A DNA stretch of 63,984 bases, filler included, from Basidioascus undulatus (lineage: Eukaryota): NCBI GenBank assembly GCA_000826855.1. It is 3 parts of 3 records of this genome, joined end to end, with 100 filler letters (N's around TTAATTAATTAA, not from the genome) between each part and the next. Parts side by side here need not be neighbours in the genome. Positions count along the whole stretch, not along the records: positions 21,435 to 42,768 come from JTLS01000333.1; 2 more parts are not named here. The stretch is one strand, 5' to 3'. The position numbers and the translations under genes were made by a program. This document shows positions 1-63,984 of this stretch, piece after piece; the stretch's first letter is position 1; each line of letters starts with the position of its first letter. Under the pieces are notes generated by a model. It ran no database searches, was not told where the DNA came from, and saw only the letters and a program-made list of their open reading frames with translations.

Positions 1-1059
1 GCCGCCGCCGCCGCCGCCGCCGCCGCAGGCAACGCTGACGGTCGACCCGCACACCGTCATTCACCCGCCGATGCGCCTCGCGCCGGACAGCCAGAGCCCC
101 TTCGCGAACGCCTCTCCCGCCCTCCATGCCTCGCCTCCGCAGCAGCTCGGATCGCACTACGCATCGCCGGAGCAGAACGTCCGGCACCTGAACCCCGTCG
201 TCCTTCCGACGAAGCGCGACGAGCGCGACTTGTCCCTGCCGTACGCGCACGTCGTCGCCGCTGCCGCTGACTCGCTGTACAAGCTCTCGCAGGAGCGCAC
301 CAAGGCGCTGCGCTCAGCCGAAAGCGACGAGGCCTCGTCGTCGTCGTCGTCTAAGGCTGGCAAGCGCAAGGCGTCCGACCCCGGCCCCTCGCCGGGCACG
401 TCTCCGTCGAGCCCGCGCAAGCGTCGCAGCATCGCGAGCTGCGGGCCTGGCACGGCCGAATGGAGGGCCCTCAACCTCGGCCCGGACGTCCCGCCGATCC
501 AGAAGCCTGTTGGGCGGGCGGGGAACCGCAAGGTCCAGGCGCAGGAGATGACGGAGGAGGAGAAGCGCAAGGACATGCTCGACCGCAATCGCCAAGGTTC
601 GTTTTTGACTGCTTGATCGTGTGCCGGGTCGAGGTCGAACATTTGCTCACTGGTAACATGACGAGTTACAGCTGCGCTTCGCTGCCGTCAGCGTAAGAAG
701 CGTTGGCTCGCGACGCTGCAGGACCAGGCCGAAGTCCTCACCGCCGACAACGAGATGCTCCGCTCGACTGTCATCCAGCTTCGGTAAGTCGCAGCGTCTC
801 CCCAGGGTATGGCGAGGCGTATCGTTGACAAGACTTGTTATTTCTCAGGGAGGAAGTTGCGCATCTCAGTGCGTATCCCTCTCCATCGGTTAGACGGTGG
901 TATCGCTTGCTGACGCCGTTGTTCCTTTCATCAGAGAGCGTCGTCGCCGACATCCGCACGCAGCAAGCGTACGGCGCGCACCGGCCGTCCTCCTCGTCCG
1001 GACACGTCAACGCGACCCACAGCCCCGACATGCACACACACCACGGCGGCTGGGCTTGA
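1..1059 (+). CDS. ATF/CREB-family bZIP transcription factor (Atf1/Sko1-like), probably 5'-partial
   Basis: Splicing three GT-AG introns gives EEKRKDMLDRNRQAALRCRQRKKRWLATLQDQAEVLTADNEMLRSTVIQLREEVAHLKSVV, a basic region plus leucine zipper; TGA at 1057-1059. The frame is open back to the window start. Confidence 0.88.
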
Positions 1060-1999
1060 ACTCTATACATTCTTCGTGCTTTCCTTTTGCTCCCCTGCCT
1101 CCTCTATCCTCTTCGGACGATGTGCCCCCACAGATCCACGTCCCCGTACCGTCACCTTCTTTACCCCCAATCCCTCCCCCGCCCCCGTCCCATTGTTATC
1201 ATCCCCAAAACGACACGCGCCGCCTAAATGCCCGCCCTGTCCTCCCGCACGTCTCCGCATATGCTACCGCCTCCCAGTCATGTGCTTTCGATTTTCTTGC
1301 TGCGCTCGACGTATGCTACACACACTGTTGTCTTCTACACTTGTCACATATTGTACTTGTACGGAATAGTTTCTTGAAGCAAACATGCACCGCCGCATAT
1401 ACTGTCAATATGAGCAGACGCCGAACGCCAGCAGCGACGTCGAGAGAAGGCCCCTTCAAGTGTTGCGCTTCTTGCCGGCCTCGAACTATGAGTGGTCGTC
1501 TCAACTACCTTCAACTGCATAGAAATGCACTGATGTTTTGGACCTTGACGCCGTTGGATGTCAGTCAAACAATTGCCATCGGCGACGCGCGCCCCGCTGA
1601 TCGTTCCATTCCATCTTCTCCTTTGTCCTCCTCCCTTTGACCGCGATCTCCGAGACCAGCAGCACAAAGATATCTTCCGCACCATTGTCTGCCCCCTCGT
1701 GTTGATTTGTGAGCTTCAAAAAAGCAGACCATGCTCCTTTCCTCACCTCATCTCGCTCCTCTTTCTCACTCGTCTTTCATCGCGGTTCGCAGCTTACCCG
1801 GCCTAGTGCCATTTCACGTCTCGTTTTCTTCGCCTCGCATCGGCCAGCATTAGCATTGCATCAGCATCGCAAGCACCTAATTCTCATATCGAGCCGGCTC
1901 TCGACCTCGCCACACTCACTTCTTGCTATCTGATCGCACCCTCGACCCGCATTCACCACCACTCGCTGCAACACCGTTACCCTTCGCACTCGAATCAAG

Positions 2000-3374
2000 A
2001 TGATCGCCAAGGAGAACTTCGCATTCATTTCGCTCAACACCTTCCGGTTCATCTCGATCATTGCTTTGCTCCTCGTACTCTCGTCTCAGCTGGTCGTCTT
2101 CGCGAGGTAAGCCCTTCGATCTTCCCGAGTTGGTTGCGTCTGGAGTTGAGAAGCTTCTGGTTCGTGCAGCAACGTCAAGGCCATTCATCACTACAACAAC
2201 GTGAGCGAGGAGGAGCTCGAAGACCTGGACGACCTAAAATGCAACTATATCATGGGTGAGAAGGGTCGCTTGTTTCTTGATAACGCCGCGCAAATTGAGC
2301 CCCCAACATTTGGTTGGTCGATCCCCAGACACCGACGTGCCTCAAGCGCCCGGTGGGGAGGTCAACAGCATGCTGTCTCGTTTGCTTCTGGTAAGCCTTT
2401 CCTCTGTGTATGGCACTTGCCGGTGATAGCTGACCGAAGTACACCCTCTGCGACTAGGTCTTCCAATGCATCCTGCTCATCATGTCCGAAAGCGGTCTCA
2501 AGTTCTTTGACCGATTCTTCGGCTCGTTCCTTCCAGTCATCGGTAAAGGTCACGGTAATTTTGCTTTCGTTGTCTTATATTCGCCGGAATAGAAGCTGAT
2601 GACCCCTTCTCTGCATGGTGCAACAGGCACGGCCGTGCTCGGAACGTGGCAGATAATGTGAGGCTCAATTTCTAGCATGCTCAACGTGTACTAACTCTCT
2701 ATACAACGATAGTTTGGCCTCCTCCGCTTTGAGCCACTTGTGAGACACCCTTTCCTTTCACGCGAGAAAGCATCTGACGCGACCGTTCGTTCAGCCTCCC
2801 TGAATTCGCTCGTGTCTCTGCCTGGCTGCTGTTCGCCGTGGGGATCATCTACTTCGTCCTCGCAAGCACCGCTATTCTTATCCCAATATGGCGCTTCGAG
2901 TTTCACTGACACATTAATCTTACAGGGCTTCGTCGTCCGCCGCAAGCTCAAAGTTCTCCGTGGGGACCCGCCCGAGCCGCGAGCATCTGAGCTGCCGCGC
3001 AACATCTTCAACGCCAAGGGCCCGGAGAAGCGCACCTACTCCAAGGCCGAGAATGGTGACTACTTAACCACGTCTGGACCCGTCTCGCGCGACGTCCTGG
3101 AGCAGCGCGCCGCATCGCCTGCCAACGACGCGTCGATGAGGCAGGCGGGGCCAAGCCCTTGGATCGCGTTCGGCCAGAAGCTGAAAGGCTGTACGTCTCT
3201 CTTTGCCGAAATTGATGTTCTATGAATATTTTTGTACAGCTACTGACGCGGTCCCTTCTCGCAGTCGGGGAAAAATCGCGAAACCTCAACATCTCTGGCC
3301 CGCTCCAGCAGCCGCCGCCCTCTTATCCTTCCACTAGTGGCCCCGGCGGTGTCAAGGAAAAGAGCTATGTTTGA
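2000..3374 (+). CDS. Hypothetical multi-pass membrane protein (multi-exon)
   Basis: ATG at 2000 (MIAKENFAFISLNTFRFISIIALLLVLSSQLVVFA), several hydrophobic exons separated by GT-AG introns, final exon KGFGEKSRNLNISGPLQQPPPSYPSTSGPGGVKEKSYV-stop containing a PPxY motif. Confidence 0.65.
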
Positions 3375-4169
3375 GCGTTCGTTTCGATCCATATTTTTCA
3401 TCCCCAAATTGCCTTCCCACACTCATTTATTGGTACTCTCACTCGTTTGTCGAATACATCCTGTTGTTCCCTGCATGTACTGCATCGATCTGCACATCCT
3501 AACACGCTCTCTTCGCTATTGTTGGCTGGAGGTACAAGATGTGCGTGTCGACCCCAGACGTGAAGATTCTGGACGCAAGCAATTTCGTCAAGTGACATCG
3601 CAGCCATCATCGATCTCGTTCTCCACCTTCTTGGGATCCTTGTCGAGGCTATGAACTCACACAATAGTTTAATCGCTGCCGAATCAGCCCAAGAGAAAGA
3701 CAAGTGAGGCTTCCAGGGCTCGAGAGAAGCTTCGTACAAACGATGGCAGTTGCGCCGAACGTCCGCCCTAGAGAAGTCGGCTGCGATCCTGAAAACTCTC
3801 CTTTCCCAGAGCCAATGGCCGCTCCTCCTCCGGTCCATCCTACCAGGGTTGAGAGTTACTTGAAAAAATAGAGACCTTTCTGATGCGTTTCATTGTAAAG
3901 CAGCTGAACACAGCGCTGTCTGCTGCTCTCGCACTGCCTGTTCCGAATGCATTCGTTGCGACTGTTCCCTTCCTTCTCGCCACTGTGCACCGCAAGATAC
4001 TTGTCTTCTCGGAAAAGTAATACAACATAAGGTAAGTGTGAGTGGTGGGTTATCGTGTACAACAAAACATAAGTGAGCGGTGGTTGTCGACCCACATCAA
4101 GCTCCTCTCAGTCAGTCCTAGCCTCTCAAGCTCTCATGCGACAGTCACACAACGCTGCCGCACGTCCCC

Positions 4170-6110
4170 TCACGCCTTCTCCGCCTCCGCCGCGAGCCTC
4201 GCGCGCTCCTTCACCTCCTTCGCGATCTTCGCCGCCCACTCCGCGCTCTCCTCGAGGGACAGCCCGGCGACCGTCCCGCGCACGATCGCGTCCGGCTCCT
4301 TGAGCGCGAAGGGATTCTGGTGCTTCGCTTGGTCGAGCTCGGCGAGGCTGTGGTTCGTCTGCGCAAGGGAAAGGGGCCAGTTATTCTGGGCTTGGACGGT
4401 TGGGGGATGGGTGGTACTGGGGTTGAGAGGGGAGGAAACGACGCACGAAGCGGTGGTTCGCCTCGTCGGCGCGGACGGCGTACAGCAGGTCGACCATCTT
4501 GGCATCCGAGGGAAGGCGCCAGTACTGTTGGAGCCAACACAGTGAGTGTACTGCTAAGTAGAAAGCGGCAAGGCAGAATGAATACCTGCTTGGCGATGTC
4601 AGGCGCGGCGAGGTCGTTCCTGAAAGGGTGGCTGCATCAGCGGCAAGCCCCACATTAAACTCCAGGCATTCATCGTGGACGTACCACTCGGGAACATGTC
4701 CCGCCTCGAGCTCCTTGAGCGCATGCGTATACGTCTTGACGGCCTCTTCCTCAACTGCCAACCAAGCACTCGATCATCAGGAAAACTCTCGGGAAATCCG
4801 GCCAAGAAAAGAAGCTCACGGATCCCTACGAAACGGTGACAAGTCTTCGGTGAGAGGATGTACTGGCAGCGCGCGTTCGGTGAGTCCCAACTTCCCGGAC
4901 AGTACGTTCCACGACAGTAACTCACGGCGGTGAAGAAGAGGTTGTAGAAGACGCCCTGGGCCCCGATGAGCATGAGGCGGAAGAACAGGCCTGCCTTCTT
5001 CTTCATCGAGATGAAAGTGCTGCAGGCCGAGGAAGGGGAAAACGCAAGTTGTCAGTGTAAGTTCGAAAGAGGACATCGGCTAGTGGGCTAGGAGACTCAC
5101 AGCAAGTGCATGCGCTCGTTCTCGGCCTCCTCCAGAAGGGTGTGCAGCCAGCCGTTGTCGCGGTGCTGAAAGTTGAGACCACATGTCAGCTGCCGGTTTG
5201 CAGTGCAGGGGGTGCGGGGGTAGACTCACCATCCGCCGGAGACTGCGGAGGTGGCGGAGCGTCGCGGCGGCCATGCCGGGGACGCCTGCGATGGATCTGG
5301 AACGACCCGAGGGAGCTGGTTAGCGTACGACACTAAGTCGATAATGGGTAAAGGAGCGCACTCGAGGAAGAGGAAGCGGCGTAGCCACTGGTCCGCGGTC
5401 ATGTGGCTGTCGGGGGAAGCCTTGTATCTGCATGGGATGAAGGGGACAAATGTAACAGTGTGAGCTGTGGCCATTGTAAAAGGGGTAAAGGGAAGGAGCA
5501 TCGCGTAGCGCACCCGGTCGCGACGTCAAAGCCCGTGCGGAGGAACTTGACGAAGAAGCCGGCGACGCGGTCGGACATGGTCTTAGGAGCGTGGGCGACG
5601 ACCTTGACTGCCTGCGAATGGAGGAGCCCCAAGAAAGTACGGTCAAATCATATTGAGATAAGGGAGGAGGACGAGAAATGGGAAGTGATGGTGAAAGAGG
5701 GGACACGCACCTTCAGCTCCCCCGGAGAGTAGACGGGGTGGAACAGCACCCAGTCGCCCGTCTTGTCCGGGCCGGTATGCAGAGCGTCCTTGAGCGATCC
5801 ATGCTCTGAGCCAACGTAGTACGTAGTACCCCTGGTCAACAAGACGCCGTTTGAAAGTAAACGGACGGACAAGAGACCCACCCTTGAAATGGATCGGCTC
5901 GCTGCCCTGGCCGGTGTTGCCCTCGAGCCCCTTCAGGCCAGCGGGCTTGACGTCGACGTGCTTCTGCTGGGCGATGTGCGTCGTCGTGGTCGCGGTGGCC
6001 AGGGAACGGGTAAAAGGCCTGGAGGCGATCGTGGGCAGCGAGGGAAGAAGCGGGGGGTGGGGCACTGCGACGCAGCGCAGCGGCAGGCGGGTGGCGGCGG
6101 TGCGAAGCAT
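4170..6110 (-). CDS. AOX1: Mitochondrial alternative oxidase
   Basis: Arg/Thr-rich presequence; spliced exons give LFLESIAGVPGM, LLEEAENERMHL, QGVFYNLFF, HRFVG, EEEAVKTYT and VRADEANHR, the diiron motifs of AOX. Confidence 0.97.
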
Positions 6111-6195
6111 CGGTATTGGTTGTGTTTAGTGGTGGGTAGTGAATGTAGATTGGGAAGTAGTGGCGAACACGAGAAGTCCGCCCACAAATCCAGGT

Positions 6196-6204
6196 TTATA
6201 TACG
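6196..6204 (-). promoter_or_regulatory. Candidate TATA box for AOX
   Basis: GTATATAAA on the minus strand about 90 nt upstream of the AOX ATG, in a GC-rich background. Confidence 0.45.
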
Positions 6205-6753
6205 CGACTTAGTGAGCGGAGTCGGCGATTTGGAGCGTGGTCTGTTTGGCAACCAGCCAGTCAAGGGCGGAGCCGGGAGACGCGAGCGGGGTACAGCCGG
6301 AGGTGCCCGCGCGGCCTTCGCTCTTCAGTCGCCGATGATCCGACGGCCGCTGCAGCGCCCAGTCATAAGCATGTGGTTTGAGAAAATACGGAGCCATGAG
6401 CTGGCATGTGAATGTGGGTATGTGAGTGAATGGAGAGAGGCTGTGGGTGCTGCTGGGCCGGGCCAGATACAGGTAGTCAGTCTGTGACGATGGGCGAGTC
6501 GAGGCGGTGTCGCCGGTGGACGGTGCGTTTCCAGGCATGTTCACAGCAATTTTCTTTGTAAATAAGCAGCTCTACCATTGTTTTTCCTGTAGGATCGATA
6601 GCGACAGGTTCAGTTGTGAGCAAGCGAGCGAAAGGGCAGGAGTGAGAGCGAGTGACCAGTCTTAGCCCCGCAATGAACTGCTCTACACACGAAAGTCTCA
6701 GGCCGTCGCGATGCAGCCTTCCTTCCCTCCTTACACATTTGACAACCCTCATC

Positions 6754-7415
6754 ATGAGAACTCGATCATATACAGCTCTCCAGACCCTTCACAGGCCCCT
6801 TCACTTCTCGAGGGCGTACTCCTCCCAGCCGACCCCGTCCGCGTCCGCTCCTCCCAGCGATCCCCCCGCAACACCCACCACGCTCGTCGCCCCTCCCTCG
6901 CCGATCTCCCACCTCCGCCCCATCCGCTACGCGTCCCCCTCGACCCTACGCAGCGGGTCTCGTCCCTCCTCCTCGTCCGGCTCCCCGCACCCGTACTCCA
7001 CTGCTGAGTTTTGCCCCTCCTCCAACAACGACGCGGACGAGCTCGCGTTCCACCTCGCCCGCGAGCGCCTCGACGCGTTCAACGACCGCTTCTGGGCGGA
7101 CAACAACGTCCGCTGCGAGGAGGCGAGGCGGAGGTGGCTGGAGGGCGTGCGGGAGGGCGAGGAGAGGGATATGGCGCTGCAGGTATTCTGGGCGGAGTGG
7201 GTGAGTGGTCCTCGTTCGGATTGGAGGAGTAAGGTGGTAGGCTGATTGAGGATGAGCGAACGGGTACTAAGGCCAAGGCAAACAGGAGGAGATACCTCAA
7301 CTGGACGATCGCTTGGTGGAAGGGCCAGCTCGGCCTGCTCAGACCCGCGTTCAGGATCGCTAGGCGCAATGCGGCGAGGAGGGTCCTCGCCGCTGTCGGG
7401 CTGTCTTCCCAATGA
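6754..7415 (+). CDS. COA8/APOPT1-like mitochondrial protein (cytochrome c oxidase assembly factor 8 family)
   Basis: Presequence-like MRTRSYTALQTLHRPLHFSRAY; ISHLRPIRY and LDAFNDRFWADNNVRCEE..FWAEW motifs; one intron from 7201, then AKANRRRYLNWTIAWWKGQLGLLRPA..stop. Family call is from motif recall. Confidence 0.75.
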
Positions 7416-8409
7416 TGCACCGTTGTTCTCCGATTTCATAGGCGCTCAACGCGCTGCGATCTTTCGAACCTCAATCCCAGCTTCGATCACTTCACTCTCG
7501 AACGAGCGGCACAGCTATCGCTCATCCTTCGATCGCGCCGCCATACTGCGCTTTGTTGACCCTATTCCATATGCACATCTTTCCGATCGTCGATGGAGCC
7601 CGACGGCGCGTCTAACAAATCGCTTTCTCGTCTCGCACCCCACAGCGTTCAGAAGAGCTGAGCAACCAGCGGAGCGTTGACTTGGTTATCACTACTTCTG
7701 GGTCTTCTAAGGTGGTGTTCTATGCGCCTCGGAATGGATGGGTGCTGAAGTGTGGACAGTGACGATCCTTCGAATGGGGAGGAGCGCCGGCGAGAATTAG
7801 CACCGGCATCGCACTGCCCCTCGCCCCTTGGTTTCCAGTTTGGCCACGTCTGGCGGCTCCGCGCACTTGATGAGATTTTCGAGAGAATCCTGGGTACAGT
7901 CATGTTGCTGAATGAATCAGGGCATGCACTAAACGAAGCAGTCGTTTCGGTTTGACTCCGACCATCGAACAGACCAGGAACGGGTACTGGCCTTTGCAAT
8001 GCGTACAGTCAAACGCGCCTTTCACGGCCCTCAGTTTTCGGGAGTCGAGTTCCGCTTGCAACATTTAGAGAACTTTCTGAGCGGGCATGCCAAGGCCTGT
8101 AGCGCAGAAGGTCACGGCCAGGTCACGGCATCGCAGAGCGTGGAGAAGATAGTTATGCACAACAAGAACCGAGCATACAAACTACCTCGGCAGATCCAGC
8201 GGGCAGGTCGAGTTTTCCCTTCGTGAGCTTTTTTTTACCGCTTCATATCCTGCGAAGCTCCCGAAAAGGGCAGCCAGCTGAGCGGGCGGCTGTTTCTGCG
8301 TGGTACCTCAGCCGTTGCGGGACCCGGGCCAGCCATCCGCTCTATTTAGGGCGCCGCGCACCGCCTTCGGCTTCTTGCCCAGCCCTACAGTTCATCAAAC
8401 TTCAGGTCA

Positions 8410-9205
8410 ATGCAGATCATCCTCGCTGCCGCATGCGCGGTCACGCTTGCGGGGCCAGTGCCGCAGATCCCCGGGCTGCCCGGCTTGCTCGTGCCGGTTG
8501 GCGGGGAGGAGCTGTAAATGGCCTGGATCGGAAGAGATACAAGCCTGATGCTCTTGTAAATCAAGGCGCCGGAATTGGTAGTGGTGCCGCGGGCGGGACA
8601 GGTGCGTTTCTTTTTTTTCGTTTGTCGTGCACCTCGCTCGCTCGCTGATCGCTGTAGCGAGCCTCTTCTAGGTGTCAGAGGGACAGGCGCCGGACCCGGT
8701 AGTGCGGGAGGGGCGGGCATCGCAGGTCTGTTTGCCCTTGTATAAGGTGAGGCTAGACTACAGCTGATATGAGAGATCACATACAGGTGTTGCCATCGGC
8801 GGTCTGGCTGTGGGCGGGGCGGGCGGGACAGCAGCAGGCTTCCCTAGCGTCCCCGGCCTTTGCGTGGCAGGCGGAATAGAGGTCCGAGGCGGGCCGGTGG
8901 CGGGACAGGTGCGATCATATCACTAGGCACACAACATGGTTTGGGATGTGGGAGCTGAGAGAGGGGAGACTTGCCCCGTAGGCGTGGCGGGACGGGCACG
9001 CAGGGAGGTGCCGGAGGTGAGTGTCAAGGCTGCGAAATACTCGGACGTGACTGAGCTTCCCCTGCCCCCGTGAAAAAGGTACAGGACAGGGAGGTGCTTC
9101 TATCGTAAGAAAACCTACATCTCTCATGCGGCACAGTGAGCGCAAGCTGATGAGCCTTCGGGACGTCAGGGTAATGCCGGCGTTGGCGGTCAAGGCGGCT
9201 TAGTC
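8410..9205 (+). pseudogene. Small secreted Gly-rich protein gene built of short exons, probably decayed
   Basis: Signal-peptide-like MQIILAAACAVTLAGPVPQIPG followed by about six short Gly/Ala/Thr-rich exons with phase-1 GT-AG introns (GAGIGSGAAGGT, GVRGTGAGPGSAGGAGIA, GTGQG). The frame is inconsistent in later exons. Confidence 0.5.
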
Positions 9206-9499
9206 GTCACGAAGTAGTCTGGCTGCTTTGTATCGTGCTGTACGCACTTTTCATCAGCGGCGGCGCCATTTTAGGGGGGTTGGTTTCGTGTACAAAGGCA
9301 ACGAGGATCCGAGCCTCTTCGTCAAATTGCCATAAATGCTATCGTCTGAGCGTCGATCCGCTACTTGGTCGGTTGTGAAGAAGTAGTGTGTGTAGGACAT
9401 CAGTTCAAGAACCCAGCACGGTTGGGCTTGGAATATTCGAAAGTGCTCAAGATTGCAAATAACGCCAAAGAGGATTCATGATACGTAGAAGAGCGAGCG

Positions 9500-10507
9500 A
9501 GCACATGAGTTCCCTGTCAGCTCTCCGCCGCGCCCAGCCGCTCTCGCACATCTCATCCAGGCACCGCGACAGCCTCTTCAAGACTCATCAGCTCGAGCTC
9601 CCACAGCGTCCCATCCATCAGCCGGTGCATCAAGCATTCCGCAGCCGCGCGCCCCGCCGTGACGCTTCCCCCTGAGCTGAGCACGAGCGCGCGAGCAGCG
9701 GGCCAGAATCGAACAAGTTCACGTTGACCTGAGCGCGGAAACCCTTCAGGCGCGATTCAGCGCGTGCAGGTCACTGTGCACGCGCAGCTCGCGCAGTCTC
9801 GAAGCGAAGACGTCGGCTCGCATTTCCAAGTGATCCGTAAAGTTGACGGCGAGGTGAGCGAGGGCGTGTAAACTGAGCAGAATACTATCCTGTCCGTACG
9901 AAAACCGGAAGAACGATACGCACAGGCGCTGCAGCTCGCCTAGCTGAGACGCCCGGCCGGTCGGCAGGCTCTTCAGCGGGTAACTCGCCCAATCGGAACC
10001 CAGCAGCGCACGCTCCTCAAGCCTGTGGGGCTCTAGAGCCTTTCTGAATGTCGTCCCTAAAGCCGTGGGACGCGTCTTGGCACAGCGTGGAGTCCTTCTT
10101 AACGACAGTCTCGAGAGTGGCGCGCGTAGTGAAGTCGATGATGAGACGGCGGAGCGAGAGGGAAGCCGCTTGCAGAAGAGCTTCGATAGACTCCGGAGCT
10201 CTTTGTTGAGAGCCCCGACCCTGTCCCAGCGTTGGACGTGTCAGTGGCCGACGCTGCACAGCGACAGGGCTTGCACATGGCCGAGATGGGGGGAAGCTGC
10301 GAACGACATGAGCGCTGAGGAGGAGCGGATATGCGGCGCGCGGTAAAGATGGTGGATAGTCAGCTTGTTCATGTCTTTCGAAACCAGGGTGAGCGCGACA
10401 AGGATGTTCAGCACGTCCGGGGCGTGCCCGTATGCGAGCGGGTGCGAAGACTCGGCCAGGAGAGCGACAATGTGTGCGACGACGTCGAGGGGCACGAAAA
10501 GCTGCAT
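9500..10507 (-). pseudogene. F-box/LRR-like gene remnant
   Basis: MQLFVPLDVVAHIVALL..LVALTLVSKDMNKLTIHHLY start; downstream Leu-rich segments (SLRRLIIDF, ELQRLCVSF, RLRELRV) lie in different frames. Confidence 0.55.
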
Positions 10508-10747
10508 TCTGAGGGGTTCAGTTAGCAGAGCGAATAACACAACGAGACAAGAGCAGGTCGAAGTGATGCAGGAAGGTGGTAATGGTGAGGGGGAGAGATG
10601 GGCGAACTTCGTGGGCAGAGACTACTACGGGTTCGCTGCAAAGCCGAAAGGGAATTCATAGCACCCACAGCGCGTCTGGAGGTTCGCGTTCGCGTCCCAA
10701 CTTGACCTCATTCTCACTTTCACACTCACAGCGATCCTGCAGCCGCA

Positions 10748-13645
10748 ATGTCGGCGCCTCTTCCCCCCGGGCGTGTGCTCGCCCAGGACCCGTACACGGC
10801 CGTGTCGGTGTACGCGACACTCCCAGTCGAGGTCCACCATGTTCTCGAACGCGCAGGCGAGCTTCTCTCCCTCCGTCCGACTCGCACCAAACATGCTCAT
10901 AGTCCGCACGTCTTCTTCGCTCTGACAGACTTCTTTTCCGAGCCGTACCACGCTGCGCTGGACGCAAAGTCGGGCTTTGCGTATCTCCTGACGCGGCGGG
11001 AATGCTATGTCTGGAACTATACCAAGGTGCGCCTGGGACTGCCCAGTCTACCATCTCGTAGCTTCAGCTCACCCTCCTTCTTCATATCCAGCGCTCCCTC
11101 TTCAGCCCAACAACATACACCCTCCCCTGCCCCGACCTCTCTTTCTCCCCCGCCCAGCTCCTCCCAGCCGCGGCGCTCACCACACCCGCAACCTCGCGCG
11201 AGCCCGGGCTGCTCCTCGTCTCCCCCACGGGCGAGATCCGGTTCTGGGAGCACGTCGGCATGGCGCTCAGCGGCGTGGAGCGCTTTCAGAGCGGGTTGGT
11301 GGAGGGTCTGGCGGCGGGAGAGCATGTGGTTGGGGCATATGAGACTGAGGTGAGTGAGTCTCGCACGCTGAAATGGGCAAGCCCAAAGGAGCTGGTGGAC
11401 TGACGATGGGCGCGAAATACATCCCAGCCCGGCAACTATGTCCTCACCACCTCCCTCTCCTCCCTCTTCGCCGTCTCCCTCACGCCCTCGCACGGCCGGC
11501 TGCACCTCGCGGTCCGCCCCTTCCCGCGCGCGCGGGGCGTCTTCTCCCGCCTCTTCGGCGCCGCGGCCTCGGCGTACTCGTCCGAGCCGTTCGTGGCGCT
11601 CGCGCTCTCGGCGCGCGACGCGGAGGGCACGCGCGATGCGTTCGTCGTCGGCGAGCGCGGCGTGCAGGTCTGGCGCGTTGGCGGCGGCAGCGAGCGCCTC
11701 ACGGGCCAGTTCGCGCTGCGCGACCTCGTCGCCGACGCGCTGTTCCATAGCGAGGAGGCGGGGAGGGGCAGGCTGAGCGTGGACGTGCTGGATGCGGCTT
11801 GTACGAGGTGCGCTGATGCACTGGACTCCTCGGAGCAGGATAGGCTGATGGGACGAGCTGGACAGGGATGGCCAAATCGCCGTTCTCACGTCCTACATCG
11901 ACCCTGCGGCATCCGCCGAACAGTCCCAAGGCCCGCCCCTCGTCTCCTACGCTGTCGTCCTTCTCGTCCACACCCAAGATCCGACGCAGCCCCTCGGCGT
12001 CGAGCGCGTCATCCCCCTCTCCTACCGCGCCGTCCGTCAACTCCCCAATTTTCCCCTCAGAACCGCATTGACATACGCTCCTCCCTCCAGCACGTCGACC
12101 CCCGCCCATACTCCACCCCCCGCCTCGCCATCCCCCGGGGCGGGCCCGCGCTCTTCATCTTCTTCGCCGACGCCCTCCTCTCCACGACGCTCCTCCAGGG
12201 CTCGGACTACAGCGGGCTCCTCTCGCTCGCCCAGCCGGGGCGCAACAAGTTCCTCGGCTTCGGCGCGGAGGACTTCGAGCGGCCCGCGGGGAACGGGAAC
12301 GCGGAGCACGACAAGGACATCGCGGGCGTCTGGACGCTCGTCGCTCAGGGCGGCGTGCTCCTTACGCAGGTCGACTTGAAGCGCGTGACGGAGGACGTGC
12401 AGCAGTGCGTATTACCTACACAGATGCATCGGAGCAGTCTGAAATAACCCTGACATCGCGCGCTCGGTTGCAGTCCTGTCGACTCGGTCGAGCAGAAGAC
12501 CGCGCGCCTGAAGAGCCGGTTGGAGCAGGCGATCTACTTCGGCGACAGCCCCGAGGTGCGCGCCCTGTTCCCTCCGCTCACAAGTTCCTCCCACAGCCGT
12601 CTAACGTGACGTGACGTCCCCCCGCCCCAGAACCCCCTCTCGTTCGACATCAAAGGCCCGGTCGAGGGCAACCTCCTCGCAGCCGCCGAGGACGTGAGCG
12701 CAGACGTCCTCGCCTCGCGCGCGCCGAACCAGCCCGCGATCCTCGAGCTCCGCGCGCAGCTCGCGGACCGCGTCGGCCGGCTCAAGCTCCTCATCGGCTT
12801 CGTCGGCCAGAACGGGCTGCTGGGCAAGGTGCGTGTCCGGCTGACTGTCGGGAACATCAGGTGCAAGGGAAGCTTGGCTGATAAATTGGCGAGCTGGACA
12901 GCTTGCGCCGAGCACGAGGAGGCGGCTCGAGGAGGACGCGGAGAAGCTGGTTGCGGCGCATGATCTGTGGCTGCACCAGAACTCGAACAAGGCGTGAGTG
13001 GCGGGGGGTCGTGTTGTGTTGCGGGACAGCGGCTGATTCTGGTGCCATGGCGTGGGTTAGTGGCTCGGAGGGCCTGCTCGTCGCCGCCATTGAGGCGTTC
13101 ATGACTGAGCAAGGCCTCGCGACGGGCGACGATGTCGTGCGGCTGTTCTTCCGGACGAGGGTACGTTCCGCAGGCACCGAAGAACAATGCATGTCAAAAG
13201 CGCGTACTGACAAGGTGGTTCTGGCTCATTTACAGGTCGCGGATCTCGGCCACGTGCTCGAGCACCTCAGCAAGATCCTCGGAACGCGGTTGAGAGCAGC
13301 TTCTACCGTGGAGCAGCGCTCGTCGCTCATCCTCGAAGCGAACCGTTTCCTTCTCGTGTGGACCTTTCTTTGTCGTGCTCAGAGCGAACCGGAGTTTTTT
13401 TTTTTCTGACACGTTGCCCACAGACCGCGCTCAAGTCAGCGCACTACCACCGCAACGCCTCGACGTCCTCCTACAGGCTGGGCGACTCGACGCGGTCCTT
13501 CGAGCTGTGGACGTCGCGCGCGCCGACGCTGTCCATCCTCGAGTCGGCGTTCACCGCGTCGCTCCAGCTCGTCCGCGACCGCACGCGCGAGTACGGCAGC
13601 GCGATCGACGACGCGACCAAGGCGCAGTACGCGCTCGGCGCGGGT
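10748..13645 (+). CDS. NUP133: Nucleoporin Nup133-like, N-terminal/central part only (3'-truncated)
   Basis: Spliced exons with GFAYLLTRRECYVWNY, REPGLLLVSPTGEIRFWEHV, RLKSRLEQAIYFG..NPLSF, DVVRLFFRTRVADL and ELWTSR. The frame breaks at about 13645 with no C-terminal domain. Confidence 0.78.
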
Positions 13646-16308
13646 CGCTGTTGGCGCAGGAGCAACAGGGGGAGCTAGGGAAGGGCGGGCGGAGGAGAGA
13701 GAGCGAGCACCGCGCGCAGGGTGCGGTTACTGCGAAGCCGAGGCAGAGGAAGTCGCCCATGGCGAGGAAGATTAGGCGGGAGGTGTTTGTGCCACCAGCG
13801 ATTAGCGTGTCAAATTTGGGGAGGCTGTTTGGGGTTCGGATGGGTGCGTTCTGCTCTGTGCGCTTTGTGATTCTGGAGCCTCAAGCTGAACTGCGGGGGT
13901 TCTTGGGGTGCAGATCGACTGCAAAGGACGATGCTCCAGTCCGGGATGGAGAATGTCAGCTTCGATCGAGGTGGGCTGCTTCCCCTTCATGCAATTATAG
14001 TTCCAAGACGCGGACCTGACAGTCTTTGCGCCCGCATTGTGAAGTACTGAGCGCCGAGGACGCCTCGCTGTTGGCGTATGAGTTTGGGCTGGAGCCTGTT
14101 GTCAACGAGGAGCGCGCTTTCGATATCTACCCCGAGTGCGTTCTGACCGGCTTTTATTTCTGCTCCATAATGCTTTGATGCTGATGTTTGAATGCGGGAC
14201 GGCAGCCCTCCTCATTCCGACTCATCAACCCTCCCGCTGCGCCCGCCAGTCGTGACCATCATGGGGCATGTCGATCACGGAAAAGTCCGTTTCCTTCAAT
14301 TTCCCCTCTGTCCCTTTCAGCGGGGATTTCGGCTCAAAGGACATCATCGCAGACGACCCTCCTCGACACGCTCCGCTCCGCCTCCGTCGCCCCCTCCGAA
14401 GCGGGGGGGATAACGCAGCACATCGGCGCGTTCTCGGTCCCCCTGCACCTGCTCTCCACGTCCACCTCCTCGTCTCCGATCCAAGCGTCCGCCGACACGC
14501 CTGGGAGCATCACCTTCCTCGACACGCCGGGGCACGCGGCGTTCACGGCGATGCGCGCGCGCGGCGCGAGCGCCACGGACATCGTCGTCCTCGTCGTCGC
14601 TGCCGACGACGGCGTCATGCCCCAGACAAAGGAGGTCATTGAGCTCGTGCAGAGCAGTAATGGCGTGGGGCGCGTGGGGCTCGTGGTGGCTATTAACAAG
14701 TGCGATAAGCCGGGCGTGGATGTCGTACGTTGCTTTTCTCTCTTCGCCTCTCCCCCCCTCCCCCTCTCCTTTCTCTCGACTTGAGCCTTGGTAGCACGAT
14801 GCTGACTGGTGCGCTGTTTTATTTTATTAGTCCAAGATCAAGCACGCTCTTCTCGCTGCGGGCGTGCAGCTCGAGGAGTTCGGCGGCGACGTCCCCTCTG
14901 TCGAGGTCTCCGGCCTGAAGGGGACGGGCCTGCCGGAGCTCATGGACACCATCGCTGCGCTTGCGGAGATGCAGGACCTTCGGGCGGAACAGACTGGGCG
15001 CGCGCACGGCGTGGTCCTCGAGAGCCGGGTGGATAAGGGCAGGGGGTGCGTTGTTTCGTACTGACATTCCCTTGTGCGCCGTGCTCAGGCTGACAACTTG
15101 TGCTCTTTTGTGCGTTGCACAGCAACCTCGCCACCGTCCTCGTCCAGCGCGGCTCGCTGTCGGCCGGCTCGATCATCATCGCGGGCAAGACGTGGGCGCG
15201 CGTGCGGCAGATGTCGGACGACAAGCAGAAGCCTGTGCGGACCGCGCTGCCCGGCACGCCCGTGACGATCATGGGGTGGAAGGAGCTTCCGCTGGCGGGC
15301 GACGAGGTGCTGGAGGCCGGGGGCGGGGAGGACGAAGCGAAGCGGGCGGTGACGAACCGGGTCGAGGCCGAGGAGCGCCTGCAGATGATGCGCGACCTGG
15401 AGCAGATCAACGCGAAGCGGCTTGCGGACCGCGAGGCGCACGAGAAGGAGAAGGAACGCGAGAAGGAGGAGCGCGCGGCCAGGCGTGCGGGGACGGCTGT
15501 CGCCCCCGCTGAGGCGGCGGAGGAGGGCGAGGGCGCTGAGAACGAGGAGCCTGAGTTTAAGGAGCTGAGGCTCGTTGTTAAGGCGGACGTGAGCGGCACG
15601 GTCGAGGCTGTCGTCGGCGCACTGCAGGGCATCGGGAACAAGGAGGCTGGCGTCAGGATCGTCGCATCTGGCGTGGGCGACATCGCCGAGTCGGACATCA
15701 CTCGTGCGTTGGCCACGGAGGGTGCGTCCGATCCCTTGCTCCCTATTTTCTCCACCCAGACTCGCTCACGTCTCTTTCTAACAACAGCCATGATCGTGGG
15801 CTTCAACGTCAAGGCGACGCGGTCGATGCAGAACACAGCGGCGGAGTCCAAGGTCCCGCTCCACCTGGACACGGTTATCTACCGGCTGATGGACGACGTC
15901 AAAGCGCGCGTCGCGGCGCTCCTGCCGCCAATCATCGAGAAGCGCGTGCTGGGCGAGGCGACAGTCCAGCAGCTCTTCGACATTAACGTCAAGGGCCGCG
16001 TGATGAAGCGCATCGCGGGCTGCAGGGTCGGCAACGGGCTCATCACGCGCAACGCCGAGATCCGCGTCCTCCGCGACAAGGAGGTCGTCTATGAGGGTAC
16101 GTCGTGCGCTGCGGGCCTGCTTCCTGCGAGTTGGCTGACGGGCGCTATCGGGACAGGCACGATCGAGACGTTCAAGCACCACAAGAAGGACATTGACCGG
16201 GCTGGGAAGGGCCTCGAGTGCGGTCTGGCGTTCGAGGGGTTCGAGGACCTGCGCGAGGGCGACTCGATCCAGGCGATCGAGACGGTAGAGAAGCCGAGGA
16301 GTCTCTGA
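13640..16308 (+). CDS. IFM1: Mitochondrial translation initiation factor IF-2, 5' end missing
   Basis: [69 protein letters not shown] and GLECGL motifs; stop at 16308. No start or presequence upstream of RGSLLAQ at about 13640. Confidence 0.95.
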
Positions 16309-16634
16309 TCTGCATACTTTCCTTTTCTCTTCGCTTCCCTGCCTTCGATCTGCATCACCTACATCTAGACCCTCACCCTTGCATGCTCCATGTTGTCGTA
16401 GCTGCCCGCCTACATTGCATCTTGCATACACCACTCTGATTCGGCGTCACAGTGTCGGGCGGTGTGTCCTCAGGCTGCAGTGCGTTCAAGGAATGTAGGG
16501 AATGACACCAGCCCATCGGCGGACGTCTTTAAAGATTATCTGCATGATAGGCACCTCCAGTTCCCGGCGGCGAACAGACGATGGCTGCCCTTTCAACCTG
16601 AGACTGCCACCGGGGCGCAGAGCGAAGCAGCTAA

Positions 16635-17086
16635 TTTCAACCTGAACGACACCCGCAACCCGAAAGGTACCAGGCCTCGCAGCTCTCCCCTCCCGGGCTT
16701 TCAAACTCTTCAAACAGCGTACTAAAAGGTGCCTGTGTTATTCGCAACAAGGAAATGGTGATTCTTTCCGAGCCGCTGTAGCTTTCGTCATCCTGGTCGG
16801 CAATAGAGCAAACACACACGGCAACGGTACGCGAAGAGCGATGCGTGGGTTCGGTCAAGCCATGCTTTTCAACCTGAATGGCACACGCAACGGAAAGGTA
16901 CTACGCCTAGCTGTTCCCCCCATATGAGCTTTCAAAATCTTCAGCCATGCATATAGAAGCACCTTCTTACGGGAAACAAGATCTACAATGGATGTGTACC
17001 TTGTCTCGCCATGGCTTCGTTCATCCCGGCCTGCGGCAGCACACACGGCAACAGGGCAGACAGAGCGATGCGGGGTTTTTATCAAG
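16635..17086. repeat. Diverged tandem duplication, about 232-bp unit x2 (plus a short seed copy at 16591)
   Basis: Units start TTTCAACCTGAA at 16635 and 16867 and share GAAAGGTAC, GCTTTCAAA-TCTTCA, CACACACGGCAAC and AGAGCGATGCG..TCAAG in the same order. Confidence 0.75.
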
Positions 17087-17107
17087 AGACAGCGGAAAGA
17101 ATGACAT

Positions 17108-17741
17108 CTACCAACGCTTGCCCACCACGGCTAGTGCAGCCACCATCATGCCGATAACCACCGCTCCTCCAAGGCCCGCCGCCATCCTGCACCGCCCCAC
17201 CCAAACGTCCGTCGCCCTCTTCGCCCGCCTACGCCTCTGGTTCACCGGCGCAAAAGAAGAAGGCAGCGAACCGTTCTCGTTCAGGCGAAACGCTAGAATC
17301 AACCACAGCGGCGGAAAGGCGAAACCGAAGAAGAAGAGACACTGCGCGTACGACCAGCCTCGCTCCGGCCGAGTGAACACGCTCAGCGAAGACTCGCTCG
17401 GCTCGTTGGAAGTAGAGCTGGAGGCGCGGAGGCGGCCCAGGTTCAAGAGCTCGTTGGGCAGGCCGTGGAGGTCCGGCGCGTGGTCGACTGTGGGTATTTG
17501 CGTGGCATGGTTTAGCCTCCGGCGAGAAACCATCGGAGCCGCTCACTCATATCTACTCACCGACGACTGCCCAGTCCTTCTTGTCCTTCGCGGCTATCGA
17601 GTCCAGAGTCGAGGAGTCGAGGTAGGGTGTGAGCCTCGTGCGGACGGTGGACGCTGCTGCTCCTGACGACGTGGAGCCGCGGGGACGAGCTGCGTGAGGG
17701 CGAGCGACCGCAGGCTTGCGGGAGGACGAGGTGAGTCGCAT
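17108..17741 (-). CDS. Small hypothetical membrane protein (two hydrophobic segments)
   Basis: Exon 1 MRLTSSSRK..DWAVV joined by a phase-1 GT-AG intron to VDHAPDL..LFFFGFAFPPLWLILAF..WVGRCRMAAGLGGAVVIGMMVAALAVVGKRW-stop. Confidence 0.65.
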
Positions 17742-18944
17742 CGTTGGGGATGGTTTTCATAAGGAAAGAGGGGGAACTGGCACGGCTGCCTTAAGGTAAA
17801 GGACGAGCGCAGCCCCTGTGCGAGCCAGACGACAACATCCATCCGTGTCGCTCGCTTTCTTGACCGTCTCCTAGCTCGTTCCGGTGCTCACGCATACCCT
17901 CTTCAGGCCTCCTGCGGAAGATCAGGAACAGATCAGTCTAGGGCAGCTTCAATCCTTCACACCCGATACATTTCTTCCTCAGCCACTTCCTCCGCGGCCT
18001 GCGTGACACTGTCCAGCAGAATCTGCTGGACAAAACAGTGTCACGCATTTGACAAAGGATCCCAACCGAAATTGTGAAGCGTTTTTGCAGATAATAAGGC
18101 AAATTTCCAATCTGTCTCAGTGACTGTTTTGCGATCGTGGACTTGTGCAATAAAAAAGGTCAAGATATGCAGTATAGCCCAAAAGGATGGCAGCGTGTTC
18201 AAGCATTGGGAGACGACAGACAGTACTGCGTACCAGACGCAATGTCAGCAGCAGTTTTGAACCCGCTTAACCCGCCACGATGTACACAGCCCGAGGCTTA
18301 TGCTAGGAAACTCCTAGAGACTATGACTGGGAGTTGACAGGCGTCAGGCAGACCGGCAAACATGTGGGTGAAGACGCATCTTGCAGTCGCAAGTCAACAG
18401 CCAGCAGCCGAAGCCGATAGTCCTCTTACTCCGCAAGAGCCACAGCAGAGCTCACAGACAATACTAATTGAAGGTTTTACAAATAGCGGAAACGATGTGG
18501 TAGTCACCGAAAAGACATCCGACTGCGAAGGCACAAAGGCTTTCTGTTGTGCCAAGCGGGGATCCTGGTCCTTACAACGGCAAGCCCGAACGGGTGGGGC
18601 GACAATTTTTTTTTGCCCGCTCGGAAAGTGGATACTCAACACTGAACAAAGGAAACTGATGTCAAAATATCCCCAACTGTGCGTGGCTTGTGAAGTATGA
18701 GAGTCTGTCTGCGCAAATTACTTTCCCCTGCACTCTGGAAACGTCAAAGCATGTAAGGCGGCATCTTTTCTGTCCACACTAGAGCGGACGGAATGTTTAG
18801 TCATCTCCCCTTGCCGCGGAGACGGTCCTGTGGCAACGTCCGTCTTTTCCCCTTTCCGTCTTCCCACCGTGTATAGCTTGCCACAGCCGCACTTGCTATC
18901 TCTCCCAAGTCTCCCTCTCTCCTATCTCCCATTTCTTCGATATT

Positions 18945-19535
18945 CCCCGCCGACGTACTGGGCCAAGGACCCCTTCGCGTACTTTTGACTTTGCGGTCCC
19001 CGACGCAGTGGCTCCGGTTTCCCAGCCCGCCTCCTCGCGTGGAGCACCACCCAGGCGACCATGTCCCGTTCCCGAACTCCCACCTCTTCGAGAGCGTTCT
19101 TCCCACCTCCTTCAGCAACCTCAGGCTTATCTCTGCTTCGAGCTTGACCAACTCGGCGTGCTTCATGTGCTTCCCTTGAGACGCTCGGTCTACGCTTGGG
19201 GGTCGAACCCAATTGGGTGATGGACGAATCTCAGATTTGTCCCCTATCCTCGACCAGATACGGTAGACCCTCACGCCCATACCGAGTGCCTCGAGGTTCG
19301 GAAATTGAGCGTGCGGAGTGGGTCGAAATCGAGTTAGAAGTTGGCCTGAGGTTGCTGAAGAACGGGGGGAGCCACTATGTCGAAGAGACGGGAGTTCGGA
19401 AAGGGTATGTGGTCGCTGAGGAGGTGCTCGATGCCAGTGAGGCGGGATGCGAAGCGCGGTGCTGCGCCGGGAAGCACGAAGTTTCCTTCAGGCTGTGGAC
19501 ACATCCAACCTCGGCAGGGCAGGCTGTCTATCCCT
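18945..19535. repeat. Diverged foldback inverted repeat centred at 19232; arms look like F-box/LRR-like remnants
   Basis: 19020-19180 matches the reverse complement of 19290-19460 (shared CCGAACTCCC, CTCTTCGA, CTTCAGCAACCTCAGGC); central GGACGAATCT-C-AGATTTGTCC hairpin. Confidence 0.8.
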
Positions 19536-20621
19536 CCACACGGTCTGGCCCGCAGTTCCCAGACACACTGTGGGCCTCTCTTTTCACCATCAATGCGGCC
19601 GCGCAAGCAACTGCTCACGCAGCGCATCTCCATTGTCAGCGTCCCCCACTCCAGTTGCGCTTCCCACACAGCCGATCACGCACCTTCCCTGCCGCTCTTC
19701 CCTCCTCCACCAAAGCTTCCCGAATCCACCATGGTGGCCGCTCCCTCCACGACTCTTTCAGAGTGGCCGCTCCCGCCGATTAGGCTACCTCTCCGCCTTC
19801 CCGGGCTCTCGCCGCGTTGGGGCCGTCCGCAAGGGCGAGAAGGGGGACAAATGCTTGACCGAAACTGGAGCAAGAGCTGTTTGATCTTCCACTCGGTTAT
19901 GAAAGTGTTTGGATTCGTGGGAGTGCACGCGAAGGGGGTGAAAAACGCATACGTGTCGAATGTGGCACTCAGTAGTATACGACGGCGGAGGGTCTTGCCT
20001 CTTGATTTCCGCTGAGATGCATACTTCTTGCTGCGCTTGAATGATACAAGTCTGTGTAGAAAGGTTACCAAGGCTACCGTCTTCCGGACCCATGTTGCTG
20101 TAAAGTTCAAAAGTGCACGCGTCCATGCAGCCGCGATTGTTGCTGGCATGGCAGCCTGCGTGATCTGTGTGAATGGTACACGGCCAGAACTGCGAGTTAA
20201 AACTTGTCTGAAGGTTTATTTCCAGCCATCTGGGTTGAGATCCTGCGAAGAGGCCGGCACATCGCAGCAAGAAACCCAGAGCATGCCACAGCGCCCGCAC
20301 CGCTGCCTGTTCCGTGGCCCGCCCGCCCATTAACACATCACTGTGGCCCTTATCCGAGTGAAAGCATCCACAAGATGCAATTCCCTTCGAGAAGGGTTGC
20401 GTCATCGATGCTCAGTCTGTCAAGGCTTGTTAGTGCTCAGCGGATGCAAAGCGTCACACTCGGCAGTCCTACTGGTTCGCGTAGCATGGGCATGAGGCAT
20501 GCGATCGATAAGTGTTCTAACGTTACATGATGACAAAGGCGAGGGAGAAGCGACAAAGCAGAAAGGGGAGAGACATGAGAGACATGAGAGCGGGGTGCTT
20601 CCACCATCCCGATTCGGGATT

Positions 20622-21334
20622 TTACTCCGCGCCCTTCTGGCGCTTGCGGCTCTCGGCGCTGCATCGTCGACCGGCATTAAGTCAGCGCAAGTCGCAGACA
20701 GACCAAAAAGGAGAAAGAGAAGAAGGGAATATAAGGGGCAGAGCGGAGAGAAGACCCACGTGGACGTGTCCAGCCCGCGCTTCGGCGCGCCCTTCTTCGC
20801 CTCGTCCAAGAACTTGTCCACGCCAAACGGATCGTCCTTCTCGAACTGGACGGGGCCCTCCCTCGCCTCCTGCAAGTCCGCGCCCTCGAATCCCTTGGTC
20901 GCGACGCCAAGCCCAAAGCGGTCGTTGCGCATCGCGTTCGAGATGCCCTCCTCCGTGCCCCCGCCGACCAGCTCGTCGTCGCCCTCTGCGTTCCGGTGCT
21001 TGTAGATCGCCGCAGCGGCGGAGGACCCGGCGAACAGCGGCCGGTCGTACAGGTTGTAGGAGTCTTCTTCGCCGAAGGAGGTGCCCAGCGACTCTTGGTT
21101 GAAGAGACGAGAGTCGATCATCGACTCCTTGGAGAGCGTCGGCTTGGCCAGGCCCAGCGCGACCTTCTCGGAGATGTCGCGATTTTGCTCGCTGGAGAGA
21201 TGCGAACGCCGTTGGTCAGCGAGTGTGTCCGTGCGAGGGGAGGTGGAAGGGGAAGTGAGATGGAGAGAGCCGTAACGCACCGAGCAAGCTGCTTCGCCCG
21301 CTGCTCCTGGCCCATGTGGGACAGGCGCATCTCG
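20622..21334 (-). CDS. PRP45: Pre-mRNA splicing factor PRP45/SNW1 (SKIP), C-terminal part; 5' end lost at gap
   Basis: EQNRDISEKVALGLAKPTLSKESMIDSRLFNQ, YNLYDRPLF and REGPVQFEKDDPFGVDKFLDEAKKG motifs; last exon ends AESRKRQKGAE-stop. Confidence 0.93.
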
Positions 21335-21434
21335 NNNNNNNNNNNNNNNNNNNNNNNNNNNNNNNNNNNNNNNNNNNNTTAATTAATTAANNNNNNNNNN
21401 NNNNNNNNNNNNNNNNNNNNNNNNNNNNNNNNNN
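21335..21434. other. Artificial assembly gap linker
   Basis: 100 nt: N runs around TTAATTAATTAA (stops in all six frames). Confidence 0.97.
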
Positions 21435-22187
21435 CGGAGCGCAGTGACTCCGAAGTAGGTCTTTGAACTTTCCTTAAGACTTTATCATACTGTTGCCCAG
21501 ACTCCCCTCAGTGAAAGCCTGTCGAGGCTCGACAGCGGTCCGTACTTCGCAGCACCTTGCTCCAACTCCGAGTCTGTTTCATAGACTTTTATGCTTCAAC
21601 CTGCCATCGACCGTTTCACAAACGCCTTAGAGGTCGCCGTTACAACAGGAACGCACAATGCTACACATTCTTTGCCGAGGTTTCCGGTGCAGGACCAGCA
21701 CAAGTAAGATTGTGCCCGCTGCGTTCCGGCAGCCGTTGTACCTCTGACGTCTCGCTTCCATCACTAAGAAAGGGTCCAAGGACGAGTATTGATCGAAAGG
21801 AACGACTTGATAAGGCGGTCTGAAACTTCAAAGATCACTGGTAGGTAGGTCGCAACTCAAACAGCGTACCGATGAATGGGTCGCAGTGCAGCAAGTGCTG
21901 CACGGTCATCAAGCCGTCCCGATATTCCAAGCAGGATATAGAAGGCCCGTTCCACATAGCCCTTTCAGCCCATCATCCACAGACGCGTGAAAATGAGACA
22001 AATCCGGTCAATGCAGCCTTGCTCCAAATACAACGGCAGAGCTCTCCAGACCGAGAAGCATAGGTATCCGACGATGAGTCGAGAACAAGGGTATGCGACG
22101 GGGTGTTACAACGTTGCAAAGAAACATCAAAAACTCGCTCAACAAAACAGAAAAAATGCGATGCGGTCCCCTCCAACCCCCCTTCCC

Positions 22188-25100
22188 TCAGAAGCTCTCC
22201 ATCACCTGCCTAGCCCACGGATTCCCCTCCAAGCGCTCCGCAAACTCCTTATAGCACGCCTTCAGCGCCTCCGCCTCCCCGTCCGTCCCAGCCATCACGA
22301 CGTCCTCCCCCCCTCCCGCACCGGCGATGCGCGCCGCGACGGCCTGCATGAATTCTTGTACGAGCGCGACGCCCGCTTCGGTCTCTTCCTTCGAGAGCGT
22401 GGAGGCGGCGGGGTTCTCGGCTTCTGTGTTCATAGGAAGAGAGAGGATGCGTTAGTCAAGGGCGCTGAGAGGAGAGGAGGAGAGGCAGCGAAGAGGACGC
22501 ACCGCCCCCGAAGTCTTCGAGCTCGTCGGCTTTGAGCTTGGCGAGCTGGTAGATCCACGCTGAAGTCAGCGACGGTGGGATAGGGTGATGAGAGTGGAGA
22601 ACGCCCACCTTGATCACGTCCTCCGGGAAGCCCGCGAGCTCAGCGACGTTGATGCCGAAGCTCTGGTCGCTCGTTCCTGCAGCGGACAGACATTCTCAGT
22701 TCGAAGCTTCTGGATAAACGAACGACCTTCCGTGATAAAACGCACCCGGCTCGACCTTGTACAAAAGCGAGATATCGCGGTCCTGTCTCCCGCCGCCCTC
22801 GCGCTTCTGGACATGCGCGACGACGTGCAAGTTCTTGACGTGCGGGACTTGCTTGGACATTTCTGGGCGATCGAGAAACGAAGCGGAGCCGTTAGTGAGA
22901 TGGTGTTAAGTACAAAGGGGAGTTTGGGGACATACCGGTAAGCTCGTGGAAGTGGCTAGCGAAGACGCAGAAGCTGCGGAGCTCGGTGGCGATGTGCTCG
23001 CTGATGGCCCACGCCAGACCGAAGCCGTCGTACGTCGACGTGCCGCGCCCGAGCTCGTCGATGATGATGAGGGAGTCTCGGCTGGCAGACTGCCACGCAT
23101 GTTCGGATCAGCAAGCGCTCTCCAGATCACTTGTGGGGACCAGTTACCTTCAGAATCGTCGCAGTCTCGAGCATCTCGGCCATGAACGTCGACACGCCCT
23201 TGAGCTGGCTGTCCCCTGCGCCGACGCGCGCGAGGATGCAGTCGAAGACGGGTGTCCGCGCGTCGGTGGCTGGGACGTAGCAGCCGACTTGCGCCAGGAG
23301 CGCGATTACACCGATCTGCATGAAGGTCGTGAGCACCGATGTGCAACTGTGGCCAGCCAACGCGACTGCTCACCTGGCGAATGTAGGTCGATTTGCCGCC
23401 CATGTTCGGACCGGTGATGATGAGGAACTCGCTCTCATCTGAGAAGTATTCGAGGGTAAATGAGCTGCTGCGCAGTCTAGAGATGTAGGTGAAGAAGCCT
23501 CAACGTACCGCGCTTGAGCGTCACGTCGTTCGATATGAAGTTCACGTCGTCCTGGACCTCCAAGCACGGGTGACGTGCCTCGGTCAGGATGAGGTCGCCG
23601 CCTGATTGCAATGCTTTTTGTCAGTAACACGCTTATCATAGCCAAATCGTAGTGAACGTACCCTTCTCGAGAACAGTTGGCTTTACGAAAGGATGGGTGT
23701 CGCCCATAGAGACGAATGCGAAGCTGCCAAGTGCAACTGCTCGTCAATAGCTGTCTTTGCAGGCCCGAATCCGCTTACGTACCTCATGATGACATCGATG
23801 TGAGCGAGGATGTTGTCGAGCAGTTCGAGGACCGGGCAGTACGTTGCTGTGTACCACCCATGCTTCTCGTCAGTCGCCATCTGGATTTAGTCGGGTAGCC
23901 GAGGAAACGCACCTGCGATCGACACGACCTCCTTGACGAGCTGGCTCTGCTGCTTCTCGTAGTCCTTCTGCAGCTCGGCGTAGTCCTCGCTCAGCGACTT
24001 GAGCACGTCCGTGCGGAAGTACGTTCCCGTCTTCTGTGTGGACAGCTCCGTGTACTTCTTCTTGTCCGCAATCGCCTTGGCCTCCTGCTCCCCTTACGCC
24101 CGTTCAGTCTCTCGCGCCTTGCTCCAAACCCAAGAAGCGAAAGGGAGGAAGGGGAGGACGCACAGCCTTGGTAACGCGGAAGACGTATCCGAACGTCGAG
24201 TGGTTCTCCATATGCACCTTCTTTCCCTTCTCGAGGCCGAGGCTCCGCGCGACGGACGTGAACTCGTTGTCGAGCTGATCGCGTGTCATGTGCAGGTTCC
24301 GGCGGATGTTCTGCAGCTTCGTGTCGAAGTCGGCCTTGATCACGTAGTTGTGGTGCTGCAGCTCATCGAGATCGATCGTCGCCTCGACCATCTCGACCAG
24401 CTTGGAGAGCGACGTATCGCATTCCTGATGTCCCGCCTTTCGTCAGCTAATGCACAGGGGCAAACAAGCTCACTCGGAAGGCGAAGAACGCACCCGAAGC
24501 TTGACGAGGTACATCTCCTCCAGCAGCGGGCGGTAGCTCTCCTCGTCGACCTGCGTCGCCTCGAACGTCTCAATCAAGCCGGGCACGAGCTGGCACGCTT
24601 GGTAGCTCCGGATGACGTCCTCAAGCGTCGCGACGCTCTTCTGGAAACGCTTGCTGAGGCGATGCAGGTCGGGCATGGTCTTGAGGAAGTCCTCCTGTAC
24701 AAACATGGAAATTAGCATCGGCGATTGGGAGGGAGTGATACCGGATTAACCTACCCGGATGACGCCGCGGGAGCTGCTGTCGGTCACAAAGATCTCGACA
24801 AGGTTCTGGCGCTTGTCTATGGGGCGTGTCAGCCAGGCGCACCAACCGTTCAGAGGGCGGAAGAACGTACGGATCTCGTGGAGGTTGACCAGCGGCTGCT
24901 TCAGCCATTGACCAAGCAAGCGCTGCCCTTGCGCGGTCTTGCAGCGGTTCAGCAGGCCGAAGAGGCTCATGTTCTTGTTGCCGCCGAGCTCGCCGGGCGC
25001 GGGGAAGAGGTTGAGCGCGCGCAGGGCGGACGCGTCGAGTTTCATGTACTGCGAGAGGTCGTGGTGGCGGAGCGAGAACTGGCCGAAGTTCGTGTCGTCC

Positions 25101-26553
25101 GACATGAGGCCGAGATAGGACGTGAGCGCGGAGGCGGCCGCAAGCGCTTGCTTGAGGTCGAACTCGGCTGTGGCGTGAAGGGAGGTGAGAAGAGGCGCCC
25201 ATAAAGAAAAGCATGATCGGGCGAAGGACTCACGCAGCTGCTTGATGTCAACGTCCTCCTTTAGCAGACGCTCGAGATCCTGCTCGATGTCCTTGGTCGT
25301 GAACTCGCCTGCACTCGACGCATCGTTGGTCAGAGGAGCACGATAGTCGATGCGAGAGAGAATATACGTACTCGCTTTCCGCTCAGTCACCACCACGCCG
25401 CACCTCTCCACCAGCGTCTTGAGCTTCGCAAGGTCCGGGTCCCGCGCCTTGTCGTCCGCCGCCAGCAAGCACTCCTTCACGCCGAGCTGGATCAGGAGCG
25501 ACTGTTGCGCAACGAAATGGCGATTCAGCCCCACGCCCCTGCTAGTGACGCATTGGGAAAAGAAACGTACCTCGACGTTGCTGAACAAGTCGTTGTCGAT
25601 AAACTCGCTCAGACCAATCTCGCGGATCGATGCGTCCGCGAAGGCAGCGCCGATTGTGAGCGCCTTGTCTTTGTTCGTGAGCTTGATCGCCATGACGATG
25701 GGGGCGGTGACGAGGTCGGAGGAGGTGAAGAGGAGGTCCTCGACATCTTGCAGGTTGCCGGGTGATGCCTGCAAGAAAGGAAATGGTCTGTCAGCTCATG
25801 CCCTACCGCTTCCGAACGTCTCCTCCCATTGCCGAAAGCCTCGAGGTTGATCCTACACCTGTATCGCGCAATAGCCGACAAGCTCAATGTCTAAGAGGAA
25901 GACTCACCTGCTTCTCCAGATGGAACACGCTCGCCTTCTTCCCACCCTCCGAGGCCCAGATCTCGACGCGCATCTGCCGCGCCGTGAGCGCCTCGCGGAG
26001 GTACATCTGCGCGTTCGTGCGGTTGAGGGTGACAGATGGCAAGCCGCTGCCGTTCTTCTTCGACCCCAGATACTTGATCACCGATTGCGTCTTGAAGACC
26101 TCGTTCGCGACCGCGATGGCGTCGTCGCCATGGGCCGAGTAGAAGTCCTATGAAGCTCCGTGTTAATCAGCCGGAGGACTGCAGGATGAGGAGGGAGAGA
26201 GCGGACCCCTCGCTCAAACAGCCGGACGGTTCCTTCTGGTTTCTGTAAATTAGCGGTGGTTCAGCCTTCACGCAGACAGCATCGGATGGAACGAGAGGGC
26301 GTACAGAAGGCATTTTGCGGAAGAACGAGCAGAACCCATCCTCCGCCGCGCTGTCTGTTCACCAGCAACCAACCGCCTCCGTCAAACCCCGTCCTGCATT
26401 CCAGAGGACCTCTTGCCTGGATCCTTCCGAGCCAAGTGCTACATACCGACTTCCAGCGCCGGGCGCTCCTGCGAGTACCTGGTCCGGCCGTCCAACCGGT
26501 CAAACGGGTCGTTGGACTGCCCTTGGATCATTCCGGACTCACATCAAAGACAT
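22188..26553 (-). CDS. MSH2: DNA mismatch repair protein MSH2
   Basis: Reconstructed start [126 protein letters not shown] and SFGINVAEL motifs. Confidence 0.98.
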
Positions 26554-27034
26554 AACCTCTCCCGATATCCAGAAAATATGTGTTGGGCTGCTGTAAGGGC
26601 GTGTGGGTGATGTGGAAGTTGAGGTTCGAGAGCAAGAACGCGTCGCGTCCGCTCTCATTTCCGAGCGCGTCAGTCTCGCGGTTGGTCCACGGACAGCAAC
26701 ACACGGCTATCTCGTGCAATCGTTCTGCGACGCCAACCAACTCGCAGTTTTTGTACCCTTTTCCCATTATGTTCTGCTAAAGTATTGAAATATTCTCTGG
26801 TAGCATATCCTATCTGGGCGAGGCTCGACCCTCTGTTACCTTCCCAGCTCGAGACCACTTCGACAGGCCAGCACCATTCAGTCGGCAACCTGTACGCCTC
26901 CAAGCTCTCTAAAGCGCTCTGGTGCCAGAGTCTGGAATCCATTCAGATTCCAGGCCTGGGCGTGTATATAGTATCTGTGCCCTACCGCTTTCCACGTTAT
27001 TTGGCGCTCGCCCAAGGCGCCTGCACAGCTGCGC

Positions 27035-27750
27035 ATGGTGCTCGATGAGCTCGATGAGGACGCCGACGACACGGACGGCGGGTCCCTTCGCGGATACGAT
27101 GTCGTGTGCGTAATCCTGCCTGTTTTCGTTTTCTCGGTGTCTTCAGGCTTGGAGGGTCACCGTCAAACTCATCATCAACGAGGAGGGCATCGCGAAGCGA
27201 CTCGGGCTCGCTCTTCTCCATTAGGCGGCGTCCCGTTCGACACGCCCGACGCCATAATCCAGGAGCTCGTACGTTCGGCCCTAGTGCGTGTTCCAGCCTT
27301 GTCTGTGGGGTGACATGCGTGCTCACATTGGGCCGCTCCCGCTTTCCCGCTCTAGTACTGTGGCGGCGACGACGGCAAGCCCACCGAGGGGGTCCAGCAC
27401 CACGAAGGCCTGCGCTTCTCGTGCAAGGAGTGCGTCCCTGTCACATATGCGGGCTTGTGGGCTTACGGAAGTGCGTCTGCGGCTGGGCGTTGCCCAATCT
27501 TCTCATCGGGCTGCCCGCGCGTCTCCACGAGAACAGCTGGATGTAGGGTATGTACTCTTCCTGACACCTTAGGCCCGTGATTATACGCACTGTGCGTGCT
27601 GAAATGCATATCAGCGTCGATGCAGGCGAGCACACGTACCCCAAGCTACTCGACCTCAGGTCACCTCCCTGAAACCGGTGAAACCACAGACGTCACGCGC
27701 AAGTTGGGCCTGCTCTGGTACGCCGGGCGGCATAGAGAGAAGGGAAGATC
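27035..27750 (+). pseudogene. Unrecognised small multi-exon gene, copy A (decayed)
   Basis: Collinear homology with 36880-37581(-): KLIINEEGIAKRL, PFDTPDAIIQEL, ARLHENSWM, GEHTYPKLLD; contains stops and frameshifts. Confidence 0.55.
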
Positions 27751-29944
27751 CTCTTGCTTGGGCGATAGTACTCCGGCACCGGTCCCTCGCTCCTCTTCCC
27801 AGTTCACTAGACTACCCTCCACTAAATCTTCAAGCCCAAACACTATCTTACATTTCTATCACTCTCCTATTGCAGTAGTATGAACAGTGCCGCATATGGC
27901 ATCGGACATGCTCAGACTGTAGACGGCCTTTCTTCATCTCATTTATGCTTGAACTTATCAGTAGTGGGCGGAACATGAGGCTTTCAACTTTTGTTTTGGT
28001 CTTCCATAAATATTAGAAGAGGAAATCACGAAAAACACCCACCGGGCCTCAGATTGGAGAGTTTCGGGAAGTGCCAGGACAACCACAGTAGAAGCGTTTC
28101 ACCTCTTCTGCACAACATTGGCTTCCCCCGTCAGGTCCTCGAAGCGCTCCCCTTTTGGGAATTCTATTTCTTCGAGAAACATAGTCTATTCAGGCCGTTG
28201 GTGTCCAGAGGAGCGGGAGGTACAGGCCAAGCGACACGGCTTCCTGGTGCGCGCTGTTCCAAACCAGGCCCTACCTATCGCTGAACTAATGCGCAGGTGT
28301 AAAGATGTTCGTGAGCTTCCAGATTTCTCTGGGCTCTCAGCTGATGACCTGTGCGCCTTACGGTGAGGGTCACTCCGAGGACAAGACAGGCCTGCAGGCG
28401 CTTGCGGTCGTCCTCCGGCGATGCACACGAGGAGCTCTGCAAACGCCTCCGTGTGGAGTGGCTTTCGTGAATCACGAGCTCACTCACAAGGAAGAAAGAA
28501 AAACCATACGAATTAAATCGACATCGCATCCTTACTCCCGCCCAAGTCTCGGCCTGCGGTTGACTGACCTTGCAGGTTGTTTCCGTCTTCCTCACGAAAC
28601 ACGACCCTAACTCTCCATCCTCTCACTCCTCAGCTCCTGTTATCTATCCAAGACCTCTTTTCGCAGACCTACAAATCTCAATGATGGACATGTGCTCCCT
28701 GCTCACCTCTTCCGGGCGCCAACCATTATTCCAGCGCGTCCCTGGACGAAAGCGCAACAACGCCGACGAGAATGGCAAACTTCCATGGCTGCGTTCGAAG
28801 CCTCAGAAGCCTCCATAGATTTGAGCGCCCTTCTCGCCAAGCATAAAAAAAGGTCCTAGAAATGACGAGTAGACGTGCAGTCCGCTTCACGCGCGCCCGT
28901 GCTGTCCCCGCCGGCAGGACAAACTGCGAAGCCCTTCGTTGCGACGCAGCGCGCTCCGGTCGCCCCGACAAAGCCTGCCAGGCCCGGCGCCTCCTCAAAC
29001 AGGCTCTTCCTACCCCAGAAGTACCTGCAATCTTCGCCGACATCCGCGCCTACGTCTCGACATACCTTCCCTCTTGCACGTCCCTTCGGCGGACGCTGAA
29101 AGTGAGCAATCTCCCGCTCTACCACCCCACCCCTAGGCGCCACCCACCACCTACCCCCAACTGACTTAATCTATGTGCTCTCACTTCTAATGGACCACGG
29201 CGCCACAATTACCCCCTTCGCAACAGCCACCCTTGTCGTGCTCGACCCCTCGCGGAAGGACGCTACCTCGGTCGTCCTCCGCGCTGAGCGGTCTAAGAAG
29301 ACGATCACCCGAATGGCTTCGGGAGAATAAATTCTTGCCGATACTCCCAGTGCGTGGTTTCAATATCGGAGGGGATGAAAGGGAAATGGATCACTCAAAG
29401 TTGCAAAGAAATGCAGCAGTGCAATCAACAACGGACCCTGTCCGCTTCCACAGGCCTGCAACCCATAATTCTTTCCCTCGTCCTGGCCTCCCAAACAGCT
29501 TCTCTCCTCTGAGGTTGCTAATGAATTGAATCCCTCGCTTGTGGGCGAGTTGCAGAGGTGTGGGCGGGCCGAATGCTTCAGCGACTCAGCTTTCTCTGAG
29601 CGGACCTTTTCTATGCAGCAGAGATTTTGTCAGCATTAAAGAGGTTAGCTCTGAGCGAAAAAAAATTGGGGTTGCTAATCTCGGGCAGCGACGGCCTGGA
29701 GCGACTCGGTAGCTTTGGCCGTCGCACAAGAGTGATTGAGCGTTCTTGGTGGCGGGACTTTGCGAGCAATGTGCACGTTCTGCGTTAGTCTTTCTTATTC
29801 TTCGTAGTTCATTGTTGTGTCGCCGGGCGTTCCGTCCAGACCTCCGCTGTCAATGCTGCGAAGGCTGCCAAAATCCATGGCTAAAACAGCTGCAATCTAT
29901 GTGCATGTGAATCCTGCCTGCTCTCCCTGATACAGTTGGCCTGT

Positions 29945-30100
29945 TCTCATGCTGAAATGCGCTTTTGGAAACTTCAGACGGCCACACGTACCCCAGCTGC
30001 TCAACGTCCAGGTCACTTCCCACGAAACCGGTGAAACCACCTCGGTGGGTGACTTGGGTTTGCTCTGGTACGTCGGGTGATATAAAAAGAAGGGATAAGT
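29945..30100 (+). pseudogene. Unrecognised gene family, copy B (last intron end and last exon only)
   Basis: GCTGAAATGC..CACACGTACCCC..CAGGTCAC..GAAACCGGTGAAACCAC..TGCTCTGGTACG shared with 27597-27745. Confidence 0.65.
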
Positions 30101-30835
30101 TTTTTTTTGGCTTATCTCTGTTTTCCGTGCAGACGGGGTACGACTACTGCGCTGGGGCAAGTTTCAAACATACACCGCCAGTCCCTCATTTCGCTTTCCG
30201 GTTCGCCACATCACCCTGCACCCAAGTCCTCCATTTCAAAACCTACCTTGCCTTGGTACTGCAGTATTACTTGTCATTTAATACTTTTCAAACATCCAAA
30301 GAGTAACGCCAAACATATCGGCCATTTTTCATAAGGGACGTCCCTGTAAACCGCTGCGCTGTTGACAACGGACCTGTTCGGCACGAAAAGCCCCTCTTCC
30401 CGGTCCTTACTTTCCTCCAGAAACTTGGGACCCTTGCATGTGTGTAGAGCATATTTTGTTTCTGTTTTTGCGTTGGCTTACGAGCGAGCTGCAGTCTGAG
30501 AGAAGTGCAGAGCGGGCTCAACGCGTCTCTGGTGCAGACATAGATATGCACCGTCCGAGTCGCCTGCCTTGCTTCTCTTGCACTCCAACAGACACTGTGA
30601 TTATTCTACTTTAATATTTTCTCTTGAAGTGAGTAAAAAGGTGAGGCTGAGCGCAACAAAAAGAAAAGGGGGAACGTCCAGGAAGTTGCACGTGCTTGCG
30701 ATTACACCAAAACGCTGCCGTTGCTGTGCTGGTCCTCCTCAATTGCAACCATCACCTTCTCTCAACTCACTTACTGACCTTCGATAATCGATCAATTTTC
30801 AAACCATCGAAAACCAAATTCACTTTCTTTTCTTG

Positions 30836-33800
30836 ATGTCGTCCTCATCCCAGCCTCCCCTTCCATTATCATCCCAGCCCATCGACCTCACGCGCTCCTC
30901 GCCTCCTCCCGCCAACTCCTCCGACGGGGAAGTCCAGCTCGTCTTTCGCTCCAGCACCTCCACGCCCGCTGGACCTACGCCTAAACCGAAGAAGTCGCGC
31001 GTCCTTCCGTGGAACGACGCTGGCGAGTCCAGCGCGGCGGAGAGCAAAGGAAAGGGGAAAGCGAGGGCAAACGAGGGCGGGGGCTCGGACGTCGAGATCC
31101 TCACCCCCCTCAAGGCGTCGGGCTCGGGTCCAGCGCCGAGCCAGAGTAGTACTTATACGCCGACTTCGAGTGCGGGTAACTTGAGGAGCGAGGTTCTCTA
31201 CCCTCCGTCAGGGCGGGAGTCCAACTATGGGTTCGAGGTGCGTCCCTGTCACCCTTCCTCCCTCTTTCCCTCATCCCACTCACTCAACCCTCAACATCTT
31301 TTCCAGTACGCCCGCTCCAACCGCGCTTCTTGCAAAGGTTCTTCTCTCCCTCTCCCTAAAAGATGCAGGGCCCGCGCGACTGAACCCCCTACCTTACAGC
31401 CCGCGGCGCCTGCTCCGGCTCCAAGATCCCCAAGGACTCGCTCAAGTTTGCGGTCCTCGGCGCGGGGTGGCAGGGCGAGCCGGGGCTTATGTGGAGGCAC
31501 TGGTGCGTCTCATCTCTCATCTCCCGCTCATTCCTTTCATTCCCTCCTTGTCGAAGCGGTGACCTTTTTGGGGCGCCGCAGGGGCTGTATCTCCCTCGCC
31601 GAACTGCGCGCGCTCCAGGGATGCAGGCTCGATCACGTACCCGGCTTCCGCTCGCTGAAGGAGGAGGATCAGGCTCGCGTGCGGGCGGCGGTGCAGGCTG
31701 GGAGACGTGGGCTGCCTCCTCCCTCTCCCCTCTTCCCTCTACTCTTTCCCCTTTCCTGCATCCTTGCTCATCCCTTCCCTCCCCACAGTCCGCGACTCCG
31801 ACCTCTCCCCCGGCGCCCGTCTGCCGCCCGATCTCTCCTCCTTCCCTCCCGCCTCTCCCACTCCCACCCAAACCCCCACCCGCAAACGCCCCGCCCCAAC
31901 CTCCTCTCCCGCCGGCCCCTCCTCCACCCCCGTGGAGGAGCCCTCCGACTCCCAAGAGCAGGAGCCAGAGCCGGAGGAGGTCCTCTACGTGTCGATGCGC
32001 ACGGACGTCGTCGGCGTACAGTACTACCGCGGCTTGGTCGACTTTGGGGAGCTCGTTTCGCTTGTGCGGGAGGTGCGTACGCTCGGAGTGGGAGGAGGGG
32101 AGAGGGGTGGAAAGGGGGCTGAGGAGGGAAGGGGATGGGGTAGCCGAGGAACGCGTATGATCCGAATGCTATTAGGGTGGATAATATTCGGGGAGTTCAG
32201 GGTGTGTCGGTTTGCTTCGTTCTTCTCTCTTTTCGTTTCGTACCTCTCTTTATGTGAGAGCGGGTGGAGGCTTACCCCCACCCTCGCTCACCAGTCGGCC
32301 ACGTCCCCCGCAACATAGCGTCGCGCCTCGCACCTCTGCTCGACAAAGTCCGTCTCCGCCTTCCTCCCTCCTTTCTTCTCCTCTTCCTCTCCCGTCCCTT
32401 CCCCTCACTCCTACCCGTACTGCATCACAGAACATAGTGACCGCAGAAGGTACCATGAACTCGTCCAACGTCTCCGGCCGGGGCGGGGGCGGGAACACCT
32501 ACAAGCTCGCCATGACGCTGTCGATCTTTGGGCGCGCGGCGTGGAGGGAGAGGCTGGAGCCGCTGCTTGTTTGGGTGCGTTTCTTTTTCTCCCCTCCCTA
32601 TTCCTCTTCCTTCCACCTATTCGCGAACTCCTCTTCCTCTCACCCACCCCGCGAGACTGACGGGCAACGATGGACGACCGACAGGCCACCCCCGGCCAGC
32701 GCGGCTTCGCCGCCATGCGCGCTGCGAACCAGACTAGCGTGTCGGACACGTCTTCCTCCAGCCCCCAAAAGAAGGGCAAGGGCAAAGCCGCCTCCTCCTC
32801 CCTTGCTGTGGGACCAAGTGGGAATGCGAGGACGACAGTGCCAGACGCGGAGATGCGCCGCGTCTTGGACGGGCTGGACAAGGTCAAGCGGGACGAGTCG
32901 GGGGAGGGGCTGCTGGTGCGTCGATGGTTCGTTGGGGGGAAGAAATATGGGCAGCTGACAAGTGAATGGGGGACAGGACGCGCTCTGCAACGAGGTGGAC
33001 CTCCTGAAGCTGCCGGTGCACCCCGACCCGCCTGGGCGGGCGAATGGGCTGTTGAGGAGCGAGTTGCTTAGGCACCAGGTGCTCCTCTCCCGCCTTCCGC
33101 TTTCTCCCACCCATTCCCAATCCCCCTCTTTCTTTGCGCTCTATTCTGCGCGCGGACGCTGATTAATGAGCATTGGGCACGGGCGCACGGCAGTCGCAAG
33201 GCCTCGCGTGGATGGAGCGCGCAGAGAACCCCATCCGCCCGCGCACGCCGAAAGATGCGCAGGTCCAGTTTTGGGTCAAGAAGGCGAATGGGCCGGGGCA
33301 GGTCGGTTTTCCACCCTTCTTTCTCTCGTCTTCATCCCATCACCGGTCACTTTCAAAGCACAGTCTCCTATTTAACAGACCTACTTCTACAACTTCGCCA
33401 CGAAGACCCCGCAGGCCGAGGCGCCCGTCCTGGGCCGCGGCGGGCTGCTCAGCGACGGGATGGGCCTGGGGAAGACGCTCTCCATCCTCGCGCTCGCGGT
33501 GCACACCGCGCGGGAGGACGTTGGCGAGGGCTACTCGTCCGCGACGCTTGTTGTTTGCCCGCTTTCGGTGGTTTCTAGTGAGTAGTTGCGCTGTCGAAAC
33601 GGATGGGGAGAGCGTGTTGGGTGGAGGCTGATGCGGATGTGGTGGGAAGATTGGGAAACGCAGATCAAGGTGCGGAGAGGGTGAAGGAAGGAAGGAAGGG
33701 AGGAAAGGGAAGGCTGAGTGGAGTGGAAAAACAGGAACACGTCTCGGCGCCGGAGTTCTCGTACCACGTCTATCATGGCGACGGGCGGAAGGTCTCTCCT

Positions 33801-36494
33801 GCCGCGCTGGCGAAGAATACGGCTGTCATCACTAGTTCGTCTTCCTCCTCTCTTGCCCTCTCTCCCCATACGGCCACCGCGCTAATGCGCTATTCCCTCC
33901 CCGCAGCGTACCAAACCGTCGCCTCGGACTGGGCGTCCTCCTCGACTGCCTCGGGCAGCAGCGTGAAGAAAGCGCGCCCGAACCCGAAGGGCCTCTTCGG
34001 CATCAAGTGGAAGCGCATCGTGCTCGACGAGGGACACGTCATCCGGAACGCCAAGTCCAAGTTGTCCCAGGCGTGCGTCGCGCTCGACGCGGAGCGCCGG
34101 TGGGTGTGCACGGGCACGCCGATCATCAACTCGCCGAAGGTGGCTGCTGAGCGAGAGAGAGCGCGACGGGGGGAGGAAGAAGGACTGAATGAGGTGTTTG
34201 GGGTTGCGCACAGGACCTCGGCACGTTCCTCTCGTTCCTCCGCATCTGCCGCCCGCTCGACGACCCCGAGATGTTCAAGCGCGTGCTCATGCGCCCGCTC
34301 GGGGCAGGCGACGCTGGTGCGTCGCGTGTGCTTTCTCCCTGCCCGCCCTGTGCGCCCGCTGAAGATGGGATGACCTGCAGGCGGCGCCCGCGTCCTCAAG
34401 AGCCTGATGACGAGCGTGTGCATCCGGCGCACAAAGGAGATGAAGGCCCCGGACGGCGAGCCGATCGTCAAGCTCCCCTCGATCGACTTTTACTCGGCCA
34501 AGGTCATGCTCACGCCTGATGAGCGCGCTCGATATGACGAGTGCTTCTCTCATTATGTCCTGTGTTTGCTTTGTGCGGGTTTGACGTTGTCGGATGGGCG
34601 CCCGGACAGAGTCGCCGCCGAGTCAAAGCGCCGCTTCCTCGACCTCCAGCAGGGCAGCGAGTCCGCCACGACGACGTACTCGAACGTCCTCGCGCTTCTC
34701 ACGCGCCTGCGTCAGCTCGCGCTCCACCCAGATCTCGTCCCCAAGGGTGCGCCGCAAGCGCTTTCCCCCCTCTTCCCCCTTTCCCCTCCTCCTCAGATTT
34801 TCCTGACAAAGATTTGCTCATGTCGGCCAGACTACCTCGAGGAGCTGCGCGAGAACGCCAAGAAGCGCGGCGGGCCCGCGAAGCAGGTCGACGCGGTCGA
34901 CTCGGACGAGATACGCAAGCTCCAGACCCGGCTTAAGCAGGCCATGGACGACGCGGAGGAGTGCCCCGTGTGCATGGTTGAACCCATGGAGGACCCGGTG
35001 ATTCTTACTTGCAATCGTACGTGACGAACTTGGCTGGTTTCCCGTGGAGGAAGGATGGGCGCTGACAGCTTGCGGAGTAGATCCCTTCTGCCGGGCTTGC
35101 ATCCTTGTGAGTTTGTAGCTCTATCGGATTGCGTTTTGAGCTCACAATCGCTATGAATTGCAGACGGTCATCTACAAGCAGGTGCGGAAACAACCCCGTA
35201 ACGGTCTGCCAACCAGCGCAAACGCAATCGCCTGACTTCGATCTTCTTCCCGCAGGCCAAATGCCCCATGGACCGCGGCGCGATCTCGCAAACATCCATC
35301 ATCGAGCCCGCGCCGATCATTGAAGAGGCCGACGCCGACGCGGACGTACAGGAATCGGGCGAGGGTGACGCGCTGCGCGCACCACCCAAGTCGAGCGCCA
35401 AGATCGACGCGCTGCTCGAGATCCTCAAGGCCGTCCCGAAGGGCGACAAGGTGCTCGTGTTCAGCCAGGTGCGTTGCTCTCTATGTTTTTGAGGAGAAAG
35501 AGCAGAATGCTAACCCGGCGGCGGCGGCAGTTCACGTCCTTCCTTGCGAAGGTGAGCTTGTCGTTGTCTTCTCGACAGACTTAGCCCAAACGGACGCTGA
35601 CGCGCTGCGGGTAACTCAGATCGCACCGCACCTGGACGCCGCTGGCCTCTCGCACGTTACCTTCGATGGCTCCGTACCCGTCAAGCGGCGCGACGCCATC
35701 ATCAAGCGCTTCAACGAGCCGGTCCCTGTGGACGACGACGCGGCGATGGGCGGGCAGCCGACGAAGGGCCCGCCGCGCATCATGCTCATCTCGCTGAAGT
35801 GTGAGGGTTTTCTGATGCTCGGGCTTGTTGAATCGGCGTTAGAGCGCTGAACTAGAGGACGAACAGGCGGAGCGCTGGGGCTGAACTTGACGGCGGCGAA
35901 TCACGTCGTGATGGTCGATCCGTGGTGGCAGATGAGTATCCTTTCTTCGGGCCTGTCCTTACATCGCGATACTGACATTCGTCGCCGTGTTCACTCGAGC
36001 ATCGAGGCCCAGGCGAGTTGACTATCCTTTCGGATATGTAGAGGTATCTCGCGTGTACTGATGCGCTCCTTTGAGTTCCAGGCGATCGACAGGACCTACC
36101 GCATCGGGCAGCAGAAGTACGTCCATCTTGTGATCCATCAGCGGTTGAAATCTGCTGAGCGTGCCTTCTCCCTTTATTAGGTCTGTCAAGGTCTTCACCC
36201 TGACCACGGAGGACACTGTCGAGGCGAAGGTCCGCACATGGTCCACATCTCCCCCTTCTTTCTCGCAGGCGCTCACTCTCTCACCTACGTAGGTTCTCGA
36301 GATCCAGGCGCGCAAGAACGCGCTCATCCAGCAGGCACGAGTCAACTGCGACTACGGCTGCCCCTTGCGCGGCGACTCACGTGTTCGTCTCATAGGCATT
36401 CTCGGGCATCAAGAGTAGCAAGGAGGACAGGCGACAGGCGAAGGAGACACGCATTGCCGAGCTAAGGGAGCTGTTTGGCGTTGCGGGCAGGTAG
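30836..36494 (+). CDS. HLTF/Rad5-like SNF2 helicase-RING E3 ligase with N-terminal PARP-type zinc finger and HIRAN domain
   Basis: zf-PARP (FEYARSNRASCKG..C..KIPK..WRHWGC), HIRAN (VVGVQYYRGLV..LVREPRNAYDPNAIRVDN..QVGHVPR), GGLLSDGMGLGKT, RIVLDEGH, CTGTPIIN, RING (CPVC..CNHPFCRAC..CPMDR), KVLVFSQF and QAIDRTYRIGQ. Confidence 0.93.
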
Positions 36495-36879
36495 AGTGAG
36501 CCGTACCGTCAGGGCCGGGAGAGATTCAATGGCACTTTTCCGGGTTCTTGTTGCTACGCATGAATGGTGGCTGTACACGAAGCAAGGCCAGGTGCTCCAT
36601 TGGCAGAGGTCAGGCCCGAAGAGCTTGACAGCGGTCAACATTCAAATTTCGGTACTCTCAAGACATTGTATCACTAAATGGAAGCGCAGAATGAGCCACG
36701 AGAAGCGCGAGGGGGTTTCGGGCTGGAGGTTTCGAGCGCGAAGGGGCGTACAGCGAATCGGCGAGGGAAGCGAGAGGGACAGGAGAGGTATGTTCAAATT
36801 TTCCGGCAGCATCTGAGCACCACCAGGCCTGCTACCCATCTGCACGCGAAGTGGAAATAAGCGATGGAACCCTCCCTTC

Positions 36880-37581
36880 TACGTCGCCGGACGTACTAGA
36901 TCAGATCCATCTGGTGCGTGAACTCGAACGAGATCGCACTGTCCTCGATATAAGAGATCTGCATGTCGAGTAGCTTGGGGTACGTCTGGTCGCCTAAAGT
37001 TTCGACAGGCGAATTTCAGCATACGAAGTGCACTTGAAGACGGGTCGACAGTGCCATGTGAAATACAGTACATACCCTGGACTGGCCGCATCCAGGAGTT
37101 GTCGTCCAGCCTCGCCGACAGCCTGTGGTAAGCTCGAGCATTGTCGCGTGGGGACACAGTTCAGTCAGCCCGCTCGTCCCCACGTCTACGCCGCCGCTGA
37201 AAAAGAAAAACACACAACTTGCACAAGAACTGCAGGTTCCCGTTGTACCCGATGCCCGGGGCGAGCCTGCCATCGGCGCCGTACTAAGCAGGGTCAAGCT
37301 GTAAGCCCGCCGGGTTTACAGATAGACCTGGTTGGTTCAAGCACCAGTGCCAGACATTCAATCTCCTGAATGACGGCGGCACGAGTGCCGAACGGCGCCT
37401 CGCCCTTGGGAGGCTTGAGCGCAAGGCGCTTCTTGATGCCCTCCTCGTTGAGGGTGAGCTGGATGCTGAATCCCTCAAGCCTGTGAGACCTGGAAGAACA
37501 TAAAAATGCAGGATTGCCCACACGACATGCCCGTCGCCCGTGTCCATTGCCCCGGCCGAGCACATTCTGCAGCTGCGACAT
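36880..37581 (-). pseudogene. Unrecognised small multi-exon gene, copy C (decayed)
   Basis: QLTLNEEGIKKRL, PFGTRAAVIQEI, GIGYNGNLQF, ARLDDNSWM and GDQTYPKLLD, with intron positions matching copy A. Confidence 0.55.
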
Positions 37582-38369
37582 GGTGGGTAGAGATGGGTTA
37601 TAAGGCAGATGGATGTCGGACAAGCTCAAAGACAAGGCGATGAGAGAGAGTGGGAGTGGGTAAATAGAGACAGGGTGGCTTCACGGCGAGTCTTGAGACA
37701 CGCAAACGGTACTTAGAAGGGGGACGCAAACAGGCTGACATTGTTGCCCCCTTCTGCCAGCGGCCTCAAACCACTGCGCATTGCCACAGTCCGGAATACA
37801 GAGCTTCGTATAAAGCATGACCCTTTGAATTCATCTCACTACCCATAAGCGTTGCCAACACTCGCGGCATTGTTCTGCAGAGGTCTGGAGGGTTCACAAG
37901 TGGCAGGTAGGAACGTCCCGTGAAATCCCCAACACTGCGCAGCGTACAACAGAGGAGCGACTACCGCAAAGCTTTTTGTGAGCCGCATGTACTATATTCA
38001 GCCTACCGTTTTTCGGAAAGAATTGTATGATCAGACCCTCGTAGTGGCCACACAGTACATCCTCCGCAATCCCGCTGCATATATAGGTGGTCCAACAAGC
38101 CAGGCCAGGCATGCCGATCGTGGCTTACATTACCAGCGTGCTTTATGTGAGGAAATTCAAATCATTCGTGAATTGGGGGGTACATATGGCCAAATTGTAC
38201 AAGACAGCAACGACGAAACATTCGCGCACATCGCGCACAGCATTCCGCTTCCCTTCCTGTCCACAAATCACGACCTTCCTCCCTGGCCCGCCCTCAAGCT
38301 CACCCGCCTCTCCACTAGTAACCAGTACTTCCTCCCTCGAAGTTTGAATGTCATCTCCCTGCGTCAACA

Positions 38370-39227
38370 ATGACCGTTCCATCATTGCCCCTCGAGCTTC
38401 TGCACCGCATCGTCAAGCTCGCCGCCCGAGCCTTCTCATCAGCTCGCCTACACTCGCGACTGGACAACACTCGCTTCACTTTGTCTGGTTTCGCGTTCGA
38501 TCCTTCCTATTGCACGCAAAGAGCTCTACCTGTCTGTGGTCATCTCTAGTGAGCGCCAGCTTGACGCGTTATCGGGGACGCTGGAGCGTAACGCCACGCT
38601 TGCGTTGAACGTTCGCTCGCTGGCGGTTATGCACTTCGACGAGATTCTCGAGAAACGCATCATCCGCCGGCTTGTCACCGTTCCTAAGGCTGTGCAGGGG
38701 TCGCTGAGGCGCCTGGCACTGACACACGACTTGAGCGACTACGACCTTGAGATTCTCCGAGGCGAAATTGCACGTGTTCGGCAGAGAATTCTGAGATGAG
38801 GCTTTTGGAGGAGTTCGTCTCTCCTGGCACGACCGGCATGGTGCTCGATGCCCGCAACAGTGCTCATGTGCAGCGTCTTGCTACGTTCTGGCCTATCGAC
38901 TTCGCAGTCGAGGAATTCACGAGTATCAATAAAAAGTCCTCCGTTCGTTTGCCACTGCATTCGACTTTGCTAGCCTTTGCGACCCTCGTGGCATCAGACG
39001 CTCATCCCATCTTCAACCACGACCTCGATGGCGGCCCTTTGGATCAGTTCACTGGGTTGCTCAAGACCGCTTCCTCTCTGAGGGAGTGCAGTTTCCTGCG
39101 CGACAGACGCTACTATCGTGGCATCACGCTCAGTGAAGCCCATGGGCGAACTTCAGGCTGGTGGTCGCCGAACTGCACCGCCCAAGTCCTCACTGTGCGT
39201 AGTCAGACACCTTCGAGAGGTATATGA
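38370..39227 (+). pseudogene. F-box-like gene remnant
   Basis: MTVPSLPLELLHRIVKLA start; LCLVSRSILPIARKELY..VRSLAV..SLRRLAL lies in a shifted frame; further frameshift near 38790. Confidence 0.6.
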
Positions 39228-39654
39228 TGCAGCTGGCCATTGATCGGACACTCTGGGAGCAGCGTGGCGAAAAAATGTGAATATTGGGTGACGGAGGCTT
39301 CCATCAATTGTTTTTTTTGTATAAAGATCGTTTCAATTCCTGAAGATTTACTGTAGCTGCCGTTGCCTTACGAACTCAGCAAGCTTGTAGAGACCAAGAT
39401 CCAGAACGCCCTGTGCAGCAGGCTCAAGGGAGGCTTCCGCCGCCCTTCCCAAGTGCGAACATCGGAAACGGCCTACTGTACAGGCTTGTTCTTCCGTGGC
39501 CGTGATGTGAATGAAAGTAATACCTTTGAATGTGAAAGAGTCCGACTTCAGTCAAGCTTGAGAGAGTCGCAGATGTCTAGCATACGGATACTACGCAGAA
39601 GAAGTGCATGTGCAAAGGGAAAGCGGCCAGAGTAAGACACAATGCGCAATGAAG

Positions 39655-41128
39655 TTAAACGCAGTATGTCTTGAAAGTGATTTTCTGGCTAGGTTGCGCA
39701 ATGCTACCAAGTGAAAAAGGCGGAAGACCAATGGGCTTGTTGATGTCATGAAGCTCTTTCGAGTACCACAAGATGCCTCGAGCCTTCACGTCTGTATCGG
39801 CCTCAAGAAAGAACCTAGAAATAAACACAGCGAGACTCAAGTGAAGACTGAGCTGATGACGAGCCGTGTTTGTTTTGGCACTTGTTGAAAAGCCGAAGTC
39901 AGCGTCTCCGCAGTCATAGTCCTCTAAGCAGGCCGACCGAGCACAACGCACCGCTTTTGATTTCCCCGACTGTTACTTCGAACGCCTTGTCCACCCACTT
40001 CCCGATCCACTTCCCCAGGCGCTGTACGTTCACTTCAAGTCCGCCTTCGTCAAGCTCGGCCTTGACATCGATACGCTGACGGACGGCGGCGGCAACGATC
40101 GTGATGAATAGGTCGTTGCGGGGTTTCCGGACCTCGGCATCGAAGCGCGTCCTGTAGGAAGCTGTTCATCAGCTCTGGGCAGCCCTGTGAGGCTTCAGAT
40201 GTGTTGTACGTCTCCACATACCTGTCGGAACCGAGCAGTTTCTTCAGACCCCTTCCGAACACCGACGGTGACTTGAAGGCTTCCAGCGTGGGTTACCAGC
40301 CTCAAAATGATCGAGCGCGGTATTGAGGAGTTCCTTAGAGTAACAAGCTTAAGTCACATTGTGCTGTTCCATGGCCAAATAGACCTGTTGAGGACGCATA
40401 CCGGATCCGACCACAGACAGTCTGTCACCTCACGGCGCACCTTCTCAAGCACTTCCTCCCGCGAGTGGCCGTACGAGCCTGCCTTGAAAAGGCTATAAAC
40501 CGGGAAGAAAATTAGAGCAAGTCAGACATAGGCAATGTGAAGGGTAATTAGTTCGAACCAATTCCTCCCACTGCAAGCCGAGCCTCTTCTGATTGAGCTC
40601 GATGCGATAGCCCAACTCTTTAGCCACGATCTCCTTCGCCAGAGCATCTAGAATGCCGGTGCCGAGTAAGAAGTCGGTAAACGTGAGACGAGCTCGCTCA
40701 CGACTGTGAGACGTGAGGTGTAAGAAGTCTGATAAGGGCGTGACATAAGGGCTTTCCAAAAATAGTGTTGACGTGGTGGGAGCGGGCGAAATATGGCGCG
40801 ATAGATTCCACAGATAGCAGGTCGAACACAGTGGTTGATGACAAAGAGCAATATGTAGAGTGTGCTTAGCAGCAGGGTGGGCGGTGCCAACATGGCCTCA
40901 AGTATGCTAATGACGACCTCGGGTTGGAAGAAGCCAAAAATCCGCCATCCCTCCCAGGAGGTTTCCCAGTAGTCGCCCTCTCGTTGGAAGTGATCGTGGA
41001 CATAGTGAAGCCCGCGCCCCACGGCTAGAGTGAGATGGAGGCAAATGATCAACCATTTGTAATAGAAGAATATGATCCAGTTGAAGACCGGGATGGCTAA
41101 CGCCGAGATGCCATCAAGGGCGGTCATG
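39655..41128 (-). pseudogene. Decayed gene for an unknown protein with N-terminal hydrophobic segments
   Basis: Consecutive protein-like ORFs (40648-41169, 40493-40759, 40050-40262, 39655-39951) linked by frameshifts and possible introns. Confidence 0.35.
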
Positions 41129-42712
41129 ACGGAGCCGGCGATGTGCGAAAATGAAGAAAGGGTTGACAAAGTGTTGACTGGAAGAAGGCGCCGGCTTGAA
41201 CGATACTACGCTGTGCTGATCTATCGATAGTATGAGATTCGACAGGTCGATAGTGAAGCCAATGGAAGGAGAGGACAACAGGACAACTTGTCACCACGTC
41301 AAGATAGTTTGATGGAATATTGAAAAATCTTACTTTAGAGGAATAGATGTCACAGTGAGGTTGGCTGAGGCGTCCCATCAGATCAGATGAGCTGGCATGG
41401 GATCACGCGCAGTACGCCAACATCCCCAAAAACAGCTCGTTTGCGCCCTTAATTCCAGTCGATCATGAAAGATATTGAAACTCTGGTTATACTATCTTCA
41501 ACTTCTTGACTTTACATCCTGGGGAGTGATGAGCTGTACTGGCCACGGCTTTTTTTTTTCTCGAGCGACGACGCCGCTTGGGCCAGTGCATTAAGGCTGA
41601 CAGAGCGCAGCACGCGGCGTATGGAGCGGTCGGCTGGACGCAAAGGTCGGGGTTTTGATAGAAACCCAAAAAAGGGTACAAGAAGTTGCATTGTTGGCAA
41701 CATTGCTGGAAAGCCAACAGGCAATGCTCCACCGAACTTGAAGCAAGAAGGCAACTCTGCACCAGGCCTGATTTCCAATGTAGTACTCTTTGTGCGCATA
41801 CAAAACTGTACAGCTGGTGCGAGGGAGTGAGGGCGGCGGACATTTCACGACCTCCCGGCTCATCGCGTGCTTTTGACCAGTCCGTTTCGATCTTTCATTC
41901 TCTCAGAATGACAAACCAACTACATTCCATGACATCCAAGTCGCTTGAAGCACTCACGTTCTCTACACGACCTTGTCCCACGCCCACGCGTTCGCTCCTG
42001 CCCTTCCTGCAGCTGGCTCTTACCCAAATGCAGACACGCACTCCTGGGCATTCCGAGCTCGGATATGCTACTAACCCTTCCACCAAGCTGCCCTTGCCCA
42101 AGCACTACGGCCCCGAAAGCGCGTACCCAGCTGGCCCTTGGTGTTTGCTCACGTTTGTTCACCGAAACAATGTACAATGTGGCGGACTGGACCCGTGATA
42201 ATACGCCTCATGCGAAAAAAAGAGGAGAAACTTCCTATATCTCCCCAGAAGCTCTGAAGAAGATACCGAGAGCTCGTGCGCACTGACTGACCGATTAGAA
42301 ACGGCGAGCCTCCTTCGGGCGAGACCTACGGACGTCGCACATCCGCTCTGTGTACCCAAGCAGATATCCCGAACTTCCTAAGCTTAAGTGTGCCGTAGCG
42401 GAACAGGCGGTTGATGGCCGGTTCTGAAAGCCCTCACATATGGGATGCCGGGGTGCGTTCCAGTAGCGCCCAGCGTTCAGCCATATGGCATATTCGCTAG
42501 TCGCGTATGCCGCGTGAGGGGTTCCAGAGAAGACGCATGTTCATGTTCCATACTCTGAATTGTTGAGCCAGTCGCAGCGGTTCCACTATTCCGCCGAGCT
42601 GGAGTTGCACCTACTGACCGCCTACACGGACACCTGAAATCCATTCCACAATGCATCACCAAACGAGTCAACCAAACCCCCACAATGCATCTCCCCCCTC
42701 CCCCCCTCGCTC

Positions 42713-43411
42713 AAGCCCGCACCGCAACCCCTTCCATGACCGCTCCCCCTTCCCCAAACAGCCTCCCCNNNNNNNNNNNNNNNNNNNNNNNNNNNNNNNN
42801 NNNNNNNNNNNNTTAATTAATTAANNNNNNNNNNNNNNNNNNNNNNNNNNNNNNNNNNNNNNNNNNNNGGTGAACGCCAGTCCTGTGCGTGGGGGCGTTC
42901 AGCTTAACAAGTGGAAAGGAGAGCGGACAAAGCGCAGCGCACCATGTATCTCAACCCCCTCCCACTCCAGCACGCCCCTCCAGACAAGCCTCACCCCTCC
43001 CACTCTCCCGGCTGTCCCAGGCGTTCGCGCGGCTGTGGTCGCGGCGGCGGCGGCGGTGAGCGGCGCGCGCTTTGAGGCGACGGCGAAGGGGTTGGGGGGC
43101 AGCTTGGAGGGGGACTGCTGAGACGCTTGGGCGGCGGACTTAGGACGCAGGAGGGATAGGGGAGATTGGAGCGCGGGAGGAGGAAGAGGAAGAGGAGGAG
43201 CGGCGGGGGGGAGGGAGGTCGAGGTGCTAGGTGTTGGGTTGGCGGGAGAGACGGTGGATGTGGATGTGGATGGTTCTGAGGCGACTATGGAGGATGATAT
43301 AGCCGTGGTCGTTGCCAACGTCGTTGTCGTCGTTGAGTTGAACATGTAGGACGCCGCGCATTGCGCCGTATGAACCGGGGGCGGGGGCGGCGGGGGCGCG
43401 AGGGAGGACAT
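42713..43411 (-). CDS. Unknown gene with Pro/Ser/Thr-rich N-terminus, interrupted by the assembly gap
   Basis: MSSLAPPPPPPP..TPGTAGR exon, an intron, then an exon running into the gap. A possible C-terminus (GRLFGEGGAVMEGVAVRA-stop) lies on the other side of the gap; linkage is unproven. Confidence 0.4.
42769..42868. other. Artificial assembly gap linker
   Basis: Same 100-nt N/TTAATTAATTAA spacer as 21335-21434. Confidence 0.97.
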
Positions 43412-44588
43412 GGAAAGACCGCTCGCTGGGGATGGTCTGCCTTCTCCTCCGAGCGTGAGCCACATCCTTATTATAAATGGAAAGAGACTCACCAACTCTG
43501 GATTATCTGTAGTTGCTGTAGGACATTTGCTGAGATGGATCCGTACGGGCTCAGATGGGTGGGATGGCGGCGCGAGGAAGACGCGTCGCTGGAGCTTTGG
43601 ACGCGTCGCGCGCGTGGGAAAACCGCCTGCTGTCCGCTGCCCTCCGAGTGTCGAACAAAACGTCGTGCCTGAAATACTTCCTCAACGTCAATTCCGCCTT
43701 CCGTACATCCCACGGCTGAATTACAGCAGGTACTTCGCTCAGAGCCCTGCCAGCTCGCCTACAGGCCTTCAGGCCTTCACGGACAGACTCAGCACGGCTG
43801 CCATTCGAGTCGAACTTCCAGCCAACGTCCACTTCTCGTCGATTCTGAACTGTGGGTATCCGTTATTTCCGAACGCCTTTGACGGGGTGGGACGATGGCT
43901 GCTTCACCGTGTTGCTGTTAAGATTAAGAGGACAGCAAACGGCACTGTGGGACGCGGTGCACGTGCAAGTTTTCCAGTGTTTCTTGCTGATTTTTTAGTG
44001 TTCCGCTGACTGTCTGCTCATGGGTCACGTAGAAGGACTTTTGAGAGAGTAAACCCCCGCATGTCCTACCGCTGGTGCGTTTCCTGCTCCTTGGCATAAC
44101 GACACTCGCCACCGACGGAAAGTCTACCTTCCAGGTGGACAAGGACTATTCTTGTATCATCAAGTACATGTGCAGAAGTCTGGACCTCGACACTTGCCAC
44201 TAAGTGCAATAGGCTTCCTATCGCAAGTCGATGCCGCACCTTCTGTTTCCACTAGTGCCACTCCTTCACCGGCTGCCCTGTGGCAGAACAAATCAAAATT
44301 GATAGTTCTGTAGGCTAGTGCTGACACTGACTCTGAGATAAGGAATTATTAATCTTGCTGGCCCGGTACTTCGAGCAGCTGCATGGGCAGCGCAACGGCG
44401 AACGTGACAAGTGGTCGCGTGGAGTCTGCGGAGACAGGGGCGATGGCATGGTTCTCGAATATAGTGAATATTAATCATAGATGAGAAAGGGACAGCTTGT
44501 TTGGGGAACCTCCTCCGGGGAACACGGAGATCGGTGAAATGCAGTCACGACAGTGCGTGCACTGCATTCACGCGGCTTTGCAAGTTTC

Positions 44589-45096
44589 TCAGAAAAACTT
44601 GAGCACATTTTTCCAATGAAGCTGCCAATTAAAACTGGACGGATCAGTTTTCAGAAGCCCATATTCAATTCCAAGCGTTCGAGAGATTCCAAGAAGCTCT
44701 GCATTGACACCCGTAGCGACACATCGACCCACGCTGCAGCGCAGCGACACAGGCGGAGCGGCGAACCCCTCTTGAATGAGTTTGGAAGTGAGATGGATCG
44801 AGCAGTCGAGGAGTTGAAGATTAGGAACAATTTGCAGAAGGTCTATGGCGTGCTGGGCATCTGTGCACTTAGGGCCCAGAGTCTGCTTCGAGCCCGTTCG
44901 CATCATCCAAGCGCTCAGACACTGTGCGCAGGAATAGAGACAGGTAGTCTTCATCACCCACTCTTCCGTAAAGGAACTGCTCGACGAGGACGTGCACTCG
45001 GCGCGAAACGAGGGAGAGGTGAACAAGATCCTCCGGCGTGGATTGGGACAGAATCTTTGTTAGAACGTCTTCAGGGACGCGATCGAAACAGCTCAT
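44589..45096 (-). pseudogene. F-box/LRR-like gene remnant
   Basis: F-box MSCFDRVPEDVLTKILSQSTPEDLVHLSLVSRRVHVLVEQFLY, stop at 44869; the continuation DLLQIVPNLQLLD is in another frame. Confidence 0.7.
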
Positions 45097-45589
45097 AGCT
45101 GCTGATTTGTGGGTAGATTGTATCAGAAAAGCTCGAGAGCGTAGGAGCGAGGACACAAGATAAGACAAGACGAGGACGTGCTACTGCACCACTCAAGAAT
45201 ACAGGCCCGCCTTAACACCAACACGCGTCCCAGCGATCACATATCCCCCTCCGCGCCGCCTAGCTGTCTGCTATAGGATGTACCCCTCTTGGCATGGGGG
45301 ACAGCTCAAAGAAAAACAAGCTGGTCCTCCCCTTTCTACTTTGCTTGCGCTTCCACCCTGAGGCTCTTGCACTGCGTATCCCCCCTTAGGCATGTGATAA
45401 AAGAGCCCCCAAAAACCCCATAGGGAAAAAATAGGCCCCGTCTGCGGTTGTTTCCTCCGAAAAGACAACACTCTCACCTGCCATAGGGTGCAGCTCAGAG
45501 CCCTTAGGTGGTGGTTGTCTTGGTTCTCGGCAAAGCATTTCAGTGAGTAGCGCCTCTGGCTTTGAAAGTTACACAACTTGCTGAAATTG

Positions 45590-48360
45590 GTGCGGCTCAG
45601 GGACTTTGCCGATGTCTCCGAACTCCGTCATCTCAGCGATCAAAACGCGCTGTAAGAGAATGCCACTTCCGCGGAAGAAGGAGAGCCAGCTGATGGTGTC
45701 TTGTCGTTTCAGCTACTTCATCATCATCGCATTGGTTGCCACATGCGTAAGCCTCGGCTAGGGCACATTTGGATTGAGACCGCGGCTAACGTAACTGCGG
45801 CAGTCTATCGCCGTCCAAGCGACTTCGATGGTTCGCACGAGCGAAAGCCTCACACTCAAGATCCCGAAATACAGCTTCCGCTCGCTGCTTCGTCAAGACG
45901 TGTGTACGTATCACAGGGTGCTTCGATTGGCCTAAGCCAATTGCTGTCCTGACCGTATAGCCTAGTTCGACGAGGTGGACAACAGCACGGGTTTGATGCG
46001 TCTCTTTGGGCGATCAAATAGTGTCTAACATTACTATACACAGGTGCGCTCACTTCGGCACCCGCCGAGAACGCGCAGAAAGTCCAAGGCCTTGCGGGGA
46101 TCATTCGGCACCATCCTAGAATCAGTGCGTATCGCCTATCTTCTAAAAGCTATCTCCTCTCGTGTATGTTCCCCTGTGACCGGGCATGAGCGGATGATCC
46201 TGACGAAGAGGAGGACTGCAGCGCCGGACTCATCATTGGCATTGTGTACGGGTGAAAGCTCTGCCTGGTCGGAAGTGCGTGTGTGCCATTCACCGTGAGT
46301 CTACGTCCATGAATCTGTTCCCCTTCATTTCGGCAGTCACGCAAATGCGCCGGCTTCATCCGCCTGCACGTCGTCACGCTCAAGGACCACAAGAACAAGC
46401 GGGCGCACGAGGAGTCTGCCCAGCTGGCATGCGAAGCAGCAGGTACGTACAATGCGTGCGACGCTACCTCACCGCATAGGCTGAATAAGCCTTGTACACA
46501 GGGGCAATTTGCACCGTTGCTAGTTTGACGCGCGAGGATGACTGCAGCGAGAAGTACCACCAGTCGCTGGAGGGTCCGGCTCGCATCTCGCTTCGCAGCG
46601 GCCTGTGGTCGAACGGCATCTACGCGTTGAGCCAGAGCTTGGCATTCTGGGTGATTGAGTTGATCTCCTGGTGTGTACTAGCCTGTTCCCTTGAGGAAAG
46701 CTGAGCTCATCCTGCTTATCTCTCAGGTACGGCTCGCGTTTGCTGGTCGCCTCGAGTACGACACTAGGCAGTTCTTCACCGTCTTGTTGTGAGTTTGGCT
46801 AGCGTGTTTGAGTATGCGAGGCTGTGTTTCAGGTGTATGGTTTTCGGGTCCATCCTGTAAGTCTTCTTTTTAAAGCGCGACCGGTGAGGAGAATGCTCAA
46901 CTAACGCCCTACGTCTCAACAGAGCCGGCAACGTCTTCAGGCACCAATCGACCCAGGCCCTCTTTGAGGAAACTTTGATGCTGACTTCGACGCATCGAAA
47001 TCAGCTTCGCACCCAACATCTCCAGCGCTCGCTCAGGAGCCGCCCGCACGGTCGAGCTCATCGGCAGCCAGCCGGAGAACATCGAAGACTCGGACGAGGG
47101 TCTGAAACTCGAGAGCGTCGAGGGACACTTCTGATTCACCGATGTTCACTTCCGGTAAAAAATTCCCTTCTTTTCATCACGAGAAGTGCTGAAACGCTGA
47201 TTGCCCTCCTAACGCCTGAAGTTACCCGGACGTGCCTGTTCTTCGCTCCCTCAATCTGACATCCAGCCTGGGACTTACGTGGCGCTTGGTAGGCCAAATT
47301 CCCCTTATATTCTCCTCTGCGCTTACAATCGAGCTTACACCGTATGTGCACAGTGGGACCGTCCGGCCGCGGAAAGTCGACAACTATCCAGGTGTGTTCT
47401 CAAGCCAGACTCCTTCCGCAGCGGAGCACGTCAGCTTAACCTTCGAGATCCCCTCTGCAGCTCATCGAGCGCTTCTACGACGTCCTTCACGGCCAGGTCA
47501 CCCTTTGACGGGCACGACGTTCTGGACATCAACGTCGCACAAGAACCTCTTCTGTACATTTCACAATCCCATTTAGCCGCCTCCCACTAACCAAGAGCGT
47601 GTAAAAACAGGTACTCCCGAACAGTCAAGTACAACATCCTCCTCGGCGCGACGAAGCCGTACGAGGAGGTCACGCAGGACGAGCTGGAACAGGTAGGCGA
47701 TTTCGCGCCTGTTCGCTTCGGACGATCGACTTGACTTACGATGGTGCGGAACTACGTAGGCTTGCTGCAACGCCAATATTCTAGACTTCTTTGAGAGCCT
47801 GCCGAACAAGTTTTGACACCGAAGTCGGCGGGAAGGGGTACGCCGTGTCGTTTCCAATTTTCCGTCGCCCGGGTCGGCATTGTTTCCCTGCCTTTGAAAA
47901 GCACGCAACTCAGCGGAGGTCAGAAACAGGTAAGCTTTCTCGTCCATTTCAATTGGCGGGGTGTGAAAAGTGTCTGGCACAGCGCCGACACATTTTCACT
48001 TGCAGGGCATCGCTATCGCTCGCGCTTTGATCCGCCCGCCCAAGATTCTGTTCATGTTCGTATCTTTTATCAAGAGCGGACAGCTCTCCACGAGCAAGGA
48101 TACTCACAGATAATGTTGCACATTGACGAAGCGACGTGCGCTCTTGACTCCGAGAGCGAGAAGGTGGTGCAAGCTGTGAGTCCGCTTTACGCAGAATTTG
48201 GCCTCATGCACAATCATGTACGAACCTTCTCCTTCTTTCCCACTGCTTCCGAGATGCCCAAAAAGGAAAGTCTCACCCATTTACTTGCTCTGTCCTGCAG
48301 CTACGTTTCCAAGTACGGGCGCATCTCTCAAGCCGGAACGCACTGGGATCATGGAGATGG
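45590..48360 (+). pseudogene. ABCB (MDR1/P-glycoprotein-like) transporter pseudogene, second TMD-NBD half
   Basis: ENAQKVQGLAG, HEESAQLACEAAGAICTVASLTRE, YALSQSLAFWV, Walker A GPSGRGKST, QLSGGQKQ, IAIARALIR and DEATCALDSESEKVVQ; multiple frameshifts and premature stops. Confidence 0.85.
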
Positions 48361-50613
48361 GCGGCCGCTGTGAGCATGTAACAGTGCAGGCTTTCCCCCT
48401 CCCTTCCCGTCGGGGTGCTCCACCTCTCCTCTACGTGCCCTCCAAAGAACAAACCATGCTTTTACTTCTATGCATAAAAAATTGTGACCGAGGGGGTGAG
48501 ATTTGTTCCTAAAGTCGCAACTACGAACACTACGTGCCCACGCTCGACAAGGCAGGCTCCGACTCGGGAAACTGCTCGGGCCACGCTTCCGCCCAGCCTG
48601 TTGGGCCGCCATGTAATGCGCTCAGTACATACGGCAGATTGAGCGCGACGCACAGACGTACGGTGCTCCGTGGGACTTCGATTTCCTCTTTGCGGAACAT
48701 GAACGGCCCTGCAGGCCACTCGATTTGAAGTGACTGCGGCGAGCTGTCAAGCCACCGGTACAGGTGAGTGTGATTAGTAAAAACTTCTGAAAAAGTTTTA
48801 TCCGAAATTAAATGGCTGCTCTTGAAAAAGCATGGGCTGCTCGACCGGGACTGTGACCATTTTCTTCACGTTCATCCGTCAACCTCGTTGCCCCTGGCCC
48901 GTGCCACCGGTTGTCCTCCTCTCTCTAACATCCTGTCCTTTTTACAGTCAAAATTTTACCTCACTTGCTAAGTAGCTCTATCGTAACATCTCAAAGTCCG
49001 CCTTCAGAGGCTCCCCTCCCCTTTCAGCTTCACCGTGGCGCTATGTGGGTTGTCAAGTTTTACAAGACCAAGCGTCGCAGTCAGCTTGAAGCTAGACGAG
49101 TGTGGGGTTAGTCCCCACTTGGGAGAGCCCCGTGTTGTCGACAGTTGGAGATTCAACCGGCCTTCAGCCGCGTGGGAGTAATTGGATTGTAGTAATGGAC
49201 TGGATCTTTGATGTCCGCGAGAGACCGATGATCAGGTGAATCTCAGTAATGTGTACTGGGTTGGCAAGCCGGTCGAAAAGGGCTGCAGGCGAGCACTCAA
49301 ATGCGAACAAATGGTTCATTTCATCTTGCCTCAGCAGCCACTTTCGGGATCTTGTCTGTGACAACTGAGAAAAACTTACCGTTTTGATCGCGAACGATGG
49401 AACGTCCAGCGGAGACGATAATCAATTCAGCCTTCAAGTCTGGCTCAAACTTCTCGAGAGTGGTTGTGAGCACACCTCGAGCTCCCGGCCACCATGGTTG
49501 CTGATGCCTGGAAGCTGTCCACCAGAAATTAAAGAACAGGGGTAAGATATAAAGAGTGACTTTATGGGCTCTGATAAGGATATGCTCGTCCCATGGCTGC
49601 TTAAGTGCGGGGACCAGCTCTGAAGGTGCGCGGGCGCACTGAGCGTGCGGCGGGGTACGGCTCGAGGAATCCACAGTCCCAGCGAGAAAACTTGAAATAA
49701 TAGTTCGCCATATTTCCCAATACACCCTCTACAGAGAGCTCCGTGGGTTCATGGGGAACTACATCTGGTGCTCCGTCTCCATGCGGTTAACACAGAAACG
49801 GAGGTCCAGGGTGCTTTGTTAACTCAAGTCTGCTTTCATGGATTTGCCTGTTAAGTATCCGTCCTACTCTCCTCAACATGTTCCCACATAGTTAATCGCC
49901 ATTCCAGCAACCAACCCGGAAACGACAGCCCACCTGTATGTCCTCCACATTAATTTATTGATCTTGCGTATCGCCCATGTCGCTTTGCTCGGACGTTCCC
50001 ACCTACTCCCCTGCTTTTCGTTGGCCAGACAACAAGGCTGCGTACATGCTCAGTCCTCGTTGTTTACCTGCCACCGCCTCCGTATGACCCCCAGGACCGC
50101 GGTCAAGCGGCAAGAAGAAGACGCAGCCGAGGTGAAAGCAGATCACGCGCTGTGACAGCTCCCGGCGCCCGTTTGCAAAGTGCCCTGTGACTGAACTAGG
50201 GTGAGAGACTCAGTGATTGCAGGGTCTCACACGGCGGCCCCAGCCCAACGGAACCGACTATTTTTAGCACGGCGGCCCTCACTGAGACGCCGCCCCCACA
50301 TGCATCCTCCTCACGGCTCCTCAACGCAGCTTGCAGCATGAGCATTCACGCTATCGCGCGTCAGGCACACAGCCTGATTGTTCTGGGCAATGGGATTCGC
50401 CATCACGCGAGCAGCAGGGCGCGATAAGCCGAAAGCGGGTTCCGGCGTGAAGGCCGTTGGAGATGCCCGGGAAGATGAAAACGGAGCAGGCAGGTTCGGG
50501 CGGATGCGCGAGTGACGAGCGTCTTCCATCTTCTCTCTGAGCCTCCGTTACACCAAACCTTTCCTCTTCTCGTTCTTGACCTTTACGGACCGAGGACGCC
50601 CCCAAAGGCTACC

Positions 50614-53600
50614 ATGACATCTCAAGCTGACGACGCTATCCTGGCCGGCTTCGCTGAGGCGGAGCGCGACGAGTACAAGGCCGATCTTAAGCATGAGAAG
50701 GACATTCCCGCCTCGACGAACGTGTCCGATCTCGCCGACGATGTTACTGAGGAGGACAAGGCTACCCTCCGCCGCGTCCCTGGCAAAGTGTATGTGCCGC
50801 CGAAATTCTATACAGTGTGCTGTGTCTGACCGAAGACTGCGTGAACAGTCCGTGGCAAGCATATCGTACATCTGCTCTCAGGTCTCGCCGGCTGGACTGG
50901 GGCTGAACGCATTCCGGCAACAGTGATTGCCACAGTGGAACTGGCGGAGCGTTTTTCTTACTACGGGACGACAGTGTAAGCAGTTCTCTAATTGGCGCGA
51001 GACGGACCAACGGGCACTGATCTACCCTCGCACACAGTGTTTTTACCAACTTCATTCAGTGCGCCGCTGGACTTCCAACGCCCGTGAATGATAAATTATA
51101 GTAATTTTATTTGTTACAGGCGACCGCTGCCCCCCGGAAGCCGGACGGGTGCCGGGTTCGAGGACGAGACGTCGGGTGCGCTGGGAATGGGCCAGCGGGC
51201 TTCCTTGTGCGTCCCTCCTTCACTTCCTGGTCCCTCGCATCGCTAATTTGACCTCCAATACAGTGGCCTGACAACTTACAACACATTTTGGGTAGTAAGT
51301 TTTGTTTTGTTAAATGGTAGGCGCGGCGGTTGGCTCACAGTTAACTGTTTGGCAGTATGTCATGCCCCTCCTCGGTGCCGTCAGTCTTCTCTCCTTGATC
51401 GGGCCGAGGGAGGCTGGTTCTTTGATCTAATTATGGCCATTATATGGGTAGTACGTCGCCGACACATACCTCGGACGCTACAAGACGATTTGCTGGGCGG
51501 TCCTCATCGCCTTGATCGGGCACATTCTACTCGTCGTCAGCGCTGTCCCGACAGTCATCGTTCACCCGAACGGGGCGCTCGGCGCGTTCATCATTGCCAT
51601 AATTATCATGGGTGTTGGGACTGGTGCTTTCAAGTCCAACATCAGGTAGATATTGAGGCTCTTCGGGTGGTCAAGCGTGACACTGATGCGAGCTGCGACC
51701 TCAGCCCTCTTATTGCGGAGCAGACGAAGGACAACTTGCGCGTTGAATACGTTCGCCACGAGAAGATCGGTGCCGTTGAGACAAAGCTCCGGAAGTGGTT
51801 CCGTCGGCCTGCGAAGGAGCACAACCCCGATGAGCGTGTTCTCGTCGACCCTGCGCTCACGGCGGCTCGCATTTTCATGTACTTCTGTAAGTTCTCAAAC
51901 CTCTCCGGTGGGAAAACGATACAGATGCTGATGAAAACGTTGCGGTGCAGACCTGTTTATCAACATTGGAGCCCTGGTTCGTTTTCACGATGCGTAGCGT
52001 CTGTTTGCACCGCTTACCATTTCTCGCACGCAAACCCACAGGTTGGACAGATTGGCATGGTAATGATGTGCCTGACCTAGTTCGTGGAGCTTGCGCTGAT
52101 GTGAGCTATGCTTAAACAGGCCTACTCCGAGAAATACGTTGGCTTCTGGCTGGTGCGTCCTCAATCGTGCCAATCGCCGAGTCCGGATGGTTATACTGAG
52201 GCGGTCTTCGGTTTGCAAAGGCGTACACTCTTCCCACCGTTGTGTTCCTTCTCTGTCCCATCGTGCTTTGGGTTGGTAACAACCGCTACGTTAAGGTAAG
52301 CTTCAAGCTGTTCTAATGCTGAAACTCACGCTCACCGCTCCCGCTTCTGTTACGACAAGACGCCTCCGCAAGGCTCTGTCCTCGCGCAGTCTCTGCGCCT
52401 CTGGCGCGTCGCCGCCAAGGGCCGCTGGAGCTGGAACCCGATCCGGACTATGAAGAACTTCAAAGCCGATGACTTCTGGACCTCCGCGTACCCGTCGAAG
52501 CAGGTCGGCGAGAGCAAGCCGAAGTGGATGACTTTCGACGACCGTGTGTGCTCGCTGGCTGGTTCAGATGGCGTGGAATGCTCTGCAGGCGCCTGTTGAC
52601 CCCTTCTTTGCAGGATGGGTCGACGAAGTTCGTCGTGGCTTCAAGGCCTGCTCCGTCTTCGTCTTCTTCCCGATCTACTGTGGGTCTCACCTTACACTGA
52701 AGCCCTGAAATCGATCAAATAACACATCCGCTCTCTAGGGCTCACCTACAACCAGATGACCGGTGAATATGACCTAACCCTGCGTCGCGCCGCTGTAGGC
52801 CAGATTGACTAACGAGGCCATTCTTCAAGGTAACCTGACGTCCCAAGCCGCCACCATGACGACGCACGGAGGTAACTAAGCTTGTCGTGCCCCCGGACCG
52901 AATGGGCGCTGACCTGCGGCTGCTCGCGTGTAGTTCCCAACGACGTTATCAACAACCTCGACCCCTTCGCCCTCATCATTCTTATCCCCATCTGTGACCT
53001 CATCGTATGTTCCAACGCGCTCTTCCCACGCCAGCAGTTCGCCAGGCTGACTCTTTCCGACATCCATCAGGTCTACCCGGCCCTCGCTCGCGCTGGCATT
53101 CGCTTCACCCCGTCCGTATCCAGGTTATTCTAAATTCACCCAATGATCGGCAATGCTAACGATTTGAGTTCATAAAACAGCATCAAGAAGATCTTCGCCG
53201 GGTTCATGGCCGGCTCGGCCTCCATGGTCTGGGCTGCCGTCGTTCAGCACTACATCTACAAGACGTCGCCTTGCGGCAACCAGGCCAACGGCAAGGACTG
53301 CGACCCTTCGCCCCTCAACGTCTGGATTCAGAGCGGTTCATATGTTGTACGTCTTTGCAATTTGTCGTCCCTGAAGGCCAACCGAACCAAAACTGATGCA
53401 TCGTGAACCCAGCTCATTGCTTTGTCGGAGATCTTCGCGTACGGCCGGCCTCCTCTCCCTGGTTTGCATGATGGCTACCCAGGTTACTCACGTTGCCTCT
53501 ATTTCCAGATCTATCACTGGCCTGGAGTACGCCTTCACCAAGGCGCCTAAGAACATGCGCTCCCTGGTTACGGCCGTCTGTGCGTCTTCCGTCAATCCTC

Positions 53601-53866
53601 CCCTTTTGATTTCTGCTCTTGCCTGCCAATCGGTGATGCTCATCTGCCTGTTTCAACTAACAGTCCTCTTCACGTCCGCGATCGCATCCGCTATCGGCGA
53701 GGCCTTCGTCGCCCTCTCGGACGACCCGCTCCTGGTCTGGAACTACGGCGTGTTCGCCGTCCTCGCCTTCGTGGCCGGTATCGCGTTCTGGATTACCTTC
53801 CGCCACCTCGATGCCGAGGAGGACAAGCTCAACGAGCTGCCGGAAGGCGAGTACGGGCGGCACTAG
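50614..53866 (+). CDS. PTR2: POT/PTR-family di/tripeptide transporter
   Basis: VELAERFSYYG, GAYVADTYLGRYKT, GTGAFKSNISPLIAEQ, FYLFINIG, VPNDVINNLDP and SEIFASITGLEYAFTKAPKNMRS across many GT-AG introns; TAG at 53864-53866. Confidence 0.96.
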
Positions 53867-54366
53867 GACGGCTTCTGAGTTTCGGTTTCACCCTGTCTGT
53901 ATTCTTTTCCGCTCTGCTTTAGGGGGTTTTGCGTCGATGAAAAAATCTCGGTACTCCTGTAATGATCTTTGCCAAGCTCACGTTTTGATGATACACTCTT
54001 CTGCGATGTGCACAGTGCGGTGACCTGGCGCAGACTGCGTGGTCATTCTAAGACCCTGTTTGCTTCCATAGGGGTCCTTGTTTCGACTATGTCACGACTC
54101 TGTGGCAATATGACTGCTTGGAATGATCCTTTTCAATGCGCCTGGTCGCGTCTATTGTTTTTCAGTGTTGCAGAAGTAGCGTCGCGACGACGTTTGCAAC
54201 CGGGACGCGTCCGCGGAATACATTTCGGGGCACCGGCGTTCAAGAGGCCGGGCGGCAGCTTCCCGCCTCCGCCTGAAGCCGCAACCCCTCCGAGCGCCTT
54301 CGTGCAGCCTGCCATCACCACTTCCTCCCACAGCATTCGCATTCACCAGTCTCCCAACATCCAGAT

Positions 54367-58580
<4,214 letters not shown>

Positions 58581-58745
58581 TGCATAGAGGACACACAAAA
58601 GCCTTATTAAGCAAACTTGCAAAACATTGCGGGATCGACTTTTTGCACTGTATGCAGAAAGGTCACTCCGCCTGTTGCGTTGACAACAGTGGACCTCTGG
58701 AAGATGGTATTTCTTTCGGATGAAGCCTTCCCAGTCGTCTTTGAT

Positions 58746-60730
58746 TCACCGTGACCTGCTCAAATGATTGATATTTTTATGATTATTGGAAATGTCGGTC
58801 TTCTCTTTCTCAGCCCGCCCTGCCTTTCCATCAACTACAGTTTCGAACCGAGGCGGCGATGCGCACGACCCCTCCCGTTGCGTAGCTTTATCCCCCAGCG
58901 TCCACCTTGACCCCGCAGATTCAACATCGCTGCGTACACCCTGGGCGTCGGCGTGCGTTATCGGGAGGTGGACCGCGACCGGCGCGGCGTCCCGTTGCTC
59001 CCCCATGTGCGCGAGCGGCTCTACACCGTGTTTGCGCCGCCGGTGCGATTGAAGGAGGAAGGCGCGCCGGGTATAAAGGAATAGAACAGCGTCGGCCCAC
59101 CCTTAGGAACCGTTTGATTAACAGAAATTGTCGTCGTTGGATGACAAGGCTACGAACCGGTGCAAGCGTAGATGACTCCTGCCACGCACACGAACCAAAC
59201 GGGCGAGCGCATGCCACCCATTTGCCCGACCCGTATTACTGTTATCTGCGCATGAGGTCAAAAGGCAGCTAGCCACGGAGAAAAGAAGAGAAATACGGGG
59301 ATGAGATCGATTGTATACACAACGGGGTCTATATCTATAACAGCGTCAGCGAGGCAACGCGAGAAGGCTGCGAGCAGAGCGCCGTGCACATAGCAGGAGT
59401 TTTCTTGCTGTGTACAACACATGCCGCCCGACACGATTGCGAACGCCAAGCCGGCCGTTGGAAATCAAGTCGGACTCGTCAGAGCTAGACCCCACGTCTT
59501 CTATTATCCACGGCGCCAGGCACGAGAAGCCGACGAGGCAGGTCGAGAGGGGCCGACGTTGCGGGCCGGCTGCGGCTGCATCGGCGAAGAGGTGGACGGC
59601 CTGAGAGGGAATAATCGTGATAACTTTTAGACAGGGTGATTGGAAAACAGCTTGCCTTGTAGTAGATGATGAGATAGCTGACGATCATAAGCAGAAGCGA
59701 CAACAAGGCCCAGATCTTGACATGCTGACGAACTTGTCAGCGGTAGCGGTACAAAATGGGAGGGGAGGCAAGATAGCGCACGAAGTAGAACAGAAGCTGC
59801 GTGAGATCTCTGTCATCAGAGATCCAGCACCACAGTGCATTTGTGCCTACAAAGGTGACCAAGATCAATGCATCGCAAAAGATTGGGTAGAGTGGCTGGC
59901 AAACGTACCTTCATAGAAGTGCCCATGTCGTTTGAGTGCTCGGGGGCCGACGAGGGGCAAGACAACGATAAAGAGCCAGCCTAATGGAAGGACAACGGAG
60001 GCCACCCAGTGCGGAGGCGTTCGGTAGAGGACGAGGATGTAGAAGATGTGATACATGAGCATCACATTCCTGTCTTTCTTCAACAGTCAATACTAGGATC
60101 TCCCCTCTTTTTAATGAAAATCAAGGCGCGCCATATGATATCCCCCAGGCCACCGAGCTGCATCAGTATGCCTGAGGGGCAGAACGAGAACTTCAATCGA
60201 ACTGACATTCACACTACCGTGGCATGGGGAGTGCAGTACTCACCTTGAGCCACGCAGACGTGTCCTCGCTCGATGACTCTTTGGCCCGCCCAGGCATAGT
60301 TGAGGGCGAAGGAGATTCCGTGAAAGAATCCGGAAAGGAACAACGAGACGACATAATAGCCGGGCGGGGATCGCATGAAAGCAGGAATCCCGGCGTTTGG
60401 CCGAGTTCGGGCGGATGGGGCCAGAAAACCGTACCACTGATAGGACTGAACATAGTTGAACAGGAATCTCCAGTGTAATGGCAGAAGTTCCCGACGGCAC
60501 TCACTACGAGATATACCAGCACGGCAAGGGTGGCCAGCGCAGAGATGGTGCCTACTGCCGCCATCAACTGTGTGTTTCACCCATCGTAGTAAGCTACCCG
60601 GCACTCCTTCTCAGTGCACCCAATGAAAGTGGGTGTTTGGCGGGAGCATACGCACTGCGACACCGGCAATTTCTCCCCTCGACTTCAACTCCCCGGTCCA
60701 TCCAAACGGCGTCGGGTGGAAGTTCACCAT
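58746..60730 (-). CDS. Git3/Gpr1-like fungal seven-transmembrane GPCR
   Basis: Manual splicing gives seven hydrophobic segments with YVVSLFLSG, VCVAQGILMQLG, ALWCWIS, ARKLLLYPVVYT and GWADAVLFLYTR; the model needs two GC-AG introns. Confidence 0.78.
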
Positions 60731-61319
60731 TGCCACGGCGTCCCCGGATTATAGAGATCGGCTGAAATGCAGCACAGCTATGAGGAGGTCAGATGTAATC
60801 CAGCCGAACGACCACAGCGACCGTGGTGATTGACGAACCGATCACAAAGTACTCGTTGTTAGTGTGTCCGATGCGTGCAAGAGGCATGCAATGAGCTCAG
60901 GTGGGGCGTAGTTGACCTGTACGAAGCTTCTGGCTGTTCAGAAGGGAGGGGGCTGAGAACGCGCGAAGGTGAAAAGCCGACGTCACCGTTCTGCGTCGTT
61001 CTTGGACTTTAACTTACTGACGGATGCGCTTCGTGGACCCGAAATGCATGGCGGGGGTTTCTAAGAACAGGAACATGGACATTGATGGACAAATACTCAA
61101 GGATCCTGTATCGGCCCTTGCTAGGTACAGGCAGTCCAGATTTTCACTTGAAGCTTGAAAGCCGGCAGGGGAGGCCGGAGGATGATTCGCTGTACCCAAG
61201 GAAAGTACAGCTTGTCCAGAGCACTTGTCGCCAAAATCTGGGCTGGGCATAGCTGTTACCTGAAGATGAATTGTTCTTGGATTCACTAAGGCAACTGGCA
61301 TACTACCGGGCGTTCGTGC

Positions 61320-62030
61320 ACACCTGCTCTATTACGCCGGTTGCAACGGCTGCGTCAAGACGCTCCCATCGGGCTGCGTCCTAGCCCAATCTCTCCGCCT
61401 CTATCCCTTTGCGGCTAAGGGTCGCTGGAGCTGGAATCAATTTTAACATGAAAATCCTCAAGGATGATGATTTCTCGACCTCAGCCTACCCGTCGCTGCA
61501 GGGCAGGTCGGCGAGAGCAAGTTGAAGTGGTCGTCTTTGGACGACCGTGCTTACTTCCTGACGGCGTGGGATGTTTTTATGTTGCGCCCTTGTGCTGACA
61601 TTGTCCCTACAGAATGGATCGAGGAAGTTTTCCGCGGCTTCACGGCGGGCTCTGTCTTCGTGTTCTTCCCCATCTACTCTTAGTCTCTGCTTGCGCTGAA
61701 GCCCTGAAACTGTCAACTAACCCGTCTGCGTACTAGGGTACACATACAGCCAAGTGTTCGGTAACTTGAACTATTTACGCGGTCACGATGACGACTCAAA
61801 GGAGTACGTATCGAATGGATGCTCACCTGCAGCTGTTCGCTTGTAGTCCCTCACGACCTCCTTGACAACCTCGGCCCCTTTCCTCATCATTTTAATCCTC
61901 GTGTACCTTGTCTGCACATTTGAAGTTGTTCTATTTAAGTGAAGCAAGACCGCAGTTCGATGGTTTTCAAGGTCCACCCGGGTCCACCTGCCGTCGCTCG
62001 CGCTGGCAGTCACTTCACGACGTACCCTAC
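61320..62030 (+). pseudogene. Degenerate partial PTR2 paralog
   Basis: Collinear with about 52260-53110 (AAGGG-CGCTGGAGCTGGAA, GCAGGTCGGCGAGAGCAAG, TTCTTCCC-ATCTACT, CTCGCTGGC-like blocks); frameshifts and stops. Confidence 0.85.
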
Positions 62031-62914
62031 TTCGGACCTTTTATAGTCTCACCGAGGGTCACACTGTCTCAATGTTGAGCGTAATTTACAAGACTCCTTA
62101 TTAATTCCAGCGGTCCGTCCGTGGGTGTATGTGTGTTGCAAATTCATGTGCCAGGACGTGCCAGATAGGTGTCAAGTCGGCTGGTCGACGTCGAAGTCCA
62201 ATGCAATCTGTGTGCTGCGGAAATTTTCCCGAGAGGGCTCTTTTTTTGGGAGTTTGGGCAAGAGCACTCCGTGAATTGTGGACAGTCGGGGCCGGAGGAG
62301 ATGCTCCACGTAGTGCATCGCCGCCGCTGCCAGAGCCGCTTGAGAGGCTCGCTCCAACGGCAGTGCCGAAAAACGTATAGTGACTTCTTAAAAACATTTG
62401 AACCCCAATGCTCCACTAAAAATTCATGAATAAGTCGGAGGAAGGGCTAATCAAGTACATGTGTAGCGCTTGAGAACTGTTTGTTGTACTAGACCTTTTG
62501 TTGTATTCCGCTGACTGCACACTGTACACTAGCTGCATTGGCCAAAATGAAGCACTTGGGAGAACTTCGACATGCATATATTTTCAAGTCTCTTCAAGCA
62601 GAGTACATTCCAGTTGATCCACAGCGCCCGCAGTTCGCTTGGGATTCGAAATTTGACCGGAGTGCGTGGCCGAACTCGCTCGTTTTCCTACCAGCCTGTT
62701 AGAATAAATTATTGACCACCATGGACAACACCAAATACCGCCAAACTGGTGAGCTCATGGGAATACATAATGGGGCTGTTGTGAAGACCTTCTTTGGCGC
62801 TCACCTTCCCGAACCAGCCCGTGGCCGACCCTGAACATGTTCTGGCGCGTATCGCGTTCTCCCCTCCTCCCCGCCACACTACCACACCTCCCCATCCTCC
62901 CCACATTCCAAAAC

Positions 62915-63984
62915 ATGAACCTCGACGCTCTCATGGCCGGCCAGCGGCCCTCCTCCGCCGGCGCCGCTCGCCGAAGCGGGTGCGGTGGGCGCGGTGGCCC
63001 GCGGCGTTCAGACCCGTACTCCTTCGTGCGCGCCCGCTCGTCCGACTCTCACCCGCCCAATAGCTGATCTCCTCTGGTCCGGTTCGGCCCTGCGCAGGCC
63101 CGCCCCTCCGAGGCGGACATGTCCAAGGAGTGGACGCACGATCGTTTCGCCGAGACGGTGCCTGGCGGGTCGCTTGCCGTCCGGATGCTCGACAGCCTGC
63201 GCAGGCCCGAGCCGGCGAAGCGCACGCGCAGCGCCGGCCGGGCGGGCGGCGGGCTCTCGATTCGCGGGAAGAGCACGGGAAAGACGGTTGTAAGGGTGGA
63301 GAACCTTGCGAGGGGGACGACGGCGGAGGATGTGAAGGTCCGTTTCGGGGTTGGCCAGTCAGAGGCAGACGGGTGATGGGGGCTAATAGGTTGATCTGAT
63401 TGGTGGGGGTGGTAGATCGCCTTCTCCGCGCACGGGACGATCCTCGCGTGGACGCCTGTGCTCGCGAACGCGTTCGACCCGGCCTTCGACCCCAACAGCG
63501 TCATCGTGCACCTGACGTTCGAGAAGCGCACCGAGGCCGAGGCAGCCGTCGCGGCGTTCAACGGCCTCCTCGCGGACGGGCGGACACTCCGCGTCGCGAT
63601 CGACGAAGCGGCAGCCGTGCCCTCGAACATCGGCGCACAGCCCAAGGAGGAGCTGATGGAGCGCTTTGGCGTCAAGGGCGCGGGGCTGGCGGCGCTGGGG
63701 AGCGCGGGGGAGAGGAGCTCTGGGTGCGTCGGCTTTCTTTCTTTCATTCGCGTGGTGGGATTTGCGGGGGCTGATGGGAGGCTGGTCGGCACACAGAAAG
63801 ATGTACTCGGACGCGCTCATCACGTCCGATCCGCGCGCCGCCGCAGGCGTGCAAGTCGTCCCGCACAACCCCGGCAACCCTAACGACGCCGCGCGCCAAC
63901 AGCAACAACAACAACGGCGAGGCGGCGGAGGTGGGGGTGGTGGAGGGGAGGAGGAGCTCAGTCGGGTCGGAGACGGCGGACTCG
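62915..63984 (+). CDS. Single-RRM RNA-binding protein, 3'-partial
   Basis: WTHDRF motif, RRM VVRVENLARGTTAEDVKIAFSAHG..LTFEKRTEAEAAVAAFNGLLADGRTLRV, then GKMYSDAL and a Gln/Gly-rich tail running off the window. Confidence 0.8.

Follow-up and report, generated by a model that had tools for sequence, protein, structure and literature searches.

How is the conserved C-terminal motif of an SNF2 helicase encoded in Basidioascus undulatus, where the genomic sequence breaks it at two places and neither break is bounded by the GT and AG expected of an ordinary intron? The window, by which we mean the whole stretch of 63,984 nucleotides that was analysed, contains a helicase gene whose modelled part (31983–36494, plus strand) runs from a HIRAN region to the stop in 26 exons and 25 introns, the latter spanning 54–115 nt. 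The exon model was drawn from tblastn comparisons with orthologues together with splice-site enumeration; it starts at the HIRAN region, and the N-terminal part of the gene, at about 30.8–31.98 kb, lies outside it. The modelled CDS has 899 codons and a single terminal stop, the rest of the gene being intact, and its product is 45–46% identical to the orthologues P0001 and P0006 over ~900 residues by BLASTP. An SNF2-rel_dom match lies in the ORF at 33582–34370, a RING-like stretch (C-P-V-C...C-N-H-P-F-C-R-A-C) is present in the model, and the precomputed Pfam lists of the aligned orthologues include PF08797, PF00176, RING families and PF00271. As predicted from its sequence, the gene fits the definition of a Rad5/HLTF-like helicase, with an SNF2 ATPase, a RING between the lobes and an N-terminal HIRAN region, the last recognised by orthologue alignment.

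Among the best 23 helicase matches, all 21 that carry a species name are basidiomycetes, and a mitochondrial IF-2 gene in the same window finds its best matches in Wallemia and the Tremellomycetes, at 50–54% identity. Across the closest available relatives, best identities were 45–62%. The exon at 35620–35799, used as the first homology query, returned 32 candidates, none with E ≤ 0.001. During modelling, a single 146-nt intron at 33578–33723 was replaced, on reading of the sequence, by two introns flanking a 6-nt exon. Read by eye, five introns of the IF-2 gene have GTGCGT, GTGGGC or GTCCGT as donors. Towards the end of the helicase gene there may also be a third non-canonical intron, of GC-AG type and with a weaker donor.

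The region in question lies on the plus strand between two exons. The upstream exon (35867–35931, 65 nt) follows a GT-AG intron at 35801–35866 and ends in ...VMVDPWWQ, and the following exon (36082–36116, 35 nt) encodes AIDRTYRIGQQ and the first bases of the next codon, for K. Between them would lie an AT-AC intron of 63 nt (35932–35994; ATGAGT...TTCAC), a micro-exon of 18 nt (35995–36012) that encodes SSIEAQ and so carries the E-x-Q of the SNF2 helicase C-terminal motif, and a GC-AG intron of 69 nt (36013–36081; GCGAGT...TTCCAG). The first of these introns is stop-free in frame and a multiple of three in length, and the second has an in-frame TGA at 36019–36021. Coordinates, lengths, intron ends and the in-frame TGA all read as they had been given in a preliminary description of this DNA. 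Splicing at 35931/35995 and at 36012/36082 is predicted from coding logic.

Removal of both introns yields DPWWQ-SSIEAQ-AIDR, in which residues and spacing are as in basidiomycete orthologues: the corresponding motif of Tilletia P0067 is DPWWQSAIEAQAIDR, and Cryptotrichosporon P0001 has ...QSAIEKQ..., Rhodotorula P0025 ...QPAIEAQ... and Agaricomycetes ...QEGIESQ.... When P0067 was used as a tblastn query, its WWQ, SAIEA and QAIDR segments landed on exactly the three exon pieces. Thirty of the 120 listed homologues fit the motif pattern, and all 30 have six residues between WW and Q. Exhaustive enumeration of splice sites pointed the same way. None of the 166 stop-free, in-frame solutions built from GT-AG or GC-AG introns restored DPWW-x4-E-x-Q-AIDR; when AT-AC ends were allowed, 2 of 477 solutions did so, and both contain 35932–35994, the sole first intron that restores the motif. 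The restoration of the DPWW motif with exact spacing, as originally proposed, is thus supported by both orthologues and enumeration. An intron after WWQ was found in none of 80 related metagenome loci, which are mostly distant relatives, probably not fungal, and which were picked by peptide patterns spanning or abutting the motif, so that loci interrupted at the second intron position will be under-represented; 74 of the 80 fit the D-P-W-W DNA pattern, with the motif uninterrupted in all 74.

The splice signals of the 63-nt intron are those of the major class apart from its terminal bases. Its donor, CAG/ATGAGT, fits the U1-complementary consensus MAG/nnRAGT at 7/7 positions outside +1/+2, a score that only 2 of the 25 donors in the gene attain, namely those of the AT-AC intron and of the adjacent GC-AG intron (CAG/GCGAGT); the remaining donors score 3–6. 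An alternative GC-AG pair, 36007–36075, has a weak GCCCAG donor (2/7 by hand count). Upstream of the TTCAC/TCG acceptor, a candidate U2-type branch site, CTGAC, occupies 35972–35976; its branch A (35975) precedes the last intron base by 19 nt, a typical distance given that CTRAY sits 15–31 nt before the intron end in other introns of the helicase gene. A length of 63 nt is also typical for the gene. The composition of the segment is unlike that of the surrounding coding sequence: its GC content is 0.51 and its in-frame GC3 0.48, versus 0.86 for GC3 of the CDS, and among 21-codon windows of the CDS, whose minimum is 0.52, none is as low. The neighbouring intron, 36013–36081, has the features of a U2-type GC-AG intron, with its 7/7 donor, its TTCCAG acceptor and a branch-like word, CTGAT, at 20 nt from its 3′ end. 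With AT and AC ends at the boundaries that coding requires, a U2-type donor and a U2-type branch distance, 35932–35994 probably belongs to the true U2-type (“type II”) AT-AC introns, its host being a basidiomycete Rad5/HLTF-like helicase gene. The arrangement first suggested, in which an 18-nt exon is flanked by a U2-type AT-AC intron on its 5′ side and by a GC-AG intron on its 3′ side, is backed by orthologues, enumeration, splice signals and the codon-usage contrast; the intron is of an uncommon kind, a further case in a rare, already known class.

In the mechanism that we propose, the major spliceosome would remove 35932–35994. Recognition would fall to U1 for the donor CAG/AUGAGU, which is perfect save for the A at +1, and to U2 for CUGAC, the branch site at 19 nt from the 3′ end; in the second step an A(+1)/C(last) pair would replace the usual G/G pair. 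The donor of the GC-AG intron would be read likewise, being perfect save for the C at +2, and inclusion of the 18-nt exon by way of the two introns would supply the E-x-Q of DPWW-x4-E-x-Q-AIDR. A more speculative possibility, which we regard as rather doubtful, is that the AT-AC ends act as a pairing lock for the micro-exon. Because the A at +1 of the first intron should pair badly with the AG by which the second ends, the in-frame skip 35932–36081 would be suppressed, a skip whose transcript would lack the E-x-Q of the motif and yet escape nonsense-mediated decay.

An error of sequencing or assembly, or a recently inactivated allele, could in principle give the appearance of an AT-AC intron where the intron really is, or until recently was, GT-AG, and the possible third non-canonical intron at 36335–36395 could hint at local sequence trouble. 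Such an account needs two independent changes, however, falling on exactly the first and last bases of the intron and producing the one compatible pair; the joint occurrence of A at the first and C at the last base is not what independent errors or decay mutations should produce. Elsewhere the gene is intact, with a strong codon bias, and the donor context of the AT-AC intron is the best in the gene, all of which makes this explanation unlikely.

Still less probable is a solution with canonical ends throughout, in which introns 35936–35999 and 36017–36081 flank a 17-nt exon. This pair is in frame and stop-free, uses GT-AG ends only, and would be the choice of a gene predictor that accepts no other ends. 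Its existence means that the frame shift earlier noted for the GT-AG alternatives tried is not general, although none of these alternatives restores the motif. The pair would put QMTSRPRR in place of the motif, with loss of its invariant I, E and Q, and both of its donors score 1/7, under the minimum of 3/7 among the gene's other donors.

That the 63 nt are instead coding, either as a lineage-specific insertion of 21 residues or as a usually retained regulatory isoform, is suggested by a length that is a multiple of three and by the absence of stops. These properties are shared by 5 of the 25 helicase introns, and 9–13% of fungal introns are reported as stop-free multiples of three in the accessible part of one study (PMC7072748). 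The GC3 of the segment lies below that of every 21-codon window of the CDS, its donor, branch site and length are like those of the gene's other introns, and a search for orthologues carrying the 21-residue insertion, which had been put forward as a check, found none among the 30 motif-matching homologues or the 80 metagenome loci. We consider a coding role for the segment highly improbable, and the idea that its retention serves as a regulatory switch loses its footing when one in five introns of the gene is equally free of stops and in frame.

The AT-AC intron contains words that resemble signals of the minor spliceosome, and it had been suggested to be a converted U12 relic. The consensus U12 5′ splice site is GTATCCTTT, and the U12 branch site is a TCCTTAAC-like word roughly 10–20 nt from the 3′ splice site. 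GTATCCTTT begins at 35936, nested within the intron, with GTATCCTT starting 4 nt inside it, and TCCTTAC is found at 35956–35962. The boundary that the protein requires reads /ATGAGTAT, rather than RTATCCTT or the ATATCCTT quoted as the U12 5′ splice site (/ATATCCTT) in the available part of one report (PMC5029451). Of words like the U12 branch site only TCCTTAC is present, 33 nt upstream of 35994. Being out of register, the nested GTATCCTTT and TCCTTAC cannot serve as U12 signals in the AT-AC intron. A U2 donor that runs into a CT-rich tract can produce a nested word of this kind, since GTGAGT followed by ATCCTT occurs again at 48096–48105 on the minus strand. RTATCCTT itself has four matches in the window versus 1.4 expected, a number reached in 7 of 100 shuffles, and the other three sites, read individually, have no U12-like context. 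A search of the 64-kb window against Rfam at gathering thresholds gave no matches, which carries no information on minor snRNA genes in the genome as a whole. Ascomycota and Basidiomycota (Dikarya) are reported to be without minor introns and most minor snRNAs. The register of the words, the second GTGAGT and ATCCTT site, the lack of an intron here in all 80 loci and the reported absence of minor introns from the Dikarya argue against a relic. The least probable alternative, a register-shifted intron at 35936–35998 that begins with GTATCC and finishes in ...CGA, U12-like or otherwise non-canonical, starts at the consensus word and keeps the motif spacing with QMSIEAQ, with which protein comparison alone is compatible, but it would end in GA, the distance from TCCTTAC to that end would be 37 nt with no TCCTTAAC-like word near the end, GTATCC as a U2 donor scores 1/7, Basidiomycota are reported without minor introns, and the minus-strand site shows that the nested word can arise otherwise.

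The two introns flanking the micro-exon also share the sequence TATCCTTTC, at 35937 and 36023, its only two matches in the whole window versus 0.19 expected. These positions were correctly described at the outset, yet the sharing is weak evidence of a relationship, as 11 of the 276 intron pairs of the helicase gene have an exact 9-mer in common. Global alignment of the two introns gave a score of 43 versus 28.7 ± 4.4 for shuffled sequences, 10 of 2000 shuffles reaching 43, and per base they are outscored by several other pairs of CT-rich introns in this gene that are unrelated. A duplication or an element shared by the two introns was dropped on the strength of these pair scores and the 9-mer counts.

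For annotation, the consequence of the favoured reading, in which an AT-AC intron of U2 type, a micro-exon and a GC-AG intron follow one another, is that gene predictors confined to GT-AG would yield either the in-frame alternative that destroys the motif or a broken model, so that the helicase would be mis-annotated in this lineage. The intron would be a clean addition to the small set of fungal U2-type AT-AC introns, one that combines non-canonical ends with the best donor context of the gene and has a micro-exon and then a GC-AG intron as its immediate neighbours. If a link between AT-AC ends and micro-exons were true, it would provide a testable rule on the retention of very short exons in fungal genes rich in introns.

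Among known systems, the closest counterparts are the U2-type AT-AC introns exemplified by human SCN4A and SCN5A, a class to which, in the portion of the survey available, 24 of 610,067 introns belonged (Sheth et al. 2006, PMC1557818). The same portion refers to hypothesised cases in the xylanase genes of filamentous fungi, defines U2-type AT-AC introns by a donor criterion, and describes compensation in GC-AG introns by strong remaining donor positions (PMC1557818). Like the type II introns of SCN4A and SCN5A, the B. undulatus intron has AT-AC ends, an otherwise strong U2-type donor and no in-register U12 signals; it differs in residing in a basidiomycete helicase gene, and its removal by the major spliceosome is a prediction. 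Its donor, /ATGAGT, resembles yet differs from the /ATAAGT quoted as the metazoan consensus in the available text of PMC5029451. With U12-type AT-AC introns it shares the terminal dinucleotides and the internal words GTATCCTTT and TCCTTAC, but its 5′ end is ATGAGT rather than ATATCC, the words are out of register and the host is a basidiomycete. Compared with U2-type GC-AG introns, 36013–36081 is typical, and unusual only for the AT-AC intron that ends 18 nt before it.

Among fungi, AT-AC introns are put at ~0.03% of introns in accessible sections of reports that deal with gene models of Aspergillus niger, Phanerochaete chrysosporium and Thermomyces lanuginosus (SnowyOwl, PMC4084796; Frey and Pucker 2020, PMC7072748; PMC12230235), and the available part of the Coprinopsis annotation lists AT-AC among accepted splice-site types and describes micro-exons as common (PMC12230235). 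In these sections the reports give genome-wide counts, as opposed to the one intron in one gene considered here, and they neither describe this gene nor link AT-AC ends to micro-exons (PMC4084796, PMC7072748, PMC12230235). A nested AT-AC intron in RPL30 of Saccharomyces cerevisiae, according to the part of the study available, gives rise to a minor isoform, about 1–2% of mRNAs, and has a 5′ site unlike any known consensus (Gould et al. 2016, PMC5029451). Both it and the B. undulatus intron occur in a fungus without a minor spliceosome, for the present host as reported for Basidiomycota. Unlike the RPL30 intron, so far as that account goes, the AT-AC intron of the helicase gene has a strong U2-type donor, and its removal would be required for a functional protein.

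The AT-AC intron (ATGAGT...TTCAC; 35932–35994, 63 nt, in frame and without a stop), the micro-exon encoding SSIEAQ (35995–36012) and the GC-AG intron (GCGAGT...TTCCAG; 36013–36081, 69 nt) were read directly from the plus strand and are as the preliminary description gave them; joining the exons yields DPWWQ-SSIEAQ-AIDRTYRIGQ, the conserved C-terminal motif of this Rad5/HLTF-like helicase. The comparison with orthologues proposed there as a check agreed in both motif and spacing. The 12 orthologues fetched include proteins of Tilletia (P0067; DPWWQSAIEAQAIDR), Cryptotrichosporon (P0001; DPWWQSAIEKQAIDR), Rhodotorula (P0025; DPWWQPAIEAQAIDR) and Agaricomycetes (DPWWQEGIESQAIDR), and the tblastn alignment of the Tilletia protein breaks exactly into the three pieces found in the window. 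The gap from WW to Q is six residues in all 30 homologues that fit the motif pattern (120 listed, the other 90 without a pattern match), and the motif is uninterrupted in all 74 loci that fit a D-P-W-W DNA pattern among 80 related metagenome loci.

All one- and two-intron solutions in 35915–36100 were enumerated, with a minimum intron length of 35 nt, and donors were scored against MAG/nnRAGT at the seven positions other than +1 and +2. With GT-AG and GC-AG ends only, none of the 166 in-frame, stop-free solutions gives DPWW-x4-E-x-Q-AIDR, the nearest starting at GCAGAT and losing one W and three spacing residues. When AT-AC ends are allowed, the motif appears in 2 of 477 solutions, both with 35932–35994 as the first intron; in the second, the other intron is 36007–36075, whose GCCCAG donor is weak. 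A further alternative shifts the first intron by 4 nt to 35936–35998 (GT...GA), giving QMSIEAQ with the motif spacing unchanged, and is compatible with the protein comparison taken alone, although such an intron would end in neither AG nor AC and its U2 donor score is 1/7. The earlier claim that GT-AG alternatives shift the frame was too broad: GT-AG introns at 35936–35999 and 36017–36081 stay in frame around a 17-nt exon. In that pair QMTSRPRR replaces the motif, and each donor matches only one of the seven positions.

The 63-nt segment is non-coding, since its in-frame GC3 (0.48, versus 0.86 for the modelled CDS) is lower than that of every 21-codon CDS window (minimum 0.52), its overall GC (0.51) is intron-like (other introns average 0.57, CDS 0.65), and its donor, branch site and length are all typical of introns in this gene. 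The idea that its retention could act as a regulatory switch gained no specific support, because 5 of the 25 helicase introns are likewise stop-free multiples of three, as are 9–13% of fungal introns according to Frey and Pucker (2020, PMC7072748).

Among the 25 helicase donors, only CAG/ATGAGT and CAG/GCGAGT match at all seven positions, the remaining 23 matching at 3–6; donors in this organism are usually GTGCGT-like, as reading by eye also showed for five introns in the mitochondrial IF-2 gene. Such a strong donor context is what Sheth et al. (2006, PMC1557818) describe as compensation in GC-AG introns and use as the criterion for the U2-type AT-AC class. The branch-site A of CTGAC lies 19 nt from the 3′ end of the AT-AC intron, compared with 15–31 nt for CTRAY in the other helicase introns. 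The full donor match and this branch site support the suggestion of a U2-type AT-AC intron, presumably removed by the major spliceosome.

The further suggestion of a converted U12 relic fared poorly. The nested U12-like word GTATCCTT starts 4 nt within the AT-AC intron and TCCTTAC lies 33 nt from its 3′ end; by our own reading, a U12-style intron built from them would be shorter than 45 nt and would not restore the frame, and these words could not act in register. An identical nested word is formed at 48096–48105 (minus strand), where ATCCTT follows GTGAGT. The word is thus readily produced by a U2 donor that precedes a CT-rich tract, and many introns here contain such a tract. An intron after WWQ was found in none of the 80 related loci, a sample biased by the search patterns and consisting mostly of distant relatives; introns occur between DP and WW in five Agaricomycete-like loci and before MDP in two. 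Ascomycota and Basidiomycota are reported to contain no convincing minor introns and to have lost most minor snRNAs (Larue and Roy 2023). As described earlier, both introns contain the 9-mer TATCCTTTC; the window has no other copy (2 versus 0.19 expected). It is weak evidence of anything, because the introns are CT-rich, 11 of 276 helicase intron pairs have an exact 9-mer in common, and the global similarity of these two is unremarkable relative to other pairs.

The helicase gene (HIRAN/SNF2/RING; plus strand) is very dense in introns. Orthologue tblastn alignments, splice sites enumerated for an intact frame and reading of the sequence itself gave a model of 31983–36494, which begins at the HIRAN region, includes the stop codon and has 26 exons separated by 25 introns of 54–115 nt (22 GT-AG, 2 GC-AG, 1 AT-AC). 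It translates into 899 codons, the only stop being terminal, and the product is 45–46% identical to P0001 and to a second homologue, P0006, across ~900 residues. Besides SSIEAQ, micro-exons of 26, 18, 21 and, probably, 6 nt lie at 35081–35106, 35164–35181, 35531–35551 and 33664–33669. The last, between 86-nt and 54-nt GT-AG introns, gives ...SVVS-NQ-VEKQ... where orthologues have ...SNWEKQ...; alternatively, 33578–33723 might be one atypical, purine-rich intron of 146 nt. The last intron (36335–36395, CAG/GCACGA...TCATAG) is probably also GC-AG, because only this choice yields ...IQQ/AFSGIK..., the spacing of all orthologues seen; a GT donor (GTCAAC) 6 nt downstream gives two extra residues. 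Its weaker donor (5/7) makes it less secure; if real, three of the last six helicase introns would be non-canonical. At intron 34326–34380, the residues before the donor (GASRVL on read-through) resemble GARVLK after the acceptor, as if a short stretch had been duplicated in tandem across the intron; the exact junction is ambiguous as a result.

All 21 named proteins among the best 23 helicase matches are from basidiomycetes. A 404-residue exon of mitochondrial IF-2 best matches Wallemia (54% identity) and Naganishia, Kwoniella and Cryptococcus (50–53%), with 53% identity to Bartheletia over 77% of the query. These matches place the organism among the basidiomycetes, and the protein collection contains no close relative. 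An intron separates MDP from WWQ in some Agaricomycete relatives (loci L007, L008, L010, L012, L015). Three deposited models (P0004, P0005, P0015) look mis-spliced there, MDP being absent in two; the Cantharellus model, one of the three, has ~19 additional residues between MDP and WWQ. Pfam matches on open frames of the window (GC 57.5%) indicated neighbouring genes for alternative oxidase (4602–5051, minus), COA8 (6646–7242, plus), mitochondrial IF-2 (14185–16305, plus; its last exon an uninterrupted 404 codons, versus the intron-dense helicase gene), a MutS homologue (22909–25795, minus) and PEX1 (54886–58328, plus).

From established splicing biology, U1 would pair with CAG/AUGAGU and U2 with the CUGAC branch site, and in the second step an A(+1)/C(last) pair would replace the G/G interaction; the GC-AG intron at 36013–36081 would follow the ordinary major-spliceosome route. 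A bolder reading, that AT-AC ends protect the micro-exon from skipping, sits poorly with the four other helicase micro-exons, each of which lies between two GT-AG introns. The U2-type AT-AC class has been described but is very rare, numbering 24 of the 610,067 introns surveyed across five animals and plants (Sheth et al. 2006, PMC1557818); in three fungi, one of them a basidiomycete, AT-AC junctions account for ~0.03% of the introns in RNA-supported models (SnowyOwl, PMC4084796), an engineered AT-AC intron is reported to splice in yeast (Parker and Siliciano 1993, cited in Gould et al. 2016, PMC5029451), and micro-exons are reported as common in Coprinopsis (PMC12230235). The helicase intron would thus be a new case within a known class, and its CAG/ATGAGT agrees with the strong /ATAAGT-type donor that Gould et al. 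(2016, PMC5029451) report for the U2-type AT-AC introns of metazoans.
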